Positions 1 through 64,000 of a stretch of DNA of 64,000 bases are shown piece after piece. This stretch comes from a virus, in IMG/VR virus record IMGVR_UViG_3300032282_005588, positions 1-64,000 of that record. One strand, written 5' to 3'. Numbering within the stretch: the first letter of the stretch is position 1; every line of letters begins with the position of its first letter. The position numbers and the translations under genes are program-made. The notes under the pieces were generated by a model. That model saw nothing but the letters and a program-made list of their open reading frames with translations, had not been told where the DNA came from and made no database searches.

Positions 1-2
1 AA

Positions 3-1622
3 GTTATCGGAGGACAGAGTTACATAAAATATGCTAATAATACTATTATAAATAAATTTTTATATTACGATATATATGAACCTTTATCAAAGAAAAGCCA
101 AGCAACCCCATTTCCCTTAGAAGTAAAAAAACAAAACCAAAAAGGGAATACAAATTCTACATTATCTCAAGATGATATAAAATCAATAAGTGATTTATTT
201 CCTAAATCAATAATTAAATATAATTTTAAAGTTAAAGGAACAATTAATAGTTCTATTGATTATTCTCAATATTATATAAAATTAGGAGCTTTATTAAAAT
301 TTATTGAACTTAAATTATTATTATATTCTACTTTAAACGTCATCCAACAAGAAAAATTAAATAAAGCTATAGGATCTGGTATTAAAATTTCAAAAGATGG
401 AGACCCTAAAGATAGTGTATTTGCTAACCCATTATTTACATTTGATATAGATACAAAAAACACATATTGTTTAAGTTATAGTAGACAAAAATCTGCTGAT
501 CCTTTAGTTTGTATTATACCTTACAAAAATGATACATTAGAGATAGATTTTTTAAAAGAAGATAAAAACTTTAGAGTTAATGGTAATAATAATATAGGAA
601 AACCTTTAGAAATATATGTTAATATAAATCATATATCAAATTGTGTTCTTAATAATCTAGATAAAGATGGTGGGGTAAATTTATTATCATTCCTCAGAGC
701 TTTATTATCAGGAATAAATGATTCTTTAGGTAATATAAATAAATTAGATGCTATATATGATGATGAAATTAATAAAGTTAAAATCCAAGAAGAAAGTAAT
801 TTAGATATAAAAGAAGATCCAAAATCATCTTCAGATGAAGATTTTAGAATATATGGGGTTGGTAAAGGTAATTTAAAAGGTAGTTTTATCACAAATGTAG
901 ATTTCACAGTTACATTACCTCCAAATATGGCAGCAATGGCTACTATTAGTGCCCAATCTTCAGGAACAATAGTTGGAGAATCAGCTACAGCTTTAAGTAA
1001 TTTAAATGATGGATTAACAGATAGAATTATTCCCGAAAAATTAGATGTTCTAAGTATAACCGAATTAAAAAAAATTAGATTATCACTCCCCCAAGATATT
1101 ATTGAACAAATAAAAAATAACGATAAAAATTTATCAAATAATATTAAAAAATTTATTACTGCTAATAGAATTGATAAAGATAAAATTGATATTGATAACT
1201 TAATAGCTTTACTAAGATCTGATCCTGATATTATATTAGCCCAACAAATAGATGCTGTATTAAAATATACTAAAAACATATATGGAAAGTTTATAATAAC
1301 CCAAGAAAATATAGACACATTTAAAACAGCTAACAGGGATATAGCTTTACATACTATATCTTTAAATTCTATTAATATATCGGGCGTTAAACCATCTATC
1401 CCAGCCCCATTTTTTATTCCATTTAATTTAAGTTTAACTATGGATGGTCTAGCAGGTATGGTTAATTTTCAAAGATTTACTATAACAAAAGATATATTAC
1501 CATATCAATATAGGACAAATAAAATAGATTTTATCATTAAAGGAATTACCCACGATATTAAAGATAATTATTGGACAACACAAATAGAAAGTATATCAGT
1601 AGGAGCAAAAATTAATAAATAG
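3..1622 (+). CDS. C-terminal part of large virion protein, probably baseplate hub-like (5' end outside window)
   Basis: Frame of the 927..1622 ORF appears open back to the window start. C-terminus (IPFNLSLTMDGLAG...FIIKGITHDIKDNYWTTQIES) resembles myovirus hub proteins. Confidence 0.5.
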   Translation, partial: VIGGQSYIKYANNTIINKFLYYDIYEPLSKKSQATPFPLEVKKQNQKGNTNSTLSQDDIKSISDLFPKSIIKYNFKVKGTINSSIDYSQYYIKLGALLKFIELKLLLYSTLNVIQQEKLNKAIGSGIKISKDGDPKDSVFANPLFTFDIDTKNTYCLSYSRQKSADPLVCIIPYKNDTLEIDFLKEDKNFRVNGNNNIGKPLEIYVNINHISNCVLNNLDKDGGVNLLSFLRALLSGINDSLGNINKLDAIYDDEINKVKIQEESNLDIKEDPKSSSDEDFRIYGVGKGNLKGSFITNVDFTVTLPPNMAAMATISAQSSGTIVGESATALSNLNDGLTDRIIPEKLDVLSITELKKIRLSLPQDIIEQIKNNDKNLSNNIKKFITANRIDKDKIDIDNLIALLRSDPDIILAQQIDAVLKYTKNIYGKFIITQENIDTFKTANRDIALHTISLNSINISGVKPSIPAPFFIPFNLSLTMDGLAGMVNFQRFTITKDILPYQYRTNKIDFIIKGITHDIKDNYWTTQIESISVGAKINK

Positions 1623-1630
1623 GAAAAATA

Positions 1631-2473
1631 ATGGCATATATACCTAAAAATAGAATAAAAACAGGTTTAGTAAGTAATGGTGAATATATAATAGCTGTTA
1701 CTGGTAAAACTTATTATGGGTACTATCATGCATTATATAATGGGAGATTTTATACAGGAAAAACGCAATACGATTTCCCTATATTAGAATTAACTAAACC
1801 AGGAAACTCAACATCCGATATTTTAACTACTAAAAATGTTAATGAAACATTATCTATTCCTGTTAATTCCAATCAATACTCTTATGTTGTTTATAATGCA
1901 TTAAGTATAGATGAACCATTACCCAAGATATTACCTAATTTATATATACCTATAGCTACAGATGATGATATTGAAGTTGGAGAATTTACTAGATATTTTG
2001 TTAAAAAAGTAAATGAAAATATTTATGTTGAAATAAATAAAGAACAATACAATAATTTTCAATCACAAAACCCAGAATATTTTTGGGAAATATATAATAC
2101 CATTTCAATTCCATGGAACATAACCGGGGAAGTAGAACAAACGTATAATACAAATAAAAATATGATTGAATTATGGGAAAAGAATAATAATCAATTAGGG
2201 TTGGGAGCTTATTTACAATATAATTATTTAGAATTTTACCAATATATTCCCCAAGAAAACCTATCTACCCCAGGAAACGAATTAGTTACTTTAACAGGAA
2301 AAGATTATATAGGAGATTATCATATTAATCAAATATTAGGACCAATGGAAGGTAAAATCCATAGTGATAAATCCCATAAACGATTATTTTATAAAAAATT
2401 TCAAAGACAAGATAAACAAATTAAAACAACGTTTGGTTTAAAAACTCCAAACGATGTTATAGTAGGATTTTAA
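1631..2473 (+). CDS. hypothetical virion-associated protein
   Basis: 280 aa ORF with a repeated Y-x-G-x-Y-H motif near both ends; follows the structural gene. Confidence 0.5.
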   Translation: MAYIPKNRIKTGLVSNGEYIIAVTGKTYYGYYHALYNGRFYTGKTQYDFPILELTKPGNSTSDILTTKNVNETLSIPVNSNQYSYVVYNALSIDEPLPKILPNLYIPIATDDDIEVGEFTRYFVKKVNENIYVEINKEQYNNFQSQNPEYFWEIYNTISIPWNITGEVEQTYNTNKNMIELWEKNNNQLGLGAYLQYNYLEFYQYIPQENLSTPGNELVTLTGKDYIGDYHINQILGPMEGKIHSDKSHKRLFYKKFQRQDKQIKTTFGLKTPNDVIVGF

Positions 2474-2480
2474 TATTAAT

Positions 2481-2509
2481 TTGGTTTTTTAAAAAATAAA
2501 TAGTATATT
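2481..2509 (+). promoter_or_regulatory. putative early/host-sigma promoter TTGG-N19-TATATT
   Basis: Same motif with an exact 19-nt spacer also at 12490, 13129, 19289, 23047, 25865, 50061, 54730, 57356, 57899, 59691 (TTGA variant at 59322), always just upstream of a gene start. Confidence 0.75.
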
Positions 2510-2530
2510 GTATGAAAAAGGTTATAACAA

Positions 2531-3793
2531 ATGTTTTGGATTATAGAAACAAAAGAACAATTAGAAGAACTAATTAATAAAAATTATAAAAAAGCTTTTG
2601 CAGAAGTAGTTCCTTTTAATTATAATTTCCACCCATCAATAAATGATATATCATTGGTTTATTTTAAACCACTGGATGATAAAGCATATATGATATGTGT
2701 TAATCATAGTGAAACTTTATCTGTTGGAAAAACACAATTAAAAAAACTACTTAATCAAGTAGATGAATTATATGTGAGAGATAAGAAAACGTTTTTATAC
2801 CATTTTTTAATCAACAGAAGTCATGATGTATTATATCAATATACATATAATCCTACATTTACTAAAACCCATGATTATTTTTATAACAAATATCCCATCA
2901 AAACAGATATAAATCGAATTATACCTTTAGTTAAACATTTTGAATATTGTGATAATATTTATAATTGTGTTAAGGATAAATGTTTTCCCAACAATAAATT
3001 CTTTAATAATAAATTAATTCCTGTGTTTTATATGATAGAATCATCAGGGATTAAAATAGATAAGGAAGAATTTAATAAACATTTTGAACTAATAAACCCC
3101 GAATATTCAATACAAGATGATACTATATATACTCAATATAATTTATACACTACTACCAGTAGACCATCTAATAGGTTTAATGTACTTAATTTCGCAGCTT
3201 TAAATAAAGAAAATAATTGTAGGAAATCATTTATCCCAAATAATGATTATTTTTTAGAAATAGATATTTCTTCATATCACCCTACATTATTATCCAAACT
3301 TATAAATTATAAATTTGATAAACCTATATATGAGACCTTTGCTGATTATGCTAAGGTAAATATATCAGAAGCCAAAGAATTAATGTTTAAACAATTATAT
3401 GGAAATATATATAAGAAATATGAGGATTGGGACTTTTTTATACAAGTAAAGAAATATATAAACCAAATTTGGGAGGAATTCAATAATATAGGGTATATAA
3501 CCACTCCAATTTCAGGATATCAATTTAAAAGAGATGAACTAAAGGATATGAATCCTCAAAAATTATTAAATTATTTACTCCAATCCTATGAAACTTCTTT
3601 AAATGTAAATATAATTTGGGATGTTTTAAAATTATTAAGGGGTAAAAATACTAAAATAGTATTATATACGTACGATGCAATATTACTAAACATAGATAAA
3701 TCAGAAGAAGATTTAATAAATAGTATTAAAAAAATATTTGAAAACTACAACCTCAATATAAAAATAAATAAAGGTTATAATTATGCATTTTAG
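2531..3793 (+). CDS. compact family A DNA polymerase-like protein
   Basis: TTTSRPS, motif A (LEIDISSYHP), motif B-like (AKELMFKQLYG), motif C (LYTYDAILL). Confidence 0.75.
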   Translation: MFWIIETKEQLEELINKNYKKAFAEVVPFNYNFHPSINDISLVYFKPLDDKAYMICVNHSETLSVGKTQLKKLLNQVDELYVRDKKTFLYHFLINRSHDVLYQYTYNPTFTKTHDYFYNKYPIKTDINRIIPLVKHFEYCDNIYNCVKDKCFPNNKFFNNKLIPVFYMIESSGIKIDKEEFNKHFELINPEYSIQDDTIYTQYNLYTTTSRPSNRFNVLNFAALNKENNCRKSFIPNNDYFLEIDISSYHPTLLSKLINYKFDKPIYETFADYAKVNISEAKELMFKQLYGNIYKKYEDWDFFIQVKKYINQIWEEFNNIGYITTPISGYQFKRDELKDMNPQKLLNYLLQSYETSLNVNIIWDVLKLLRGKNTKIVLYTYDAILLNIDKSEEDLINSIKKIFENYNLNIKINKGYNYAF

Positions 3794-4235
3794 TAAAAAA
3801 TCAGATATGTATCATAGATACGATATAAATATTTTAGATACACAAAACTTGGATAATAAATTATTTTGTACTTTTGTAAAAAAGAATGATTTAGATTCTT
3901 TATTAGAAGAAATAACTTCTAGTTATGATATAATGTATAATAAAATTTTTATTCTTTATATTAATAATAATGATGAATATGCTTGTACATATAATATAGA
4001 AAATAATGATATAAATCATATACTTGATGGCACTATTTTAGTACATAGAAAAAAAGAAACAAATACTCTATATACAATAAATTCACTTAATGAGATAATA
4101 AAATATTTTAATAATGGAATAGTAGATTCTAATTTTATTATAAATTGGATGAATTATAAAAATAGTATTTTATTAACTCAAAACAATGCCTTTAAACAAT
4201 TAAAAACAAAATTATATAAAATAGTAGAATTATAA
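3783..4235 (+). CDS. conserved phage hypothetical protein
   Basis: 150 aa ORF, KLFCTF and HRKKETNTLYTIN motifs; start uncertain. Confidence 0.6.
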   Translation: MHFSKKSDMYHRYDINILDTQNLDNKLFCTFVKKNDLDSLLEEITSSYDIMYNKIFILYINNNDEYACTYNIENNDINHILDGTILVHRKKETNTLYTINSLNEIIKYFNNGIVDSNFIINWMNYKNSILLTQNNAFKQLKTKLYKIVEL

Positions 4236-4367
4236 TATTTATAATAAAGTAGCTCATATACTAAATCAAACTGTCATATAGTAGACATCATAAGCTTTAA
4301 AAGCAATTTTTAGTCTCAAGAAAAATACAGTATATTAAATAAGTAACAATATAAACTTTAAATAAAA

Positions 4368-5222
4368 ATGGATTTAAAATCTATCAAAACCAAATTAAGT
4401 GCCTTACAGTCTACAGGCCAGAAAAAAGAAAAAATAGACTATTCTAAATATTTATGGAAACCAAAACAAGAAGGAAAATACCAAATTAGATTTGTTCCTT
4501 CTAAATTGGATAAAGATAATCCATTTCAAGAAATATTTATCCACTATGGATATTCAAAATTCCCAATTTATGCTTTAACAAACTGGAATGAAAAAGATCC
4601 AATTGTTGAATTTACTAAACAATTACGTAATACTAATGATAGTGAAAATTGGAAAACAGCGAAAAAATTAGACCCTAAAATGAGAGTATTTGCCCCTGTA
4701 ATTGTTAGAGGTGAAGAAGAAAAAGGTGTTCGTTTGTGGGAATTTGGTAAAGAAATTTATATGCAATTATTAGGTTTAGCAGAAGATGAAGATTATGGAG
4801 ATTACACTGATATAAATGAGGGACGTGATTTTACAATAGAAGCTCATATTGGTGATGTTGGTGGACGTCAAGGTTTAAAATGTGCTATTAGAGTAAAACC
4901 TAAAGTTACAGCATTAAGTAATGATGCTAAACAAGTTGAATTATGGTTAGAAGAACAACCAGATCTTTTATCAATCCAGAAAAAATATGAATTCCAAGAA
5001 CTAAAACAAATCCTCCAAAATTGGTTAAACCCAGAAGAAGCTGATGAAGTTGTAGTAGATGATGAAGAAGAGATTGAAGAAGTTGTTAAGGAAGAAAAAC
5101 CAACCAAAAATTATTCTTTAAAATCAAATAATAAAAAAGTATCAACAGCCGACAAATTTGATGCTTTATTTGATGAAGATGAAGATGGTGAAGAAGATGA
5201 AGATAGAGACTTACCTTTCTAA
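4368..5222 (+). CDS. single-stranded DNA-binding protein, T4 gp32-like
   Basis: WKP..GKYQIRFVP, GVRLWEFGK, GRDF motifs; acidic tail ending DLPF. Confidence 0.8.
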   Translation: MDLKSIKTKLSALQSTGQKKEKIDYSKYLWKPKQEGKYQIRFVPSKLDKDNPFQEIFIHYGYSKFPIYALTNWNEKDPIVEFTKQLRNTNDSENWKTAKKLDPKMRVFAPVIVRGEEEKGVRLWEFGKEIYMQLLGLAEDEDYGDYTDINEGRDFTIEAHIGDVGGRQGLKCAIRVKPKVTALSNDAKQVELWLEEQPDLLSIQKKYEFQELKQILQNWLNPEEADEVVVDDEEEIEEVVKEEKPTKNYSLKSNNKKVSTADKFDALFDEDEDGEEDEDRDLPF

Positions 5223-5247
5223 TTAACATATTAATTTATTTAACCAT

Positions 5248-6339
5248 ATGACAAAGGAAAAATCAAAAGTTTCTTTAACGGAAGCTATATCCAATGAAAT
5301 TAAAAAGAATTTCGATTTGGAAAAATTTAAAGAAAAGAAGTTATTAAATAATAGTGTTAATTTTAAAGAACAAAAATGGATTCCATTTTCTAAATCTTTA
5401 CAAAAAGCACTCTCTATTCCTGGTATTCCTATGGGTCATATTACTATAGTTAGGGGTGGCTCAGACACTGGAAAAACAACTTTGCTTATTGAATCAGCAA
5501 TTGAAGCTCAAAAAATGGGTGTTTTACCTGTTTTTATTATTACTGAGATGAAATGGGATTTTTCTCATGCTAAAAATATGGGTTTTGAAATCGAAGAAAC
5601 AAAATCCATGGATGGAGGAGATATTATTAAATATAAAGGATTTTTTCTCTATGTAGATAGAAGTACTCTTAATACTATAGAAGATGTTTCTGAATTTATA
5701 GTTGATATGCTCCATGAACAGCATAAAGACAATATTCCTTACGATTTATTATTTGTGTGGGATTCTTCAGGTTCAATTCCTTGTAGAATGAGCGTTGAAA
5801 AAAATTCAAATAATCCACAATGGAATGCTGGTGCTATGGCTGCTCAATTTGGAAATTTTGTTAATCAAAAATTCCCATTATCTAGAAAAGAAAATTCTAA
5901 ATATACAAATACTTTTTTAGTTATCAATAAAACCGGAGTTCAACCACCAGAAACTCCTATGAGTCAACCAAGAATGACTAATAAAGGAGGAAATACTATG
6001 TATTGGGATGCATCTTTAGTAATAACTTTTGGAAACGTTACAAATAGTGGAACATCAAAAATAAAAGCTGTTAGAGATAAGAAAAATGTGGAATTTGCTA
6101 AAAGAACAAAAGTAGCAATTGATAAAATCCATTTAAAAGATGGTGTAGCAACTAGATCTACAGTTATAGTAACACCTCATGGATTTATTGAAGATACAGA
6201 TAAAGCAGTTAATGACTATAAAAAACAATATTCTCATGAGTGGTTTCCTAATTCAACAGGAACTATAGAAATAATTGAAGATAAAAGTGAATGGGAAGAG
6301 AATAGAAGTACTTCTTTAATAGACATTTCAGAAGATTAA
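5248..6339 (+). CDS. RecA/UvsX-like recombinase
   Basis: GIPMGHIT, Walker A GGSDTGKT, Walker B VWDS, KGG motif. Confidence 0.85.
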   Translation: MTKEKSKVSLTEAISNEIKKNFDLEKFKEKKLLNNSVNFKEQKWIPFSKSLQKALSIPGIPMGHITIVRGGSDTGKTTLLIESAIEAQKMGVLPVFIITEMKWDFSHAKNMGFEIEETKSMDGGDIIKYKGFFLYVDRSTLNTIEDVSEFIVDMLHEQHKDNIPYDLLFVWDSSGSIPCRMSVEKNSNNPQWNAGAMAAQFGNFVNQKFPLSRKENSKYTNTFLVINKTGVQPPETPMSQPRMTNKGGNTMYWDASLVITFGNVTNSGTSKIKAVRDKKNVEFAKRTKVAIDKIHLKDGVATRSTVIVTPHGFIEDTDKAVNDYKKQYSHEWFPNSTGTIEIIEDKSEWEENRSTSLIDISED

Positions 6340-6424
6340 TATTCATATATAATATAAAATAAATTTTTTATCTTTATAGATATTATAAAGTCTTTTAATT
6401 ATATTATATGTAAAACTAAATAAA

Positions 6425-7471
6425 ATGACTAAAACTAAAGGAGATATATTTAAACTTCTTGATAATATTAAAAAGGAAGATGATAATAACCCAACATTTG
6501 GGAAATATGATAAAGTACTCTTAATTGATGGATTAAATTTATTTATGCGAAATTTTGCTATGATAAATTTTATAAATGAAAACGGAGTACATACTGGTGG
6601 ATTAGGTGGATTTTTAAGATCATTAGGTTCATTAATAAATCTAATAAAACCAACATCAGTATATATTGTATTTGATGGGATAGGATCATCCATCAATAGA
6701 AAAAATATCCATCCAGAATATAAATCAGGGAGAAATATAACTCGAATGACTAATTTTAGTGTATTTGAAAATTTAGATGAAGAAAATGATTCTAAAATCG
6801 ATCAAATTGTTAGATTAATACACTACTTAAAATGTTTACCTGTTAAAACAATATCATTAGATAAAGTAGAAGCAGATGATATAATAGCTTATTTAAGTAG
6901 TGTTTTTTCTAATGAACATAATTCCAAAGTATATATAGTATCAGCAGATCAAGATTTTACTCAATTAGTTAATGATAAAATTACTTTATATAAACCAGTT
7001 AAAAAAGAATTTATTACCCCGAATAAAGTAAAAGAAGAATATGGGGTATTAGTTGAAAATTTTATATTATATAAAACGTTATTAGGAGATAATTCTGATA
7101 AAATAGAAGGAATTAAAGGGTTAGGGAAAAAAGGTTTAACTAAAAAATTCCCTGAGTTGATGGACTCTCCAATATCATTAGATGATTTATATAAAATATG
7201 TGAACAAAAATATAAAGAACATATTGTATATTCTAGAGTATTATATGATTTCAAACGATTAGAAATGAACTATAAGATAATGGACTTAAAAAATCCTTTG
7301 GTTGATGATAAAGAAAAAAATATATTACGTGAGTTAATAAAATCCCCATTAAATGATTCTAAACCAGATGATTTTATGAAGTTATATGGTGAAGATGGAT
7401 TAAATAATACAATAAAAAACCCAACATATTGGTTAAAAGAAACATTTGGTTTCTTAAATAGTTTTAAATAA
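6425..7471 (+). CDS. 5'-3' exonuclease / RNase H (FEN-like)
   Basis: LLIDGLN, VFDG, EYKSGR, EADD, SADQD, GDNSDKIEGIKGLG. Confidence 0.9.
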   Translation: MTKTKGDIFKLLDNIKKEDDNNPTFGKYDKVLLIDGLNLFMRNFAMINFINENGVHTGGLGGFLRSLGSLINLIKPTSVYIVFDGIGSSINRKNIHPEYKSGRNITRMTNFSVFENLDEENDSKIDQIVRLIHYLKCLPVKTISLDKVEADDIIAYLSSVFSNEHNSKVYIVSADQDFTQLVNDKITLYKPVKKEFITPNKVKEEYGVLVENFILYKTLLGDNSDKIEGIKGLGKKGLTKKFPELMDSPISLDDLYKICEQKYKEHIVYSRVLYDFKRLEMNYKIMDLKNPLVDDKEKNILRELIKSPLNDSKPDDFMKLYGEDGLNNTIKNPTYWLKETFGFLNSFK

Positions 7472-7480
7472 ATAAAGTTT

Positions 7481-8848
7481 ATGTCAACAATATTAAATTC
7501 ATTAGCGGCTTATGGCCCAAAATTCCAAACCAAAGTACTATCAGCATTATTAACAGATAAAGAATTTTTAATTAATATTCATGATACTTTAAATGATGAA
7601 GATTTTGATTCTCAATCCTCAAAATGGATTGTAAAAGAAATTTTAAAACATTATTCTAAATACCATTGTAATATATCAATGGATACTCTTAAAATAGAAT
7701 TAAAAAAATTAGATAATGAAGTATTACAAATATCAGTTAAAGAACAACTACGTGAAGCATATAAATTAATAGAAGAAGATTTAGAATACGTTAAAATTGA
7801 ATTTGGTGACTTTTGTAAGAATCAACAACTAAAAACAGCGCTTTTAAATAGTGTAGAATTATTAAATGCAGGAGATTATGATTCTATAAGAATTTTAATT
7901 GATAACGCCCTTAAAGTAGGTCAAGACAAAAATATAGGTCATGAGTATGATAAAGATATTGAATCAAGATATAGAGAAGATAATAGAAAACCAATATCTA
8001 CTCCATGGGATCAATTTAACGTTTTATTTCAGGGAGGATTAGGTAGTGGAGATTTTGGATTAATATTTGGTAATCCTGGAGGTGGGAAATCATGGTGTTT
8101 AATAGCATTAGGAGCTGAAGCCGTTAAATTAGGATATAATGTAATCCATTATACTCTTGAGTTAAGTGAAGATTATGTAGGTAAAAGATATGATGCCTGC
8201 TTCACACAAATCCCAGTTAATGAAATAACAAATCATAAATCTAAAGTAGAACAAACAATTAATAATTTACCAGGAAAATTGATTATTAAAGAATTTCCAA
8301 CAGGTAGAGCAACAATGACAACAATTGAGTCTCATGTTAAAAAATGTATTAATATGGGAACTAAACCAGATCTTATTATTATTGATTATGTTGACTTGTT
8401 AAGATCTAAACGAAAATCAATTGATAAAAAAGAAGAAATAGATGATATATATGTAGCTACAAAGGGCTTAGCTAAGTATTTAAAATTACCTATATGGTCT
8501 GTTTCCCAAGTAAATAGAACAGGAGCTAAAGATAACGTTATTGAAGGAACATCAGCAGCAGGAAGTTATGATAAAGTTATGATTTCAGATATTGCACTTT
8601 CTTTAAGTAGAAAAAAAGAAGATAAAATTAATGGAACTGGAAGATTTCATATAATGAAAAATAGATATGGAAGTGATGGAATGACTTATGAAGCCATTAT
8701 TGACACATCTACCGGGGATTTTAATATAACAAAATTATATGATGAAGATGAAGAAATCATACCTCCAACACAATCCAATAATAATATAAATAACCTTGAA
8801 AGAAAGCAACTAGCTAATAAATTTTTCGAATTAAGTTACAAAATCTAA
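7481..8848 (+). CDS. replicative helicase (DnaB/T4 gp41-like)
   Basis: GNPGGGKS, TLEL, IIIDYVDLL, SQVNR, KNRYG. Confidence 0.9.
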   Translation: MSTILNSLAAYGPKFQTKVLSALLTDKEFLINIHDTLNDEDFDSQSSKWIVKEILKHYSKYHCNISMDTLKIELKKLDNEVLQISVKEQLREAYKLIEEDLEYVKIEFGDFCKNQQLKTALLNSVELLNAGDYDSIRILIDNALKVGQDKNIGHEYDKDIESRYREDNRKPISTPWDQFNVLFQGGLGSGDFGLIFGNPGGGKSWCLIALGAEAVKLGYNVIHYTLELSEDYVGKRYDACFTQIPVNEITNHKSKVEQTINNLPGKLIIKEFPTGRATMTTIESHVKKCINMGTKPDLIIIDYVDLLRSKRKSIDKKEEIDDIYVATKGLAKYLKLPIWSVSQVNRTGAKDNVIEGTSAAGSYDKVMISDIALSLSRKKEDKINGTGRFHIMKNRYGSDGMTYEAIIDTSTGDFNITKLYDEDEEIIPPTQSNNNINNLERKQLANKFFELSYKI

Positions 8849-8885
8849 TATATTTATTAAAAAATAAATTTATATAAAAAAATCT

Positions 8886-10745
8886 ATGAATACAGAATCA
8901 CAAATTCTCTCAGAAATCACTACTCATTTAAAATACTCTAAATACCTTCCAGAAAAACAAAGACGTGAAACTTGGGAAGAACTTGTTAGTCGTAATAAAG
9001 AAATGCATATTAAAAAATTTCCATCATTAGAAGAGGAAATTGAACAAGTATATAAATATGTATATGATAAAAAAATATTACCATCAATGAGATCTCTTCA
9101 ATTTGGAGGTAAACCTATTGAAATCAATAATGCTAGAATATTTAATTGTTGTTACCTACCTATAGAAGATTATAGAGGGTTTTCTGAGATTATGTTTTTA
9201 TTACTATCAGGATGTGGAGTAGGATATTCAGTTCAACAACATCATGTTGAAAAACTTCCAGAAATAAGGAAACCTATTAAATCTAAAAGATATTTAGTTG
9301 GTGATTCAATTGAAGGGTGGGCAGATGCTGTTAGAATGTTAACCAAAGCTTATTTTGGACATACTAGTACTTTCCCATTGTTTGATTTTAGAGATATTCG
9401 TCCCAAAGGATCTCAATTAATAACAGTAGGAGGTAAAGCCCCTGGACCTGAACCTCTTAAAATAGCATTAGTTCATATACAAGCTATATTTGATCGTAAA
9501 AAAGATGGAGAAAAATTAACTTCATTAGAATGTCATGATATTATTTGTCATATGGCTGATGCTGTATTATCTGGTGGTATTAGAAGAGCAGCACTTATAT
9601 CTTTATTTAATCTAGATGATGAAGATATGCTAACTTGTAAATTTGGAAATTGGTGGGAAACAAATCCTCAAAGAGGAAGAGCCAACAACTCAGCTGTACT
9701 TGTTAATAATAAAATAGATAAAGAAACATTTTTTGAACTATGGAAAAAAATAGAATTAAGTAATAGTGGTGAGCCTGGATTTTTATTTACTAATGATAAA
9801 GATCTAGGTACTAATCCATGTGCTGAAATATCATTAAAATCAACACAATTTTGCAATCTTTGTGAAATAAATGCTTCGGATATTGAATCACAAGAAGAAT
9901 TCAATAATAGATCAAAAGCAGCAGCATTTATAGGTACACTTCAAGCATCATATACTGATTTTCATTACTTAAGAGATTCTTGGAAAAAAACAACAGAAAA
10001 AGAATCATTATTAGGTATAGGAATGACAGGTATAGCTTCTGGGAATGTATTAAAATTAAATATGAAAGAAGCAGCTAAGATTGCTGTTAATGAAAACGAA
10101 AGAATAGCTAAAACCATTGGTATTAATAAAGCTGCTAGAGTAACAACAGTAAAACCCTCAGGAACTACATCATTAGTTCTAGGAACATCAAGTGGCATTC
10201 ATGCCTGGCATGATGATTATTATTTGAGAAGAATTAGAGTTGGAAAAAATGAAGCATTATACACTTATCTATTGATCAATCATCCAGAATTAATTGAAGA
10301 TGATATATTTAAACCACATCTACAAGCTATAATTTCTGTTCCACAACAATCCCCTGAAGGTTCTATAACTCGTAAAGAATCAGCTTTAGATTTATTAGAA
10401 AGAATAAAAAGAATAAATCAAGAATGGATTACACCAGGACATAGAAAAGGAAACAACAAACACAATGTATCAGCCACTGTAACTATTAAAAATGGGGAGT
10501 GGGAAAATATTGGTGAATGGTTATATAATAATAAAGAATATTTCACAGCTTTATCTTTCCTTCCTGAAGACTTAGGAAGTTATGTTCAAACTCCATTCGA
10601 AACAATTACAAAAGAAGAATATGAAACAGCAATTAAATCATTACATAATGTAGATTTATCTAAAGTAGTAGAAGTGGATGATAACACAGCATTAATGGAA
10701 CAAGCAGCTTGTGCTGGAGGTGGTGGGTCTTGTGAAATAATATAA
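8886..10745 (+). CDS. nrdJ: ribonucleotide reductase, probably class II (B12-dependent)
   Basis: PSMRSLQ, NC, GGIRRAALI, TNPCAEI, FCNL, VKPSGT; C-terminal Cys pair ACAGGGGSCEI; no small subunit in window. Confidence 0.8.
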   Translation: MNTESQILSEITTHLKYSKYLPEKQRRETWEELVSRNKEMHIKKFPSLEEEIEQVYKYVYDKKILPSMRSLQFGGKPIEINNARIFNCCYLPIEDYRGFSEIMFLLLSGCGVGYSVQQHHVEKLPEIRKPIKSKRYLVGDSIEGWADAVRMLTKAYFGHTSTFPLFDFRDIRPKGSQLITVGGKAPGPEPLKIALVHIQAIFDRKKDGEKLTSLECHDIICHMADAVLSGGIRRAALISLFNLDDEDMLTCKFGNWWETNPQRGRANNSAVLVNNKIDKETFFELWKKIELSNSGEPGFLFTNDKDLGTNPCAEISLKSTQFCNLCEINASDIESQEEFNNRSKAAAFIGTLQASYTDFHYLRDSWKKTTEKESLLGIGMTGIASGNVLKLNMKEAAKIAVNENERIAKTIGINKAARVTTVKPSGTTSLVLGTSSGIHAWHDDYYLRRIRVGKNEALYTYLLINHPELIEDDIFKPHLQAIISVPQQSPEGSITRKESALDLLERIKRINQEWITPGHRKGNNKHNVSATVTIKNGEWENIGEWLYNNKEYFTALSFLPEDLGSYVQTPFETITKEEYETAIKSLHNVDLSKVVEVDDNTALMEQAACAGGGGSCEII

Positions 10746-10776
10746 TATTATAACTAATAAAAAACATTTATATAAA

Positions 10777-11460
10777 ATGGAAATCCAAGAAAAAAAACTA
10801 AATAGTGAAAAACGGAAACCAAAAAATCCAATATCATTTAATCTTCAACTTAACACAGAACAAAAGCAAGCTAAATCAGATATATTAAACAACACCGTTA
10901 CATTATTGAAAGGTCAAGCGGGTAGTGGAAAAACTTTATTAGCATGTCAAGTTGCTTTAGATCTATTTTTTACAAGACAAGTTGAAAAAATTATCATAAC
11001 CCGTCCTGTTGTAGCAGCGGCTGATGATATAGGTTATTTACCTGGTTCTATGAAAGAAAAAATGGACCCATGGTTAGCACCTATATATGCTAATTTATAT
11101 ATGTTATATAACAAAGAAACAATTGATAAAATGGTAGAAAGACAAGATATTGAAATATTACCATTTACTTTTGTTCGAGGAAGAACATTTGTAAATTCTA
11201 TTGTTATTGTTGATGAGTGTCAAAATGTCAATCACACACAAACAGAAATGATTGTAGGACGTTTAGGTTTAAATTCAAAAATGATTTTTTGTGGAGATAC
11301 AAGTCAGATAGATCTAAAAAGTAAAAAAGAATCAGGTATTGATTTTTTTAAAACATTAGAATCAAGGGTTGATGGTGTTAAAGTAATTGTTTTGAAACAA
11401 AATCATAGACATCCAATTGTACCTCAAATATTAGATATATATAGAGAATATAGTGCTTAA
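10777..11460 (+). CDS. phoH: PhoH-family ATPase
   Basis: GQAGSGKT, IGYLPG, RGRTF, DECQN, GDTSQID, HRHP. Confidence 0.9.
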   Translation: MEIQEKKLNSEKRKPKNPISFNLQLNTEQKQAKSDILNNTVTLLKGQAGSGKTLLACQVALDLFFTRQVEKIIITRPVVAAADDIGYLPGSMKEKMDPWLAPIYANLYMLYNKETIDKMVERQDIEILPFTFVRGRTFVNSIVIVDECQNVNHTQTEMIVGRLGLNSKMIFCGDTSQIDLKSKKESGIDFFKTLESRVDGVKVIVLKQNHRHPIVPQILDIYREYSA

Positions 11461-11463
11461 AAA

Positions 11464-12486
11464 ATGAATAAAAAGTTATTACCCTGGTTTATAACATTCT
11501 GTGCTTTAGGATTAGCAATAACTGCAGGATATTATAGTGTTATAGGTTTATCTAAATTGTTTGCTGGAACAGCAATAGCTGTTATAATAATGGCTTCATT
11601 CTTAGAATTATCCAAATTAGTTATAGCTACTTTACTTCATTCATATTGGAGTGAATTAAATAAACTATATAAGTTTTATTTGATAATATCATTAGTAATA
11701 TTATCAATACTAACATCTGCTGGAATATATGGTATGTTGAGTAGTGGTTATCAAGAAATATCTAACAAATCTGAAACAATAGATAGACAAATAGTATCTT
11801 TAGAAACTAAAAAGAAAACATTTGAAAATACTAAAGATAATCTATTGAAAGAAAAAGAATCACTAAATACTAATATATCTAATTTACAAAATTCCTTATC
11901 CGTAGGTATTGTTTTACAATCAAGAGATAAAGACGGTAATTTAATTACTAGAGAAAGTAAAGGAAACAGAATAACCCTTGAAAAACAATTAGATAAAAAT
12001 TCAAAACAAGATGATAAAATATCATCTAAATTAGATATTATAAATGATTCTATATTTAATTTAGAAAACCAAATTCTTGAAATAAAAAACACTAATACAA
12101 TATCAGAATTAGGTCCATTAAAATATATAAGTAAATTAATTAATAAACCTATGGATAAAATTATTAATTGGTTTATATTAATTATAATACTTGTTTTTGA
12201 CCCATTAGCTATTTGTTTAGTTATAGCTGCTAATTTTTCATTTAATAAATTAAAAACAAAAACAGTTGAGCCTTCTTCTATTAATATATCATATCAAGAA
12301 CTCCAAGATGACATGTCTTTACTTAAAGAAGAGTTACCTATTGAATCAAATCCCCAACCCCCCAACAATCCAATACAAGAAACGTGGGTAAATAATACAC
12401 CACCTCCATATGTTTCTGATGGGATTTATAAAGGAACTTCCACTATAAAACCAAAACAAACAGATAACACTATAATCTATAGTTAA
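11464..12486 (+). CDS. membrane protein with central coiled coil
   Basis: Three N-terminal TM segments, a coiled coil, ELGPLKY and a further TM segment (VFDPLA). Confidence 0.7.
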   Translation: MNKKLLPWFITFCALGLAITAGYYSVIGLSKLFAGTAIAVIIMASFLELSKLVIATLLHSYWSELNKLYKFYLIISLVILSILTSAGIYGMLSSGYQEISNKSETIDRQIVSLETKKKTFENTKDNLLKEKESLNTNISNLQNSLSVGIVLQSRDKDGNLITRESKGNRITLEKQLDKNSKQDDKISSKLDIINDSIFNLENQILEIKNTNTISELGPLKYISKLINKPMDKIINWFILIIILVFDPLAICLVIAANFSFNKLKTKTVEPSSINISYQELQDDMSLLKEELPIESNPQPPNNPIQETWVNNTPPPYVSDGIYKGTSTIKPKQTDNTIIYS

Positions 12487-12519
12487 TTTTTGGTTTTTTA
12501 AAATTTTATACTTATATTA

Positions 12520-13053
12520 ATGGGGATGAGTAAATATCCAATATTTTTAGAAAAATTTACTACCCCCGATGAAAAATTAATTCATCAAGAGATTAGTAAG
12601 CTTAAAAAAATAAATTATAATAAATTTTATTGGTGGAGAAACTATACTCCCAAAAATGAACCACTTAAATCTAAAGATTTATTAGATAAAATCAAAAATG
12701 GAGATTATAATTTTTCACATTATTATTGGCAAGCACATAATGCTATTTTAAAAGCTAAAAACAAAATTAATCTCGAATATGATGATTTAGAAACTCAAGC
12801 AATAAAAGTTTCTTTAGAAATGGAACAATATCGTAAATTAATAAAAGATTTTGAAAAAGATGAGATTGAAAAATTAATACAATTAGAAAAAGAATTTATT
12901 AATAATTTTAATCTCTCTAAAGAAAAATATAATTATTATTTTGAAAATTATGAGGGTACATTAGAAGAGTTTTATATATTTTGTGTATTTAACTTTGGAA
13001 AAAGAATTAAACCATTAAATAAAAGAGGTAGAAAACCAAAAATAACATTATGA
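12520..13053 (+). CDS. hypothetical protein
   Basis: 177 aa ORF directly behind the promoter motif at 12490. Confidence 0.6.
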   Translation: MGMSKYPIFLEKFTTPDEKLIHQEISKLKKINYNKFYWWRNYTPKNEPLKSKDLLDKIKNGDYNFSHYYWQAHNAILKAKNKINLEYDDLETQAIKVSLEMEQYRKLIKDFEKDEIEKLIQLEKEFINNFNLSKEKYNYYFENYEGTLEEFYIFCVFNFGKRIKPLNKRGRKPKITL

Positions 13054-13177
13054 TAGAATTTATTACTCATAGTTTGGGAATATGCGGAGATGGACACCCA
13101 AATATTTTTATTTTTTTACTTAATGAAGTTGGGATTTTTGAATATTTTAATTATATTTATGATAAAGTAAAAAAGTT

Positions 13178-13963
13178 ATGATAAAAATTTCACATGAAAC
13201 TCCAATTTGTTTATTAAAAGAAAGTAAACGTTTTAATGATTATCAATATGCTTTAGTTCATTTATTAGAAAATAATGAAAAATATAGAAATCATTTTTTA
13301 GAATGTAGAGATGAAAATATTCCTATTTACTTAGATAATAGTTTACATGAATTAGGAACAGCTATTGGTGGAGAAATTTTATTAAAATGGATTAATGAAT
13401 TAAAACCACAATATGTTTTCGTTCCTGATGTTTGGGAAAATAAAATAGCATCTGTAGTAAATGCCAGAGAATGGATTCAATATGAACTCCCAGAAGAAAC
13501 TACTAAAATAGCAATTGTTCAAGCTAAATCTCTTGCAGAAGCAATAGAATGTACTATGACATATAAAGATTTAGGTTATAAAAAAATAGCTTATAGTTAT
13601 GGTGCATCATTTTACAATGATTTAGTTAAACATCCTAATTTATATATTGGAAAAGCATTAGGTCGAGTATCAATGATATCTCATTTTTATAAAATCGGAT
13701 TGTTAAACCAAATAGATAAAATCCATCTTTTAGGTACAGCATGTCCTATAGAGTTTGCTTTTTATAAAGATATAAAATGTATTGATTCAATTGATACCTC
13801 AAATCCAATAATGCTAACATTAGATAAAAAAGAATATAATAATACTTTTACTAATAATAAACCAATATCTAATATGAATAATGATATTAATATAGATTAT
13901 AATAAAATTGATTTAGAATTATTGGAAGAAAATATAACAAAATTTAGAAATTTATTTAAATAA
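13178..13963 (+). CDS. TGT-fold DpdA-like 7-deazaguanine DNA transglycosylase
   Basis: YLDNS, PDV, IHLLG, SIDTS motifs; immediately upstream of queC. Confidence 0.65.
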   Translation: MIKISHETPICLLKESKRFNDYQYALVHLLENNEKYRNHFLECRDENIPIYLDNSLHELGTAIGGEILLKWINELKPQYVFVPDVWENKIASVVNAREWIQYELPEETTKIAIVQAKSLAEAIECTMTYKDLGYKKIAYSYGASFYNDLVKHPNLYIGKALGRVSMISHFYKIGLLNQIDKIHLLGTACPIEFAFYKDIKCIDSIDTSNPIMLTLDKKEYNNTFTNNKPISNMNNDINIDYNKIDLELLEENITKFRNLFK

Positions 13964-13964
13964 T

Positions 13965-14672
13965 ATGAAAGATAAAGCAATAGTAGTCTTCTCAGGAGGA
14001 CAAGATTCAACAACATGTTTATATTGGGCGTTAAATCGTTTTAAAAATGTAGAAGCAATTACATTTAATTATGGTCAAAAGCATTCTATTGAAATAGAAC
14101 AATCTAAATTAATCCTAGAAAAAACCGGTGTTAAACAAATAATAGTTGATTTAAACCAATCACTAGGGTTTCTAGCTGAAAGTGCACTAACAAGTAATGG
14201 TAACGTTTCAGAAATAAATAAATATGGTTTACCATCATCATTTGTGCCAGGACGTAATGGTATATTTTTATATAATGCTTATGTTTATGCTTTAAAAACA
14301 GAAGCAGATGCTATGATAACAGGAGTATGCCAAACAGATTATAGTGGTTATCCTGATTGTAGACGTGATTTTATTAATGAATTACTTAATGTAATGGATA
14401 TGGGTGTATTTGGGAAAAATAAATCAAGTGGTTTGGCTATCAATACTCCTCTTATGTATCTTACTAAAGCAGAAACATTTAAACTAGCAGAAGATGAAGG
14501 ATGTTTAGATGATGTTATTGAATTATCCCACACGTGTTATAATGGTGAAAGATCATATAAACATGAATGGGGTTGGAGTTCAGAACAAGGTACTGAAAAT
14601 GATCCATTTTGTCCTGCATGTAATTTAAGAGCTAAAGGATGGGATGAATATAAAAAAATATATAATAAGTGA
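13965..14672 (+). CDS. queC: 7-cyano-7-deazaguanine synthase
   Basis: SGGQDST, YGQKH, FVPGRN, YPDCR, TCY...CPAC. Confidence 0.95.
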   Translation: MKDKAIVVFSGGQDSTTCLYWALNRFKNVEAITFNYGQKHSIEIEQSKLILEKTGVKQIIVDLNQSLGFLAESALTSNGNVSEINKYGLPSSFVPGRNGIFLYNAYVYALKTEADAMITGVCQTDYSGYPDCRRDFINELLNVMDMGVFGKNKSSGLAINTPLMYLTKAETFKLAEDEGCLDDVIELSHTCYNGERSYKHEWGWSSEQGTENDPFCPACNLRAKGWDEYKKIYNK

Positions 14673-14875
14673 AGCAAAAACAATCAATAGATAAAAGACA
14701 ATATTATATTGTTTTAAATCAAAATAATGAAGTATTTACAGGATTAAAAAAAGGTTATCTTAATTGGTCATCTGACTGGTTAGAAGCAAAACCATTAGAA
14801 TATCAAAGTACTACATATCTAAAATTAGAAAATAAAAACATCGAATTAATCAAAGAAGAAGAATTTTATGGCTGA
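14669..14875 (+). CDS. hypothetical protein
   Basis: 68 aa ORF overlapping both neighbours. Confidence 0.55.
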   Translation: MKQKQSIDKRQYYIVLNQNNEVFTGLKKGYLNWSSDWLEAKPLEYQSTTYLKLENKNIELIKEEEFYG

Positions 14876-15155
14876 TTTCTCAAAACAATACTGCGAAAAA
14901 GTTTCCGATGGAAAATTTCCTTATGATTTTGATATCATAGAAATTTATAATACATTGGATGAAGGAAATTATATTCCTACAATATGTGAAGGATTAGGAT
15001 TTATAGCTATAGGAAAAAATATAAATAATTCTGAACCTCAACTATTATTTGGTATGGGATTTGCTATTAGAGAAGGATATTGGGATGGACCTATACCTGA
15101 AGGTTTAGATGAAAATGATTGTGTTTGGGTAACATATAGTAAAGTAATTAATTAA
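14868..15155 (+). CDS. hypothetical protein
   Basis: 95 aa, MADFSKQYC...ICEGLGF. Confidence 0.6.
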   Translation: MADFSKQYCEKVSDGKFPYDFDIIEIYNTLDEGNYIPTICEGLGFIAIGKNINNSEPQLLFGMGFAIREGYWDGPIPEGLDENDCVWVTYSKVIN

Positions 15156-15159
15156 TAAA

Positions 15160-15723
15160 ATGTATAAAATAGGAAAACAATTTGATTTCTGTTATGGTCA
15201 TAGAGTATGGTCTCAAGAACTAATAGAAGGATACTCAGAAGATATGAATTTAAAATGTCGTCATTATCATGGGCATCAAGGAAAAATTATAGTTTATTTA
15301 GAAAATATAGAAGATTCTAATAAATTAGAAAAGGGTATGGTTACTGATTTCAAACATTTAGGATGGTTTAAAAAATGGATTGATGATGTTTTAGATCATA
15401 AATTCATAATGGATATAAATGATCCAATAAGAAATATATTATTTCCTATAACCAAATTTAATAGTTCTTATGAATTTGATAATTTATTTCGAGTAAATAA
15501 ATATAATTATTATACCATATGGGAAAATATATATAATACATTATCACAACCCGAAAAAGAAATATATGAAGGGTTAATATTTGTTGAATTTGTTCCAACA
15601 TCAGAAAATATATCAAAATGGTTATGTGATATAGTAAATGAAAAAATGAATCAAATAGGAATAAAATGTTCACATATCCAATTTTATGAAACACCAAAAT
15701 CAGAATCGAATTATTTTAATTAA
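15160..15723 (+). CDS. queD: 6-carboxytetrahydropterin synthase
   Basis: YGHR, CRHYHGH, GMVTDF, LDHKF, PTSEN, ETPKS. Confidence 0.92.
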   Translation: MYKIGKQFDFCYGHRVWSQELIEGYSEDMNLKCRHYHGHQGKIIVYLENIEDSNKLEKGMVTDFKHLGWFKKWIDDVLDHKFIMDINDPIRNILFPITKFNSSYEFDNLFRVNKYNYYTIWENIYNTLSQPEKEIYEGLIFVEFVPTSENISKWLCDIVNEKMNQIGIKCSHIQFYETPKSESNYFN

Positions 15724-15768
15724 AAATGTATCTTGATACATGGTTGATATATTTATAAGTAAAATACC

Positions 15769-16680
15769 ATGAATAGAGAAACACTGGATAAAAAATTAAT
15801 CTTAAATACCTATTTAGAAAATAAAGATAAGGGAAAATATTGGGTAGCTAAACATTTAAAGTTAAATAAAAATTCTGTATGTGCTTTGATTGATAAATAT
15901 AATCCTAATAATGTTTCTCTAAATATAGAATTAGAAGAGGCCTTATTGAAAATAATTAAATTATATCCTTATACTGGAACTAAACATAAATTATCAAATA
16001 TATTAAAGACTACATCATATTCTATTGAACAAGTTCTTCATAAAACCAAAAATATAGAATTAATTAATTATTTCACCACCCCAAAATCTCATTGTTCTAA
16101 ACTTACAGATAAAGATATTCAAGATATATTAGATGGAAGTAAATTAGGGATTGGTAATGATTTAATGGGAATCCAGAAAGGAATTGATGGAGTTTCTATT
16201 AGAAATATTAGAAAAAAGTTTTTAACATCTGAGGAATATGAAAAATACCATTCAATAAATCGTTTTTATGAAGGAGATTATAATTCATATTATAATGAAA
16301 GAGGAGATAAATTTTTGTCAACATGGGAAGAAAAAGTAGCAGATTTTTTATATCATAAAAATATAAAATATTATTCAAACGTAAGACTTGATTATAAAAG
16401 TAAACATTATTCACCTGATATTTATATACCTGAAAATAGGGTATTTATTGAAATATTCGGAATGTCTAATATTAATTGTTATAAAGGAAATATGAATAAG
16501 AAATCTCAATATTATATTGATAATAAAATAAAATGTTTATTTTTATATGAAGAAGATTTTTTAGAAAACAGAAAACCAATAGAAAAATATAAGATTAAAT
16601 TAAATGAATTTTTAGAAGAAATTAAAAATATAATATTCAATAATCATATAAAAAATAATATAGTATTTAAAGATAGATAA
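15769..16680 (+). CDS. free-standing HTH + PD-(D/E)xK endonuclease (putative homing endonuclease)
   Basis: C-terminal STWEEKVADFL...YSPDIYI...FIEIFG; HTH-like N-terminus; sits between queD and queE. Confidence 0.6.
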   Translation: MNRETLDKKLILNTYLENKDKGKYWVAKHLKLNKNSVCALIDKYNPNNVSLNIELEEALLKIIKLYPYTGTKHKLSNILKTTSYSIEQVLHKTKNIELINYFTTPKSHCSKLTDKDIQDILDGSKLGIGNDLMGIQKGIDGVSIRNIRKKFLTSEEYEKYHSINRFYEGDYNSYYNERGDKFLSTWEEKVADFLYHKNIKYYSNVRLDYKSKHYSPDIYIPENRVFIEIFGMSNINCYKGNMNKKSQYYIDNKIKCLFLYEEDFLENRKPIEKYKIKLNEFLEEIKNIIFNNHIKNNIVFKDR

Positions 16681-16769
16681 ATAAATTAAAATATAAACAA
16701 CTCAACAAAAGATGGAAAATAATTGGAATTATACAACAACATTCGGTATTTATAAAATAAATTATATAT

Positions 16770-16985
16770 ATGTTAAATAATAAAAATATATTATCATTAT
16801 ATGAATATTTAGGTCATGCCGCTGGACCTATCTTAGGTAAAGAAGTAGCCCAATCAGCTATAAAATCAAATATACAAATTTCTTCACACGAAGTAAATAA
16901 TAACAAATACACAGGAAAAATATTAAAATATCCTAAACAATTTTTAGAAGATTATTTCCAAAAAAACCCAACAACAAAATTATAA
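16770..16985 (+). CDS. hypothetical protein
   Basis: 71 aa, SLYEYLGHAAG...LGKEV. Confidence 0.6.
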   Translation: MLNNKNILSLYEYLGHAAGPILGKEVAQSAIKSNIQISSHEVNNNKYTGKILKYPKQFLEDYFQKNPTTKL

Positions 16986-16989
16986 AATT

Positions 16990-17847
16990 ATGTCAATAAG
17001 AACAGATAAATTAAAAATTTCCCAAGATTTTTTTAGCTTACAAGGGGAAGGTAAAACAATGGGATATCCTTCATATTTTGTGCGCTTAGCTATTTGCAAC
17101 TTAAGTTGTGGGATGTCAAGAAAATTTCTTAACCAATTAGTAAAAGATAATACCTTAAAAGAAGGAGAAATATTTACTGGAGATTTACATGCTGAAGGAA
17201 AAGCTACATGGACTTGTGATAGTACATCTGAGTGGGCTTTAAAAGGTGAAGATAAAGACTTCCAATACTTGATTGATCAATGGAAAGAACAAGGCATCTA
17301 TGAACATATTAAGAATGGTACTATCCATATTATTTGGACTGGTGGAGAACCTACCATTAAACAGCATCAAGAAGCTATTATGAATTTCCGCCAACATTGG
17401 TATAATTTAGAAACAAAATTACTAAGAGAAGTTGGATATACAGGAGATTTTACACCGTATGATGAAATAGAAACTAACTGTACAGTTTATATTGATCAAC
17501 CGTTATTTGACACATTAGATCAAATCAACTGCTCACCTAAACTATCTAATTCAGGTATGACAGCATCACAACGTATTAATCCAGATGCAATTAAACGTAT
17601 TATGGAACATAAGAACTATCAATTCAAATTTGTTATCTCAACTGAGAATGATGTTAAAGAATTGTTCCGTGACTTTGTTGAACCATTTAATATACCACTT
17701 GATAAAATATGTTGTATGCCGGGTTTAGATGATAGAGATAATTTTCATGAACGTACACATTTTGTATTTGAAATGGCTAAAAAATATAAATTTATAGCTT
17801 CAACTAGATTACATATAAGTGCTTATGGAGCAGTTACAGGAGTATAA
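16990..17847 (+). CDS. queE: 7-carboxy-7-deazaguanine synthase (radical SAM)
   Basis: FSLQGEG, VRLAICNLSC...WTCDS (third Cys displaced by an insertion), TGGEP, SPKL, RLH. Confidence 0.9.
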   Translation: MSIRTDKLKISQDFFSLQGEGKTMGYPSYFVRLAICNLSCGMSRKFLNQLVKDNTLKEGEIFTGDLHAEGKATWTCDSTSEWALKGEDKDFQYLIDQWKEQGIYEHIKNGTIHIIWTGGEPTIKQHQEAIMNFRQHWYNLETKLLREVGYTGDFTPYDEIETNCTVYIDQPLFDTLDQINCSPKLSNSGMTASQRINPDAIKRIMEHKNYQFKFVISTENDVKELFRDFVEPFNIPLDKICCMPGLDDRDNFHERTHFVFEMAKKYKFIASTRLHISAYGAVTGV

Positions 17848-17868
17848 TTAATTAAAAAATATAATATA

Positions 17869-18018
17869 ATGATAACAGACTACTTATTACAAACAATCAT
17901 CAATACAGTAAAAAATACTGGTAATGATGCTGAATTAGGAGCTAAAATTAGAGCTCTAATTACACCAATTATTCAATCACAAGGGATCCAAGAAGGTAAA
18001 ACATTATTAAAAGGTTAA
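17869..18018 (+). CDS. small hypothetical protein (not in ORF track)
   Basis: 49 aa MITDYLLQ...GNDAELGAKIR filling the gap after queE. Confidence 0.55.
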   Translation: MITDYLLQTIINTVKNTGNDAELGAKIRALITPIIQSQGIQEGKTLLKG

Positions 18019-18023
18019 CTATT

Positions 18024-18506
18024 ATGGGAAAAAATTTAAATCAGCTAAATCAATATTTGGATCAATTTAACCAAATTATTCTAGAATTAAAAAAAAGAGG
18101 AATTGAAGGTTCAAATAATGTTAGATTAGGAGGCTCACTAATGTTTAAAGTTCATGGTCTAAATTTCTCAAGAATCACAGATGATTTAGATATTATTTTA
18201 ACTAATCCTACTGAAGAACAAAAATCATACCTTAATTTAATTAAAGTTTTTTCAATTTTGAAAGGTAATTATAATTATGAAACTCCTAATTATAAATTCA
18301 TAAAAAATGGATTGATATTAAATATATTAGTAACAAATAAAATTTATATTGATGGAGAAGAAGAAAACTCATATGAAACATACTATAAATTTAGAAATAA
18401 TTTATATGAAATCGTTCCCATTAATGAAATCATTAAAGCTAAAAAACAATATGATAGAATCAAAGATAGAAATGATTTTTTAATACTTAAAAAAGAAAAT
18501 TTTTAA
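18024..18506 (+). CDS. nucleotidyltransferase-fold protein
   Basis: LGGSL...R.TDDLDI; C-terminal K...R.KD..D. Confidence 0.6.
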   Translation: MGKNLNQLNQYLDQFNQIILELKKRGIEGSNNVRLGGSLMFKVHGLNFSRITDDLDIILTNPTEEQKSYLNLIKVFSILKGNYNYETPNYKFIKNGLILNILVTNKIYIDGEEENSYETYYKFRNNLYEIVPINEIIKAKKQYDRIKDRNDFLILKKENF

Positions 18507-18508
18507 AA

Positions 18509-18790
18509 ATGGATAAAGTATTACTTAAAGAATCAATAAATAATAAAGATAATCTTTTATTATATTTTAAAGCTGATTGGTGTGGTTCTTGTAAAGAATC
18601 GAATCAATATATTAAAAAAATATCTGAGTCTAAAAAAGATTTTAAATTACATGAAATCGAATCTGATGAAGATAGAGATGATATAGGAGCATTATTTAAA
18701 GTAGAATTTCTACCAACATTAATTATCATTAATGAAACCGGATATAAAAAATATGTAGGTACTAAAAAAATTAAAGATTTGACTAAATGA
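18509..18790 (+). CDS. thioredoxin
   Basis: FKADWCGSCK; LPT. Confidence 0.85.
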   Translation: MDKVLLKESINNKDNLLLYFKADWCGSCKESNQYIKKISESKKDFKLHEIESDEDRDDIGALFKVEFLPTLIIINETGYKKYVGTKKIKDLTK

Positions 18791-19281
18791 ATATATTATT
18801 TAATGAATATCAAATCCAATCAGCTGTTACCAAAATAGCTGATATTATTAATAATAAAAAACATGATGAACCCCCAATTTTTATATGTTTATTGAATGGT
18901 GCATTTATGTTTTTTTCTGATTTAATAAAACAAATAGATAAATGTGAAATAGATTTTATGAGGGTAAAATCATACCCAAATGAGATATTAATAACAGCAA
19001 ATAATACTAGTTATATAAAAGGGAAAGATGTTTATGTAATAGATGATATATGTGATTCGGGTAATACATTAGACTTTATTATTAAAAATTTAAAAAATCA
19101 AGGGGTTAAATCAATTACACCCATTACTCTTTTTAAAAGATATAATATTGAATATGAAAATCTAATATATGGTATTGAATTAAAGAATGAACATTATATA
19201 ATAGGATATGGACTTGATGATTTAGATGGTCTTAATAGAAATAAAAAATATATTGTGGGGTTAGAAGATGACAATAATTAA
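18787..19281 (+). CDS. hypoxanthine/guanine phosphoribosyltransferase-like
   Basis: LLNGAFMFFSDL, VKSY, VIDDICDSGNTL, IGYGLD. Confidence 0.85.
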   Translation: MNILFNEYQIQSAVTKIADIINNKKHDEPPIFICLLNGAFMFFSDLIKQIDKCEIDFMRVKSYPNEILITANNTSYIKGKDVYVIDDICDSGNTLDFIIKNLKNQGVKSITPITLFKRYNIEYENLIYGIELKNEHYIIGYGLDDLDGLNRNKKYIVGLEDDNN

Positions 19282-19324
19282 AAACAATTTGGTTTTATAA
19301 AAATTATTAATTATATTATAAATT

Positions 19325-19960
19325 ATGAAATATATAGAAAAAGCAAACGAAAACACACCTCGAACCTCAGAAGAAATTGAAAACATGATTAGTGAGGCTT
19401 CCGAACACTATGGTAGATTTTTAAAATCAATGGGTTTTGATTATACTGCTGATCCTCAAACCATTGATACACCTCGTCGTGTGGCTAAGGCCTGGCTTAA
19501 AGATCTAATTATAGGATCTATTACAGAAGAACCATCTATGACTGTTTTTCCAAATGAAGAAAATTATGATGGTATAGTTATCCAAACAGGGATTCCTGTA
19601 GTTTCAATGTGCGCCCATCATAATTTACCATTCACAGGATATGCATCAGTAGCATATGTTCCTAAAGATAAAGTAGTAGGTCTATCTAAATTGAATAGGG
19701 TAGTTGACTGGTTCTCAAGAAGACCACAAATGCAAGAATCACTAACTCAACAAATACACTCATTTTTATCTGAAAAACTAGAATGTGAATCTATAGCTGT
19801 AAGTATAGCTTCTAAACATATGTGTTGTGGATTAAGAGGCATAAAACACCCCACAAGTGTGATGTGTACTAATAAATTTAGTGGAGTATTTATGGAATCA
19901 GGAAATCTAATCCGTGAAGAATTCCTCCAAGCTATAAACAAAAATGGTCCTAAATTTTAA
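19325..19960 (+). CDS. folE: GTP cyclohydrolase I
   Basis: TPRRVAK, SMCAHHNLPF, GLSKLNR, RRPQMQE, HMC..LRG. Confidence 0.95.
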   Translation: MKYIEKANENTPRTSEEIENMISEASEHYGRFLKSMGFDYTADPQTIDTPRRVAKAWLKDLIIGSITEEPSMTVFPNEENYDGIVIQTGIPVVSMCAHHNLPFTGYASVAYVPKDKVVGLSKLNRVVDWFSRRPQMQESLTQQIHSFLSEKLECESIAVSIASKHMCCGLRGIKHPTSVMCTNKFSGVFMESGNLIREEFLQAINKNGPKF

Positions 19961-19974
19961 TTAAATTATAAAAT

Positions 19975-20508
19975 ATGTTAAATAGTAATCAAATCATTTA
20001 TGAAAATCTCCTCAAATTAGAAAATTCTAAAGGAAAACAAGCCCAAGTGGGGTATGATTTAAGTATTAAATCATTACAAAAAGTAAATTCATCTATTAAA
20101 ATAGGTAAAATTTTAAAAGACAAAACAGAATTAGCAGAATATGTTCCTGTAATGTTAGGGAATTTAGATAATGTTGAAGGTTACCTTTTACACCCAGGAG
20201 TATATGATGTTACATTTCATGAGGGATGTAAAATTCCAGGTAATAGAACTGGATTTATTAAACAACGTTCCTCATTATATAGAAATGGAAGTATAATTAA
20301 TAGCCCTGTTTTTGATCCTGGATTTGAAACAGATAATATGGGAACATTTATGTATGTATATGAAACAATCTTCATCGAAAAAGATTCCCGCATCGCTCAA
20401 ATATATTTCCATGAATGTGAATTAGTTAAGAAAGACCAACTATATGATGGGCAATTTCAGGGAGATTCTCAAAGGAAGGATTTTCGCAATCCATCAGTTC
20501 AACATTAA
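19975..20508 (+). CDS. trimeric dUTPase / dCTP deaminase family
   Basis: GYDL, QRSSLYRNG, FDPGF, RIAQI, YDGQFQG. Confidence 0.8.
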   Translation: MLNSNQIIYENLLKLENSKGKQAQVGYDLSIKSLQKVNSSIKIGKILKDKTELAEYVPVMLGNLDNVEGYLLHPGVYDVTFHEGCKIPGNRTGFIKQRSSLYRNGSIINSPVFDPGFETDNMGTFMYVYETIFIEKDSRIAQIYFHECELVKKDQLYDGQFQGDSQRKDFRNPSVQH

Positions 20509-20543
20509 ACAATAAACTTTTTATTTTCTTATTATAAACAATT

Positions 20544-20574
20544 AGGACCTATTTTTATAGGTCCTTTTGTTTTT
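20544..20574 (+). terminator. rho-independent terminator
   Basis: AGGACCTAT-TTTT-ATAGGTCCT followed by TTTGTTTTT. Confidence 0.75.
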
Positions 20575-20602
20575 CCATAATCCAATCATATTTATTACTG
20601 AT

Positions 20603-20995
20603 ATGAAAACACCTGAATCAACTATTAAATTAAAAAATTATAGTGGTAAAAAAAATCCATTATTTGGTAATTCACCTTTTAATTTAGGGAAGGTAAGAAC
20701 CCCAAATAATACTAATAATTTAATTGCTCCATCCGATTTAGGGAAAATAACAAAATCTTCTTCTAAAATTAATCTTGAAAAAATTCCTTCATCATTAGAA
20801 GCAAAATCAACCAATTCATCAAACGCATTATTAAGAAAAGTAGTTTCTACAACTATTAAAGGGAATGGAAGAATAGAAAAACAAATAGTACAAGTAGCCA
20901 TAGATTACATGACCCCTAATACTTATGTAACACCAAATCCTCAATGGCCAGACACTACAGGATATGTAGCTGATTCAACATATATAGAAGTATAA
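20603..20995 (+). CDS. hypothetical, probably late/virion protein
   Basis: ATG at 20603 follows ATATTTAT (20588); precedes the fibre gene. Confidence 0.55.
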   Translation: MKTPESTIKLKNYSGKKNPLFGNSPFNLGKVRTPNNTNNLIAPSDLGKITKSSSKINLEKIPSSLEAKSTNSSNALLRKVVSTTIKGNGRIEKQIVQVAIDYMTPNTYVTPNPQWPDTTGYVADSTYIEV

Positions 20996-21034
20996 TAAAA
21001 AATAAAAAATAAAAAACAAAAATAAAACATTAAA

Positions 21035-22942
21035 ATGGGAATAACATTAAGAAGTGTAAAAGGCACAGCCTTAACCTTTACTGAATTAGATGATAATTTT
21101 TTATATCTATCTCAGTCATATACTACTACTAGTTCATTTAATTCATTTAGTAGTTCATATAACTCAGGGAGTTTTACTGGTTCATTTACTGGTAATCTTT
21201 CAGGAACATCAAGTTGGGCTAGTAATGCTTCTACTGCTTCATACGTTTTAAACGCAGTTTCAAGTTCATTCGCAACAACAGCTTCATTTTCACAAACAGC
21301 ATCCTACGTTTTAAATGCAATATCAAGTTCATTTTCTACAACTGCATCATTTTCACAAACAGCTTCATTTGTTAATAATGCTCAAACAGCATCCTACGTT
21401 TTAAATGCAGTTTCAAGCTCATTTTCTACAACTGCATCATTTTCACAAACGGCTTCATTTGTTAAAAATGCACAAACAGCTTCATATGTTTTAAATGCAA
21501 TATCAAGTTCATTTGCAACAACAGCTTCATTTTCACAAACGGCTTCATTTGTTAAAAATGCACAAACAGCATCATATTTCCCTAAGGTTATAGTAGATAA
21601 CTCAACCCAGAATACATTAATAGCATCTTCTCCCAATAATAATGGTCTTTATAATACATCTTTGGGTGATGGTACTCTATTTTCAAATTCATCTGGGAAT
21701 AGTAATACAGCACTAGGTGGTGGTGTAATGTATAATAATATATCAGGAGATAATAATACAGCCATAGGAGCAGATGCATTATCTAATAATACCACTGGTA
21801 CTGATAATATAGCTGCTGGGATACAATCATTATATTCAAACACTTTAGGAAGTTATAATATAGCTGCTGGGATACAATCATTATATTCAAACACTTTAGG
21901 TAATAATAATACATCTATAGGATATCAAGCAACTCAAGGAAATACAACAGGAAACTATAATGTAGCTATGGGGGATCAAGCATTATATTCTAATCAAACA
22001 GGTAGTTCAAATGTAGCTATAGGTACTAATGCTTTAAGAGCAAATGTACAAAACTTAAATGTAGCTATAGGTACTAATGCTTTATTCCAAAAAACTACAG
22101 GAAATGGAAACACAGCTATTGGTCATTACTCTCTATACCTGTTAAATACAGGTTCAAATAACGTAGCATTAGGATACCAAGCAGGATATAATGAGACTGG
22201 AAATAATAAATTACATATATCTAATACTAATGCATATTCATTAATATATGGTGAATTTAATAACAGATATCTCCAAGTTCAAGGAACATTAGCAGTTTCT
22301 TCCTCAATGTCTGTAACAGGTAGTTTAAATGTTCAATCAGGAATTACTAGTAGTTTATTTGGAACATCAAGTTGGGCTAGTAATGCTTCTACTGCTTCAT
22401 ATGTTTTAAATGCAGTTTCAAGTTCATTTGCAACTAGTGCATCATTTGCTCAAACAGCATCTTTTGTTGCATCTGCATCTTTATCTGCAACTTCATCATA
22501 TTTAAATAAATTAAATCAAAATATAATTAATACTGGTTCTATATTCTCAGGAAATGGTTCAGGAACTGAAATTAGAGTTTGGGGTGAGGAAGGAAGTATA
22601 GAGATATGTAGGGATAGTTCTAAAGGTGGAAATGCATATATTGACTTTAAAAATAACATATCAGATGATTATGATGTTAGAATAGGCCAAGTAGGCAACA
22701 CAGATGCATTCGGAGTAGCATGTGGATATCCCAATGAGTATAATTTTCAGATAACAAATACAAGTACTAATATAACTGGTAGTTTAAATGTAACTGGTAG
22801 TTTAAATATTAATAATATACTAACACTAACACGAAGAACCACCACCCCAACTCCTATAGAAGGAATGATAATAGCTTCAGGATCAGCAGGAGCTAGTGTT
22901 CTATACTACTACAATGGAACAACTTGGAATGCATTATTTTAA
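21035..22942 (+). CDS. tail/head fibre-like protein with Ser/Thr repeats and NxAxG beta-helix repeats
   Basis: N-terminal ITLRSVKG.LT..ELDDNF; TASF/TASY repeats; 14-residue NTAIG..AL repeats; C-terminal YYYNGTTW. Confidence 0.7.
   Translation: MGITLRSVKGTALTFTELDDNFLYLSQSYTTTSSFNSFSSSYNSGSFTGSFTGNLSGTSSWASNASTASYVLNAVSSSFATTASFSQTASYVLNAISSSFSTTASFSQTASFVNNAQTASYVLNAVSSSFSTTASFSQTASFVKNAQTASYVLNAISSSFATTASFSQTASFVKNAQTASYFPKVIVDNSTQNTLIASSPNNNGLYNTSLGDGTLFSNSSGNSNTALGGGVMYNNISGDNNTAIGADALSNNTTGTDNIAAGIQSLYSNTLGSYNIAAGIQSLYSNTLGNNNTSIGYQATQGNTTGNYNVAMGDQALYSNQTGSSNVAIGTNALRANVQNLNVAIGTNALFQKTTGNGNTAIGHYSLYLLNTGSNNVALGYQAGYNETGNNKLHISNTNAYSLIYGEFNNRYLQVQGTLAVSSSMSVTGSLNVQSGITSSLFGTSSWASNASTASYVLNAVSSSFATSASFAQTASFVASASLSATSSYLNKLNQNIINTGSIFSGNGSGTEIRVWGEEGSIEICRDSSKGGNAYIDFKNNISDDYDVRIGQVGNTDAFGVACGYPNEYNFQITNTSTNITGSLNVTGSLNINNILTLTRRTTTPTPIEGMIIASGSAGASVLYYYNGTTWNALF
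21203..22434 (+). repeat. 74-bp direct repeat (21203-21276 and 22361-22434) plus internal tandem repeats (~21240-21575; 42-bp-period duplication ~21804-21900)
   Basis: Copies differ by 3 synonymous C/T changes; spacing of 1158 bp is in frame. Confidence 0.9.
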
Positions 22943-22965
22943 TCAATAATATAAAAATTTTGGCT

Positions 22966-23040
22966 TAGGACCAATATAGTTACATAGTAACTAAAATTCC
23001 GAGTAAAGTGTCGCTACATTACTCGGAATTCCTTTTCCTA
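22966..23040 (+). other. intergenic multi-stem element (possible terminator or structured RNA)
   Basis: TAGTTAC/GTAACTA (22977-22993); perfect 12-bp AATTCCGAGTAA/TTACTCGGAATT (22995-23030); closing TAGGA/TCCTA. Confidence 0.55.
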
Positions 23041-23082
23041 TTATATTTGGTAATCTCAAACTTTATTAGTATATTATAATAT

Positions 23083-25827
23083 ATGTATCAATCAATATTT
23101 TATTCAAATCATGGTGAAGATAAAGGAACAGTTTATTTAAGAGATGATATAAAGGGATTTAGAGAATTCAAATATTATCCTACTGTATATAAATTAGATC
23201 CTGATGGTGAATATGAAACACTATTTGGTGATATGTGTAGTCCTGTTCGAGGAAGATTTGATTGGAATGATCCTACTATATTAGAAAAAGACATTCAAAA
23301 AGATATTGCATGTTTAAGAGACTTATATTATAAAGATGATTCTGCTCCTTCATATCACAATATAATTTATTTAGATATTGAGATAGAAATATTAGGTACT
23401 CTAACACCCCAATCAGTAAGAGAGGCAAAAGCAGAAGTAACTGCAATTGCCTTAATTGATGTTAATACTAAAACTAAATATTGTTATGTTTTAGATAAAT
23501 CAAAAACTATAAAATCAATTAATCAGGATAATAAACAAATTGTACCTTGTGTTGATGAAAAAGAATTATTAAATAAATTTTTAGATAAATGGATTGAATT
23601 AGACCCAACCATAGTAGTTGGTTATAATAGTGATTTTTTTGATATACCTTACTTATATTTTAGAATAAAGAATATATTAGGAGAAAATACAGCTTTATTA
23701 TTATCCCCTATTAAAAAAATAAATGATAATTTATATAATCCATATTCACCAATTCAAATTGGAGGAATAAATAGTTTAGATTATATGTTGTTAGTTAAAA
23801 AATATATAGCTAAAGAAGAACCATCATATAAATTAGGAGACATAGGACAAAAATATGTTGATTTAGGAAAGATAGAATATCAAGGATCTTTAGATAGATT
23901 ATTTAAAGAAGATCCAAATAAATTTATTGAATATAACTTACGAGACGTTGAAATAATAGAAAAATTAGAAGAAAAACTCCAATTTATTAAACTAACCATA
24001 TTAATATGTCATTTATGTCATGTTCCATATGAAAGTATTTATTATAATACTATATTAAATGAAGGTGCAATATTAACGTATCTAAAAAGGAAAAACATTG
24101 TATCACCTAATAAACCAACCACTACCAATAAATCAATTAAAGAATTATATGTTGGGGATGAAGTTATTCATCAAAGAGGAACACCAACAGTAGAAGGTAC
24201 TATAGTTTATATAGATGAAGTAACAGGTAAAATACAAGTTAAAACTAAATCAGGTTCTATAAAAGATAGAAGTCCAAAAACAATAAGAAAGAAAGAAAGC
24301 TATGCTGGGGGATATTTATTACCCCCCATTCCTGGCTTATATGAATATGTAAGTGATTCTGACTTTACTAGTCTATACCCAAGTATAATAAAATCATTAA
24401 ATTTAGGTATTGAAACATTAATAGGAAGAATAGTTACAAAATCTAATTATGAACAATATAATAGTTTAGAAAAACTAAAAGAAAGAAATCAAGAAGAAAT
24501 TATTCAAATAGAAAAATTAGATACTAAAACATATATTTTAAAACAAGGTAAATGTAAAATAAAAAACCTAATTAAACTAATTGAAACAAACAAATGGTCA
24601 ATATCAGCAAGCGGAGCATTTTATAGAAACGATAAAAAAAGCATTACTTGTTTAGTCCTAGAAGATTGGTTTATACAAAGAGAACATTATAGAGACTTAA
24701 AAAAGAAAGCAGGTAAATCTAAAGATTGGGATAAATACTCATTATATGATTTGTATCAAATGGCCTTCAAAATATTACAGAACGCATTATACGGTACATA
24801 TGCTATAAATGGTTGGAGATATACTGATGGTCATAAAATATGTTCTTCATCTATCACTAATTCAGGTCAAAGATTAGTAAAAGAGAGTATTATCTATATA
24901 AATGAGGATTTAGAAAAAACTATTAATAGTGGTAGAAAAGAATTCGTAATAAGTTCAGATACTGATTCTGCTTATATTGAGTTAAAAGATTTATTAAATA
25001 TAAAATATCCTGATGTTATCAATGAAGAAGAAAAGATAGAAAAATTAATAGAATTATCACAAGAACTCCAAGTAAAAACAAATAAGAACTTATTTAAAAT
25101 AAGTAAAGATTTATTTAATATTACTAATAAACATTATTTTGAACTCAAACAGGAAGTAATAGTTAAAAGAGCATACTGGTCAGGTAAAAGGAGATATGCA
25201 ATGTGGGTAGTAAATAAAGAAGGAGTACCAATTCCCCCAGACCATAAAGATGCACTAGATATGAAAGGATTAGATATCATGAAATCAAACTTCCCACCCT
25301 ATTTCAGAAAATTTGGGGAGGAATTAATTAAGAAAATATTATTTGATACTCCTAAATTAGAAGTAGATAAATATATATTAGATTTTAAAAAATCACTAAA
25401 TGATATAAGCTGGAAATATCTACTTAAACCAACAGGTCTTAAGAAGATAAAAGAGTACATATCATCACCACCCCAACCAGGAAATATATTCTCTAAATTA
25501 GCATTAAAATGCCCAATTAACACCAAAGCAGCAATATATTCATCCGATTTTATTAAGTTTAAAGGATTAGATAAACAATTTCCTCTTCCCCAAATAGGAG
25601 ATAAAATATATATAGTATATCTAAAAAAGAACCCATATAATATAGATGTCATAGCTCTAAATGGATATAATGATCCACCAGAATTATTAGAAATATCCGA
25701 AAAATATATTGATAGAGATAAAATATTTGATAGTGTTCTTAAGAATAAATTAGAAGGTATATATGAAGATTTAAATTGGGGGATTTTAGTATTGAATAAT
25801 AACATTAACAAATTTTTTAATTTCTGA
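23083..25827 (+). CDS. family B DNA polymerase (T4 gp43-like)
   Basis: Exo DIE, GYNSDFFD, YNLRD; polymerase YAGGY, DFTSLYPS, KILQNALYG, DTDS, KRRY, KGLD. Confidence 0.95.
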   Translation: MYQSIFYSNHGEDKGTVYLRDDIKGFREFKYYPTVYKLDPDGEYETLFGDMCSPVRGRFDWNDPTILEKDIQKDIACLRDLYYKDDSAPSYHNIIYLDIEIEILGTLTPQSVREAKAEVTAIALIDVNTKTKYCYVLDKSKTIKSINQDNKQIVPCVDEKELLNKFLDKWIELDPTIVVGYNSDFFDIPYLYFRIKNILGENTALLLSPIKKINDNLYNPYSPIQIGGINSLDYMLLVKKYIAKEEPSYKLGDIGQKYVDLGKIEYQGSLDRLFKEDPNKFIEYNLRDVEIIEKLEEKLQFIKLTILICHLCHVPYESIYYNTILNEGAILTYLKRKNIVSPNKPTTTNKSIKELYVGDEVIHQRGTPTVEGTIVYIDEVTGKIQVKTKSGSIKDRSPKTIRKKESYAGGYLLPPIPGLYEYVSDSDFTSLYPSIIKSLNLGIETLIGRIVTKSNYEQYNSLEKLKERNQEEIIQIEKLDTKTYILKQGKCKIKNLIKLIETNKWSISASGAFYRNDKKSITCLVLEDWFIQREHYRDLKKKAGKSKDWDKYSLYDLYQMAFKILQNALYGTYAINGWRYTDGHKICSSSITNSGQRLVKESIIYINEDLEKTINSGRKEFVISSDTDSAYIELKDLLNIKYPDVINEEEKIEKLIELSQELQVKTNKNLFKISKDLFNITNKHYFELKQEVIVKRAYWSGKRRYAMWVVNKEGVPIPPDHKDALDMKGLDIMKSNFPPYFRKFGEELIKKILFDTPKLEVDKYILDFKKSLNDISWKYLLKPTGLKKIKEYISSPPQPGNIFSKLALKCPINTKAAIYSSDFIKFKGLDKQFPLPQIGDKIYIVYLKKNPYNIDVIALNGYNDPPELLEISEKYIDRDKIFDSVLKNKLEGIYEDLNWGILVLNNNINKFFNF

Positions 25828-25905
25828 TAAAACTAACTTATAAATAACGAATATTAATTTAAGCTTGGATATATAAATAAAAACCCATACATTTTAAATA
25901 TAATA

Positions 25906-26646
25906 ATGAAAATACCAAAAAACATACTACAATCAATTATTTCAAAATATTATTTAGGCGGACTTATAGAGTCTGTAAAATGGTCAATAAATCAAGATAA
26001 ACAATTGATTATCAATTTTATTTCACCTAGTGGGGAGATGATTGGTAATGTAACATGTAATGATTTTGATATAGAATCTACAGATATTGGGATTAGTAAT
26101 ACTTCCCAATTAATAAAATTACTACAAGTAACAAATGAAGAATTAGAATTAAATTTTGTTAAACAAAATAAAATTTATACTAAATTAAATATATCTGATA
26201 AGCAATTTAATGTTAGTTATACATTAGCAGATTTAATGATAATACCAAAACCAGCTACTATTGGTGATGTTGATTTTATTATTGAATTTCCATTAATAGT
26301 AAATGATATCAATGCTTTAATAAAAGCTAAAAACGCATTACCTGATAGTGAAACAGTAGTTATATCTCATGACATTTTGAATGGAAATAAAATTAAATTA
26401 GAATTTGGAGGAGATATTGAGTACGCTAATAAGATATTATATAATATTGATATGTCTGATGATAATTTAAATATGGATTTTGATATTAATTCATTATATA
26501 ATTCAAATATAATAAAAGAAATATTATCTAATAATAAAGACACAGATTATGCTACTATGGCTTTAAATCCTGAAGGTATAATGAGATTATCATTTCATAA
26601 AGAAAACATAACATCAATTTATTTTCTTGTGGCTAAGGAAAAATAA
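25906..26646 (+). CDS. sliding clamp (gp45-like)
   Basis: 246 aa beta-rich ORF between PolB and the clamp loader; C-terminal YFLV. Confidence 0.65.
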   Translation: MKIPKNILQSIISKYYLGGLIESVKWSINQDKQLIINFISPSGEMIGNVTCNDFDIESTDIGISNTSQLIKLLQVTNEELELNFVKQNKIYTKLNISDKQFNVSYTLADLMIIPKPATIGDVDFIIEFPLIVNDINALIKAKNALPDSETVVISHDILNGNKIKLEFGGDIEYANKILYNIDMSDDNLNMDFDINSLYNSNIIKEILSNNKDTDYATMALNPEGIMRLSFHKENITSIYFLVAKEK

Positions 26647-26687
26647 TTATGTATATTTATAAATAAAGTTTTAATAAATAAAAGTAT

Positions 26688-28627
<1,940 letters not shown>

Positions 28628-28628
28628 T

Positions 28629-28862
28629 ATGAATATTATAGAAACATTAATAGCTACTAGAATAAAGGGTGATACTTGGAAATTATTAGAAGATGATTCA
28701 ATTCACCCAAATCTAACAGAAACACTGGAAGCATATTTCCAATTAATACAAAAACCAGTCGAATTTAAATTAACTCCCTTTAAGGGAGAATTATATGTTA
28801 TATCAACAGAAAATGAAGAAATTATACCTCCTAAAAAGTATAATATATATGGAGATTTTTAA
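28629..28862 (+). CDS. hypothetical protein
   Basis: 77 aa ORF, operonic. Confidence 0.6.
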   Translation: MNIIETLIATRIKGDTWKLLEDDSIHPNLTETLEAYFQLIQKPVEFKLTPFKGELYVISTENEEIIPPKKYNIYGDF

Positions 28863-28880
28863 ATAAAACAAAAATAAGTT

Positions 28881-29798
28881 ATGAAAAGAGAACACACAAT
28901 TTGGAATGAATTATACAGACCAAATTCAGTAGAAAGTTATATATGTAATGATGATTTAAAATCACAATTAGAATCTTATATATCTAATCAAGATATCCCA
29001 CATTTGATGTTAGTAGGAAAACCAGGCTCTGGGAAAACTACATTAGGTAAACTTTTAGTAAAAAATATAGATTGTGATTGTTTATATATAAATGCTGCTG
29101 ATGAGAGAAGTATAGATGTAATGAGAGATAAAGTTGGAGCGTTTGCCTCATCAAATACATTCAAATCTCTTAAAATTGTTATATTAGATGAAGCATCAAA
29201 TTTATTACAAGCATCCCAAGTACTTCTTCTTAATATGATTGAAACATATAGTTTAAAAACTAGATTTATTTTAACAGGAAATTATATAGAAAGATTTATT
29301 GATCCTTTAAGAAGTAGATGTACTGAATTAGATTTATCTCCACCACCTAAAAAAATTATAGCTAAACATCTAGCAAATATATTAGATAAGGAATCTATAA
29401 AATATGAATTGGAAGATATTGTTAAAGTAATTAATAAATTTTATCCTGATTTTAGGAAAATAATTAATTATTCACAAAAATTTAGTCTAAACGGTACTCT
29501 AGAATTAGATAATAAAGCTGAGTTAAGTGAAGATTATAATAAAGATATACTAAAAGAATTATCTAAACCTAAACCAAACTTCACAACTATCAGACAAATA
29601 ATTAGTGACTCAGGATATTCAGAATTTGATGATTTATATAGATTTTTATATGATAATTCATCTACATTTATCCCAGGAAAAGAGGGACAATTATCATATA
29701 TAATTAATGAACATATATATCAATCTAATTTTAGACTTGATAAGGAAATTAATATAGCTTCTTGTATAGCAAAAATCATTGAATTAAAACTAAATTAA
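28881..29798 (+). CDS. clamp loader AAA+ subunit (gp44/RFC-like)
   Basis: WNELYRP, GKPGSGKTT, INAADE, ILDEA, LRSRC. Confidence 0.9.
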   Translation: MKREHTIWNELYRPNSVESYICNDDLKSQLESYISNQDIPHLMLVGKPGSGKTTLGKLLVKNIDCDCLYINAADERSIDVMRDKVGAFASSNTFKSLKIVILDEASNLLQASQVLLLNMIETYSLKTRFILTGNYIERFIDPLRSRCTELDLSPPPKKIIAKHLANILDKESIKYELEDIVKVINKFYPDFRKIINYSQKFSLNGTLELDNKAELSEDYNKDILKELSKPKPNFTTIRQIISDSGYSEFDDLYRFLYDNSSTFIPGKEGQLSYIINEHIYQSNFRLDKEINIASCIAKIIELKLN

Positions 29799-29819
29799 TA
29801 AAAATTATAACAACATAAA

Positions 29820-30068
29820 ATGCAACAACCACAAATCGATTTAGCATCAACCACCCCTCTATTATCTCCTAATGGTAATAGAGTATTTGCCCAAGGATTT
29901 ATTTTACAAAAATTATCTAAATTTATAGCAGGAACCCCAGAAGACGCTATCATACCAGTACCAGTCTTCTATGATATTGAAACCAATAAGGTATTAATTG
30001 AAATGTTACCTAAAGAATTTAGACAAGAATTCCAAGATAAATACGATGAACAAGACCCAAGTAAATAA
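29820..30068 (+). CDS. hypothetical protein
   Basis: 82 aa ORF, operonic. Confidence 0.6.
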   Translation: MQQPQIDLASTTPLLSPNGNRVFAQGFILQKLSKFIAGTPEDAIIPVPVFYDIETNKVLIEMLPKEFRQEFQDKYDEQDPSK

Positions 30069-30417
30069 ATCTAAAGATATATTTTCATGGTTAAAAGAAA
30101 TAACATATATTAAATCACCATGGAAATCCTTTAATGAATATGATAAAAAAACATTTGAGGTTTATATGATTCATAGATTAATATCAATGTATGAACCATA
30201 TTTAACTATAGCTAATACTGCTCAATTATTCCCATACTCAGATAAAGAAAAAATATATAATTTTTATTGTGAAATGTTACCTAAAAAATATATATTTGCT
30301 CCATATATTAAAGGTAAAAAAGAAAAAAAATACACAGAAGAAGTATTAAAAGAAATATCTCAATTATATCAATGTTCAATAAGAGAAGCTAAAGAATATA
30401 TAGAATTAATAAAATGA
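30046..30417 (+). CDS. clamp loader small subunit (gp62-like)
   Basis: YMIHRLISM, Y.CSIREAKEY; ATG at 30046 preferred. Confidence 0.6.
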   Translation: MNKTQVNKSKDIFSWLKEITYIKSPWKSFNEYDKKTFEVYMIHRLISMYEPYLTIANTAQLFPYSDKEKIYNFYCEMLPKKYIFAPYIKGKKEKKYTEEVLKEISQLYQCSIREAKEYIELIK

Positions 30418-30755
30418 AAAATATAGACAAATTAAAAGAAGAATTCCCAACAATATCTGGGGGTTATAAAAATATTATAGGTGAACAATATGAATTATTT
30501 GCATCTAAACATCTCTCGTATGGTATGGATAATATTAGTATGGGAACCCAACTAAAAACCCCAGAAGAAAAAAAATTAGCACTAACAGCTGTTTGGATAA
30601 GGATGAATGATAAAATGAATAGATTGAAAAATCTGGTTCTCTTAAATAAGGAAAACACAATCCAAGATGAATCAATTGAAGATACTTTTAAGGATTTATC
30701 CAATTATGCCATTATAGCTCAATTAGTTATTAAAGACCAATGGGTTAAAGAATAA
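30414..30755 (+). CDS. nucleotide-modification-associated domain protein (DUF1599-like)
   Basis: K..SYG, RMNDKMNRL, ESIEDTFKDLSNYAII. Confidence 0.75.
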   Translation: MKNIDKLKEEFPTISGGYKNIIGEQYELFASKHLSYGMDNISMGTQLKTPEEKKLALTAVWIRMNDKMNRLKNLVLLNKENTIQDESIEDTFKDLSNYAIIAQLVIKDQWVKE

Positions 30756-31702
30756 TGTCTAAAAAAATCCCCCAAATAGTAAAAAATATACAAAATACTA
30801 TATTCAATGAAATTGATTATAGATATCAAAAAAATATATCATATAGTCAATTAGCTATGTTTACTAATTGTCCCCATAAATGGTCACTACAATATAGAGA
30901 TGGAAATTATATATATGAACAAACAATCCATACAATATTCGGGACAGCTATGCATAACACTATCCAAAATTATTTAACTCAAGCTTATAATATAAGTGGT
31001 GCTGAAGCTAATAGGATTGATTTAAATGAATATTTTGAATCAGAACTTAGTAAAATATATAAGGAAAGTTATGCTAGTAATAACAAAACCCATTTTACTA
31101 ATCCTGCTGAATTAAGAGAATTTTATGATGATGGTGTTGAGATATTAGATTTTCTTAAAAAAAGAAAAAATGAATATTTTAATAAAAACGGGTGGTATTT
31201 AGTAGGATGTGAAATCCCAATCCAATTAGTACCAAATTCAGAATATAAAAATACAATATATAAAGGATTTTTAGATATGGTATTATATCATGAACCTACT
31301 AATAAATTTAAAATATATGACTTTAAAACGAGTAGATCGGGTTGGAATGATTTAACTAAAAAGGATGAATTAAAACAATTCCAATTAATATTATATAAAC
31401 ATTTCTTCAGTGTTTTACATAAAATACCCATTGATAATATAGATGTTGAATTTATTATTTTAAAAAGAAAATTATGGGAAAAAAGTGAATTCGTACAAAA
31501 ACGAATACAAACATTTTCTCCCCCAAGTGGAAAAATTAAATCCAAAAAAGCACTACAATTATTAGATAATTTTATAACATCTTGTTTTAATATTGATGGT
31601 TCATATAAAACAGATATTTTTAACCCAACACCTGATAAAACCAACTGTTCATATTGTCCATGGAAATCTAAAAAAGATTTTTGCTCTGAAGGTATATCTT
31701 AA
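30755..31702 (+). CDS. PD-(D/E)xK (Cas4/RecB-like) exonuclease
   Basis: SYSQL...CP, FGTAMH, GFLD, IYDFKT, QLILY, CSYCPW...C. Confidence 0.85.
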   Translation: MSKKIPQIVKNIQNTIFNEIDYRYQKNISYSQLAMFTNCPHKWSLQYRDGNYIYEQTIHTIFGTAMHNTIQNYLTQAYNISGAEANRIDLNEYFESELSKIYKESYASNNKTHFTNPAELREFYDDGVEILDFLKKRKNEYFNKNGWYLVGCEIPIQLVPNSEYKNTIYKGFLDMVLYHEPTNKFKIYDFKTSRSGWNDLTKKDELKQFQLILYKHFFSVLHKIPIDNIDVEFIILKRKLWEKSEFVQKRIQTFSPPSGKIKSKKALQLLDNFITSCFNIDGSYKTDIFNPTPDKTNCSYCPWKSKKDFCSEGIS

Positions 31703-31747
31703 ATATATATCAATATATTTATATATGTATATATTAATATAAATAAA

Positions 31748-31930
31748 ATGGTAGCAACAAATAAAGACAGAATAACAACATCTGTTAGAATAGATCCTTT
31801 GTTATTTGAGGAATTTAAAATAACATCTATTAAATATAAATTCTCTTTTCAAAAATTATCTGATAGAGTATTACATTTATATAACACAGATCCTGAATTT
31901 CGTAAACTTATCCACAACACAAAAATTTAA
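31748..31930 (+). CDS. small ribbon-helix-helix-like protein
   Basis: TTSVRID..LFEEFK pattern. Confidence 0.5.
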   Translation: MVATNKDRITTSVRIDPLLFEEFKITSIKYKFSFQKLSDRVLHLYNTDPEFRKLIHNTKI

Positions 31931-31938
31931 ATAAAAAA

Positions 31939-33378
31939 ATGTATAAAGAAGGTTATATACCAAAAGAACAACGAAAACGTATTCTCTTAATCACAGATGA
32001 TATAAGAGTTCATTCTGGGGTAGGTTCAATAGGAAGAGAAATAGTTCTCCATACATCCCATAGATATAATTGGGTTTGTATAGGAGGAGCAATCCAACAT
32101 CCAGATATAGGTAAACGATTTGATTTATCTGATGAAACTAATAAAATGGTAGGGATTGATGATTCTAATATTATTTTATACCCAACAAATGGTTATGGGG
32201 ATCCTGATTTGATTAGATATATGATTAAGAATGAAAAAATTGATGCTATATTTTTAATTACGGACCCAAGATATTTTACTTGGTTATTCCAAATGGAAAA
32301 TGAAATTAGAAAGAAAGTACCAATAACTTATCTTAATATTTGGGACTCAGTACCAGCCCCAATGTATAATAAAGAATTTTATGAATCATGTGATTCTTTA
32401 TTAGGTATATCTAAACAAACAGTTAATATTAATAAAATAGTTTTAGGAGATAAATCCCAACAAAAAATAATAAGTTATGTTCCTCATGGTTTAAATCATA
32501 ATTTTTTCTTCCCAATAGATGAAAATCATAAAGATTGGGATAAATTTAAAGAATTTAAGAAAACATTATTTGGAGAAAAAGAATACAAATACACAGCTAT
32601 ATTTAATTCTCGTAATATTAGAAGAAAACAAGTATCAGATGTTATATTAGCTTGGAGAATGTTTTGTGATAAAATTGGGGAAGAACAAGCCAAAGATTGT
32701 GCTTTAATACTTCATACACAACCCCAAGATGAAAATGGTACAGATTTACAAGCATTAATAGAATACTTATGTCCCGATTATTGTAATGTACTTATATCAC
32801 ATAATAAATTAGCTACTGAACATATGAATTATTTATATAATTGTGCTGATATAGGAATATTATTATCATCAAATGAGGGTTGGGGATTAATGTTAACTGA
32901 ATGTTTATTAACAGGAACACCATTCATAGCTAATGTTACTGGAGGGATGCAAGATCAAATGAGATTTGAAGATGAAGATGAAGAATGGATTGATTTTAAT
33001 GAAGATTTTCCATCAAACCATAAAGGTACCTATACAAAGTGTGGTGATTGGGCATTTCCAGTATTTCCTAAAGTAAATACTTTAGTAGGTTCTATTCCAA
33101 CTCCATATATATTTGATGATATTTGCAATACTGGTGATGTGGTAGATAGATTAATACAAACATATTATATAGGTAAAGAAAAATTATCTAATAAAGGTTT
33201 AAAAGGAAGAAAATGGGCAACATCATCAGAAGCTGGATTTACAATGGAATATCAAGCTGATAGAATTATTGAAAATATGGATAAATTATTTGAAACATGG
33301 ACTCCTAGGGAGAAATATGAATTATTAGCAGATACAGATTATCAACCTAGGGTTTTAAAACATAAACTTACTTATTAA
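31939..33378 (+). CDS. GT-B (GT4-like) glycosyltransferase
   Basis: PHG, RNIRRK, SSNEGWGL..TE. Confidence 0.85.
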   Translation: MYKEGYIPKEQRKRILLITDDIRVHSGVGSIGREIVLHTSHRYNWVCIGGAIQHPDIGKRFDLSDETNKMVGIDDSNIILYPTNGYGDPDLIRYMIKNEKIDAIFLITDPRYFTWLFQMENEIRKKVPITYLNIWDSVPAPMYNKEFYESCDSLLGISKQTVNINKIVLGDKSQQKIISYVPHGLNHNFFFPIDENHKDWDKFKEFKKTLFGEKEYKYTAIFNSRNIRRKQVSDVILAWRMFCDKIGEEQAKDCALILHTQPQDENGTDLQALIEYLCPDYCNVLISHNKLATEHMNYLYNCADIGILLSSNEGWGLMLTECLLTGTPFIANVTGGMQDQMRFEDEDEEWIDFNEDFPSNHKGTYTKCGDWAFPVFPKVNTLVGSIPTPYIFDDICNTGDVVDRLIQTYYIGKEKLSNKGLKGRKWATSSEAGFTMEYQADRIIENMDKLFETWTPREKYELLADTDYQPRVLKHKLTY

Positions 33379-33385
33379 TAAAAAT

Positions 33386-34723
33386 ATGAATACAAATAAA
33401 AATACATGCGTAATATCATGTCCTATAGATTGTTATAGTGGTTATAGTTCTCGTAGTCGTGATCTAGTTAAATCAATAATTGAATCTAAAAATGAAGAAT
33501 GGGATATAAAAATTTTACCTCAACGTTGGGGAAATTGTTCTTGGGGATTTATTGAAGATAATATTGAACAATGGGGTTTTTTAAAAAATTATCTACTACC
33601 TCAAGGTCCATTAACACAACAACCTGATATTTGGATGCAAATTACTGTTCCAAACGAATTCCAACCTATAGGAAAATACAATATAGGTATTACAGCAGGA
33701 ATTGAAACAACATTGGCTCATGGGTCTTGGATTGATGGATGTAATAGAATGAATTTAGTATTAGTATCATCTAAACATTCAAAAGATGTTTTATTAAATT
33801 CAAAATATAATAAAGTAAACCCTCAAACAAATCAATCAGAAGGTATTCTAGAATTAAAAACTCCAATAGAAGTATTGTTTGAAGGTACTGATGTTAATAT
33901 ATATAAACCAATTACTTCAACCAATAAAAATATTAACTTAAAAGATATTCCTGAGAGTTTTTGTTTTCTATATACTGGGGCTTGGTTACAAGGTGATATA
34001 GGTCAAGATAGAAAGAATACTGGGTTGTTAATTAAAGCTTTTTATGAAACATTTAAAAACCATCCATCACCTCCGGCTTTAATTTTAAAAACAAATGGCG
34101 CTAATTCATCATATATGGATAGAAGAGAAATCCTTAGAAGAATTAATATTATTAAAAGTAGTGTTATAGCTAAAACTTTACCTAAAATTTATTTACTCCA
34201 TGGGGATTTTACAGATGAAGAAATAAACGAATTATATAACAATAATAAGGTTAAAGCCATGATTAATTTAACTAAAGGAGAAGGATTTGGTAGACCATTA
34301 CTTGAATTTAGTATGGTGGGTAAACCAATAGCTACTAGTAATTGGTCAGGACATTTGGATTTTTTAAGTTCTGAAAATACATTTTTAATCGATGGTAAAT
34401 TAGAAAATGTCCATCCATCAGCATTAATGGAAAATATTATTATACCTGAATCACAATGGTTTTCTCCTGATACTATCCAAGCAAGTACGGCAATGCAAGA
34501 TATATTTTTAAATTATAAAAAATGGGAAAAATTAGCTATAAAACAAAGACAATATAATTCCGAGAACTATTGTTGGGAGAAAATGAAAGCGTTAGTAAAC
34601 GTTTATTTTAGCAAATATATACCTGAATTGCCTAAAAAAGTTCAATTGGTTCTTCCAAAATTGAAAAAAATAGAATTACCATCTTTAAAAACTAAAGAAA
34701 TCTCTTTGGAAGAGCAAAAATAA
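33386..34723 (+). CDS. GT-B (GT4-like) glycosyltransferase
   Basis: SGYSSRSR, DRKN, KGEGFGRPLLE, WSGHLDF. Confidence 0.85.
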   Translation: MNTNKNTCVISCPIDCYSGYSSRSRDLVKSIIESKNEEWDIKILPQRWGNCSWGFIEDNIEQWGFLKNYLLPQGPLTQQPDIWMQITVPNEFQPIGKYNIGITAGIETTLAHGSWIDGCNRMNLVLVSSKHSKDVLLNSKYNKVNPQTNQSEGILELKTPIEVLFEGTDVNIYKPITSTNKNINLKDIPESFCFLYTGAWLQGDIGQDRKNTGLLIKAFYETFKNHPSPPALILKTNGANSSYMDRREILRRINIIKSSVIAKTLPKIYLLHGDFTDEEINELYNNNKVKAMINLTKGEGFGRPLLEFSMVGKPIATSNWSGHLDFLSSENTFLIDGKLENVHPSALMENIIIPESQWFSPDTIQASTAMQDIFLNYKKWEKLAIKQRQYNSENYCWEKMKALVNVYFSKYIPELPKKVQLVLPKLKKIELPSLKTKEISLEEQK

Positions 34724-34740
34724 TATAATATATTAATAAT

Positions 34741-35268
34741 ATGAATGATAATTTAATTAAATGTGATAAATGTGGTGATACTTGGTGTTATGAAACCATT
34801 ATCCCTTCAATAAACCCCGATGTTCCTAACATTAAATCATATCATTGTTTTTCATGTGGTTTTATAACTAATACTTTAATGGAAAAAGGTGAAGAATTTT
34901 TTGATAAACAAATGGAAGTCCTCCCAGAACTATATAAAGATATAGCTTTTATTGATGCTAATAATAAAACATGGATTCCATCAACTACAAATATATCTAA
35001 TCAAGGTATGGTATTTATAGATGGTAAAGATAATGAAGATTGGGGATGGGCTGGGGTAAAAGCAATACCTGTTAAAGAAGAAGAAAAACATAAATATCCA
35101 ATGCCTGGTAAGAAAGGAGAGTTCTATTCTTATAGAATGGATATGAGTACATTAAAGAATTTTGGTCAGGAAGGTTATATTGAAGCTTTATGTTATGTTG
35201 GAATTATAACTGAAGAATTTATCAAATCCTTTATTCCAAAACAAGAACCTAATTATAATATTAATTAA
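34741..35268 (+). CDS. Zn-ribbon hypothetical protein
   Basis: CDKCG and CFSCGF. Confidence 0.55.
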   Translation: MNDNLIKCDKCGDTWCYETIIPSINPDVPNIKSYHCFSCGFITNTLMEKGEEFFDKQMEVLPELYKDIAFIDANNKTWIPSTTNISNQGMVFIDGKDNEDWGWAGVKAIPVKEEEKHKYPMPGKKGEFYSYRMDMSTLKNFGQEGYIEALCYVGIITEEFIKSFIPKQEPNYNIN

Positions 35269-35291
35269 ATCTATATTCATTTATATAAAAT

Positions 35292-35921
35292 ATGAGAACA
35301 TTAAAAATTTCATATGGGATAACAGTTTGTAATGAATTAGAAGAAATAAAACGTTTAATTCCATTTCTTCATGAGCATATTCGTCCTGAAGATGAAATTT
35401 GTGTTTTATTAGATAAACCAAAAGCATCTCAATCATTATTAGATATACTTTATTGGTGGTCATCAAATGATTGGATTAAATTAAAAGAAAGTATATTTCA
35501 AGGGCATTTTGCTGAATGGAAAAATGAATTAGGAGATATGTGTTCTGGAAATATAATTTTTCAACTTGATGCAGATGAAATTCCTCATATCAATTTAATT
35601 GAAAACTTACCTTTTATTTTAGGAAATAATGAATCAGATATTATATTAGTACCTAGAGTAAATATTGTATATGGGATTACTGAACAACATCTTAAAGCAT
35701 GGGGTTGGAAACAAAATGAGAAATTATGGCAACAATGGCCTGATTTTCAGTGGCGTATTTATAAAAACACTCCTAACATTAAATGGAAAAATAAAGTTCA
35801 TGAAGTTTTAGATGGATTCAAAACTTATTCTAATTTACCTGAAATGGAGGAATATGCTTTATATCACCCAAAAACAATAGAAAAACAAGAAAAACAAAAC
35901 AGTTATTATAATACATTATGA
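35292..35921 (+). CDS. GT2 glycosyltransferase
   Basis: ITVCNE, LDADE, WPDFQWR, VHE. Confidence 0.85.
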   Translation: MRTLKISYGITVCNELEEIKRLIPFLHEHIRPEDEICVLLDKPKASQSLLDILYWWSSNDWIKLKESIFQGHFAEWKNELGDMCSGNIIFQLDADEIPHINLIENLPFILGNNESDIILVPRVNIVYGITEQHLKAWGWKQNEKLWQQWPDFQWRIYKNTPNIKWKNKVHEVLDGFKTYSNLPEMEEYALYHPKTIEKQEKQNSYYNTL

Positions 35922-36736
35922 AATTATTTATAAATCACCTTAATAAAGAAAATATAGAAAGTAATCTAGAAAAATGCAAACATATTGATTTTTCACTTTT
36001 TATTGATGACGTTCCTAAATCTCAAGATGATTTATCCTCAATTAATATTTTAGTTCTTCAAGAACCAAATGAATATTTTGGTTTACATGATTATGCAATT
36101 CAAAATAAACATCTGTTTTCATTTATTTTAACTTGGGATGATAAAATGCTAAATAATTGTGAAAATGCTTTATTTTTACCATTTGGGCATACTTGGTTTA
36201 AACCAGACCAATATGAAAAAAATCATACTAAAAAATTCCAAATTTCCCATCTATGTGGAAAATTATTAAAAACATATGGTCAGTCTATTCGTCATGAGGT
36301 TTTAGCTAGAAAAAACGAAATCAAAACACCTACTAAATTCTTTGACGTTTATGGAGATAGATATAATATTGAAGATGCTAGAAAAGGAAAAGAAGAAGTA
36401 TTTGGTGATTCAATGTTTGGAGTAGCTATTGAAAATACTTCACATAATGGTTATTTTACTGAGAAAATTTTAGATTGTTTTTTACTTAAAACTATTCCTA
36501 TATATTGGGGATGTACAGACATAGGTAAATTCTTTAATAAAGAAGGTATAATAACATTTGGAAATGTAGATGAATTTATTTATATTTCAAATAATTTAAC
36601 AAAAGATTTTTATAATTCGAAAAAAGATATAATAGAAGAAAATTATCAAAAAGCACTTTATTATGTTGATTATGAACAAAATATAATAAATAAAATAACT
36701 GAGGTGTTTGAATTAAATAATTTAATACAAAAATAA
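35918..36736 (+). CDS. GT10 (fucosyltransferase-like) glycosyltransferase
   Basis: AIEN....YFTEKILDCF...TIPIYWG. Confidence 0.8.
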   Translation: MKLFINHLNKENIESNLEKCKHIDFSLFIDDVPKSQDDLSSINILVLQEPNEYFGLHDYAIQNKHLFSFILTWDDKMLNNCENALFLPFGHTWFKPDQYEKNHTKKFQISHLCGKLLKTYGQSIRHEVLARKNEIKTPTKFFDVYGDRYNIEDARKGKEEVFGDSMFGVAIENTSHNGYFTEKILDCFLLKTIPIYWGCTDIGKFFNKEGIITFGNVDEFIYISNNLTKDFYNSKKDIIEENYQKALYYVDYEQNIINKITEVFELNNLIQK

Positions 36737-36739
36737 ATT

Positions 36740-38056
36740 ATGAAAGAAATTTTAGACTTAGTTGATAAGTATATAAAAGAAAAACATTCCCAGAAAAAAT
36801 GGGAAGCTGGAAAAGATTGGGTCCAATATGCTGGACCTTATTTTTCTTCAGATGAATATGTAGCAGCGGTCAAAACATTATTAGGAGAATGGTTAGTATT
36901 AGGAGCTGAAGCAATTAAGTTTGAAACTAAATTTCCTAAATACTTTGATAAGAAATTTGGTTTACTAACTAATAGTGGCTCATCAGCTAATCTACTTATG
37001 ATGTTAGTAATGACTTCTAAACGTGGTTACAATTTACCTAAAGGAACTAAAGTAATAACACCTATAGCTGGGTTTCCAACAACAATTAATCCTATTATAC
37101 AATTAGGATTTACTCCTATATTTGTTGATATTGAATTAGAAACACTTAATCTAGACCTAGATCAAGTAGAACAAGCATGTATTGACAACCCAGACACTAA
37201 AATTATTACATTCGCACACGTATTAGGAAATCCTCCTGATATGAAACGTTTAATGGAGATAGTAGAAAAATATAAATTAATTCTATTAGAAGATTGTTGT
37301 GATGCTTTAGGATCAACTTATGAAGGTAAAAAATTAGGTTCATTTGGTGAAATGGCTTCATGCTCATTTTACCCAGCACATCACATGACAATGGGTGAGG
37401 GTGGATTTGTAGCATGTAAAGATGAAAAAACAGAACGAATTATTCGTAGTTTTAGAGAATGGGGTAGAGGATGTTATTGTGTTGGTAAACAAAACTTATT
37501 AGAAAAAGGAACATGCGATTGTAGATTTAGTAACTGGTTACCATCACTCCCAGATTATGTTTTTGATCATAAGTACACTTATGAAGAGATTGGTTATAAT
37601 TTAAAACCAATTGAATTACAAGCATCTATTGGTTTAGTACAAATAGAAAAACTAAAAGATATAGGTGAAAAAAGAAGAGAAAACTATACTAATTTATTTA
37701 AAGTATTTTCTAAATATGAAAAATATTTTCACTTACATAGAGCACAACCAGGATCAGACCCAGATTGGTTTGCATTCCCCGTAACAGTTAGAGATGATGC
37801 TCCATTCAAACGATCAGATATTTGTCAGTTCTTTGAAGCAAATAAAATCCAAACAAGACCATATTTTGCAGGAAATATTATGTTACAACCTGCTTACGCT
37901 GGATTAATGGATCCTAAAGAAGTTATAGAAAAATATCCTGTAGCTAGAAAAGTAACAACTGATACATTCTTTTTAGGAACAAGTCCAGTTATTAATAAAG
38001 AAAAAATAGATTACATTGAAACAATTTTAGATAAGTTTATAAATGAATACAAATAA
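36740..38056 (+). CDS. rfbH: NDP-4-keto-6-deoxyglucose 3-dehydrase (RfbH/DdhC, E1)
   Basis: NSGSSANL, GFPTT, EDCCDALG, SFYPAHHMTMGEGG (His in place of the Schiff-base Lys), WGRGCYC...C Fe-S motif, DHKY, GYNLK. Confidence 0.88.
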   Translation: MKEILDLVDKYIKEKHSQKKWEAGKDWVQYAGPYFSSDEYVAAVKTLLGEWLVLGAEAIKFETKFPKYFDKKFGLLTNSGSSANLLMMLVMTSKRGYNLPKGTKVITPIAGFPTTINPIIQLGFTPIFVDIELETLNLDLDQVEQACIDNPDTKIITFAHVLGNPPDMKRLMEIVEKYKLILLEDCCDALGSTYEGKKLGSFGEMASCSFYPAHHMTMGEGGFVACKDEKTERIIRSFREWGRGCYCVGKQNLLEKGTCDCRFSNWLPSLPDYVFDHKYTYEEIGYNLKPIELQASIGLVQIEKLKDIGEKRRENYTNLFKVFSKYEKYFHLHRAQPGSDPDWFAFPVTVRDDAPFKRSDICQFFEANKIQTRPYFAGNIMLQPAYAGLMDPKEVIEKYPVARKVTTDTFFLGTSPVINKEKIDYIETILDKFINEYK

Positions 38057-38858
38057 TGTTAACTTTTTAATAGGTGGTAAATTAGGTGATTTTTTACTTG
38101 CATTATATGGTGTTAGAGGTTATTGTGAATCTAATAATAAAAAAGCAACTATATATATGATTGATATAGGGTGGGATTTTGGGATAAATAATACATATGA
38201 AGCTTTAAAAAATATTATTTTAAATCAAGTATATGTAAATGATTTTAAAATATTAAATAAAGAAGATTATTATTTAGATCCTATTCAAACCCCTTCTAAA
38301 AATAGTCCTATAATAATTTATAATAAAAATTTACTAAAAGAAGGATATATTTCAAATGATTATTTAAATTCACCTTATCTTTATAAAAAATGTTGGCCCA
38401 TAATATTCAGTCATTTATATAATTTTAATATAAAAAAACCAACAATATGGATTAAATATGACCAAATAGATAATAAATTTAAGAATAAAATAATCATACA
38501 TCGAAAATACGCCCCAGAAAGATTTAATAATCAATTTCCATATGAATTAATTATAGAAAAATATAAAGACAACATTATATTTGTATCTACAACAATAAAC
38601 GATTATGAAAAATTTCCATATAAAAATAATATTGAATTTCATCAAATAAAAAATATTGAAGAATGGTTCACAATAATAAATTCTTGTTCAATATTTGTAG
38701 GTAACTTAACTGCGCCTATAGTGATAGCAGATTCTATGAATAAACTACGTATAGTAGAATTACCCCATAATGAAGATGCATATCACTGGATAGGAGCAGA
38801 ACAATACTCAGACACAATTAAGTGGTTTTTAACAGATCAATATCACAATTTAAACTAA
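38043..38858 (+). CDS. GT9-like glycosyltransferase
   Basis: GKLGDF N-terminus; FVGNLTAP..IA. Confidence 0.5.
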   Translation: MNTNNVNFLIGGKLGDFLLALYGVRGYCESNNKKATIYMIDIGWDFGINNTYEALKNIILNQVYVNDFKILNKEDYYLDPIQTPSKNSPIIIYNKNLLKEGYISNDYLNSPYLYKKCWPIIFSHLYNFNIKKPTIWIKYDQIDNKFKNKIIIHRKYAPERFNNQFPYELIIEKYKDNIIFVSTTINDYEKFPYKNNIEFHQIKNIEEWFTIINSCSIFVGNLTAPIVIADSMNKLRIVELPHNEDAYHWIGAEQYSDTIKWFLTDQYHNLN

Positions 38859-38865
38859 TAATAAA

Positions 38866-39510
38866 ATGTTACACAATTACTCTATTAATCAAGATGGTAT
38901 TATAAAACAAGATAAAATAATACATCAAATCCAACCTTACAATGTAGATTATGTTAATACAAGATACAATACATATGGTGAAAAAGGTTTACAAATGGCT
39001 TTCTACAGGTTAGGTTTTATTTTAGGACATATAAAATTTATCCCTAATTCTATACTTGATATAGGATATGGTAATGGTGATTTTTTAAAAGTAGCAAAAT
39101 CTATAGTACCAAATTGTTATGGTAATGATATTACTGATTATCCTCTTCCTGATGGAGTTGATTTTATCAACGATATAATGACACAACATTATGATGTTAT
39201 AACATTTTTTGATGTATTAGAGCATTTTGAAAACATAGAATTTATATCAAATCTTAAATGTAATTATATTGTTATAAGTTTACCATGGTGTTATAATTTT
39301 AATGATGAATGGTTTGAAAATTGGAAACATAGAAGACCTGATGAACATTTATGGCATTTTAATGATAAATCACTAATAGCATTTTTTGATCGTATGGGTT
39401 ATAATTTAATATCTATAACTAATTTTGAAGATGCTATTCGTAAAGATAATAATGCTTTGAAATATAATTATAATAATATATTAACTGGTGTATTTAATAA
39501 AAGAAACTAA
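38866..39510 (+). CDS. class I SAM-dependent methyltransferase
   Basis: ILDIGYGNG, FFDVLEH, EHLWHF. Confidence 0.85.
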   Translation: MLHNYSINQDGIIKQDKIIHQIQPYNVDYVNTRYNTYGEKGLQMAFYRLGFILGHIKFIPNSILDIGYGNGDFLKVAKSIVPNCYGNDITDYPLPDGVDFINDIMTQHYDVITFFDVLEHFENIEFISNLKCNYIVISLPWCYNFNDEWFENWKHRRPDEHLWHFNDKSLIAFFDRMGYNLISITNFEDAIRKDNNALKYNYNNILTGVFNKRN

Positions 39511-39521
39511 TTTTATATAAT

Positions 39522-40472
39522 ATGACAAAAGTAGTATATATAACAGGTTGTTTAGGATTTATAGGATCTTATGTAACAAAAATGTGTCTTGAAAAAGGTT
39601 GGTATGTTAAGGGTATTGATAAAATAACATATGCCGCTAATAAAGATTTATTAAATGAGTTTAAACAATTTCCTAACTTTTCATTTGTATATTGTGATAT
39701 AAATGATTTAAAATTTTTATATGATTGTGATTATATTATTAATACAGCAGCTGAAACTCATGTTGGTAATAGTATAGCAAGTAGTACTGAGTTTGTTAAA
39801 TCAAATATAGATGGTGTTCATAATATTTTAGAATTAATTAAAAATCATAGAGGTGAAAATGTTAAAAAACCTACTCTTATTCATTTTAGTACAGATGAAG
39901 TATATGGAGATATTGAAGAAGGAGCCCATACTGAAAATGATTTATTAAAACCATCAAATCCATATTCAGCAACTAAAGCAGCAGCGGATATGTTAGTAAT
40001 GGCTTGGGGTAGAACACATAAAGTACCTTATGTTATTGTTAGACCGACTAATAATTATGGAGCAGGACAATATGTAGAAAAACTTATTCCTAAAGCATGT
40101 AAATATATTAAATTAGAAAGAAAAATACCATTACATAATAATGGAACACCAATCCGAAATTGGTTACATGCTCAAGATACAGCTGATGCAGTTATCACTA
40201 TAATTGAAGCTGGGGTTGAAAATGAAATATATAATATATGCGGAGGATTTGAACAATCTAACATCACTACAGTAGAAAAAATACTTAAAGAATATTTTGG
40301 AGATATAGATCCTTATAATTATATTGATACGTCCTATAGTAGAAAAGGACAAGATGTTAGGTATGCTTTGGATGATTCTAAATTAAGAATGTTAGGTTGG
40401 GAACCTAAAAAACAATTTGATCAAGAACTAAAATATATAGTAGAATATTATAAAAATAAATTTATATGGTAA
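39522..40472 (+). CDS. rfbB: NDP-glucose 4,6-dehydratase (RfbB/RmlB-like)
   Basis: TGCLGFIG, DKITYA, AAETHV, STDEVYG, YSATK, NNYG. Confidence 0.88.
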   Translation: MTKVVYITGCLGFIGSYVTKMCLEKGWYVKGIDKITYAANKDLLNEFKQFPNFSFVYCDINDLKFLYDCDYIINTAAETHVGNSIASSTEFVKSNIDGVHNILELIKNHRGENVKKPTLIHFSTDEVYGDIEEGAHTENDLLKPSNPYSATKAAADMLVMAWGRTHKVPYVIVRPTNNYGAGQYVEKLIPKACKYIKLERKIPLHNNGTPIRNWLHAQDTADAVITIIEAGVENEIYNICGGFEQSNITTVEKILKEYFGDIDPYNYIDTSYSRKGQDVRYALDDSKLRMLGWEPKKQFDQELKYIVEYYKNKFIW

Positions 40473-42217
40473 AGATTAGTGATGTAATAGCAGATTTTTT
40501 AGTAAAACAAGGAATCGAGGTTGTTTTTGGGATTATAGGATCAGCCAATTCATATATTTACAATTCTATTGATAAACAAACTAATATTAAACTTATACCT
40601 ACTCATCATGAGCAGGCAGCTGTGATGGCTATGGGAGCTTATTATAGAGCCACAGGTAAAATGGCGGCTGCTTTAGTTACAGCAGGAGGAGGTTCATCAA
40701 ACGCTTTCACAGGGATATTATCAAATTGGGCAGATTCTATTCCTGGTATTATAATAGCAGGTCAAGAACAAACTTATTATATTGATGAATATAAAGATAT
40801 GAGAATGTATGGTATTCAGGGTTATGATTCAGTAGAAACTTATAAAAATTGCACTAAATTGTCTGTTCGTATAACTAAAGAAAATATAAAGGAAATGTTA
40901 TCTTTAACATATACTGTTACAAATAGTAAAAGACCAGGTCCAGTGTATTTAGAAGTTCCATTTGATATTCAAAGCCAAATGGTTGAAAATACAGACTATC
41001 CTACATTTAATTACTATGATACTGAGCCAATTGAAGAAGCAGAATATATCGCTTATAAATTATGTAAAGCTAAACGCCCATTAATTTTAGGAGGACATGG
41101 AGTAAAATTATCACATGCTGAATCTTTATTTGAAAAATTTATTACTGAACATAATATACCTACAGTATTAAGTTGGTCAGCGGTTGATTTATTAGCAACA
41201 GATAATATAAATAATTTTGGTAGACCTGGTGTTCAAGGTCAAAGAGCAGCTAATTTCATTATACAAAATTGTGACTTATTAATTGTATTAGGTAGTAGAT
41301 TATCTCTTTTACAAACAGGTTATTCAAGAAATGATTTTGCTCCTAACGCGGAAATTATTCATGTTGATATTGATCCAACTGAAACTAAGAAATTTAATGG
41401 AAAAAATTATAACATAGATGTTAATTTATTGCTAAAAGCTCTTAATAAACTTGAATCTAATATTAAATTAGATATTCAATCTTGGAGAGATTATTGTAAT
41501 AAAATGAAAACAAATTATCCATTAGTAATACCTGAACATTTAGCTGATCCAACTAACTCATATACTTTTATAGATAAACTTTCTAAAGCATTACCTGATA
41601 ACTATACTATTGTAACAGATATGGGAACTGCTTTATTAAGTGGATTTTATGGATTTAATATTAAACCAAACCAAAAAATGTTTACATCATTAGGTCTAGG
41701 AGAAATGGGTTATGGATTAGCAGCGGCTGTAGGAGCAGGATTTGGAGATAAACCAGTAATATGTTTAAATTGTGATGGAGGAATGATGATGAATTTACAA
41801 GAACTGCAAACAATCAAAACACATAATCTACCAGTTAAAATTGTCATTTTTAATAATGATGGTTATCTTATGATTAAACATACACAGAAAATGCTATTTC
41901 AAGGTCATAAAACATGTGTTGATAAGAGTACAGGTGTTGAACTTCCAAACTATAAAAAAGTAGCAAAAGCTTTTAATTATAATTATTATACTGAAGATCA
42001 AATGGATAATTTTTTAAATGATCCATCTCAAGCTATAATGGAAGTATTTATGGATCCTAATCAAGAATTTATACCAAAAGTAAAAGGTATGAAACAACAA
42101 GATAATACTATTAAAGCAGGATTATTAGAAGAAATGTCTCCTCTTCTTCCAATTGAAAAAATAGAAGAAGCAATGATATCAGGAATTAATGAACGAAGTA
42201 AACAAGCAATAAGATGA
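40466..42217 (+). CDS. ThDP-dependent acetolactate-synthase-like carboligase (YerE-like)
   Basis: HHEQAA.MA, RPGPV, GLGEMGYGL, DGGMMMNLQEL...NN. Confidence 0.85.
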   Translation: MVKISDVIADFLVKQGIEVVFGIIGSANSYIYNSIDKQTNIKLIPTHHEQAAVMAMGAYYRATGKMAAALVTAGGGSSNAFTGILSNWADSIPGIIIAGQEQTYYIDEYKDMRMYGIQGYDSVETYKNCTKLSVRITKENIKEMLSLTYTVTNSKRPGPVYLEVPFDIQSQMVENTDYPTFNYYDTEPIEEAEYIAYKLCKAKRPLILGGHGVKLSHAESLFEKFITEHNIPTVLSWSAVDLLATDNINNFGRPGVQGQRAANFIIQNCDLLIVLGSRLSLLQTGYSRNDFAPNAEIIHVDIDPTETKKFNGKNYNIDVNLLLKALNKLESNIKLDIQSWRDYCNKMKTNYPLVIPEHLADPTNSYTFIDKLSKALPDNYTIVTDMGTALLSGFYGFNIKPNQKMFTSLGLGEMGYGLAAAVGAGFGDKPVICLNCDGGMMMNLQELQTIKTHNLPVKIVIFNNDGYLMIKHTQKMLFQGHKTCVDKSTGVELPNYKKVAKAFNYNYYTEDQMDNFLNDPSQAIMEVFMDPNQEFIPKVKGMKQQDNTIKAGLLEEMSPLLPIEKIEEAMISGINERSKQAIR

Positions 42218-43077
42218 AAATAAAAGCAGCAATATTAGGTACAGGTAATATAGGTACAGATTTATTACTTAAAGCCTTAAAAACAGACTTTATTGAAATA
42301 GTAGCTTTTGTAGGACGAAGATTAGATTCAGATGGGATGATAATAGCTATAAATAAAGGAATTAATACATCAGATCAAGGAATAAATTATTTTATTAATA
42401 ATCCAAAATGTTGTGATGTAGTTTATGATTGTACAAGTGCTTTAGATGCATGTGAACATGCTAAAATATTTAAAGAACAAGGAATAAAAGTAATTGACTT
42501 AACACCAGCTAAAGTAGGTGATATGTGTGTTCCTGATATAAACTCAGAAATTATATTAACTGATATGAATGTTAATATGATTACTTGTGGAGGACAAGCA
42601 TCAATGCCTATGTTACATCTTTTATCAAAATATTGTAAAGGATTAGAATATATTGAGATTGTATCTCAAATAGCCTCTAAAAGCGCTGGAATGGCTACTC
42701 GAATCAATGTTGATAATTATATTAATACAACAAAAAAAGCTATTACTAAATTTACAGGATGTAATAATACAAAAGTTATTCTTAATCTTAATCCAGCTGA
42801 ACCTTGTGTTGATATGCAGACTACAATTTTTATTAAAACAAAACATATTGAATTTAAAAATTTAACTGAAAAATTATTGGATAAAATTGAGGAATTAAAA
42901 ACATATATTCCTTATTATGAATTAGTACTTCCACCAACAATGAATGAAAATGGTATTGTAGTATTAAGTATAAGAGTAAAAGGTACAGGAGATTATTTAC
43001 CTGAATATGCTGGTAATTTGGATATTATAAATTGTGCAGCTATAAAAGTAACAGAAAAATTAAAAGAAACTCTATGA
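42214..43077 (+). CDS. acylating acetaldehyde dehydrogenase (DmpF/MhpF-like)
   Basis: GTGNIGTDL, DLTPA, NMITCGGQA, SAG.ATR.N, YAGNLDII. Confidence 0.92.
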   Translation: MKIKAAILGTGNIGTDLLLKALKTDFIEIVAFVGRRLDSDGMIIAINKGINTSDQGINYFINNPKCCDVVYDCTSALDACEHAKIFKEQGIKVIDLTPAKVGDMCVPDINSEIILTDMNVNMITCGGQASMPMLHLLSKYCKGLEYIEIVSQIASKSAGMATRINVDNYINTTKKAITKFTGCNNTKVILNLNPAEPCVDMQTTIFIKTKHIEFKNLTEKLLDKIEELKTYIPYYELVLPPTMNENGIVVLSIRVKGTGDYLPEYAGNLDIINCAAIKVTEKLKETL

Positions 43078-44072
43078 AAAAAATTATTATAACTGATTCA
43101 AGTCTTAGAGATGGAAATCATAGTGTTAAACATACTATAAGTTTAGATAGTATTGAAAAATATTGTCAATTTGCTGATAAAGCAGGAATACCAATTGTTG
43201 AAGTAGGACATGGAAATGGTTTAGCAGCTTCATCTTTATTGATAGGAAAATCTCCTAATACTGATAAAGAAATGCTTACAGTTGCTAGAAAAAATTTAAA
43301 AAATAGTAAATTAGGAGTACATACTATTCCTGGGTTATCTACAATAGATGATGCAAAAGCTGCTATTGATTATGGAGTTGATGTTTTTAGGGTTGCAACT
43401 CATTGTACTGAAGCTACATTATCAAAATCTCATATAGAATATCTTGCTAAAACTGGTAAAACAGTTTATGGAGTACTAATGATGAGTGCTTTAATAAGCG
43501 CTGATGAATTAGTTGAACAAGCTAAAATAATGGAAAGTTATGGGGCTGAAGCTATTATTATTATGGATTCAACTGGGACATATTTACCAAATGATGTAGA
43601 AGAAAGAATTAAAAAATTAAAAGCTTATACTGATATTAAAGTAGGGTTTCATGCTCACAATAATTTAGGATGTGCTATTGCAAATTCATTAACAGCAGTC
43701 GAGTGTGGAGCTGATTTAATTGATGCTTGTATTCGGGGATTTGGAGCGGGAGCTGGGAATGCTTCATTAGAATTATTACTTCCAGTATTAGAAAAGAGTG
43801 GATTTGAAACAGGAATTGATTTTAAAGAAACAATTAAAGAAGCAGATCACGTAATGGATTATTTAGTCCCTGAAGCCCCAATTATTACCCCAATTAATGT
43901 TTTAACAGGCTTAACCAAACTATTCTCAGGATTTGAGAAACCAATTATTAAAGCATCTAAAATATATGGTATTGAATATTCTTCTTTGATATTTGAATTA
44001 GGCAATAGAAAATTAGTAGCAGGGCAAGAGGATTTAATATTAGAAATAGCTCAAAATCTAAAAAACAAATGA
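43074..44072 (+). CDS. 4-hydroxy-2-oxovalerate aldolase (DmpG/MhpE-like)
   Basis: LRDGNH, EVGHGNGL, HCTEA, GFHAHNNLG, GAGAGN, GQED; ATG at 43074. Confidence 0.92.
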   Translation: MKKIIITDSSLRDGNHSVKHTISLDSIEKYCQFADKAGIPIVEVGHGNGLAASSLLIGKSPNTDKEMLTVARKNLKNSKLGVHTIPGLSTIDDAKAAIDYGVDVFRVATHCTEATLSKSHIEYLAKTGKTVYGVLMMSALISADELVEQAKIMESYGAEAIIIMDSTGTYLPNDVEERIKKLKAYTDIKVGFHAHNNLGCAIANSLTAVECGADLIDACIRGFGAGAGNASLELLLPVLEKSGFETGIDFKETIKEADHVMDYLVPEAPIITPINVLTGLTKLFSGFEKPIIKASKIYGIEYSSLIFELGNRKLVAGQEDLILEIAQNLKNK

Positions 44073-44848
44073 AAATATTAATTACAGGAGGTGAAGGTTA
44101 TGTAGCAAAAAGTTTATATAATGCTTTTAAAGATAAATATAATGTTACTTCTATAAGTCGAAAAGATTTTGATTTAACTGGTTTTGAAGCGATGAATAAG
44201 TTTTTTCAAGGAAAATATTTTGATACAGTCATTCATTGTGCTGTTGTGGGAGGTAGCAGACTAAAAATAGATTCATATAAAGATATGGATATTAATTTAT
44301 CTATGTATTATAATCTTCTTCAACATAAATCTCATTTTAATAGATTAATACATTTTGGTTCAGGAGCAGAAATACATAACTCAGAATCACCATATGGTTT
44401 AAGTAAAAGAATAATAGCTAAATCAATATCAGAAATAGATAATTTTTATAATATAAGAATATATGGGCTGTTTGATGAAAATGAATGGGATACTAGGTTC
44501 ATTAAAGCATGTATTAAAAAATATATCAATAAAGAACCAATGCTAATTCAAGATAAGAAAATGTCTTTTTTTTATATGAAAGATTTAATAACATTAGTAG
44601 AATATCATATTTTAACTTCTTCTGATTCATTATTAAAAGAAAGTAATTGTGCATATATTAATTTAACTTCTTTATTAGATATAGCTAATATTATAAATGA
44701 ATTAGATGATTATAAAGTTCCTATTTATATGGATATACAAACAGGTAAAAATTATGAATCAAATTTTAATGTTCCTTATGGATTAAAATATATTGGATTA
44801 AAACAAGGAATTATAGAAACATATAATAAATTAAAAAATGAACATTAA
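44069..44848 (+). CDS. NAD-dependent epimerase/reductase
   Basis: ITGGEGYV, FGSGAE, YGLSK. Confidence 0.8.
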   Translation: MKILITGGEGYVAKSLYNAFKDKYNVTSISRKDFDLTGFEAMNKFFQGKYFDTVIHCAVVGGSRLKIDSYKDMDINLSMYYNLLQHKSHFNRLIHFGSGAEIHNSESPYGLSKRIIAKSISEIDNFYNIRIYGLFDENEWDTRFIKACIKKYINKEPMLIQDKKMSFFYMKDLITLVEYHILTSSDSLLKESNCAYINLTSLLDIANIINELDDYKVPIYMDIQTGKNYESNFNVPYGLKYIGLKQGIIETYNKLKNEH

Positions 44849-45749
44849 AATAATATATCATATAATGCCTTGGGAAATAGACTATGCTCTATTAACCTTT
44901 ACTCAATTAAAAAAATCTAAATATTATTTATCAAAAGATGATAATATCTCAATTGAGACTGTTTTGAATTTATCTTCATATATTATTGATTGGGAAAAAA
45001 GTAAACTACCAAAAGAATTTTTTATTGAAAAATATAATCAAATTTCTAATTTATTAATAGATTATAACCATATAAAAAGAATATATGATGGTGATAAACT
45101 TTATGGACACCTGAATCTTCAAAGAGAATGCATTTCAACTGAAATTGACTATTATATGACTATATGTCCTGATATGTATTTTAGTGAGTATTCATTATCA
45201 TATATGATTGAGGGTGCTAAAACTATTAAAAATAAGCATTTTGTAATTACTCCTCAAATTTCCAAACTTTGGGATAACACATGGGATATATTAGTTAATC
45301 CTTTATATAATGATAAATCATATGAAAATTGGTTTGAAACAGATATATTTGATATAATATATAATGATTCTTTAGATTCATCTATAATTTTGACTCCCAT
45401 TAATCAAAGTAAATATGCTGGGTGGTTTGATTTATATAGTAAAGAATTTTACGAAAACTTAGTTCCTGTTTGGGATGAATGGGAAGGATATGGATCTTGG
45501 GATTGGTATACTTTGTTAGTAACAGAAAAATATAAACAATTCGGAGGAGATTTTCAACAATATCTTTTAGAAGGAAAAACTATATTTGAATATTCTATTG
45601 GTCCTCTTAAAGAAGGATTTGGTTTTTATTATAAAAACTTTTTACATTTAAATGATATACCTGACCAAAAAGAAAATTTTAAAAAGAAAATTGTTGAATA
45701 TGCCAATATCAGATTAAATCAATTACTAAATAAATCAATTACTAAATGA
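44838..45749 (+). CDS. putative GT-A fold glycosyltransferase
   Basis: CPD motif and GYGSWD; glycan island context. Confidence 0.5.
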   Translation: MNIKIIYHIMPWEIDYALLTFTQLKKSKYYLSKDDNISIETVLNLSSYIIDWEKSKLPKEFFIEKYNQISNLLIDYNHIKRIYDGDKLYGHLNLQRECISTEIDYYMTICPDMYFSEYSLSYMIEGAKTIKNKHFVITPQISKLWDNTWDILVNPLYNDKSYENWFETDIFDIIYNDSLDSSIILTPINQSKYAGWFDLYSKEFYENLVPVWDEWEGYGSWDWYTLLVTEKYKQFGGDFQQYLLEGKTIFEYSIGPLKEGFGFYYKNFLHLNDIPDQKENFKKKIVEYANIRLNQLLNKSITK

Positions 45750-46582
45750 ATCAAATAATAATAGCAGCTCCTTGTTATAATGAATCTGTTGGAGGAATAG
45801 TAGTTCAACATAAATTATGTCATATTCTAAATGAATTAGGATATAATTCCTCATTAACTACTACCTTAAAATTAAGTGGTCAAACTGAGTTTTTTGTATT
45901 AAATGAAAATCAAAATACAAAAATAGCAACAAATTTTGATCCTAAAGAAGATATTATTATATATCCTGAGATAGAACCTGGGAATCCATTCGGAGGTAAA
46001 AATGTCGTAAGATGGATATTAAATGATTATCATTTACCTGAAAAGGATAATACAATTAGTACTTGGGATGAAAAAGATTATTGGTTATATTATGATGATA
46101 TGTTTTATGATGGATTAAAAGAAAAAAATATTTTATGTGTGCGAGAAACCAAATTAAATATTTTTAAAAATTATAATTTAGAAAGGAAATTCAAAGCATG
46201 TTTCACATATAGAAAAAATCATCACCTAAGATCTATATTACCAATAATACATCCTGATAATTCAATTGAAATACCTCATATAATATCTGATGAAGAATTA
46301 GTTAGTATCTTTAATTCATGTGAGAAATTTTATAGTTATGATACTGAAACATATCTAAATGAACTTGCAGCATTATGTGGATGTGAAAGTATTATTGTAC
46401 CCCATAAAGATGCTAAGTTCAATCCTGTTCCAAGATGGGGGATAGCTTATGGGATTGAAAATATTCAATTTGCTTTAGATACCCGTGAAAAATTAATAGA
46501 AACACTAACTCAACAAGAAACTGATAATTATTCTAATACTAGAATGGCTTTTGAAAAAATATTTAAATATTTTAACTTATGA
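45746..46582 (+). CDS. putative glycosyltransferase (WavQ-like)
   Basis: GGIVV.HKLC, IYPE..GNP...VVRWIL, YD..TYL..AALCGC. Confidence 0.6.
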   Translation: MNQIIIAAPCYNESVGGIVVQHKLCHILNELGYNSSLTTTLKLSGQTEFFVLNENQNTKIATNFDPKEDIIIYPEIEPGNPFGGKNVVRWILNDYHLPEKDNTISTWDEKDYWLYYDDMFYDGLKEKNILCVRETKLNIFKNYNLERKFKACFTYRKNHHLRSILPIIHPDNSIEIPHIISDEELVSIFNSCEKFYSYDTETYLNELAALCGCESIIVPHKDAKFNPVPRWGIAYGIENIQFALDTREKLIETLTQQETDNYSNTRMAFEKIFKYFNL

Positions 46583-47307
46583 AAATTATATACAGAATTT
46601 CAGATATAGGATACTCTAAAGTAAAACCAGATTATATTAATAATGAAAATTGTTTAAAAAACTTTGTTCATATATTTGGTAATCAAAATCTTCAAGTTAT
46701 AGCAGATAATTGTAGTAAAGAAACACTACAAATGATTACTAAATATGTCCACCCACATAGTATAACAAATGTATCAGTAGGACATGGAGCAGGAACATTT
46801 AACTTAGCCTTAGATATGGCTTTAAAAGGATTAGATGATGAAATAATTTATTTTGTAGAAAATGATTATATTCATATGCAAGGATCCCCAGAAATTTTAG
46901 AAGAAGGATTTGAATTAGGAGCATCATATATGACTTTATATCTTCATCCTGATAAATTTATTCCTCCATTTAGTGGTGGAAATCCAGAAGTAGATCAAGA
47001 TGGAGGATATATGACTAAAATCTTTAGAGGTGAAACTCAATTATTTGGAATGTTCAACAGCACAACTATGACATTTGCTGCTAAAGTAAAAACATTAAAA
47101 GAAGATGAAGCAATATTAAGAAAATATACAAATGGAACTCATCCAAATGACTTTCCTATGTTTTTAGAATTAAGAGATAAAGGTAGCGCTTTATTATGTC
47201 CTTTGAATACATTTAGTACTCATGCTGAAACAGCTTGGTTAGCACCATTATATAAAGTAAAACAAGAAAATTTAATTGAAGAATGGAAAACACACCTATT
47301 TCAGTAA
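46579..47307 (+). CDS. GT2-like glycosyltransferase
   Basis: IYFVENDYIH, STTMTFA. Confidence 0.65.
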   Translation: MKIIYRISDIGYSKVKPDYINNENCLKNFVHIFGNQNLQVIADNCSKETLQMITKYVHPHSITNVSVGHGAGTFNLALDMALKGLDDEIIYFVENDYIHMQGSPEILEEGFELGASYMTLYLHPDKFIPPFSGGNPEVDQDGGYMTKIFRGETQLFGMFNSTTMTFAAKVKTLKEDEAILRKYTNGTHPNDFPMFLELRDKGSALLCPLNTFSTHAETAWLAPLYKVKQENLIEEWKTHLFQ

Positions 47308-48044
47308 TTATACCTACATTTCGCAGTCCAGAATCTCTTGATTTATGCTTACGTTCTGCTATTGAAGGACAACAAAACAAAAATCAAATTGTTGTTGTTG
47401 TAGATGGTCATTATGATCTTAATAAAGAAGTGCTTGAAAAACATGTAAAATCAATTGATATACTTAATTTAGAACAAAATGTAGGATTATGTCGAGCTAC
47501 TAATTTAGGTGTATATAACGCAAAGTATGACCGAATTTTAATAGTAAATGACGATAATATATTTCCATTAAATTGGGATATAAAACTATTAAAAGATTAT
47601 ACTCCCAACTCAGTTATATCACCAAATCAAATTGAACCTACACCAAGTATATTTAAACAATTCCATATTAAAGATTGTGGACGTGATCCTAAAACATTTA
47701 GTTTAGAGAATTATTGGAAATACGAAGAACCACTACGTGGACTTTTCCCTGATGAAACAGGTTCAACACTCCCAATATTCATGTCTAAAATAGATTATTT
47801 AAAAGTAGGTGGATGGGATGAAAATTATGAACAAGGAATGGTTGCCGATTGTGATTTTTTCCTTAAATGTAGATTAAATGGAATGAAAATGTTAAGAACA
47901 TATAATTCCCACTTTTATCATTTTGCATCTGTTTCAGTTAATGGAGAAAAAAGAATGTTAGCTGAACAAACAGGACATGAATATTTCAAATATAAATGGA
48001 GTGGATATATGAGAAGAGATCAAAACAATAATATAATTTATTAA
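47283..48044 (+). CDS. GT2 glycosyltransferase
   Basis: ISVIIPT, VVVDG, NLG, VNDD, GGWDE. Confidence 0.85.
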   Translation: MENTPISVIIPTFRSPESLDLCLRSAIEGQQNKNQIVVVVDGHYDLNKEVLEKHVKSIDILNLEQNVGLCRATNLGVYNAKYDRILIVNDDNIFPLNWDIKLLKDYTPNSVISPNQIEPTPSIFKQFHIKDCGRDPKTFSLENYWKYEEPLRGLFPDETGSTLPIFMSKIDYLKVGGWDENYEQGMVADCDFFLKCRLNGMKMLRTYNSHFYHFASVSVNGEKRMLAEQTGHEYFKYKWSGYMRRDQNNNIIY

Positions 48045-48073
48045 TTCAAAATATTTATAATTAAAAAATAATT

Positions 48074-48388
48074 ATGGGACAAACTAAAAAATCTCTCCCT
48101 CATAATATTGATCTATTTTTCATTTCAGAAAATGAATTAGATCAATTATTACATAATGATGAATTTAAAGAAATTCTTATAAAAGAATCATATAAGGCTA
48201 TATTAAAATCTATTAGGAGAAAAACTTTAAAAGCAACTATTGTTACTATAAACAATTTAGGAGTTTCTATAAATGTTGATAAAAAAGATTTTAAACCAAT
48301 ATTAGAAAAAGCTATCAAATATTTTGAAATAGATGAAAATTATAATGAATGTTCTAAAATAATTAAACTAATTAAAAAGTTATCATGA
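48074..48388 (+). CDS. hypothetical protein (paralogue of 49714)
   Basis: C-terminal YFE..ENYNECSKI helix motif. Confidence 0.6.
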   Translation: MGQTKKSLPHNIDLFFISENELDQLLHNDEFKEILIKESYKAILKSIRRKTLKATIVTINNLGVSINVDKKDFKPILEKAIKYFEIDENYNECSKIIKLIKKLS

Positions 48389-48549
48389 AAAAATATATAT
48401 TTTGTTACAAGTCTAACCCCAATGAAATAATTGGAATAGCACCAGCGGCTAAATTAGAAGCAGCTATAGATTATTTTGCATCTATAAAACAACTTCATCC
48501 AGGAGATTTTTTAAAAATATTTGACGTTAAAGAATATGAGCGAAAATAA
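48385..48549 (+). CDS. small hypothetical protein (not in ORF track)
   Basis: 54 aa MKKYIFCYKS..., ATGA overlap with upstream gene. Confidence 0.55.
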   Translation: MKKYIFCYKSNPNEIIGIAPAAKLEAAIDYFASIKQLHPGDFLKIFDVKEYERK

Positions 48550-48940
48550 TAAAATTAAAGATATCTTTGAAAAAGTATTAGGAACTAATATTGAAATAGA
48601 AGATATAAAAACTAATGGTCTTAGTGATAAAGAAACATTCACCAGTTTTATAAATATGTTTGATGATGTAAATCAAATAGATAATGATGTATATGAAATG
48701 TTTAGTATGGATTTATCATCAATAACGAGTCCATATAATATATTAATTGAGAGTTTACTTTTAGTAATATATCCTCCAGGAATAGTTGAACTTATATTGT
48801 GGTATATATATGACAGAAGAACACCAGAAGGAGAAATAAATCTCTTAGAGGATGAAACAGGAAAAAAATATAAACTTAAAAATTCTAATGATTTATGGAA
48901 TTTCCTCCAAAAACTTAAAATAAGTAATGAGACAAGCTAA
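48536..48940 (+). CDS. hypothetical protein
   Basis: ATG at 48536; operonic. Confidence 0.6.
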   Translation: MSENNKIKDIFEKVLGTNIEIEDIKTNGLSDKETFTSFINMFDDVNQIDNDVYEMFSMDLSSITSPYNILIESLLLVIYPPGIVELILWYIYDRRTPEGEINLLEDETGKKYKLKNSNDLWNFLQKLKISNETS

Positions 48941-49580
48941 ACCAATATCTAAAGAAATGTGTTTAGATGCTATGAATAAAACTAGATCAATTAAGGCAGC
49001 AGCTAGATATTTAAATTGTTCATATCAGCATTTAAAACCTTATATGAAAATGTATATAGATGAAAATTCTGGAAAGAGTTTATTTGAAATACATAAAAAT
49101 CAAGCAGGTAAGGGTATATATAAATATCTAAGATATAGTCCTAAAAAACAATTAGCACTGAGTGATTTAATGGAGGGTAAAATAGATTCATCACATTATG
49201 ATCCTCAAAAAATTAAATTTAGATTATTTGAAGAAGGATTTCTTAAGGAAGAATGTGGTGTTTGTGGTTTTCATGATAGAAGATTATTAGATTATAAAGT
49301 ACCTGTTTTATTACATTTTAAAGATGAAAATAGACAAAATTATAAATTAACTAATTTAGAAATATTATGTTATAATTGTTATTTTTTAATATGTGGTGAT
49401 ATTTTTAATAAAAAGGATATAATATCTATAGAGGGTAAAAATGATGTTAATAGTGTAACAATTGCATCAGATTTTCAAATGGATGATTACCATATTCAAA
49501 GATTAAAGGATATCGGTATGTGGGGAGAAGATAATGATGAGGATGATAGTCCATATTCGTTAGTTAGTAGAAAAAAATGA
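48927..49580 (+). CDS. HTH + HNH-like Zn-finger protein
   Basis: SIKAAARYLNCSY; CGVCG...HFKD...NLEILCYNC. Confidence 0.7.
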   Translation: MRQAKPISKEMCLDAMNKTRSIKAAARYLNCSYQHLKPYMKMYIDENSGKSLFEIHKNQAGKGIYKYLRYSPKKQLALSDLMEGKIDSSHYDPQKIKFRLFEEGFLKEECGVCGFHDRRLLDYKVPVLLHFKDENRQNYKLTNLEILCYNCYFLICGDIFNKKDIISIEGKNDVNSVTIASDFQMDDYHIQRLKDIGMWGEDNDEDDSPYSLVSRKK

Positions 49581-49713
49581 AACATAAGAAACACGATAAA
49601 ATATTAAGAGATTTTGATTCACAAAAATCCAAAAATCTTGAAAAATTAGCCACTAAAATGTTAGATAGAGATGAAAAAAATCAAAAATTAAAAAGGAAAT
49701 TCACTAATACGAA

Positions 49714-50025
49714 ATGGCTAGATATATTTTAAAAGAAGATCAATTTATTTTTGAAACAATAAATGATTTTGAAAGAGCAATTGAGGAAGGTGATTTTGAA
49801 ATATCTAAAATTATAGTTGAAACTATACTAAGTAATTTAAATACTAAAAAGAAAAACATTTATGTAATGAATTTTTACATAGAAGAAACAGAAGAATCAA
49901 TTGACTTTACAGTGCTAAGAAGTAACTTTTCAGAAGTTTTAGAAAAAAATTTAAAATTTTATGAAAAAGAAGAATTATATGAAATGTGTTCCGTCATTCA
50001 AAAAACAATAGAATTATTGAAATAA
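49714..50025 (+). CDS. hypothetical protein (paralogue of 48074)
   Basis: FYEKEELYEMCSVI. Confidence 0.6.
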   Translation: MARYILKEDQFIFETINDFERAIEEGDFEISKIIVETILSNLNTKKKNIYVMNFYIEETEESIDFTVLRSNFSEVLEKNLKFYEKEELYEMCSVIQKTIELLK

Positions 50026-50222
50026 AACACAAATATAACAAAAAAACTATCACAAGGATCTTGGCTACCCAGGATCCTTTACTTATATTTATAATGTAAT
50101 GGAAAATGAGAAAATTAAAATTAATGGTTTAAATATTCGTCATGTTGCCGCTATTGTACGACGAAACATGATCACTAAAACAAAACCATCAGATAAAGTC
50201 TATAACAGAAAAAAATCAAAAT

Positions 50223-50525
50223 ATGACTGAGAAGAAAGGATTTACGGGGCAACTTCGTTATGAATTTGATACATCTAAAAATTTAGAAATATTGCTCCCT
50301 AGTAATAAATGGCATAGAGTAATACCAAATGAATTTCGTTCATTTAATGGAAAAAGACGAATAACAACATATTTAAAAAACGATCCAATATACTCCGATT
50401 ATAATGGTCCTATTTATTTATTTAAAACAAACCAAATAATTAAAAATCCTACCAAACAAGGTCTTCAGTACATTAATGATGAATTACCTATATCAAAACC
50501 TCGATTATTTGAAAAGTTAAATTAA
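50223..50525 (+). CDS. hypothetical protein
   Basis: 100 aa, WHRV...EFRSFNG.RRI. Confidence 0.6.
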   Translation: MTEKKGFTGQLRYEFDTSKNLEILLPSNKWHRVIPNEFRSFNGKRRITTYLKNDPIYSDYNGPIYLFKTNQIIKNPTKQGLQYINDELPISKPRLFEKLN

Positions 50526-50603
50526 TTATAAAAACTTTTTTAAAAATGTGCGGTGGAAAATGTAATTTCAAATATTTATATATAAATAAAACTATTTATT
50601 AAT

Positions 50604-50957
50604 ATGGAACAAAATAAAAAATTAAAGAACTTCATAAAAACTACAATAAGAGAGTTTTTGAATGAAGGTGATATAAATTGGAGTAAAGAAAAATCATGGA
50701 AGATAAAAGACCAATTTCCAATTGAAGTATTTGTTGAAAAGAGTTGGACTGGTAAATATTATGTTGTGAAAGTTCCAACTATGAGTATGAGTTATGAAAC
50801 ATATATGGATTTAGATAATTTTGGTAAAGTAGATATTTCAACCTATGATTATGAAAATGGTGAAGCGAAATTCACTTCATATACATTAGATGATATAAAA
50901 GAATGGGGTGAAAAAAATAAAGATAGAATTACTATTAATTATTCAAAGGTTAGATAG
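50604..50957 (+). CDS. hypothetical protein flanked by an inverted repeat
   Basis: N-terminal FIKTTIREFLNE; ATATTTAT upstream; AAAACTTTTTTAAAAAT / ATTTTTAAAAAGTTTT flanks. Confidence 0.6.
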   Translation: MEQNKKLKNFIKTTIREFLNEGDINWSKEKSWKIKDQFPIEVFVEKSWTGKYYVVKVPTMSMSYETYMDLDNFGKVDISTYDYENGEAKFTSYTLDDIKEWGEKNKDRITINYSKVR

Positions 50958-51042
50958 ATTTTTAAAAAGTTTTCATCTCTAAACTTAATTTGAAACACGA
51001 ATGTAGTATTGTGTATAATATTTATTATAAAACAAACAATGT

Positions 51043-51396
51043 ATGTTAATAATAAAAACCAAATTAGATAATTCATCAATTCATGGAATTGGGTTGTTTT
51101 CATTAGAAAAAATAGAAAAAGAACAAGTCATTGCTGAATTGAGTGAATTTGATATTAAAATTAAAAAAGATGATGTTCCACAAAAACATATTGAAATGTT
51201 TGAGTTTTATTTTGGTGTTGAAAAAGATTGTTATCAAACATATTTTGACAACATGCGTTTTATGAATCATTCAGATTATCCAAATTGTATTGACGCAAAA
51301 AATGGTTTATGTATTGCTATTAAAGATATCGAAATAGGTAAAGAACTTACTTGCGATTATTCTTTTTTTTGTGATTTATGGGAAAATATTGATTAA
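51043..51396 (+). CDS. SET-domain protein (putative lysine methyltransferase)
   Basis: SIHGIGLF, RFMNHS..PN, AIKDI..G.ELT.DY. Confidence 0.85.
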   Translation: MLIIKTKLDNSSIHGIGLFSLEKIEKEQVIAELSEFDIKIKKDDVPQKHIEMFEFYFGVEKDCYQTYFDNMRFMNHSDYPNCIDAKNGLCIAIKDIEIGKELTCDYSFFCDLWENID

Positions 51397-51421
51397 ATAT
51401 TAATTTTTTTTTCATTTTTAT

Positions 51422-51452
51422 TAGGAATATCGAAATAAGTTTATTACCTTTG
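51422..51452 (+). promoter_or_regulatory. Bacteroidota-type promoter upstream of the cassette array
   Basis: TAGG-N19-TACCTTTG, matching the TAnnTTTG -7 consensus. Confidence 0.55.
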
Positions 51453-51465
51453 AAAAAAAATAGAT

Positions 51466-51639
51466 ATGAAAGAAATAAATTTGAAACTTGAAACAAAGAA
51501 AGTGGAGTGCGAAACCATTTCAATAAAAACTGCGATAGTGGTTGAAGAAGGAACACCAGAAATAGTTATACCGAAAAAGATTAGAAAAGAGGTTGAGAAA
51601 CTTTTGATTGATGAACTTAAAATCTCAAAACAAAAATAA
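51466..51639 (+). CDS. small hypothetical protein (not in ORF track)
   Basis: 57 aa MKEINLKLETKKVEC... between the promoter and the first TAAC site. Confidence 0.55.
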   Translation: MKEINLKLETKKVECETISIKTAIVVEEGTPEIVIPKKIRKEVEKLLIDELKISKQK

Positions 51640-51738
51640 CATTTCATATAACGGTTGCAAATAAAACATCGTTTTAATGTGTTTTATTTGTTGTTATGTT
51701 TTAGTTTTAAAAATTTTATACAAATAAAAAATAAATAT

Positions 51739-52107
51739 ATGGAAACAAAAAAAGCAGAAATAGAAATAAAAAACTTACTTGATAGTGGTTTAAGTTTTGA
51801 ATATGATTTTGATTACAATAATGTAAATAAAGTTAATTTAGCAATTAACAGAGAAGGATATTCTATAAAAGATATTATTTCAAAACTTAAACAAGGTGAG
51901 AAAATTACTTTTATGATAAATGATGGTGAAACTTGGAATGAAAAACAAGGCAATGAAAGTAAGTTTTTATACAATGAAAAATATGATGGTTCTATTTATT
52001 GGGAACACAAAACTTATGGTGATTGGGTAAGGGTTGATAGCAATATGGGTTCGTTACAAGAATGGTCAAAAGAATTAAATGATAAGTTTTGTATAAAACA
52101 ATCATAA
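51739..52107 (+). CDS. cassette A hypothetical protein
   Basis: ATG at 51739, inside unit 51652-52128. Confidence 0.65.
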   Translation: METKKAEIEIKNLLDSGLSFEYDFDYNNVNKVNLAINREGYSIKDIISKLKQGEKITFMINDGETWNEKQGNESKFLYNEKYDGSIYWEHKTYGDWVRVDSNMGSLQEWSKELNDKFCIKQS

Positions 52108-52170
52108 AATTTTTAAAATTAAACATAACGGTTGCGGATATATGAATGTAAAAAATTAATAATTAGAAAG

Positions 52171-52500
52171 ATGATAACAATACAAAATTTAACGGAATTA
52201 GGTTTTAGTGAGATACTTGATATATTCACTGGAAAACAAGTTTGGGTTTTAGGTGAAGAAGATACGGAGATATGTGGAAACCCCTGTAGATTACCAATAT
52301 TATATTACAACATAGAAACTCAAACTTGTAAAGTAGTTAGGGGTGAATTTTGTGTTGTTCAACGAGAATGTAAATCGGAGGAAGAAATTAGAAAGTTTGT
52401 AGAATCTATTAATTTTTTATTTCATATATCCGTTGTTATAAATAGTAAATTAAAATGGTATCAAAAATTGATTGGTGCATTTAAGAACAGAAGATTTTAA
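52171..52500 (+). CDS. cassette B hypothetical protein
   Basis: ATG at 52171; reads through the GTTA core (FHISVVIN). Confidence 0.65.
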   Translation: MITIQNLTELGFSEILDIFTGKQVWVLGEEDTEICGNPCRLPILYYNIETQTCKVVRGEFCVVQRECKSEEEIRKFVESINFLFHISVVINSKLKWYQKLIGAFKNRRF

Positions 52501-52569
52501 TTTATTGTTTATAACGGTTACAGATATATGTAGTTTTTTTCTTAAATTGAAACACAAAACTTAAATAAT

Positions 52570-52791
52570 ATGAACAAAGATAATAAGAACACGGAAGTTG
52601 ATAACACAGATAAAAAATTACATATATCTGATGTTATGAAACGTATTGACGAACTGATAGATGAATATAAACAAGCGAAAATTAATATAGACACGTGTAC
52701 AGATGACTTTGAATGGAATAATTTAGATAGAAGGATAAGTCATTTAAAACGCTTGTTTATAGAAATTGGTGTATGGAAATATGTTTCATAA
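52570..52791 (+). CDS. cassette C hypothetical protein
   Basis: Reads through the GTTA core (KLHISDVM); its stop codon is the TAA of TAAC. Confidence 0.65.
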   Translation: MNKDNKNTEVDNTDKKLHISDVMKRIDELIDEYKQAKINIDTCTDDFEWNNLDRRISHLKRLFIEIGVWKYVS

Positions 52792-52887
52792 CGATTGGGT
52801 ATATATGAAGTACCTAACGATAAACTTAAATAATTAGTAGAAACTTTATGAGGTATTTCATATATACCTTGTTATAAAACGTTTATT

Positions 52888-53130
52888 ATGAGATTTAAAA
52901 AATTGATTTATAAAAATTTCTTTGGAGAATACAACATTTTGATAACCATAACAGATGATGGTAAAACACCACACAGAGACACATTAATTCCAGATAGGGA
53001 AATATATAATTCACATATTTGGATTCACGATAATATTGTAAAAAAGAATCACACAAGAAAAGAAATTTTTATTCTTGATTCTATTGTGAGTGATGACGAA
53101 CTTAAAAGTGTTCTTGGAAATGTTTTATAA
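52888..53130 (+). CDS. cassette D hypothetical protein
   Basis: Its stop codon is the TAA of TAAC. Confidence 0.65.
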   Translation: MRFKKLIYKNFFGEYNILITITDDGKTPHRDTLIPDREIYNSHIWIHDNIVKKNHTRKEIFILDSIVSDDELKSVLGNVL

Positions 53131-53245
53131 CGTTTTGCACATAAGCGAAGGCACAAATTGCGTTGGCATTGTGCGGTTGGATTTGGGCTTTTGCTTATGT
53201 GCTGTTAGCAGTAGTACGGATTATTAACAAATAAATATAAATAGA

Positions 53246-53467
53246 ATGAGAATTTATCAATTAAGAACAGCAAAAGAGTTTTACAACTCAATTAAAGGAA
53301 ACTTCACAACAGAAGAATTAATGCAAATGTATGCAGAAGATGTAGCAAAAAGATTTGCTGCTGAATGTGTAAATGAGGCACTCGGTAATAAGATGGAAGT
53401 GTCAAACTCTTTGCATCACGCAATAGAAGGAAAGTACAAATCTATCATTTGGGAGAACGAAGGTTAG
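53246..53467 (+). CDS. cassette E hypothetical protein
   Basis: Lies between GTTAGCAGTAGTAC and GTATTACTGCTAAC. Confidence 0.65.
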   Translation: MRIYQLRTAKEFYNSIKGNFTTEELMQMYAEDVAKRFAAECVNEALGNKMEVSNSLHHAIEGKYKSIIWENEG

Positions 53468-53545
53468 TATTACTGCTAACGGTCGGGTATTGTTGTCTGT
53501 TGGCGACTTAAACCACAAATGTTAAATTGAAAAACAAAATTAGAT

Positions 53546-53878
53546 ATGAGTACAAAAGTTAAATCGAAGCACAAAACCGCCAATAGCAACAATACCTTGT
53601 TATCGGCTGCCTTTCTTATTAGCAAGGGCTTCAAGTTGGTAGAAGAAAGTCAAAGTCCGTTTGAAAATTTCAAAATGGATTATTTTGTAAAAGAAGGGGT
53701 ACTGCTTTTTTTCAATACGCCTGTAACCGAATGGAACGAAAATGATTTCCTTGTTGGATGTGCTGAAATGAGATGTGGGAAGTATTACGTTGTTGCTTTT
53801 AGGTGGATAAAAGAGCAAAAAGATATTATTGAAATTTACAAATCGGTAAAAGGTAAGGATTTGGATGGTGTCGGTTAA
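53546..53878 (+). CDS. cassette F hypothetical protein
   Basis: Reads through the GTTA core (NNTLLSAA). Confidence 0.65.
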   Translation: MSTKVKSKHKTANSNNTLLSAAFLISKGFKLVEESQSPFENFKMDYFVKEGVLLFFNTPVTEWNENDFLVGCAEMRCGKYYVVAFRWIKEQKDIIEIYKSVKGKDLDGVG

Positions 53879-53943
53879 GGTTGCCGCTAACTATTATATA
53901 TACGCAACTACGTTTAATCACCAATAAAATCAACGGTTTTAAT

Positions 53944-54741
53944 ATGAAAATTCTTAAAATATTTGAGGAAAAGTTAAGATATAAAAACTACTCAGATAAG
54001 AGTATTAGGTTATATATTTCATATTTGAGGCTCTTTTTAGAAAAAGAAAAGATAAAAGACCCATATCAAGTTAGAACCCAACAAATAGTCTCATTTCTTG
54101 AAAACTACCCATTCACCAGTATAAGTCAACAAAATCAATATATTGGTACTCTTAAATTATTTGCTAAATATATATTAAGTAAAAAAGACATCCATTTAAG
54201 TAAAATGGAGAGACCCAAATCGGAAAAGAAACTACCCAGAGTTATTGATGGGGAATTTATCAAAGAAAAATTATCTAAAATTGAAAATATAAAGCACAAA
54301 GCAATACTTACCTTAACTTACTCTGTTGGATTAAGAGTGTCTGAAGTAGTTAATTTAAAGATTGAAGATATTGATTCCAAAAGAATGTTGATTCATATCA
54401 AAAACGCAAAGGGTAGGAAAGATAGATTGGTTCCGTTATCACCAAATGTTCTCAATCTATTAAGAGAATATTTTAAAGAATTCAAACCGACTCAATATCT
54501 ATTTAATGGTCAAAACTCAAATCAATACTCAATAGGTAGTTGTCAACAAATTTATAAAAAATATATTGATAAAAACAGTTCAATACATACTTTAAGGCAT
54601 TCATCTTTTACAGGTTTACTAGAAAACGGAACTGATTTAAGAATAATACAAAAAATAGCGGGACATTCCTCATCCAAAACAACAGAAATTTATACTCATG
54701 TCTCCAACCAAATGCTTTCAAAAATTAATTTGGTTATTTAG
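53944..54741 (+). CDS. tyrosine recombinase, integron-integrase-like but lacking the IntI insertion
   Basis: LRYKNYS..SI..Y N-domain, RPK.EKKLP.VI, GLRVSE, KGRKDR, HTLRH, AGH, TEIYTHV; ATG at 53944 (265 aa). Confidence 0.9.
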   Translation: MKILKIFEEKLRYKNYSDKSIRLYISYLRLFLEKEKIKDPYQVRTQQIVSFLENYPFTSISQQNQYIGTLKLFAKYILSKKDIHLSKMERPKSEKKLPRVIDGEFIKEKLSKIENIKHKAILTLTYSVGLRVSEVVNLKIEDIDSKRMLIHIKNAKGRKDRLVPLSPNVLNLLREYFKEFKPTQYLFNGQNSNQYSIGSCQQIYKKYIDKNSSIHTLRHSSFTGLLENGTDLRIIQKIAGHSSSKTTEIYTHVSNQMLSKINLVI

Positions 54742-54789
54742 GATGTTTCACATACATTAACATCATAATAAATAAAAATAAAAATAAAA

Positions 54790-55584
54790 ATGATAAATCT
54801 ACAGGCTCAATTCAAAACAAAAGAAGAAATTCGTTCTTTAGCTCCAAGTATCTTTACTGAAAATGGTGCTTCAAATGTATCAGAAAATTATACACATATT
54901 CCAACATATAAAATTATTGATGATATGGAATTGTTAGGTTGGAAACCAATTGATGCAAAAGAAGTTAAAGCAAGAAAATCAATAGGATATCAAAAACACC
55001 TAATTGTATTCCGTAATGAAGATATTTTTATTAATGGAGAAGATGGAGACAATGTGTTTCCCCAAATATTACTTACAAATTCTCATGATGGGAAGAATGC
55101 ATTTACATTTACAGCAGGTCTTTTTAGAATGATATGTGAAAATGGATTAGTACTTTCAACTAAGGAATTTGAAAATATAAAAATTCGTCATTATGGTTAT
55201 AATTTTGAAGAATTGCAAAACACAATTGAAATGATGGTTAACAAACTACCCCTAACAATTGATTCTATGAATAAATTTAAACAAATTCAATTAGGTCAAG
55301 ACCAAATGATGAAGTTTGCTGAGGAAGCTGTTAAGATTAGATTTAATAATGATATTGATAATATTAAAATTGATTTAGGTGATTTACTTACTCCAACACG
55401 TATAGAAGATAGAGGGAATGATCTGTGGAGTGTATTTAATGTAGTTCAAGAAAAATTAACACATGGTGGGTTTAATTATAATATTGGTTCTAAAAATCGA
55501 AAAGCAAGAAAAATAAAAAATTTCAAACAAGATTTAGATATGAATATTAAATTACATGATTTGGCTTTAGAATATGCTAATTAA
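54790..55584 (+). CDS. DUF932-family protein
   Basis: APSIF, Y.HIPT, KHL..FR, L.NSHDG, AGLFRMICENGL, LW.VFN.VQE. Confidence 0.8.
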   Translation: MINLQAQFKTKEEIRSLAPSIFTENGASNVSENYTHIPTYKIIDDMELLGWKPIDAKEVKARKSIGYQKHLIVFRNEDIFINGEDGDNVFPQILLTNSHDGKNAFTFTAGLFRMICENGLVLSTKEFENIKIRHYGYNFEELQNTIEMMVNKLPLTIDSMNKFKQIQLGQDQMMKFAEEAVKIRFNNDIDNIKIDLGDLLTPTRIEDRGNDLWSVFNVVQEKLTHGGFNYNIGSKNRKARKIKNFKQDLDMNIKLHDLALEYAN

Positions 55585-55595
55585 TTTATAATACA

Positions 55596-55991
55596 ATGAA
55601 TAGAATACAAATAAATGGTGATTGGTATATTAAAGAAGACCAATTAGTTGAAATAAAAAATGTTCCACAAAATCTTATAGATGAAGATGATATAATACAT
55701 GCTAAATCATGTTTATATGAAAGTGATAATTATGCTTGGGAAGCAACATCCATTCGTAAAGATAATTCTGATGCCTATTATGATGGGGTTGATATTAAAT
55801 TCACAGATAAACGAATTAAACCATTTAAAGAAGAATATTGGGATAACAATATATGGGTGATGGATATTTATAATAATTTCCCTACAGGTGAATCATCATT
55901 ATCAGCTTTAGAATCTATGGATATTAATGGGGTACAGATATTTAGGGAGTTTATAGGTTATCTAATTAAAATTGGTTGGATTAAAAATTAA
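55596..55991 (+). CDS. hypothetical protein
   Basis: 131 aa ORF. Confidence 0.6.
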   Translation: MNRIQINGDWYIKEDQLVEIKNVPQNLIDEDDIIHAKSCLYESDNYAWEATSIRKDNSDAYYDGVDIKFTDKRIKPFKEEYWDNNIWVMDIYNNFPTGESSLSALESMDINGVQIFREFIGYLIKIGWIKN

Positions 55992-55995
55992 TAAT

Positions 55996-56286
55996 ATGAT
56001 AAAATGGAAATATAAACCCTCAGGTATGTGTCCAGTACAAGCTGAGGGTTGGTTTATGGATTATTATTTTTATTTTAGGGCTAGATGGGATGAAGCATCA
56101 ATTGAATTCTCTAAAACAGAACCTGGGTGGGAAAACGATCTTATACATGCTCGATATATTCTATGGACTACTTATAATAAACCATATAAAGCTGGATACT
56201 TGAATAAGTGGTTTTGTATATTTTTAATATATATAGGGTGTATTAAGTTTTTATTACATAAAAATAAACATAAATCATTATCATGA
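55996..56286 (+). CDS. hypothetical protein
   Basis: G.CPVQAEG...YFRAR; ATG at 55996. Confidence 0.6.
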   Translation: MIKWKYKPSGMCPVQAEGWFMDYYFYFRARWDEASIEFSKTEPGWENDLIHARYILWTTYNKPYKAGYLNKWFCIFLIYIGCIKFLLHKNKHKSLS

Positions 56287-56537
56287 CATTTAAAGAAATT
56301 ATAATATATTGTTTCATCCTACCCGTGGTAACACTTTTCCTTGGGCTTTGGATTGGTTTAAATGGTAATAAAGGTGTTCCATCAAAACATTATCCAATTG
56401 AGGTACGATGTTATTGGAGTACTAATGGTTATCAATCATATCCAGAAATGGAATGTGACTCGATAAAAGGAGATACATTATGGAAAGATGGTGTTAGTAT
56501 TGTTCCTAAAAATATAATTCAAATAAGTTTTAAATAA
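56283..56537 (+). CDS. hypothetical membrane-anchored protein
   Basis: N-terminal TM segment. Confidence 0.55.
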   Translation: MTFKEIIIYCFILPVVTLFLGLWIGLNGNKGVPSKHYPIEVRCYWSTNGYQSYPEMECDSIKGDTLWKDGVSIVPKNIIQISFK

Positions 56538-56767
56538 TGAAAGGCATTTTACATAAAGGTGAATATAATGAATGGTTAGTAACATGTCAGGATATATTTC
56601 AATTACATCCTGATGATGCTAATGAATTATTTGAATTAGAACAAATATTCGATAACTTAGAAGCAAGAATAAGAATACAACCTATAGTAGAATTTGATGT
56701 TGTAGAATATAAAAAATTAACGGGAATTATTAAATACGCTAAATTAATAAAAAATGAAATTCACTGA
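56537..56767 (+). CDS. hypothetical protein
   Basis: 76 aa, overlapping start/stop. Confidence 0.55.
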   Translation: MKGILHKGEYNEWLVTCQDIFQLHPDDANELFELEQIFDNLEARIRIQPIVEFDVVEYKKLTGIIKYAKLIKNEIH

Positions 56768-57347
56768 CACCTTCAAAATATCATCAAATAATTTATATTA
56801 TAAAAATACTTGGTTATATAAAACATATTCTTTTTTGAGATATAATTTCCCTCATTTTTGTAAAAATATTTGGAAATTCAGAAAAGCACTTTATAATCAT
56901 TATTGGTTTGATCATTATGGGGTTCTCACATTTATGGAAATAGGTCTTACTGATATGGCTACTAATATTGAAAAATATGGTATTGAAGTTGATTCTTCAC
57001 GATTAAAAAAGGTTGAAAAAATGCGAAGAGTAATTCAATTAATTAAGAATTATAATGACGATTTATATATTGAAATGGCAGAAAAGGAATTAGGAGAATT
57101 AACAACATATAAATTGGAATTTAAACCATCAGAAAATAATCCTGATTTTTTTGAGTTAGTGGATAAAGATACACCAGAAGAAAAAGAACATAATAAAAAA
57201 ATATATAATAGAGCAAGAGAAATTGAGGAACAAGAATGGAATGAATTATGGGAAATACTTAAAGGACAAAATTATAATATATTCAATAAAGACGAAGACT
57301 TTGATGAGCAAAATGATGGATCAGGGATAAGAATATGGTGGGATTAA
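56754..57347 (+). CDS. hypothetical protein
   Basis: 197 aa ending GIRIWWD. Confidence 0.65.
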   Translation: MKFTDTFKISSNNLYYKNTWLYKTYSFLRYNFPHFCKNIWKFRKALYNHYWFDHYGVLTFMEIGLTDMATNIEKYGIEVDSSRLKKVEKMRRVIQLIKNYNDDLYIEMAEKELGELTTYKLEFKPSENNPDFFELVDKDTPEEKEHNKKIYNRAREIEEQEWNELWEILKGQNYNIFNKDEDFDEQNDGSGIRIWWD

Positions 57348-57408
57348 AGATAGGTTTGGTATTTCTAGATAATTTACTTATATTAATATTATAATAATAT
57401 TAACAATC

Positions 57409-57645
57409 ATGGTAAAAATAATAATGGAATTTGATAGCTCAGATGAAGCCCAAGAAGCAATTGATGGTAGTAAATGGAAACAAGCATTTTGGGAATTAAA
57501 TAATGAGCTTAGAAACACTACCAAATATGATGTTAGTATTATCAATAATAACTTACAAGCAACAGATATTGAACAAGAAATATGTTCTAAAGTTAGAGAT
57601 ATGATGTTTGAAATCCTTAATAGATGGAATTTAAAAATAGATTAA
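57409..57645 (+). CDS. hypothetical protein
   Basis: Downstream of the promoter at 57356. Confidence 0.6.
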   Translation: MVKIIMEFDSSDEAQEAIDGSKWKQAFWELNNELRNTTKYDVSIINNNLQATDIEQEICSKVRDMMFEILNRWNLKID

Positions 57646-57652
57646 ATTAATT

Positions 57653-57889
57653 GTGAAAACACGAATTCATGTTAATCAACACCATATACGTTCTAATAAA
57701 ACAAAAGGCACTACACTCCCAGTAATTACTATTAAACAAGGTAAAAATAATACTTATTGTAATGAAGTAGAAATATTAGGACCTAGTAAAATTATTTATG
57801 GTGGTAGTGGTTGTGATGCAAAACCACTTTTAAGTTGTGGAGCTAGAGTTGTAATCGAAACGGAAAGTGCAATCAAAATTATAAAATAG
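57653..57889 (+). CDS. conserved phage hypothetical protein
   Basis: IHVNQH.IR.N...LSCGARV.IET. Confidence 0.7.
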   Translation: MKTRIHVNQHHIRSNKTKGTTLPVITIKQGKNNTYCNEVEILGPSKIIYGGSGCDAKPLLSCGARVVIETESAIKIIK

Positions 57890-57953
57890 TTTTTATACTT
57901 GGATTTGATAAAAAATTAACATATATTAATATTATAATAAATTAATAATAAAA

Positions 57954-58163
57954 ATGAAAAATAAATTAAAGAATGGACGATTAGTATTTATGATGTGGAG
58001 TATATTCCATATTATCACCCTTTTATATTTTGGTTGGAATTTAGTTCCTCAACCATTTGTTACCATTGATGCTATATTATTTGGGGGATTTATTGGATTT
58101 TATTTTGTACAACCTTTAAGTGAAATTTATGAACAGTGGGTTAATAATAAACTAAATAAATAA
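57954..58163 (+). CDS. small membrane protein
   Basis: Two hydrophobic segments; promoter at 57899. Confidence 0.55.
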   Translation: MKNKLKNGRLVFMMWSIFHIITLLYFGWNLVPQPFVTIDAILFGGFIGFYFVQPLSEIYEQWVNNKLNK

Positions 58164-58378
58164 TGATTAATAATATATTATTACAAATTTTTGTTAAATC
58201 CTTTTTTATTACTATAACTCTCACTAGTGTAGTGTATGGGTTTATTGCTTATTTAAATAAAACTATAATTTACAATAAATGGCCACAACATGCTCAACAT
58301 AGTATGTTAGTTACTGGGGTTATGATATTATTGATGATTATTTTTATTGGGTTTGTTGACTTTAAATATAATAAATAA
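58163..58378 (+). CDS. small membrane protein
   Basis: Two hydrophobic segments. Confidence 0.55.
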   Translation: MINNILLQIFVKSFFITITLTSVVYGFIAYLNKTIIYNKWPQHAQHSMLVTGVMILLMIIFIGFVDFKYNK

Positions 58379-58383
58379 ATATA

Positions 58384-58653
58384 ATGGATATAAATGTAGA
58401 TTTAGATGATATTTTATGGGGAATGAGTGATTGGGAAAAACAAGAAATGTGTGATAATTTATGTGATGATGGTTATACCCCATCAACTCAATCAATCGAT
58501 GATATTAAATCATTTTTCTTTGAGGTTGAAGGGAGAATTACTCATAATGAAAGAGAATTATTAGATATATTAATTAGAATTTGGTATAATAAACATTTTA
58601 TAAATAATAAAGACATTGAGCAACTCAAAATATATGCTAAAAAAGGATTATAA
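58384..58653 (+). CDS. hypothetical protein
   Basis: 89 aa ORF. Confidence 0.55.
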   Translation: MDINVDLDDILWGMSDWEKQEMCDNLCDDGYTPSTQSIDDIKSFFFEVEGRITHNERELLDILIRIWYNKHFINNKDIEQLKIYAKKGL

Positions 58654-58818
58654 TAATCCAATTAAAATGACTTTTAATCAGTGGTTAAATCATTATCAAA
58701 ACCTAAATGACCATCAATATACTAAATTTAAACCATATGGAAGTTCAATTGATTATTTTTTTCATCATAAAAAAGATGGTTATAACACATATGGTGTAAT
58801 AATTTAAATAATCAATCA

Positions 58819-59073
58819 ATGAAAGAAATAATAATCAAATATTGTAAGGGAGAACCATTACAAATAACTGAAGCAGTATCCATAATTGAAGAATACATGC
58901 ATTATGTTAAAAAATATAATCGTGAATTAATAATTCAATTGTTGAATCCAATGAACCCAATGGGAAGATCAATGTTAGATATAGCACTACAGACCTCCAT
59001 GATTTATCTTCAATGGAAATATTCAATAAATAAATTATATAGTAAAGACGGGCAATTACTAATGGTATTTTAA
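58819..59073 (+). CDS. hypothetical protein
   Basis: 84 aa ORF. Confidence 0.55.
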   Translation: MKEIIIKYCKGEPLQITEAVSIIEEYMHYVKKYNRELIIQLLNPMNPMGRSMLDIALQTSMIYLQWKYSINKLYSKDGQLLMVF

Positions 59074-59074
59074 C

Positions 59075-59266
59075 GTGGAAGATTTAAAAAATTTGAGAAA
59101 TTTTTGTGATAAACAAATTAAAAAACATCCCCAATTAAAAGTGGATATTATAACTTGTTATAATCTTTGTTTAGATAATATTGAAGAAGGAGAATCTGTT
59201 GTTAATGAAATTGAATTATGTTTAACTAATATAAACTATATATTGAACATGTATTATTTAAAATAA
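59075..59266 (+). CDS. hypothetical protein
   Basis: 63 aa, HPQLK...IEEGES..NE. Confidence 0.55.
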   Translation: MEDLKNLRNFCDKQIKKHPQLKVDIITCYNLCLDNIEEGESVVNEIELCLTNINYILNMYYLK

Positions 59267-59372
59267 CATTAAATATAAACCGTTAATTATCAATATTATA
59301 TAAAAAGCTACAATCAATTATTTGATTTTGTAGCTTTCTTTATGTATATTGACATTATAATAAAAATAAAAA

Positions 59373-59648
59373 ATGACTAAAAAAGAATATCATAAACAAA
59401 TCAATAAAAGATTTTATGAATATATTAATCAACATTTTCCAAATTATGAGCTTGATTTCAATGAAGGTTATGGTTATGTATATTTAATGTGTGAAAATAA
59501 AAATGATTTAATTGAATATCACCAATCAAGACATGATTTATGTATACATAATTATTCTACAGATAAAGCAAAACAGGACATGCTACAAATGGAAAGATAT
59601 ATCAATGAGAATATTATTCCATATGTTAACATGGTTACTGAAGTTTAG
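59373..59648 (+). CDS. hypothetical protein
   Basis: Downstream of the promoter at 59322. Confidence 0.6.
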   Translation: MTKKEYHKQINKRFYEYINQHFPNYELDFNEGYGYVYLMCENKNDLIEYHQSRHDLCIHNYSTDKAKQDMLQMERYINENIIPYVNMVTEV

Positions 59649-59743
59649 ATTGTTAATTACTAACGCTCTATAAAAACTGTAGATGAATATTTGGATTTAC
59701 AAAATTTATTACATACATTAACATCATAATAAAAATTAAAAAA

Positions 59744-59926
59744 ATGAAAAAATCAGAAAAATTAATCTACAGTTTAGAAATACTTAAAGAGGTATTACAA
59801 AACCAACTAAAAGAAGGTAGAGAATATGGTCAAAAAACAAATGCGGATTGTGAATCCGGTTGGTATATTGGTACTATCAAAACAGCAATTGAAGAAATAG
59901 ATCGTATTACTAAAATCACTAAATAA
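59744..59926 (+). CDS. hypothetical protein
   Basis: Downstream of the promoter at 59691. Confidence 0.55.
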   Translation: MKKSEKLIYSLEILKEVLQNQLKEGREYGQKTNADCESGWYIGTIKTAIEEIDRITKITK

Positions 59927-59929
59927 TCT

Positions 59930-60139
59930 ATGAAAACATCAAATTTAAAATCAGGATTTTCCCTTTATGGAAACAAAGGTAATGTTTGGGAAAATAATGC
60001 TCACATTTATCAATCCGGTAAAGGAAATTTATGTGGTACTCCAGCATTAGCATCTAATTGGGCTAAGGAAATGAAGATGGAAGAAGCAAATTGTGAGAAA
60101 TGTAATAAATTATATAATACTCTAGAATATAAAGTATAA
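59930..60139 (+). CDS. small Zn-finger-like protein
   Basis: H...LCG...CEKC. Confidence 0.55.
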   Translation: MKTSNLKSGFSLYGNKGNVWENNAHIYQSGKGNLCGTPALASNWAKEMKMEEANCEKCNKLYNTLEYKV

Positions 60140-60150
60140 TAAACAATAAA

Positions 60151-60393
60151 ATGCTTGTAGAGTGTATAGATATATCAAACAGACCTGAAGACATACCAAC
60201 ATCAATGTGGTTAAAGAAAAAGGTTTACACTGTGGTGAGTAGAACATTTCATCCAATTCATAATTATTACTCACTTCAACTAGAAGAAGTACATCCACCC
60301 CCACCTTATATTGGATATAAGGAATCAAGATTTAAACCTATAGAAGATATTAGTATAATAGAATTAATAGAAGAAAAAATAGAAACAATATGA
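60151..60393 (+). CDS. hypothetical protein
   Basis: VECID...YTV...SRF pattern. Confidence 0.55.
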   Translation: MLVECIDISNRPEDIPTSMWLKKKVYTVVSRTFHPIHNYYSLQLEEVHPPPPYIGYKESRFKPIEDISIIELIEEKIETI

Positions 60394-60698
60394 AGAATAA
60401 ACTAGATAAACAATATACAGACCTGCTCCAAGATATCTTAGATAATGGAGTAAAAAAACAAACCAGAAATGGTGAAGTGTTATCAATATTCGGTAGACAA
60501 ATTCGTCACAACATGAAAGATGGTTTCCCACTTCTTACAACTAAGAAGATGGCTTGGAAATCAATTGTAACTGAGTTACTCTGGTTTCTCCGTGGTTCAA
60601 CTCGAGGTGATGAGTTAGTAAGGCAAGGGTGTAATATTTGGGTAGGGGATATGTATGCTAATTATTTAAAAGAGTATGAAAAACATAAAGAAAATTAA
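60390..60698 (+). CDS. thyA: thymidylate synthase, N-terminal piece
   Basis: QY..LL..IL..G, TR.G, FPLLTTKK, ELLWFLRG.T, NIW. Confidence 0.9.
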   Translation: MKNKLDKQYTDLLQDILDNGVKKQTRNGEVLSIFGRQIRHNMKDGFPLLTTKKMAWKSIVTELLWFLRGSTRGDELVRQGCNIWVGDMYANYLKEYEKHKEN

Positions 60699-60738
60699 AA
60701 ATAAATGGGTTTTTTAAGTAAAAGTACAATATTTATAA

Positions 60739-60826
60739 ATGTAGAGTTGCGGCTACATGTAAGATATTTAATTAACTAAATGCTAATGGTGAGTAGAGTA
60801 CCGCAATCTCGAAAGCCTTAGTATTT
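60739..60826 (+). ncRNA. putative two-hairpin kissing-loop RNA in the leader of the HNH gene
   Basis: ATGTAG/CTACAT stem with loop AGTTGCGG; AAATGCTAA/TTAGTATTT stem with loop CCGCAAT, complementary to GTTGCGG. Confidence 0.5.
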
Positions 60827-60834
60827 TTTATTTT

Positions 60835-61689
60835 ATGAATTACCTAAAAATTTACGAACAATTAATTGATAAAGCTAAGAGAGAAGATAGAGATTACATA
60901 AGTAATAAAATCTACGAAAGACACCACATACTTCCTAAATGTATGGGAGGGGATGGGAAAGTTAATCAATGGAGAACTCACCCCAATATAGTAATTTTAA
61001 CTCCTCGAGAACATTATTTAGCTCACACTCTATTATGTGAGATATATCCTGAAAATTCTAAATTAAAGTTTGCATTATGGGCTATGTCTAATCAATTAGG
61101 AGAAAACAGAAAATATAAAATATGTTCTAGACAGTATGAAAGAGTGAGAGAAAACTATGTAAAACTAGTAAGAGGAGTACCTAAGACTGATGAGCATAAA
61201 ATAAAGTTAAGTGAGGCATTAAAAGGAAGGGAAAGAGAGGAATTTACTGAATTACACAAAATTAATATCAGTAAAAATATTAAAGGAATTAAAAAATCAA
61301 AAGAACATAGAAAAAATCTCTCTAAATCCAAAAGCATTCCTGTATTTCAATATACTTTAGACGGTGTGTTTTTAAAACAATGGGAATCTGCCAAAAAAGC
61401 AGGAAATATATTAAATATAGACCCTGGAGATATTACAGGTTGTAGAAGAGGAGTAAAAAAGAGTGCTGGGGGATTTCTTTGGAAAGAAAATAAGATAGAA
61501 GTTAAACCCTACAAACATAATAACTCATCTAATATATTGCAGTATACTCTCGAAGGAGAGTTTATACAAGAATTTCAAAGTATATCTAAAGCTTCCAAAA
61601 TCTTAAAACTCAATCCCTCAGGAATATCTAATTGTGCTAATGGAAGATCTAAATATTCTGGTGGGTTTATTTGGAGATATAAAAAATAG
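60835..61689 (+). CDS. HNH homing endonuclease with NUMOD3/NUMOD1-like DNA-binding repeats
   Basis: YERHHILPKCMGG...LTPREH..AH; HK.K.S repeats; twice QYTL.G.F...S...A......I..C.G..K..GGF.W. Confidence 0.9.
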   Translation: MNYLKIYEQLIDKAKREDRDYISNKIYERHHILPKCMGGDGKVNQWRTHPNIVILTPREHYLAHTLLCEIYPENSKLKFALWAMSNQLGENRKYKICSRQYERVRENYVKLVRGVPKTDEHKIKLSEALKGREREEFTELHKINISKNIKGIKKSKEHRKNLSKSKSIPVFQYTLDGVFLKQWESAKKAGNILNIDPGDITGCRRGVKKSAGGFLWKENKIEVKPYKHNNSSNILQYTLEGEFIQEFQSISKASKILKLNPSGISNCANGRSKYSGGFIWRYKK

Positions 61690-61715
61690 TTATTATTTTT
61701 AATAAATTAAAAGTT

Positions 61716-62591
61716 ATGAAATTTAAAAAAGAAGATTTACACCCAGATGGGAGACCATTCACCAAAGAAGAATTTATCAACAAAATAAAAACCGATGGTG
61801 AGTTTGCCAAGAGGTGGGGTGAATTAGGACCTGTGTATGGTAAGCAATGGAGACAATGGAGTACTCATAAAACTGTAGTAGTAGGGCATAATGGAAATCA
61901 TAATGAATTTGGGACAATTGTTATAGACCAAATCCAAAACCTAATCAACGACCTTAAAACAAACCCAGACTCAAGACGACTAATGGTTTCAGCTTGGAAT
62001 GTAGGCGAATTAGACCAATGCGTGCTTCCACCTTGTCATTATGGATTTCAAGTTTATACAAGAGAGTTGAGTTTAAGTGAAAGAACTTTTTGGATTATGT
62101 CCAACAGACCTGAACAATTAGGGAGTCAAAATTATTTAGACGGAGATAGGCAAGGTATGAAATCAACTGATTATTATGGAGTACCAACCAGAGCAATCTC
62201 TTTAATGTATAATACCCGAAGTCAAGATGTTCCATTAGGTACACCATTTAATATATCATCATATGCTCTATTGTTAGAAATTATTGCGAAGATGGTTAAT
62301 ATGGTTCCTGAAGAGTTGATTACTAATATGGGTGATTGTCATATCTATCTAAACCAAATTGATGGGATTAAGGAACAATTAACAAGAGAACCATATCCAC
62401 TACCTAAATTGAATATTAATACAGAATGGTGGCCAACAGAAGGTGGTTCATGTGGTGAAGGTCCTTTAGATGTTCAAGCAGTACTAGATGGTTTTTCTAG
62501 TGATTCTTTTGCAAGTTGTTTAATTGAAGAAGATATTCAGTTATATAATTATAAAAGTCATCCGGCAATCAAAATGCCTTTATCAAATTAA
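61716..62591 (+). CDS. thyA: thymidylate synthase, C-terminal catalytic piece
   Basis: GELGPVYGKQWR, DQI, NPDSRR, LPPCH, RSQDVPLG.PFN, GDCHIY, SHPAIK.PLSN. Confidence 0.93.
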   Translation: MKFKKEDLHPDGRPFTKEEFINKIKTDGEFAKRWGELGPVYGKQWRQWSTHKTVVVGHNGNHNEFGTIVIDQIQNLINDLKTNPDSRRLMVSAWNVGELDQCVLPPCHYGFQVYTRELSLSERTFWIMSNRPEQLGSQNYLDGDRQGMKSTDYYGVPTRAISLMYNTRSQDVPLGTPFNISSYALLLEIIAKMVNMVPEELITNMGDCHIYLNQIDGIKEQLTREPYPLPKLNINTEWWPTEGGSCGEGPLDVQAVLDGFSSDSFASCLIEEDIQLYNYKSHPAIKMPLSN

Positions 62592-62603
62592 TAAATAAAA
62601 ATT

Positions 62604-63167
62604 ATGAAATCAAATTTAACAGAAAAATTATCGTCTATTTGCGGGAGTGCAGATAAGACTTATGGTTGTAATGATATTGAATCAATAACACAACTAACAG
62701 AAGAGCAACGTATTCAAGTAGAAGCAGAATTAATTAACCATTTTGGGTTTGATAAAATTATATGGATGCAACTTCCCTCAGGTCTTACAGAAGACAAAAA
62801 AACAACAATAGTTGCAGAAACTAGAAAAATATCAGATTCAGACGATCCAACTCACAAACATAAAGTAGGATATATTTACACTTTAAACTTTATTCCAAAA
62901 ATGTATGAATCGGGAGAAATGTATAAACCAGTAAAAGATGGTTGTGTGTTTGCTCCTATCATCTTCGATCCAGTAACTTTTACGCCTACACAAAGTATTA
63001 CATTAACTTGGTCACCTGAATTTCCTCAAGACATTAATGCACCAGAAAGAACTCTTGAAGACGAAAAGCAAATGATTCGTGATATGTTAGAAAAGGTATT
63101 GGACAATCCTGAAGAGTATAGACCGGTTGGATATACAGGATGTTTACTAAGGTATGTGGCAGTCTAA
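62604..63167 (+). CDS. hypothetical protein
   Basis: 187 aa between thyA-end copies 1 and 2. Confidence 0.65.
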   Translation: MKSNLTEKLSSICGSADKTYGCNDIESITQLTEEQRIQVEAELINHFGFDKIIWMQLPSGLTEDKKTTIVAETRKISDSDDPTHKHKVGYIYTLNFIPKMYESGEMYKPVKDGCVFAPIIFDPVTFTPTQSITLTWSPEFPQDINAPERTLEDEKQMIRDMLEKVLDNPEEYRPVGYTGCLLRYVAV

Positions 63168-63218
63168 TCACACCCAACAATTAAAGCGCCTTTAAGTAAC
63201 TGATGCATATTTATTAAC

Positions 63219-63767
63219 ATGATAAAATTAATTGATTTGTTACGTGAAGTGAAAGCTGCAATCACTGATGATATGGTTATTGTACTAGACAAAGGGCCTA
63301 CTTTGATATTATATAATAATAAAGAAGATGGCGTTTTAGGTTCGATAAATGTTTATAATAATGAGGTAACAGGTGTAGCTGCTGAAAAAGGTTTTGGGCC
63401 TATCATGTATGAATTAGGTATGGCTATGGTGTATCCAAAGCCATTACAATCAGATCGACGAGGTAATACTACAGAAGCAGCTGCAAATATTTGGAATAGG
63501 TTTATAGACGGTATCAACCCAAAAATAAAAGTGGAGAAAGTTAAACCAAGTGATAAGGATTATATGTCAGTATGGCCTGAGACTGGAGAGGCTATTGACC
63601 CTTACTATTTAGATGGTTTTATTAACTATAAGTTTTACAATCCTGATAAATCAGTCCTCGATAAGTTAATTAAGAAAGGAGATATTATACCAAAAGACAA
63701 ACAAAAGGATATAATTAAGAGAGCTAATGATTTTTATCAAAGAAAAGTTAATCATCCCTACAACTAA
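63219..63767 (+). CDS. GNAT-like protein with MIKLIDLLRE leader
   Basis: AEKGFGPIMYE (acetyl-CoA-binding-like), SDR..T.AA..IW. Confidence 0.5.
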   Translation: MIKLIDLLREVKAAITDDMVIVLDKGPTLILYNNKEDGVLGSINVYNNEVTGVAAEKGFGPIMYELGMAMVYPKPLQSDRRGNTTEAAANIWNRFIDGINPKIKVEKVKPSDKDYMSVWPETGEAIDPYYLDGFINYKFYNPDKSVLDKLIKKGDIIPKDKQKDIIKRANDFYQRKVNHPYN

Positions 63768-63817
63768 TCACACCCAGCAATTAAAGCACCTTTATCAAAT
63801 TAACCATATTTATTAAC

Positions 63818-64000
63818 ATGATAAGATTAATTGATTTATTGAGTGAATCTCAGAATATACCTGAAGTATTATATCATTTTACATTACCTAAATATTTTGT
63901 AAATATGATAAAAACAAATACCATTAAGGCAGATCCTAAATTTAAACAAATATCATTCACTTCAGATCCTAATTTATGGGCTTTTAGAGAATTTAATGAT
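63818..64000 (+). CDS. partial protein with MIRLIDLLSE leader, possible ADP-ribosyltransferase-like fold
   Basis: VLYHFT...ISFT; runs off the window end. Confidence 0.45.
   Translation, partial: MIRLIDLLSESQNIPEVLYHFTLPKYFVNMIKTNTIKADPKFKQISFTSDPNLWAFREFND

Follow-up and report, generated by a model that had tools for sequence, protein, structure and literature searches.

Integrons are viewed as devices of bacteria, and lately also of archaea, whose defining enzyme is the integrase IntI, and to our knowledge phages were previously known to carry only stray integron pieces. Xer enzymes act on folded single-stranded sites, and IS608 has a fixed cleavage site shortly before the hairpin at the element end. 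Integron fragments and CALINs, consisting of canonical attC sites or captured bacterial integron pieces, were detected in 21 phages by IntegronFinder/HattCI (Qi et al. 2023, PMC9892861). The attC-type sites and cassettes in virulent phages (including a Polaribacter phage) and the methyltransferase cargo resemble the system analyzed here, but a phage-specific recombinase clade, an attI, and a family-wide array are not described in that work. The PeSL cassettes of T4-type phages (PMC2839356, PMC4122927) are similar in their small ORFans, hyperplastic regions, repeated flanking stem-loops, modular shuffling, and proposed circles; however, their promoter/terminator repeats are swapped by homology, without a dedicated recombinase, an AAC/GTT core, or a fixed insertion site. 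CTX-type IMEX Xer recombination and the pdif modules of Acinetobacter plasmids provide an Xer-like enzyme, a folded single strand that mimics a duplex core site, and site-bounded gene modules, whereas they rely on host XerC/D and dif-like 28-bp sites and include no hairpin-bounded cassette arrays beside an element-encoded enzyme. IS200/IS605 "peel and paste" elements share subterminal hairpins, fixed-tetranucleotide cleavage, a single-stranded circular intermediate, and strand specificity (cleavage and circle being inferred for the phage system), but their catalyst is an HUH Y1 transposase and they lack ordered arrays adjoining a tyrosine recombinase.

The locus described here was found in a large freshwater phage, within a window of 64,000 nt (the whole stretch of DNA that was analyzed, IMGVR_UViG_3300032282_005588:1-64000). 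It probably represents a phage-borne integron-like gene-capture platform run by a 265-aa tyrosine recombinase, although the recombinase as catalyst, the single-stranded DNA substrate, circle formation, and cargo function are inferred. A literature search returned no paper on this phage recombinase-cassette system. Classical integrons (class 1 IntI1 and Vibrio cholerae IntIA, PDB 2a3v; especially the sedentary chromosomal integrons) are alike in the insertion site at the 5' end of a tyrosine recombinase gene, the tiled array of mostly one-gene cassettes, the structure-defined sites (R box with AAC/GTT cores, unpaired spacer, L box, and variable loop), the inferred AA|C (= G|TT) crossover with a single folding strand chosen, the cassette duplicates with one attI-proximal copy, the integrase-less arrays (cf. 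CALINs), the GTTRRRY-like secondary insertion, and the array-homogeneous site types (cf. VCRs). When viewed on the minus strand, the locus has the canonical integron layout (divergent intI, attI, cassettes with 3' attC, and crossover at G|TT), from which it departs only in the direction of the ORFs, the long complementarity of the ends, and the enzyme. The phage system differs in having neither the IntI insertion nor extrahelical bases, an R stem lengthened to 8-29 bp by the cassette ends, a gene in either loop, ORFs on the folding strand that read towards the recombinase without any Pc logic, a conserved 11-nt loop, some sites that encode a start codon and N-terminal leader, and a phage as host. 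These differences uphold the contrast with classical attC cassettes drawn in the initial annotation, namely long terminal complementarity, a gene in the hairpin loop, and the ORF direction. Three integron criteria are satisfied, i.e., an attI that adjoins the integrase 5' end with an abutting cassette (recombination there being inferred from junctions), folding AAC/GTT inverted-repeat sites, and the crossover position; those failed are the IntI-specific domain, the L-box extrahelical bases, and ORFs reading away from attI under Pc.

Cassette array and recombinase of the window phage

Six one-gene units are tiled at 51652-53890, each with the layout C-N5-X..X'-N1-2-GTTA-Y..Y'-TAA. The TAA|C boundaries lie at 51651|51652, 52128|52129, 52514|52515, 52791|52792, 53130|53131, 53479|53480, and 53890|53891. 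The same six units had been proposed in the initial annotation; they were evident in the sequence, the ORF list, and an inverted-repeat scan and were recovered exactly by an independent chain finder. The ORF list likewise agrees with the claim of a single ATG-initiated ORF per unit (all on the plus strand) and with none of the six crossing a boundary TAAC; the boundary TAA doubles as the stop codon in units C and D. Inverted-repeat stems, claimed for all units, are present overall, with the exception that the Y stem of unit F is weak (12 of 15 matches). The window array exceeds chance expectation: the 80-kb genome contains six GTTA..TAAC stems having 13 or more matches, whereas Markov shuffles gave an expectation of 1.08 (maximum 4), and five of the six stand one after another in the array.

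The units, all on the plus strand, differ in how the gene is placed. Unit A (51652-52128) has a short X hairpin at 51658-51690 with an 11-bp stem and the loop TCGTTTTAATG, GTTA at 51693, and a 27-nt Y/Y' stem that encloses the ORF (51739-52107). In unit B (52129-52514), X begins at 52135, X' ends at 52432, and GTTA at 52435 precedes a short Y hairpin, with the gene (52171-52500) mostly inside the X loop; loci L014 and L083 match the X part (52124-52449) at 95 and 91% identity, respectively, with other Y parts attached. The ORF of unit C (52515-52791; ORF 52570-52791) begins within the X module, which supplies the ATG and a leader ending in HISDV upstream of GTTA at 52633. This X module is common to at least 10 loci, its leader forms a family, and the unit as DNA folds into a predicted two-stem dumbbell (MFE -29.9 kcal/mol, z = -4.1). 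Unit D (52792-53130) possesses an 18-bp X hairpin, an X module common to many loci, GTTA at 52871, and the ORF (52888-53130) in the Y loop. Unit E (53131-53479) contains an X hairpin with G·T wobbles (53137-53202), GTTA at 53204, and an ORF at 53246-53467; its X module is 96% identical to positions 1591-1671 of L007. Unit F (53480-53890) is recombinase-proximal, with X starting at 53486, X' ending at 53596, GTTA at 53599, and an ORF at 53546-53878.

According to the initial annotation, removal of the six units would leave one site just 5' of the recombinase. That site is not cleanly ancestral, because its left half represents the 3' end of another cassette, the seventh and now decayed (51444-51651, plus strand; ORF 51466-51639, 57 aa), which has kept its Y' end (..CATTTCATATAA) and lost the 5' X/Y hairpins. 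The decayed cassette is 81% identical over 211 bp to the attI-proximal (recombinase-proximal) unit of L052, a counterpart in which the X hairpin and Y stem are intact.

The gap of 53 nt between the array end and the recombinase start is occupied by the attI-like site (53891-53943, plus strand), in which the core C-TAT-T-A-TATAT directly adjoins the last TAA and a leader of 40 nt separates this core from the recombinase ATG. The core TAA|CTAT(T/C/A)(A/T)TATAT is kept among loci with recombinases that are 55-100% identical, and the last TAAC is found at -52, -53, -61, or -62 from the recombinase ATG in 57 of 69 loci. The recombinase itself (53944-54741, plus strand; 265 aa) is Xer/IntI-like, has the Pfam domains Phage_integrase and Phage_int_SAM_4, and retains the catalytic R-K-H-R-H-Y set (R131, K156, H215, R218, H241, and Y250, invariant in 15 relatives), as anticipated from its motifs in the initial annotation. 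Its description there as a non-canonical IntI-like enzyme also stands. The protein aligned with the PDB entries of XerA and IntI4 (VchIntIA, 2a3v), the IntI4 alignment being split into two pieces; query residues 176-206 face IntI residues 180-258 (30 aa versus 78 in IntI4), and the IntI-specific additional domain (I2 helix region near patch III) is absent in the alignment to 2a3v. No NCBIfam family cut-off was reached, with every Xer and IntI score falling short: 148 bits versus 265 for TIGR02249 and 100 versus 435 for PRK15417 (integron profiles), and 177 versus 220 for XerA_Arch, 147 versus 330 for XerD, and 147 versus 335 for XerC. The missing insertion together with these scores indicates that the protein is not a classical integron integrase. 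A XerC/XerD/XerA chromosome-dimer resolvase was rejected on the same scores; databases label the protein "XerD", but it is phage-encoded and located beside an array. It is the sole tyrosine recombinase in the 80-kb record. We also rejected identity with IS200/IS605 elements, since no HUH Y1 transposase (PF01797) was matched in this record, which is ∼50% complete.

Related loci and folding of the sites

Of 81 related viral loci, 64 had the same layout on the upstream side of the recombinase, with 289 units in total and up to 15 per 6-kb flank. Control chains started from 367 random TAAC sites downstream of the related recombinases gave no units in 364 cases and one unit in 3. The density of GTTA-Y..Y'-TAAC stems over the 81 loci was 1.22 per kb upstream of the recombinase and 0.05 per kb downstream, and the loop motif TCGTTTTAATG was encountered 80 times upstream, never downstream, and never on the minus strand. 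No arrays were detected near bacterial relatives (recombinase 41-48% identical), and 80 loci without the recombinase displayed stems at background level only. Co-occurrence of the motif with this recombinase clade, put forward as a critical check in the initial annotation, was thus observed, as was the orientation of the ORFs: 242 of 253 unique units have an ORF on the recombinase strand that reads towards it. The link is not absolute, because arrays without a recombinase exist in L104 and in the 462-kb phage LR756500.1, the latter having only an 88-aa N-terminal-like recombinase fragment 350 kb from the array; in such cases the enzyme either works in trans or is dispensable. Recombinase clusters number in the hundreds in lake and marine metagenomes, on contigs of up to 445 kb, all labelled merely "XerD". 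A nucleotide search of 50,697 phage records left the locus unmatched, and the X modules matched only uncultured LR756500.1 among phage records.

In a loop-anchored alignment of the X stems, compensatory changes were seen at 11 of 12 pairs, 99% of cells were paired, and none of 500 shuffles was as good. Because the unit finder demands pairing, selection contributes to the stem statistics, a bias that the controls and loop-anchored alignment reduce without removing. Mismatches on the plus strand are nearly all G·T rather than A·C (191 versus 9 in Y stems, 275 versus 23 in X stems), which indicates that the plus strand folds; the bias is equally compatible with an mRNA fold, since the ORFs share that strand. 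The TAAC/GTTA cores are invariant, the spacers are 5 nt and 1-2 nt, and the L box carries ATA/TAT. No conserved bulges or extrahelical bases were identified in the X stems of the loop-anchored alignment, and strand asymmetry arises from the 5/2-nt spacer and the G·T pairs instead. Stem quality exhibited no trend with distance from attI (rho about 0), a result that carries no information because the chain finder halts at decayed units.

Cassette mobility and competing explanations

A fixed gene order among relatives would have counted against the initial annotation; instead, arrays differ by whole units with breakpoints within TAAC. Unit A is 99.8% identical over 477 bp to unit 1 of L038, yet the recombinases are only 66% identical and both neighbours differ. 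Its intact state in L038 supports the claimed register, in which X moves with the Y after it. A Logan contig from an independent run holds 51649-52130 within other flanks. Locus L070 contains one unit in two 100% identical copies, one of them beside attI; TAAC is all that these copies have in common with their flanks. In L022 and L023 the 956-bp unit c6 occupies the attI-proximal position, whereas it is internal in L025, and the attI-proximal unit of L053 occurs internally in L022 and L025. As judged from sequence comparison, the combined junctions of duplicated and transposed units confine the crossover to TAAC, positions -3 to +1, with cleavage there being inferred; one transposed unit has a single-base difference within the 5-nt spacer. 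Exchange at GTTA is suggested only by X modules shared between units with differing Y parts, because no gene-bearing Y part was paired with different X modules and the Y-only matches were 28-nt empty hairpins. Off the array, a complete cassette splits a tRNA-Met-like gene at genome positions 68118-68379; its deletion in silico restores a tRNA-Met recognized by ARAGORN, and the target ..CG|TTAGGC fits GTTRRRY. The cultured Polaribacter phages Freya_1, 2, 5, 8, and 10 have segments of 842, 902, and 3198 bp in varying combinations, all inserted after (T/C)AAC and ∼50 nt before the ATG of an integrase that is 37% identical to the window enzyme (the recombinase clade itself spans 52-100% identity). 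The Freya evidence consists of genome-to-genome junctions, and the unit finder yielded few regular X/Y units in the variable region of these phages. The aligned genomes show cassette gain, loss, duplication, and transfer with TAAC breakpoints, plus one off-array insertion.

Several of these features could instead arise if the hairpins were phage regulatory repeats (promoter, terminator, or processing sites, PeSL-like), the genes were shuffled by general or microhomology recombination, and the recombinase were an ordinary lysogeny integrase with attP beside a hypervariable "moron" region. X modules do form conserved types, loops included, and some carry a start codon and upstream signals; however, their sequence drifts while the stems covary, and consensus scans, which did not cover Bacteroidota-type promoters, uncovered neither intrinsic terminators nor a surplus of sigma-70 promoters. 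Homologous exchange is conceivable in L022, L023, and L025, where neighbouring sites are 48-56 bp identical and some joins could be chimeric, but several other junctions have only TAAC (4-5 nt) in common (the cassette-end/attI junctions of L070 u8 and L053 u3, and the tRNA insertion). The same findings led us to reject PeSL regulatory cassettes, even though those of T4-like phages make circles with no recombinase devoted to the task (PMC2839356). For the Freya phages, the describing authors inferred a temperate way of life from the integrase (PMC8776804); the window phage encodes its own replication machinery, and in 57 of 69 loci the array stops at a fixed, conserved core located 52-62 nt before the start of the recombinase. 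We consider this explanation unlikely. The "lytic-type" lifestyle proposed in the initial annotation is plausible from the replication genes, not shown.

Selection of the stems mainly as RNA (to stabilise mRNA, allow RNase III-type processing, or control the translation of each small gene), with mobility as a by-product, appears still less probable to us. The coding strand is the folding strand, the G·T mismatches would be G·U in RNA, 97 of 242 ORFs begin in the X part, ORFs traverse stems, and Y stems bracket whole ORFs. These properties suit an RNA function but leave unexplained the TAAC/GTTA cores, the fixed attI-like site, the exclusive link to one recombinase clade, the unit-precise transfer and duplication, and the existence of gene-less "empty" units of 70 nt; furthermore, the region matches no Rfam family.

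Mobility of a folded single strand might alternatively depend on another catalyst, either host XerC/D, as used by CTX-type phages and by pdif modules, or a single-strand HUH transposase that targets a tetranucleotide adjacent to subterminal hairpins (IS200/IS605-like). The position of TAAC| 5 nt before a hairpin resembles the IS608 ends, the use of folded single-stranded sites by Xer enzymes has precedent, and recombinase-less arrays would be accommodated. This proposal has little to recommend it given the lack of a Y1 transposase match in the ∼50% complete 80-kb record and the fixed distance of the recombinase from the insertion point across its clade and also in the more distant Freya phages. 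Finally, most comparisons rest on metagenome assemblies, including the IMG/VR contigs, and one subgroup has repeated sites up to 56 bp identical, but apparent shuffling as an assembly artefact can be discounted because key junctions are flanked by unique sequence with only 4-9 nt in common, unit A has other flanks in an independent run, and the Freya genomes are separately sequenced isolates.

Proposed mechanism and cargo

In the integron-like reading that we favor, the recombinase would insert and excise one-gene cassettes at TAA|C on the plus strand (= G|TTA on the minus strand), using two kinds of sites: the conserved attI-like site 53 nt upstream of its start codon and the sites borne by cassettes. 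The cassette site would be the folded plus strand, with an R-box duplex in which Y'-TAAC pairs with GTTA-Y and which the two cassette ends lengthen to 8-29 bp, a predicted unpaired asymmetric spacer (5 nt on one side and 1-2 nt on the other) between the boxes, and a putative L-box duplex of X/X' with the conserved ATA/TAT, then a loop. Since the gene may occupy either loop, excision of a single strand would yield a dumbbell. Entry of new cassettes would take place beside the recombinase gene, and their transcription would follow the direction of the other phage genes. Action of the recombinase on these sites is inferred, without direct evidence; no circular or deletion junction was observed, the public-run data being assembled Logan contigs, which can reveal neither circles, read-level joints, nor strand. 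Because the enzyme is without the IntI insertion and the stems are without extrahelical bases, the folded-strand mechanism of integrons is not simply transferable.

A bolder version, which we offer only as speculation and regard as doubtful, is a phage-specific machine acting on single-stranded DNA dumbbell circles without the IntI helix or bulged bases. Besides recombining, its sites would equip genes that have no start of their own with signals, a start codon, and a common N-terminal leader (..N/H-I-S-D-V) fused to the cargo precisely at the GTTA core, and the "empty" hairpins with the invariant loop TCGTTTTAATG would be the birthplaces of cassettes. If sites do donate expression signals and empty hairpins do make cassettes, then the missing cassette-genesis step and the origin of integrons would be readable and testable here. 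With the favored reading alone, the system would constitute an abundant viral counterpart of the integron having the same logic, a simpler enzyme, and a differently built site, by which the role of the IntI-specific domain and bulged bases, and the origin of integrons, become directly testable.

None of the six window cassettes has a Pfam or PHROG family, and no tRNA genes were found among cassette cargo. Family-wide, the cargo includes DNA methyltransferases, the Tad6 Thoeris inhibitor, and Lar. We infer that the cassettes constitute a reservoir of small accessory genes, some of them directed against host defences. Such a platform would explain how small accessory and anti-defence genes turn over so quickly in large phages, a parallel to the defence-storing integrons of bacteria. 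Each cassette is delimited by sequence and therefore provides a practical handle for mining phage counter-defence genes, and carriers are available in culture among the Polaribacter phages.

Six tiled units beside a single tyrosine recombinase

The initial annotation had placed six tiled units between window positions 51652 and 53890, and this arrangement was borne out by the sequence, the ORF list, and an inverted-repeat scan; a purpose-written chain finder returned exactly the same six units with the same boundaries. Each unit opened with C and a 5-nt spacer; arms X and X' followed, separated by a loop, and after another 1-2 nt came GTTA-Y, a second loop, and Y'-TAA. As had been claimed, each held a single ATG-initiated ORF on the + strand, and the ORFs of units C and D used the boundary TAA as stop codon. 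In the genome (i.e., the whole virus record), six GTTA..TAAC stems had 13 or more matches, versus 1.08 expected. The DNA fold of unit C was the predicted two-stem dumbbell, with −29.9 kcal/mol for the + strand (z −4.1) and −25.8 kcal/mol for the minus strand. A 57-aa ORF directly upstream of the array (51466-51639) was a decayed seventh cassette that had lost its 5' hairpins and retained 81% identity to the recombinase-proximal cassette of a comparison locus, L052. No family match was found in Pfam or PHROG for any of the six cassette proteins of the window.

The 265-aa recombinase encoded after the array (53944-54741, + strand) possessed Phage_integrase and N-terminal SAM-like domains according to Pfam. 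XerA_Arch ranked first among the NCBIfam models (177 bits versus a cut-off of 220), XerD and XerC each scored 147 bits and fell under their family cut-offs, and the integron integrase model TIGR02249 gave 148 bits (cut-off 265) with a match in two pieces. The best solved-structure match was Pyrococcus XerA (4a8e). VchIntIA (2a3v) also aligned as two separate segments, between which 30 residues of the phage enzyme take the place of 78 in IntI, so the phage enzyme is without the IntI-specific insertion. Residues R131, K156, H215, R218, H241, and Y250 were invariant across 15 relatives. No other tyrosine recombinase was encoded in the 80-kb record, and a Y1 transposase was not found in this record, which is ∼50% complete. 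A large protein collection contained at least 120 clusters of the recombinase at 77% identity or more, nearly all of exactly 265 aa, named 'XerD' where any name was given, and located on contigs of up to 445 kb.

The virus record, of which the window forms the first 64 kb (80,082 bp in total, 27% G+C, completeness ∼50% by CheckV), encodes, all on the + strand, a DNA polymerase, a DnaB-like helicase, a ribonucleotide reductase, a UvsX-like recombinase, an exonuclease, GroEL, and a tail-spike-like protein. The replication genes in this set mark a large phage that supplies its own machinery for replication, but do not show its lifestyle. Genes for a SET-domain protein (51043-51396) and a DUF932 protein (54790-55584) bracket the array and recombinase. 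We also observed a motif, CATACATTAACATCATAATAA, at window positions 54745-54768 and genome positions 66635-66660, ∼25 nt ahead of the start codons of two genes; these repeats are probably a phage promoter or leader element. Beyond the window, a 14-nt GTTA..TAAC inverted repeat at genome positions 66479-66649 enclosed intergenic DNA in which AGCGCGTTAATTACTAACGC occurred twice in direct orientation; this arrangement was not cassette-like.

Association of the arrays with the recombinase, and selection on the + strand to fold

A scan of IMG/VR yielded 93 recombinase relatives; 80 of them (52-86% identity, contigs up to 362 kb) were kept and analyzed along with the window. Across these 81 loci, most comparison data being metagenome assemblies, GTTA-Y..Y'-TAAC stems occurred at 1.22 per kb upstream versus 0.05 per kb downstream of the recombinase gene. 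The loop TCGTTTTAATG was present 80 times upstream of recombinases, never downstream, and never on the other strand. Tiled units were identified in 64 of the 81 loci (n = 289 in total, up to 15 per flank; array lengths are minima because the flanks were limited to 6 kb), whereas control chains begun at random downstream TAAC positions gave nothing in 364 of 367 cases. The last TAAC lay at −52, −53, −61, or −62 from the recombinase start codon in 57 of 69 loci. Among loci whose recombinases were 55-100% identical, an attI-like core, TAA|CTAT(T/C/A)(A/T)TATAT, was kept, and the spacing between the cut and an ATA in this core matches that in the L box of the cassette sites. Some arrays had CAAC in place of TAAC. 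These comparisons establish both the shared architecture and its link to the recombinase.

Eighty viral loci reached via the neighboring DUF932 gene had no recombinase and, with one exception, exhibited only background stem density. Chromosomal relatives of the recombinase in Bacteroidota (41-48% identity) had zero units in 74 of 80 loci; four of the remaining six loci were short MAG contigs (2-8 kb), two of these with recombinases at 63-68% identity. In the Bacteroidota set (L168-L245), the recombinase gene often lay ∼150 nt or less from a contig end, a position that hints at a repeated element beside it. Two arrays had no full recombinase gene in the record, namely those of L104 (5560-7900) and the published 462-kb phage LR756500.1 (∼399.9-404.3 kb; 8887-13317 of locus L246), and these resemble CALINs, the integrase-less attC arrays of bacteria.

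The units had a median length of 360 bp and a site consensus of (A/C)TAA|C-G(G/T)(T/C)(T/C)G followed by X with ATA at +9 to +11; X' carried TA at −8/−7 ahead of an invariant GTTA(T/G). Compensatory changes were found in 11 of 12 X pairs, with 99% of cells paired when short sites were aligned on the invariant 11-nt loop TCGTTTTAATG. None of 500 shuffles and no slid register approached this level of covariation. The unit finder requires pairing, and the stem statistics are thus partly selected. Mismatches read on the + strand were strongly skewed toward G·T over A·C in both the X stems (275 versus 23) and the Y stems (191 versus 9), the G residing mostly on the 5' arm. Because G·T so far exceeds A·C, we conclude that the + strand is the one under selection to fold. 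Covariation and strand bias are both demonstrated by these data.

Whole units transferred, duplicated, and gained or lost with breakpoints in TAAC

Unit A matched (99.8% identity, 477 bp) a unit of locus L038, whose recombinase was only 66% identical; the two units had different neighbors on both sides, and homology stopped within TAAC-GGTTG. The segment 51649-52130 was also present with other flanks on a Logan contig of an independent lake metagenome. Locus L070 contained a 388-bp unit in two identical copies, of which one was internal and the other adjoined attI; the flanks of the copies had in common only TATAA (left) and TAAC (right). A 149-bp unit was duplicated in L040. The position of a 956-bp unit varied among loci whose backbones were otherwise 97-100% identical: attI-proximal in L022 and L023, it was internal in L025. 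An attI-proximal unit of L053 was likewise internal in both L022 and L025. Taken together, the junctions of moved or duplicated units confine the crossover, as far as sequence comparison can place it, to TAAC, positions −3 to +1. The crossover TAA|C (+ strand) read by the initial annotation agrees with this placement and occupies the same position as the integron G|TT.

Insertion at a secondary site was demonstrated once. Beyond the window, at genome positions 68118-68379 (∼1492-1753 of locus L003), a tRNA-Met(CAT)-like gene is split by a complete 262-bp cassette, which separates the D arm from the anticodon stem. This cassette comprises a short X hairpin (loop TCGTTTTAATG), GTTA-Y, a single small ORF, and Y'-TAA. 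Only when the insert had been deleted in silico did ARAGORN detect the tRNA. The target, ..CG|TTAGGC, is a GTTRRRY-like secondary site.

Gain or loss was also evident in Freya, a set of ten cultured Polaribacter phages of one species (MT732463-MT732472; loci L164, L165, and L248-L253) with a 37% identical integrase. Segments of 842, 902, and 3198 bp were present in differing combinations in Freya_1, 2, 5, 8, and 10; each follows (T/C)AAC ∼50 nt ahead of the integrase ATG, and the genome lengths sum exactly. Those who described these phages inferred a temperate lifestyle from the integrase and did not comment on the variable region (PMC8776804). The isolates offer a cultured system for bench work.

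On the minus strand, the parts of the locus follow one another as in a canonical integron, with a divergent recombinase gene, an attI-like site ending ..ATAG|TTA, and then cassettes that each end R''(..TAAC)-spacer-L''-loop-L'-spacer-G|TTA. In contrast, the ORF direction, the long end-to-end complementarity of the cassettes, and the enzyme are non-canonical. The phage + strand would correspond to the integron 'bottom' strand, but is the mRNA strand as well. In the mechanism that we envision, Y/Y' pairing of the cassette ends would place both cut sites at the foot of the X hairpin, the adjacent recombinase would cut after the TAA of the folded + strand, and excision would yield a single-stranded dumbbell circle able to re-enter at the attI-like site. 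Catalysis and the circle are inferred, without an experiment or raw read. Stability and strand choice may come from the long Y stem, the 5/2-nt spacer, and the G·T pairs in place of bulged bases and the IntI helix. Our literature searches found no published description of such a phage cassette system; the nearest work includes canonical attC clusters and integron fragments in 21 phages (Qi et al. 2023, PMC9892861), the PeSL stem-loop regulatory cassettes of T4-type phages (PMC2839356), and reports that bacterial integrons store defence systems.

Cassette cargo, leaders, and empty hairpins

The longest ORF was on the recombinase strand in 242 of 253 unique units (median 83 aa); 97 cassette ORFs begin inside the X part and 43 end at the boundary TAA. 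Most of the 100 longest cassette proteins had no family match. The others included DNA methyltransferases of three Pfam families (six matches), a Tad6 Thoeris inhibitor (4.6e-41), Lar, an RNA ligase, exonucleases, and ADP-ribosyltransferase domains.

An N-terminal leader of ∼21-28 aa ending in (N/H)ISDV was common to 24 of 187 cassette proteins, one encoded in the window (52570-52638) and the other 23 in related loci. The X module encodes this leader, which joins unrelated C-terminal sequences exactly at GAT-GTT-A, the GTTA core. It could merely reflect conservation of the site, or serve as a tag for translation or targeting. An 'empty' hairpin closed by TCGTTTTAATG is possible at X, Y, or both, and the gene can occupy either loop. 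Empty cassettes or hairpins were located in L067 (5559-5629), L040 (units 7 and 9), and L104 (6745-6779), and in one 70-nt unit both hairpins were empty.

Follow-up and report, generated by a model that had tools for sequence, protein, structure and literature searches.

The stretch of DNA analysed here (the window, 64,000 nucleotides of a viral genome) carries on its + strand, at positions 51648-53891, six small-gene units flanked by hairpins. The region is best explained as an integron-like system for gene capture, with an array of six cassettes, in a large freshwater Bacteroidota phage. Inspection of the array revealed seven junction cores of the form (A/C)TAAC, at 51648, 52125, 52511, 52788, 53127, 53476 and 53887, and six internal cores of the form GTTA(T/G), at 51693, 52435, 52633, 52871, 53204 and 53599, with a TAAC-type core at both the first and the last position of the array. 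The array ends in a terminal attI-like site (53887-53943, + strand), located directly upstream of the start of a recombinase gene, in which the last core, CTAAC, is followed by TATTATATAT in place of the cassette loop and arm. The motif TAAC-TATTATATAT, with the variants TATCATATAT and TATAATATAT, is conserved before recombinase genes 55-86% identical. Arrays were identified in 62 of 80 related viral loci, and their position was always upstream of the recombinase gene.

The gene at 53944-54741 (+ strand) encodes a Xer-like tyrosine recombinase of 265 amino acids, with matches to the Pfam families Phage_integrase (8e-33) and Phage_int_SAM_4. Its best NCBIfam match was XerA (NF040815; 177 bits, cut-off 220), followed by XerD and XerC, also below their cut-offs, and the closest solved relative was XerA of P. 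abyssi (4A8E, 3e-32), which aligned end to end. The integron integrase profile TIGR02249 gave 148 bits, under its cut-off of 265. In the alignment with IntI4 (2A3V), residues 177-205 of the recombinase (29 amino acids) lie opposite residues 181-257 (77 amino acids), and the IntI-specific segment, the I2 helix between the catalytic patches, is absent from the phage protein. In integrons, the choice of strand is credited to extrahelical bases docked by this IntI-only segment.

A DNA search of the array against the phage collection gave no match, its relatives being known at the protein level only. The cultured relatives of the system are the Polaribacter phages Freya and Leef. The TAAC/GTTA stem finder returned nothing in Freya, Leef and Ingeline because their cores are different (GTTGG/CCAAC and ACAAC), and these phages were examined by eye and with BLAST. 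No integrase is annotated in Polaribacter phage P12002L.

Each cassette of the window runs from one (A/C)TAAC core to the next, with one internal GTTA(T/G) core inside, and contains two paired regions, X and Y. Cassette A (51648-52129, + strand, as are all the others) starts with an X hairpin at 51648-51697, the arms of which lie at 51658-51668 and 51680-51690, followed by a Y stem (51693-51719 with 52104-52129) whose loop contains the ORF at 51739-52107. In cassette B (52125-52515), most of the ORF (52171-52500) is enclosed by the X stem (52135-52164 with 52403-52432), and the Y hairpin is short (52435-52456 with 52494-52515). The X stem of cassette C (52511-52792) pairs 52521-52542 with 52608-52630 and its Y stem 52633-52647 with 52778-52792, the ORF being located at 52570-52791. 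In cassette D (52788-53131) the X stem is formed by 52798-52815 and 52851-52868, the ORF lies at 52888-53130, and the Y stem joins 52871-52884 to 53118-53131. Cassette E (53127-53480) has its X stem at 53137-53158 with 53181-53202, its ORF at 53246-53467 and its Y stem at 53204-53217 with 53467-53480. Cassette F (53476-53891) contains the last ORF of the array (53546-53878), an X stem formed by 53486-53505 and 53578-53596, and a Y stem formed by 53599-53612 and 53878-53891.

On one strand, the sequences flanking a junction core and an internal core pair with each other, generating a recombinase core site of the shape usual for tyrosine recombinases. This site consists of two arms of about 11 bp, in both of which the inward-running strand follows the pattern 5'-ATTR-NNNN-ATA(A/T)-3', and of a centre with 9 nt on the junction strand and 6 nt on the internal strand. 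The pairing of the cassette ends in the Y stem means that the whole cassette would fold as a rod, with the genes in loops.

Mismatches in these stems were located by aligning each left arm to the reverse complement of the right arm with an equal score for all mismatch types, so that the alignment cannot favour the + or the - strand. On the + strand, 13-14 G·T pairs were present in the core stems of the six units, which were free of A·C. In the X stems, the G·T pairs correspond to 52533·52618 in C, 52810·52856 in D, 53147·53192 and 53150·53189 in E, and 53499·53584 in F; in the Y stems, they correspond to 52443·52507 (T·G) and 52445·52505 (G·T) in B, 52643·52782 in C, 52881·53121 in D, 53214·53470 in E and 53609·53881 in F. 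The Y stem of A and the X stem of B add one each if an adjacent T is read as bulged, the equal-score alternative being a T·T with a bulged G, and a possible pair G51671·T51678 closes the loop of the X hairpin of A. Two A·C mismatches were found in the units, confined to the far extension of the X stem of F. An earlier note on this DNA had counted 12 G·T pairs and described the deviations as almost all wobbles on the + strand, a description that the alignment bears out. The three true mismatches that it reported were the same as those found here (A53153·G53186 in the X stem of E, and T53603·C53887 and T53608·T53882 in the Y stem of F), and the unpaired T that it described in A, B and F is present at 51669, 52147 and 53496, respectively. 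The constant asymmetry of 8 versus 5 nt that it placed next to the core agrees with our data if three stem pairs are counted in; the unpaired nucleotides themselves amount to 5 versus 2 in five units and 5 versus 1 in unit E. Every one of the six units also has a G directly after TAAC and a T directly before GTTA, and thereby gains an extra G·T juxtaposition. This juxtaposition was missing from the list in the earlier note.

Chance inverted repeats elsewhere in the window were used as a control, and contained 45 G·T, 28 A·C and 298 other mismatches; the values for the array in the same comparison were 30, 3 and 9, respectively. The earlier note had also proposed comparing the folding energies of both strands. 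With DNA parameters, the + strand fold was the more stable one in 10 of the 12 window stems, with summed energies of -139.5 kcal/mol for the + strand and -120.1 kcal/mol for the - strand.

The analysis was extended to a census of 431 non-identical stems (222 Y and 209 X) from 62 viral arrays, in which both strands were scored alike. This census yielded 521 G·T or T·G against 43 A·C or C·A in stems that come from related arrays and are not independent samples. The + strand fold was more stable in 186 of the 209 X stems and in 169 of the 222 Y stems, with a small energy gap between strands of 1-2 kcal/mol per stem. The G·T pairs were concentrated at particular places. At position 11 of the Y stem, G·T was observed in 179 of 215 cases (83%); the right-arm base was always T (100%), and Watson-Crick pairing was limited to 12 of 215 (6%). 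The Y pattern recurs in X with a shift of 4 nt, and at X position 15 G·T was present in 165 of 190 stems (87%), with T in 96%. Both positions correspond to the outer edge of an 11-bp arm, where the inward-running strand has T in 96-100% and Watson-Crick pairing drops to 6-8%, and a T·G is often present two pairs further inward. A third fixed G·T lies beside the crossover, where the G after TAAC (203/209) faces the T before GTTA (209/209). Beyond the fixed positions, no significant excess of G·T was detected in the Y stems (17 G·T vs 11 A·C). Since the positions are fixed (Y11 and X15), the G·T pairs are a selected mark at defined places and not tolerated drift. It has to be noted that the fixed pairs exist as G·T on the + strand only, their equivalents on the - strand being A·C mismatches, and that the mark by itself could equally be read as a - strand A·C mismatch.

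The covariation analysis suggested by the earlier note revealed 97-100% Watson-Crick pairing at the variable arm positions across the related arrays. Since this pairing is maintained despite a base composition that is mixed and mirrored between the arms, these data indicate that arm pairing is under selection.

The limits of the mobile unit were examined by comparing cassettes shared between arrays. Unit A is 99.4% identical to a unit in another viral locus (L038), where it occupies a different position in the array and has different neighbours, and a metagenome contig (X2, record 9) spans 51649-52130, corresponding to this same unit. A homologue of cassette B in loci L014 and L083 has the same arms and a different Y loop. 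Shared cassettes extend from one TAAC junction core to the next, and the breakpoints in lake metagenome contigs lie at cores. The cassette hairpins reach high multiplicity in lake metagenomes. When Y modules were followed, the upstream X was retained in three cases and the downstream X in none. The ends of shared segments pile up at junction cores on the left and at internal cores on the right, which first led us to consider independent movement of X and Y modules, or cassettes extending from one internal core to the next. Both possibilities were rejected: the X hairpins of about 120 nt are conserved families that recur in many cassettes, the seeming X-only sharing of unit B corresponds to one cassette with a diverged Y loop, and the array ends and the shared unit A fit cassettes running from junction to junction.

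Several observations locate the crossover. In 221 of 222 stems, the base located 5' of TAAC has a pairing partner within Y, but with its X partner it pairs in only 118 of 209, vs 108 expected by chance. Inheritance couples the loop to the downstream X (30% identity vs 5% background), and divergence starts right after TAAC-G in the three informative junction pairs. In addition, Freya_1 and Freya_10 differ by a 4,921-bp block, the insertion point of which is exactly ...ACAAC|, at the terminal site a short distance before the integrase; the block contains 12 small ORFs. The Freya isolates differing in this 12-gene block come from one campaign. The three junction pairs and the Freya isolates place the crossover inside TAAC(G), where a tyrosine recombinase would cut the + strand; the cut itself would fall at TAA|C, as suggested by the general polarity of tyrosine recombinases and by the alignment of the half-sites.

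Alternatively, the sites could act as ordinary duplex DNA, in which the G-versus-A difference separates two types of arm, as in the XerC and XerD arms of dif or in the inverted pdif sites flanking plasmid modules, with the complementarity of the arms arising from another cause. As a duplex, each core gives an 11 - 6 or 9 - 11 site with ATAA/TTAT beside the centre, as in Xer/dif sites with their 11-bp arms, and in all the sites the left arm is of the ATT type and the right arm of the ACT type. Xer/dif recombination, however, uses one conserved duplex site of 11 + 6-8 + 11 bp for dimer resolution, whereas here many sites per array have cassette-specific arms paired within the strand, and these arms covary across sites up to 700 nt apart, a correspondence that would be needless for a duplex. 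In the plasmids of Acinetobacter, pdif modules are bounded by Xer-type sites of alternating orientation. The junction and internal sites of the phage array alternate in the same manner, but in pdif the arms conform to one consensus instead of being module-specific complements of each other, whereas the phage arms covary within each cassette. Furthermore, the centres differ between cassettes and between site types (9 vs 6 nt), which would block a homology-dependent exchange of two strands, and the loop always travels with one side, which is what the exchange of a single strand would produce. A duplex mode of action is therefore very unlikely, and pdif-like duplex modules were kept as a weak rival only, because the arms are cassette-specific complements.

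Altogether, the hairpins are probably folded-DNA swap sites of an integron-like cassette store, in which the fixed G·T pairs would mark the + strand as the substrate of the Xer-like recombinase. The covariation, the strand asymmetry and the one-sided inheritance of the loop lend indirect backing to recombination of a folded single strand. The protein encoded at 53944-54741 would bind the folded + strand in its single-stranded state, recognise strand and polarity from the wobble pairs and the one-sided loop, and cut this strand at TAA|C. A single + strand would then be exchanged with another cassette site or with the attI-like site before the recombinase gene, and the product would be resolved by replication, as in attC x attI recombination and in CTX-phage integration. 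The + (gene-coding) strand is most likely the one folded and exchanged by this compact Xer-type recombinase, because cassettes are bounded by TAAC, the crossover lies inside TAAC and classical attC sites have an excess of G:T on the recombined strand (PMC5027507). A folded + strand substrate was also the conclusion of the earlier note, and it is supported by this evidence, which is independent of the wobbles; the reasoning from the wobbles was incomplete, since the pairs are fixed rather than scattered and tolerated.

The opposite assignment would make the - strand the substrate, with the fixed A·C mismatches distorting the helix as recognition points in place of the extrahelical bases of attC. 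On that strand, the arm facing its 5'-AAC-3' holds the extra bases, an arrangement that matches the recombined bottom strand of classical attC, and the fixed positions are almost never Watson-Crick, as expected of deliberate distortion. A fixed C·A on the + strand at X6, present in 9% of the X stems, also becomes a wobble on the - strand. However, the AAC arm of the - strand is the internal core, and a cut there would produce cassettes bounded by internal cores, whereas junction cores delimit both the array and the shared units; if the cut fell at the opposite edge of the centre, it would split the loop and the first stem pairs from the cassette, with which they are in fact inherited. The segment with which IntI docks extrahelical bases is absent from the recombinase, and the - strand fold is usually the less stable one. 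In classical attC sites the recombined strand contains G:T and not A·C, with 1.24 G:T on the recombined bottom strand vs 0.39 on the top strand; the recombined strand was shown there by experiment, and the G:T-enriched strand folds with the lower free energy (PMC5027507). On these grounds a - strand substrate is unlikely, and the + strand remains our preferred candidate.

In the phage arrays, the G·T strand coincided with the coding strand in 228 of 231 decidable cassettes. This coincidence would fit stems that act in RNA, with the hairpins stabilising, terminating or processing cassette transcripts, and G·U pairs are fully accepted in RNA helices and normal in mRNA hairpins. The earlier note had kept such a role as a caveat. 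The caveat is weakened by four bacterial or MAG relatives (L121, L157, L106 and L163), in which the strand that carries the same fixed G·T and one-sided loop is the one opposite the cassette ORFs; an RNA role for the stems is unlikely on account of this same code opposite the genes. Besides, the marks are symmetric, 10-11 bp from the crossover in both arms, which suits a recombinase dimer, the arrays always adjoin the recombinase gene and the cassettes travel between genomes. A scan against Rfam gave no relevant family, with one chance match outside the array. Two RNA runs contained only 5-7% of the sampled words. Action of the stems in RNA as their main role is thus hardly probable, and a secondary effect at the RNA level may accompany DNA exchange in the phage arrays.

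The array resembles classical integrons (IntI, attI and attC; class 1 and the VCR of Vibrio cholerae) in that mostly one-gene cassettes lie by the gene of a tyrosine recombinase and a fixed terminal site, and move between arrays. The cores fit the RYYYAAC/GTTRRRY inverted pair, with the crossover at the AAC triplet, and site structure is conserved while sequence is not. In both systems an unpaired asymmetric centre separates two binding boxes, and G:T mispairs are enriched on the strand of lower folding free energy (PMC5027507). Unlike in integrons, the recombinase of the phage has no IntI-specific insertion and resembles XerA most closely, and the R box is lengthened to 12-25 bp through the pairing of the cassette ends in the Y stem. 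The phage arrays also differ in that cassettes open with the hairpin, the marked strand carries the genes, and the recombinase gene follows downstream with the same orientation. The likeness to attC drawn by the earlier note has to be amended as regards the placement of the extra bases, which on the + strand fold have the geometry of the non-recombined top strand of classical attC. In attC, two or three extrahelical bases occupy the arm that faces the AAC of the strand undergoing recombination; no such bases were found here, and fixed G·T pairs and a one-sided 5-nt loop take the place of these bulges as strand marks.

A second parallel is the integration of the CTX phage, for which Val et al. 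reportedly described in 2005 the recombination of a folded (+) single-stranded attP with dif by XerC/XerD. In both cases a Xer-family enzyme is involved, the core site arises from intrastrand pairing of two inverted half-copies, with 11-bp arms and a mismatched centre, and one strand would be exchanged and the product resolved by replication, as we infer for the phage array. The CTX phage relies on the two-enzyme Xer machinery of the host and on one fixed site for integration of the whole phage, whereas here one phage-encoded recombinase would serve many cassette-specific sites in an array. Clusters of attC without an integrase (CALINs) were previously described in phage genomes, together with predicted attC-like hairpins between small genes of virulent phages, including a Polaribacter phage with sites in both directions, and IntI1 recombined five of the six sites tested (Qi et al. 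2023; PMC9892861). That study describes no dedicated Xer-like recombinase, paired cassette ends, fixed G·T or reversed gene polarity (PMC9892861). No published description of the present system was found in the literature.

Integrons are the textbook example of recombination in which a site is recognised by the shape that a single strand adopts on folding. The phage system shares their logic (cassettes, a terminal site, an AAC crossover and covarying hairpins), yet its recombinase has no IntI segment. The chances are about even that a compact Xer-type enzyme without the IntI insertion runs a full cassette system on folded single-stranded DNA, with a G·T code of one pair per arm and one at the crossover replacing the extrahelical bases. 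Such a system, mounted on a phage and with the coding strand as the recombined one, would represent a second way of achieving structure-specific recombination of single strands, one from which integrons descend or which evolved independently. The phage system is widespread, as indicated by the 62 arrays among 80 related viral loci and by the hairpins in lake metagenomes. If the wobbles are indeed a strand mark, they reveal by what means a plain Xer-type enzyme achieves specificity for one folded strand, cassette exchange extends to large and small Bacteroidota phages and their hosts, and the sites would offer a simple, testable grammar for the design of structure-specific recombination sites.

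The window has a G+C content of 26.6%, with every long ORF on the + strand, and encodes a DnaB-like helicase, a ribonucleotide reductase, a DNA polymerase, a tail-spike-like virion protein and GroEL, a gene content that marks it as a segment of a large phage genome; the viral contigs with relatives range from 30 to 360 kb. The cassette array (51648-53891, + strand) consists of seven junction cores, (A/C)TAAC, alternating with six internal cores, GTTA(T/G). In the X stem of each cassette, the junction core is followed by five unpaired nucleotides and by an arm that pairs with the sequence before the next internal core, leaving one or two unpaired nucleotides directly before that core. In the Y stem, the sequence after the internal core pairs unbroken with the sequence before the next junction core. 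The stem loops contain six small ORFs, for which no Pfam family was found; three cassette ORFs (52171-52500, 52570-52791 and 53546-53878) cross stem arms or the internal core, and in several cassettes the stop codon is the TAA of the junction core (52789-52791, 53128-53130). After the array lies a tyrosine recombinase gene (53944-54741, +; 265 aa), directly followed by a gene for a DUF932 (phage/plasmid-like TIGR03299) protein (54790-55584). A SET-domain protein is encoded two genes upstream of the array (51043-51396).

Both ends of the array are junction cores. Unit A (51648-52129) was found again at 99.4% identity in the related locus L038, in the middle of an array and with different neighbours, and the recombinase of that locus is only 66% identical to that of the window. 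One lake-water contig spans exactly 51649-52130, a second one links cassette B with a D-like hairpin, and Y modules seen in two contexts retained the upstream X in three cases and the downstream X in none. These observations indicate that each cassette is delimited by two junction cores and opens with its hairpin. In four lake-water metagenomes, short X hairpins reached summed contig depths of 100-690, whereas cassette ORFs stayed below about 50, indicating that hairpin families are reused across many cassettes and organisms; X-hairpin families thus resemble VCRs in their reuse by many cassettes. The depth-rich hairpins correspond to window positions 51628-51741, 52540-52653, 52768-52881 and 53110-53223.

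The earlier note had described the stem deviations as mostly G·T pairs on the + strand, and had proposed folded + strand ssDNA as the substrate. When the left arm of every stem was aligned to the reverse-complemented right arm, under a scoring that treated all mismatch types equally and favoured neither strand, the core stems of the six units showed 13-14 G·T on the + strand and no A·C. The same three true mismatches and the same three bulged T residues that had been named were also recovered. With DNA parameters, the + strand folded better in 10 of the 12 window stems (summed energies of -139.5 and -120.1 kcal/mol for the + and the other strand, respectively). Chance inverted repeats elsewhere in the window, used as a control, were dominated by mismatches of other types (45 G·T, 28 A·C, 298 other), in comparison with 30 G·T, 3 A·C and 9 other in the array. 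The bias was maintained in a larger sample of 222 Y and 209 X non-identical stems (521 G·T/T·G vs 43 A·C/C·A). These data confirm the observed strand bias and partly support its interpretation.

Relatives of the recombinase were identified in 80 viral contigs (52-86% identity), and a stem finder handling both strands alike detected X and Y stems linked into chains at 62 of the 80 loci, in all of them upstream of the recombinase gene and in none downstream. The 5′ arm bears the longer loop in all 62. Covariation was evident: variable arm positions were 97-100% Watson-Crick despite a mixed base composition mirrored between arms, indicating selection on pairing and not on sequence. In one related viral contig (L014, 242-5924), the 6 kb covered include an unbroken run of at least 14 cassettes, with 29 modules in alternation, and the array extends past the flank.

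Position numbers refer to the right arm; Y counts start at the C of TAAC, and X counts start at the G of GTTA and proceed leftwards. Position Y11 was G·T in 179 of 215 stems and Watson-Crick in 12, with T on the right in 100% and G on the left in 84%; T·G occurred at Y9 in 9% of stems, and T·T at Y10 in about 13%. Shifted by 4 nt, this pattern becomes that of X, with G·T at X15 in 165 of 190 stems (T in 96%) and T·G at X13 in 12%. In X stems, the base after TAAC was G in 203/209 and the base before GTTA was T in 209/209. When one stem per 88%-identity cluster was counted, signature positions gave 352 G·T and no A·C, other Y positions 17 vs 11 (p = 0.34), and other X positions 88 vs 25 (p = 2e-9), chiefly at X10 and X12. 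In a GC-rich subclass (9% of X stems), position X6 is a fixed C·A when read on the + strand. At the fixed wobble places, A·T is one transition away in a 27% G+C genome, yet it is avoided. The earlier count of G·T pairs was therefore upheld, but the pairs, being fixed in position, are a selected mark and not tolerated drift.

The recombinase contains Phage_integrase and Phage_int_SAM_4 domains; its best curated family is XerA, with a score below the cut-off, and its best solved relative, P. abyssi XerA, aligns end to end. In the alignment with Vibrio IntI4, a stretch of 77 residues in IntI4 is matched by 29 in this enzyme, and the IntI-specific segment is absent. This absence argues against a - strand substrate recognized through extrahelical bases, which that segment reads. 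Before the gene, a conserved TAAC-TATTATATAT site (53888-53901) looks like a counterpart of attI. Tyrosine recombinase core sites usually comprise two 11-bp arms around a centre of 6-9 nt. The cassette site has the same shape, but is formed by pairing within one strand: both arms read 5′-ATTR-NNNN-ATA(A/T)-3′ towards the centre, to which the junction strand contributes 9 nt (the C, five loop nt and three stem nt) and the internal strand 6 nt. The outer edge of each arm carries one wobble, its G on the outward-running strand, a two-fold placement that fits two recombinase monomers.

The base directly 5′ to TAAC has a Y-stem partner in 221/222 cases, but pairs with its X partner only at chance level (118/209, 108 expected). 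Loop sequences (5 nt) travel with the downstream X, since they were identical in 30% of pairs that had a common X family but differed upstream, against a background of 5%. In the three informative pairs with a common upstream cassette, divergence starts directly after TAAC-G. In the X stem, the first three pairs covary with the cassette to which they belong. Among cultured Polaribacter phages, Freya_10 (L166, 48062-48920 and 1-4146) differs from Freya_1 (L165, 43900-43978 and 1-60) by an extra 4,921-bp block with 12 small ORFs that enters exactly after ...ATTGTTTACAAC, closes with ...ATTGTTGCTAAC and abuts the integrase leader. Altogether, these data place the crossover inside (T/C)AAC(G).

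The Freya_10 insertion point is an ...ACAAC core before the integrase gene. The ten Freya isolates of one campaign have genomes of 43,978 to 48,920 bp, and the intermediate sizes suggest that cassettes are gained or lost stepwise in this cultured system. Freya and Leef stems around small ORFs upstream of the integrases have another core, GTTGG...CCAAC, with position 11 again G·T and a direct TATAAGGT motif beside the cores (Leef_1, L003, 2954-2976/3420-3442, 3559-3583/3780-3804 and 4372-4391/4560-4579; Freya_10, L001, 3733-3749/3777-3793). Genes of Freya, Leef and Ingeline had been annotated as integrases and taken as a sign of a temperate lifestyle/lysogeny (Bartlau et al., PMC8776804).

Regarding strand choice, tyrosine recombinases cleave the strand carrying their bound arm 5′ of the centre, a rule that at the junction core points to the + strand, cut at TAA|C. 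With a - strand substrate, the AAC-bearing arm would be the internal core, or cleavage would occur 9 nt further right, both at odds with the cassette boundaries found. In classical attC sites, for which a G:T strand bias has already been published (1.24 G:T on the recombined bottom strand and 0.39 on the top strand), the bottom-strand fold is lower in energy by 2.12 kcal/mol (PMC5027507); by analogy, the + strand would be favoured in the phage array. A point for the - strand is that its extra bases lie on the arm opposite its AAC, as they do on the recombined bottom strand of classical attC. On this sequence evidence, the + strand is rather probably the one recombined.

An RNA-level role had also been considered. 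Of the 231 phage-array cassettes for which this could be decided, 228 bear the mark on the coding strand, so that phage data alone cannot separate a DNA from an RNA role. By contrast, relatives in bacterial genomes and MAGs with recombinases 38-43% identical, from a Bacteroidota MAG (L121), Aquimarina (L157), Maribacter (L106) and Marinoscillum (L163), share the wobbles at Y11 and at the outer X position, as well as the 5-against-2 loop, but bear them on the strand opposite the cassette ORFs, which argues against such a role. The wobble mark thus tracks site polarity, not transcription. The small arrays in Bacteroidota genomes and MAGs (L121, 6462-9094; L106, 6839-8461; L157, 8655-9759) lie beside the recombinase gene and show the classical integron order, in which the gene precedes the hairpin; on their coding strand, the crossover is at G|TT. 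The phage arrays are the same system with the genes reversed. In L121, five near-identical 80-nt hairpins are interleaved with genes of 211-222 aa.

AttC-like sites and integrase-less clusters have been reported in phages, including one Polaribacter phage (Qi et al. 2023, PMC9892861). The literature searches brought up no account of a cassette system with a Xer-like enzyme, paired cassette ends and fixed wobbles and, as far as found, a fixed-position G·T code without IntI is apparently unpublished. The finding matters to those who study site-specific recombination and the plasticity of phage genomes.

Follow-up and report, generated by a model that had tools for sequence, protein, structure and literature searches.

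The last 12 codons of thyA in the half-complete, 80-kb genome record of a lake phage (IMGVR_UViG_3300032282_005588) recur in non-coding form behind the genes that follow it, which raises the question of how pieces of an essential coding sequence came to punctuate a row of unrelated genes. We analysed the first 64 kb of the record (the window; record and window coordinates are the same), together with the part of the array that continues beyond it. An earlier interpretation of the letters alone, referred to here as the sequence-only reading, had noticed copies of the thyA end directly after the stop codons of the next two genes. Both are present, and extending the count beyond the window added one more, at 64462-64497; the whole record thus holds the thyA end and three non-coding copies, which begin at 63168, 63768 and 64462.

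Layout of the array

The array runs in the order thyA, gene 1, copy 2 with gene 2, copy 3 with gene 3 and a small open reading frame (orf69), and copy 4 with gene 5. Its parts are:

60390-60698, plus strand: N-terminal piece of thyA (Pfam Thymidylat_synt, profile positions 1-82, E 6e-26)
60835-61689, plus strand: HNH/NUMOD homing endonuclease gene that splits thyA (Pfam I-HmuI_NUMOD-like and NUMOD1; PHROG 655, homing endonuclease, E 3e-40)
61716-62591, plus strand: C-terminal piece of thyA (Pfam Thymidylat_synt, profile positions 81-265, E 3e-57)
62556-62591, plus strand: resident, translated thyA tail, SHPAIKMPLSN-stop, a divergent 'IKM' allele
62604-63167, plus strand: cargo gene 1, 187 aa, of no known family, ending in TAA
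63168-63203, plus strand: tail copy 2, non-coding, SHPTIKAPLSN-stop, the AGT-AAC-TGA variant, directly after the gene 1 stop TAA
63206-63248, plus strand: spacer element CATATTTATTAAC and the leader B codons MIKLIDLLRE of gene 2, a 91% identical repeat of 63805-63847
63219-63767, plus strand: cargo gene 2, 182 aa, with leader B and a body of no known family, ending in TAA
63768-63803, plus strand: tail copy 3, non-coding, SHPAIKAPLSN-stop, directly after the gene 2 stop TAA
63805-63847, plus strand: spacer element and the leader B codons MIRLIDLLSE of gene 3
63818-64249, plus strand: cargo gene 3, 143 aa, with leader B (the window ends at 64000)
64269-64478, beyond the window: orf69, a 69-codon frame ending ...ITPNN-stop inside copy 4, in the +1 frame
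64462-64497, beyond the window: tail copy 4, with CAA in front as in real thyA (not TAA)
64524-65027, beyond the window: cargo gene 5, 167 aa, with leader A (MKKTELQQIIREEISK) and a weak DUF6934 match, the last gene of the array

Three places only in the 64 kb match a degenerate pattern for the tail, against an expectation of 0.00 (100 shuffles). Between the resident tail and copy 3, 9 of 36 bases and one residue (M/A) are different; between copies 2 and 3 it is 7 bases and again a single residue (T/A), a full TCA/AGT serine switch being among these changes. The sequence-only reading had also described a common sequence after both copies, followed by a new gene; this sequence, CATATTTATTAACATGATAA, follows copies 2 and 3 and is present at these two places only in the 64-kb window. 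Its remark that the copies stand exactly 600 bp apart does not extend to a period, the tail-to-tail spacings being 612, 600 and 694 nt. Copies 2 and 3 lie outside any plausible open reading frame (copy 2 is overlapped only by a 42-codon antisense frame). Rfam detected no group I intron in thyA and no RNA family in the array; two minus-strand tRNAs beyond the array are the only Rfam matches in the region of thyA and the array. Contig graphs from other lakes break at the repeats, where metagenome contigs may also be chimeric, so for the order of the cassettes we depend on the assembly behind the record itself.

Tail copies and thyA ends in related phages

Because the copies differ mainly at synonymous positions, they had been proposed to have evolved as coding thyA ends of other alleles, and comparison with relatives (loci with L numbers below) agrees with this proposal. 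Copy 3 matches the working thyA end of Flavobacterium phage immuto 2-6A at 36 of 36 positions. The codon variants of the copies (TCA/AGT, AAT/AAC and TAA/TGA) are all found among 112 real phage thyA ends, AGT AAC occurring in L014, L043 and L060. An IKM-type resident tail is also present in L026 and L104, both of which have canonical copies downstream. Canonical tails downstream of a divergent resident allele, as seen here, are the pattern expected if a foreign 3′ end is in use, a pattern in which the older of the two tails cannot be distinguished. Sequence comparison thus supports the view that the copies are former coding thyA ends from other alleles. Chimeric tails, in which a crossover fell inside the tail, would not be provable from sequence, because every half-combination also exists among real alleles.

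In several relatives, the same combinations stand behind an intact thyA. L080 has an intact thyA, the spacer and a leader-B gene, and this stretch (positions 366-443) is 91% identical over 78 nt to the copy 3 block; the copy 2 block is likewise matched. L028 and L034 have an intact thyA, the spacer and a leader-A gene, with 86-88% identity over 100-116 nt to the copy 4 block (88% over 116 nt for copy 4, spacer and leader A against the real-thyA block of L028). The relatives share the tail, the spacer and the opening 10-20 codons of the gene behind it, but the cargo gene as a whole is not shared. The earlier idea of stacked modules consisting of a thyA tail, a promoter and a cargo gene therefore stands for the tail and the start of the next gene, but not for the whole cargo gene or for the promoter, since promoter-like sites in the array are at chance level (19 versus 20.1 expected). 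The array has no predicted terminators.

These comparisons also bear on whether the array could have grown by local tandem duplication of a tail and its gene in this genome, followed by divergence. Its head-to-tail layout and similar unit lengths would fit such an origin, as would a repeat that takes in 10 codons at the start of both gene 2 and gene 3. However, the cargo bodies are unrelated (the likeness between genes 2 and 3 is limited to their first 12 residues), the non-coding copies have changed at synonymous positions, preserving the thyA peptide, and are closer to foreign real alleles than to the resident tail, and other phages have these cassettes one at a time and in a different order. 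We regard local duplication as extremely improbable.

Extra tails were found in approximately 16 distinct IMG/VR contigs and in two cultured immuto isolates, always within about 2 kb downstream of thyA and on the same strand. All 14 hits that extend at least 24 nt lie 244-1906 nt downstream of thyA on the thyA strand, whereas the 7 control hits on the opposite strand all stop at 20 nt or less. The gene that comes first behind thyA varies across most of 103 loci, and in most of them it starts 0-7 nt past the thyA stop. The two immuto isolates, 2-6A and 3-5A, share 95.8% identity as far as the thyA stop and 99% from g51 onward; between these points lie unrelated inserts of 741 and 282 nt, respectively, each with a tail remnant, which in 3-5A is 24 nt long and directly precedes g51. 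A g51 homologue directly behind an intact thyA, representing the 'empty site', is found in L008, L045, L083 and L089. Similarly, L028 and L058 are 78% identical in thyA and 86% identical from the second tail onward, with unrelated cargo between the two tails. In this pair, in the immuto pair and in the roughly 16 contigs, a short conserved sequence borders ORFans, and indels and replacements map to it. The arrangement is thus variable among related phages, not fixed, and alleles matching the copies exist. Together, these alignments support the earlier proposal that the thyA 3′ junction is a hotspot of repeated gene insertion.

Gene 1 has no Pfam or PHROG match, and an AlphaFold2 model built with 6 homologues has a mean pLDDT of 39. 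Its homologues directly follow an intact thyA in L010, L011, L024 and L063, and in L067 and L011 a tail copy comes after them; among this record, L067 and L011, the tail variant and the next gene after gene 1 differ. The body of gene 2 matches no Pfam or PHROG family and only unnamed viral clusters in the ESM Atlas, and no close relatives were confirmed in IMG/VR. The body of gene 5 is homologous to the leader-B gene of L080, and its weak DUF6934 match is the sole Pfam or PHROG match on the cargo. Frames that end ...IT[PS]NN-stop inside a tail copy, as orf69 does, are also present in L026, L028, L058, L067 and L104.

The sequence-only reading had named read-level copy-number variation as a check. 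In three lake metagenomes, gene 2 contigs have 4-7 times the depth of the contigs that carry genes 1, 3 and 5; uncovered stretches of the metagenome contigs and low-share runs were set aside as evidence. In a 1609-nt lake contig, 64250 is joined to 64524, which leaves out orf69 and copy 4; gene 5 starts there 1 nt past the gene 3 stop, with no tail between. One lake contig joins 64266 back to 63219, but this joint (depth 7.6, in one run) is too weak to indicate a circle, and another gene order would account for it equally well.

Ends of the copies and the proposed mechanism

The right end of the copies is fixed, while the left end varies, giving copies of 15, 24-26, 36 and up to 48 nt. The left ends fall between -12 and +21 nt relative to the Ser codon, a span of 33 nt, and the frames upstream stop inside the copy or ahead of it, in any of the three phases. 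Since the search patterns were fixed at the right end of the copies, the apparent conservation of that end is biased. Decayed copies with indels and replacements occur in L011, L027, L037, L054 and L084. Real thyA has a CAA/GAA codon at the place where a TAA precedes copies 2 and 3, so copies that start at the same base after a stop need not mark a cut site. At least four unrelated cassettes (those of the gene 1 family, gene 2, the ...PFGR-stop family in L058/L027, and L037) have the TAA of the cargo gene precisely one codon ahead of Ser. This regularity exceeds what random joining would give, and either selection or a favoured point of breakage could lie behind it. Selection that keeps the leader of the neighbouring gene and avoids long repeats would explain the narrow span of left ends; a nuclease acting near the thyA end would also produce it.

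The sequence-only reading had taken the shared first base of copies 2 and 3 as a hint of a precise, attB-like mechanism. In such a scheme, a recombinase, such as the Xer/IntI-like enzyme of the array at 51.6-54.7 kb acting at a secondary site, would insert cassettes with a matching site at the end of thyA. The phage does encode a tyrosine recombinase 8 kb upstream of the thyA array, adjoining a hairpin-bounded, integron-like cassette array (51.6-54.7 kb), and TAAC is present at the ends of copies 2-4. However, the left ends vary, TAAC is absent from most real thyA ends, and no hairpins or inverted repeats were found at the thyA tails. Moreover, the two complete immuto genomes, which have the pattern, contain no tyrosine (PF00589) or serine (PF00239) recombinase, with positive controls, and no homologue of this phage's own enzyme. 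The idea of a precise attB-like mechanism is thus not supported, and we judge site-specific integration very unlikely. A link to the integron-like array was also considered and was rejected on account of the tails without hairpins and the immuto genomes without the enzyme.

Known arrays made by site-specific enzymes offer a further comparison. Integrases create island arrays at tRNA and tmRNA genes in which 3′ ends of the target gene follow one another, each with different cargo, and the gene remains intact; copies in such accretion arrays begin at a fixed crossover point, beside half att sites. The thyA array resembles them in its serial 3′-end copies, different cargo and intact gene, but differs in the variable left ends and in its occurrence in immuto genomes that lack an integrase. 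With integrons, and with the integron-like array at 51.6-54.7 kb, it shares one-gene cassettes stacked beside a fixed anchor, but it has no attC-like folds, no adjacent recombinase and no constant crossover.

Alternatively, the copies could be retained mainly as the translation-initiation leader of the next gene (or as another RNA or DNA signal), and would then count as regulatory modules that have been duplicated, rather than as passive scars. The thyA end is the next gene's sole upstream leader in most of the 103 loci, the right-hand 15-26 nt are the part that survives in shortened or decayed copies, and the internal copies are very uniform between phages. This uniformity could result from selection on the DNA or RNA itself or from recent spread from one source. 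On the other hand, the array showed no promoter above chance, terminator or fold, decayed copies exist, the right-anchored patterns bias how conserved this part looks, and the variant lake contig dispenses with the tail in front of gene 5. A cis function, which we consider quite improbable as the principal explanation, would account for retention and not for origin, and it is compatible with the explanation that we prefer.

Our preferred explanation, to which we assign a probability of roughly 60%, is that genes were gained repeatedly where thyA meets its neighbour, leaving the copies as scars, and that these subsequently served as short homology patches for cassette exchange, by ordinary recombination and with no dedicated enzyme. 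The evidence for it is entirely comparative and comes in large part from metagenome contigs. Across a very broad range of AT-rich aquatic phages, the last 36-45 bases of thyA hardly vary in DNA sequence, and the DNA just past the thyA stop is unrelated between phages, so the thyA end would be the last homology before heterology in mixed infections. In a first step, a donor piece comprising a foreign thyA end and its neighbouring gene or genes would be joined in. The left crossover would be homologous and within thyA, leaving thyA intact, and the right join would be non-homologous, or rely on a few bases of homology, within the last 15-48 bases of the recipient thyA. The old thyA end would be displaced downstream, still attached to its old neighbour. 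The displaced tail would be kept because it is the sole upstream leader of that neighbour, which starts 0-7 nt past the thyA stop, and longer duplications would be removed by recombination. In a second step, which the comparisons above partly demonstrate, cargo would be flanked by two tails, or by a tail and an N-terminal leader, and homologous recombination via patches of 36-115 nt would swap, delete, stack and transfer cassettes between phages. No dedicated recombinase would be needed, because ordinary homologous recombination through these patches would suffice. Against the proposal, the sole candidate for a recombination gene of the phage's own is a weak match to RecA/KaiC-like ATPases at 68813-69673. 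The homing endonucleases lodged in thyA genes probably make such events more frequent through the breaks that they introduce.

A related alternative makes such breaks the driving event. A homing endonuclease beside or within thyA would cut the recipient near the thyA end, and repair from a co-infecting donor would copy the donor's thyA end and neighbour and re-anneal at the recipient tail, so that cassettes hitchhike on homing and scars start near the cut. Here thyA is split by an HNH endonuclease, and GIY-YIG or HNH genes split it in L096 and L104. HNH-like and GIY-YIG-like frames directly follow thyA in L078/L093 and L036 (N-terminal motifs only), and L067 has a 54-codon NUMOD-like remnant fused in frame to a tail. 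The narrow range of left ends and the recurrent TAA/CAA position also fit a preferred break point. However, no nuclease domain was detected with Pfam or PHROGs in genes 1, 2, 3, orf69 or 5, the resident endonuclease lies about 900 nt upstream of the tail, the left ends are still spread over 33 nt, and the immuto isolates show the pattern with an unsplit thyA. We think break-driven capture rather unlikely, and it overlaps with the explanation by ordinary recombination, as it changes the trigger and not the outcome.

Shared leaders, related systems and implications

Many cargo genes carry shared N-terminal leaders that end in L-x-E, like the capsid-targeting signals of T4 internal proteins. Two consensuses, MKKSELxQIIREEIxxxLxE and MI[KR]L[IK]DLLxE, both close with L-x-E; gene 1 and orf69 have no leader. 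The mean column identity of 20 leader-bearing ORFs is 16%, that is, they are unrelated proteins sharing a short N-terminal leader only, and Pfam yielded nothing useful on them. Codons 1-14 of leader A show 218 synonymous versus 92 non-synonymous pairwise differences, and codons 21-25 of the leader-A genes show 15 versus 249. Judged by these counts, the leaders are under peptide-level constraint. T4 prohead protease cleaves by the rule L/I-x-E. A T4-type prohead protease (Peptidase_S77, E 7e-36) is encoded in immuto, and this half-complete record has no match to it.

The leaders close with a putative prohead-protease site and look like the starts of head-core proteins, which leads to a tentative extension that we regard as possible, though it is well short of probable. 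The invariant thyA end could be a recombinase-free landing pad across a wide range of T4-like Flavobacteriia phages, such that a gene between two thyA ends could pass to any phage with thyA, by homologous exchange or as small circles. Most of the genes at the locus would encode proteins that are packaged in the head and injected, making it a community-wide exchange market for early-acting counter-defence proteins.

Our literature search found nothing specific on thyA-end duplications in phages, but several systems are similar in part. Paquin, Laforest and Lang reportedly described in 1994 a mobile endonuclease element in the mitochondrial atp6 gene of Allomyces macrogynus that brings a foreign 3′ end into use and displaces the original end as a non-coding copy. 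The thyA pattern would fit such a use of a foreign gene end, with the original displaced downstream, but that element encodes its own endonuclease, and the cargo in the thyA window has no nuclease domain.

Closer to the present case are the PeSLs (promoter-early stem-loops) of the T4-type phages RB49 and phi1, conserved sequences of about 100 nt that flank ORFans in hyperplastic regions (Arbiol et al. 2010, PMC2839356; PMC4122927). Insertions, deletions and replacements between close relatives map to PeSLs, and their exchange, with shuffling and mini-circles, proceeds by the phage's general recombination without an integrase (PMC2839356). In both systems, repeats flank ORFans, indels and replacements among relatives map to the repeats, and the repeated element includes the start of the downstream gene. 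In the thyA array, however, the repeat is the displaced coding end of an essential core gene, sometimes with spacer and leader, and not a regulatory cassette; the sigma-70 promoter and stem-loop of PeSLs were not found in it. It is also anchored at one junction, and is known here from sequence, whereas mini-circles are reported for PeSLs. On this comparison, the proposed shuffling through the thyA scars would follow the logic of PeSL exchange, with the joint supplied by the end of a core gene.

The internal-protein (IP) loci of T-even phages are polymorphic hotspots with one small gene or several, which are unrelated except for a short leader at the N-terminus (Repoila et al. 1994 via PMC12373910; CTS in PMC3012670). 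The cargo of the thyA array likewise comprises unrelated genes with a short shared leader, and immuto has the prohead protease. The leader sequences are unlike the T4 CTS, however, not all cargo genes have one, and packaging and processing are only putative here. To our knowledge, punctuation by thyA ends has no counterpart in the T-even IP loci. If the landing-pad proposal is true, the thyA locus would be comparable to the IP loci, but with a transfer logic of its own.

How phages take up single genes and yet spare the adjoining ones is mostly deduced from mosaic boundaries, in which the event itself leaves no trace. At thyA, every gain would have left a datable scar, the coding end of an essential gene whose allele can be matched to donors, and because the scars are typed by allele, the order of events, the junctions and the later exchanges may be read directly. 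Since the pattern is present in the cultured immuto isolates (host Flavobacterium sp. LMO8), crosses and inverse PCR are possible. If the leaders are capsid-targeting signals, the locus would list candidate injected proteins of an environmentally abundant phage group. Besides PeSLs, which are regulatory, and integrons, which are site-specific, the last homologous stretch of a core gene would be a third type of joint at which phages may acquire and exchange genes.

The thyA locus and its downstream array

The IMG/VR record, of which the window covers the first 64 kb, is 80,082 bp long with an estimated completeness of 50%, and its closest relative in culture is the myovirus Flavobacterium phage vB_FspM_immuto (160 kb). 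An HNH/NUMOD endonuclease gene splits its thyA into two pieces (60390–62591), and no group I intron was found in the split gene by Rfam at E ≤ 0.01. (In two other IMG/VR contigs, L096 and L104, thyA is interrupted at a comparable position by GIY-YIG genes.) Downstream of thyA are three further copies of its last 12 codons (36 bases including the stop, here called the tail), all on the same strand.

Features of the thyA locus (record coordinates; tail copies on the strand of thyA)
60390–60698, N-terminal piece of thyA, separately startable ORF
61716–62591, C-terminal piece of thyA, separately startable ORF
62556–62591, resident thyA end SHPAIKMPLSN*, translated
63168–63203, tail copy 2, abutting the TAA of gene 1
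63768–63803, tail copy 3, abutting the TAA of gene 2
64462–64497, tail copy 4, beyond the window, with CAA in front

A degenerate tail pattern matches 3 times in the window, against 0.00 expected. Successive tails are 612, 600 and 694 nt apart, so the spacing is not periodic. After both copy 2 and copy 3 comes an identical 20-mer and then codons for MI[KR]LIDLLxE, past which genes 2 and 3 are unrelated. A 69-codon ORF ending ...ITPNN* runs into copy 4 in the +1 frame; beyond copy 4 are a related spacer and gene 5, which begins MKKTELQQIIREEISK. Two tRNA genes at a strand switch mark the end of the array. Gene 5 gives way to a G-rich non-coding stretch and then to these minus-strand tRNA genes (the two features together, 65028–65200 and 65617–66084; 5028–6084 of L005, the part of the record beyond 60 kb). 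In lake metagenomes the tRNA-gene region is 100-fold deeper and shows many alternative joints, which skip 215–308 nt.

The four tail versions in the record differ almost solely at synonymous sites, with complete TCA/AGT serine switches among the changes. Scanning IMG/VR with the tail identified 119 loci, and 112 real thyA ends were compared. The 36 bases are nearly invariant across these ends, the last serine being freely TCA or AGT, and all variants found in the copies are also present in working thyA genes. Copy 3 is, base for base, the working thyA end of isolate immuto 2-6A, where CAA (Gln) stands in front. These observations bear out the claim of the sequence-only reading that the copies once served as coding ends of other thyA alleles.

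Former thyA junctions in related phages

Extra full or partial tails are found in about 16 distinct contigs (L011, L026, L027 with 4 copies, L028, L034, L037 with 3, L054/L094, L057, L058 with 4, L067, L084, L096, L104, L120 and immuto). From a 15-nt right-end seed, 14 matches extend to 24–45 nt, all of them 244–1906 nt downstream of thyA and on its strand, versus 0 of 7 extending past 20 nt on the opposite strand. The tail pattern is widespread and specific to the downstream flank of thyA. The gene after thyA usually starts 0–7 nt beyond the thyA stop and differs in most of 103 loci; with the extra tails, this upholds the earlier proposal that the thyA 3′ junction is a hotspot.

In L067 (2088–3901), only an N-terminal fragment of thyA is left, joined to other sequence; the gene 1 N-terminus is duplicated, two tail copies persist and a 54-codon NUMOD-like remnant runs in frame to the stop of a tail (...HPKIEAPLSN*). 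The locus seems to hold the debris of past rearrangements. On the reverse strand of L027 (oriented 1871–2596), a decayed thyA tail now forms the C-terminus (...KYASVKTPLSN*) of a 241-codon ORF with a calcineurin-type phosphoesterase-like start.

A scar plus the gene after it can be read, from sequence comparison, as a former thyA junction. The block formed by copy 3, its spacer and its leader matches an intact thyA, spacer and leader-B gene in L080 with 91% identity over 78 nt, and the corresponding block of copy 4, which has leader A, matches the intact equivalents in L028 and L034 with 86–88% identity over 100–116 nt (leaders A and B are recurring N-terminal peptides, described below). Gene 1, the current neighbour of thyA, is directly behind thyA in four other contigs. 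The clearest case is that of the cultured immuto isolates. As far as the thyA stop, isolates 2-6A and 3-5A share 95.8% identity, and from gene g51 onward 99%; the insert between is 741 nt in 2-6A (g48, a 26-nt tail remnant, g49 and g50) and 282 nt in 3-5A (ORF82, then a 24-nt remnant abutting the ATG of g51). A g51 homologue directly behind intact thyA in L008, L045, L083 and L089 represents the uninterrupted state of this junction.

L028 and L058 have thyA and everything from tail 2 onward in common, and the cargo between the two tails is unrelated. ORF82 of immuto 3-5A is a homologue of the L058 cargo, and a tail again comes next; the tail variant and the next gene that come after gene 1 differ between the record, L067 and L011. 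In lake metagenomes, a 1609-nt contig links 64250 to 64524, thus without the 69-codon ORF and copy 4. The gene-2 cassette (63206–63795) is 4–7 times deeper than genes 1, 3 and 5 in three lake metagenomes, at 97% identity, and its contigs stop exactly at repeat borders, which suggests that it is present in several genomic contexts. One lake contig has gene 2 after gene 3, and contigs break at repeats. From these joints, depths and placements, it follows that cassette content and order are not fixed in nature.

Cargo genes and their N-terminal leaders

No known family was found for the five array genes. Leader A (MKKSELxQIIREEIxxxLxE) and leader B (MI[KR]L[IK]DLLxE), both closed by L-x-E, recur on unrelated small-protein bodies near thyA in many contigs, including the record (63219–63248, 63818–63847 and 64524–64583), L104 (3478–5931), L027, L028, L034, L037, L057, L080 and L084. 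Pairwise codon differences in leader A are 218 synonymous versus 92 non-synonymous, showing that constraint acts on the peptide. The body of gene 5, which carries leader A, is homologous to a leader-B gene of L080; leaders are therefore swapped between bodies.

Immuto carries a T4 gp21-type prohead protease gene (Peptidase_S77). Beside it in isolate 2-6A (contig L126; 142–363, 365–1447 and 2413–3465), small head-module proteins and an acidic scaffold-like protein have leader-like N-termini (MKKSQIVKAVQEVLEE; MSNKDLLKQAIAE), a likeness suggesting that the leaders may mimic the termini of head-core proteins. One head-module protein contains ...HFIAEAR... and ends ...SLKDLL, a short likeness to leaders A and B. 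In short stretches, the head-module termini also resemble the capsid-targeting sequence (CTS) of T4. As a lead only, the leaders could fit a role in capsid targeting of the kind known from T4 internal proteins (PMC3012670, PMC12373910).

Joints and a model of cassette exchange

The right end of the copies, including the stop codon, is fixed, and the left end is variable. Many copies begin at a Gln/Glu or a Ser codon, those in L026 and L104 have up to 12 additional thyA bases on the left, and shortened copies measure 24–26 nt (both immuto isolates, L058, L037/L084 and L120) or 15 nt (L026). Cargo ORFs upstream of copies terminate in every frame: at a TAA in the Gln/Glu codon position (the gene 1 family, gene 2, the ...PFGR* family and L037), in the +1 frame as ...IT[PS]NN* (six contigs), or by in-frame fusion using the tail's own stop (L067, L027, L058 and immuto g48), and one in L096 reads through the tail in the +2 frame. 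The joints have the appearance of joins made where tightly packed genes end, or within those ends, rather than of one crossover point.

No inverted repeats or terminators were found at the thyA tails or in the array, where promoter-like sites occur at chance level only. Elsewhere, a motif, ACATTAACATYATAATAA, recurs on the + strand 20–30 nt ahead of start codons, with 5 matches in the window (54754, 57380, 57923, 59346 and 59715) versus 0.23 expected and several more at 66–75 kb (L005 families D2, D5 and D9); it is probably a phage-specific promoter, and the 20-mer after copies 2 and 3 is partly like it.

The phage's tyrosine recombinase adjoins a hairpin-bounded cassette array at 51.6–54.7 kb, and sites like those of that array are absent from the thyA array. 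Neither of the two complete immuto genomes has a tyrosine recombinase, a serine recombinase or a homologue of the phage's recombinase, in searches whose positive controls worked. A dedicated enzyme would thus not be needed for the thyA array. What the sequence-only reading observed is confirmed. Its interpretation holds in part: where the copies came from and the existence of a hotspot stand, whereas a precise, attB-like mechanism does not, given the variable left ends, the lack of inverted repeats and the immuto genomes without tyrosine or serine recombinases.

Instead, the thyA end may act as the final homology before heterology. A gain would combine a homologous crossover in thyA with a non-homologous join within the recipient's last 15–48 bases. 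The retained tail piece would be the old neighbour's sole upstream leader, setting a minimum length, and instability of long repeats would set a maximum. Endonucleases within and beside thyA may provide breaks. Comparison of the loci indicates that scars, spacers and leaders act as 36–115-nt homology patches through which cassettes are swapped, stacked, deleted and transferred. Further along the record, proteins at 67037–68090 and 68813–68947 (L005 7037–8090 and 8813–8947) have tandem 57–75-nt repeats encoding RGRKP-type basic motifs (AT-hook-like), and beside them is a weak RecA/KaiC-like ATPase (68813–69673), possibly a recombination protein.

We put the probability of this reading at about 0.6, held there because a TAA recurs at the −1 codon, the left ends fall in a narrow window and the copies are uniform, and because exchange is inferred from comparison. 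Patch-mediated exchange at thyA scars would follow the same logic as the shuffling of promoter-early stem-loop (PeSL) cassettes in T4-type phages (PMC2839356), and the thyA-end array would be a variant of recombination-driven modular shuffling.
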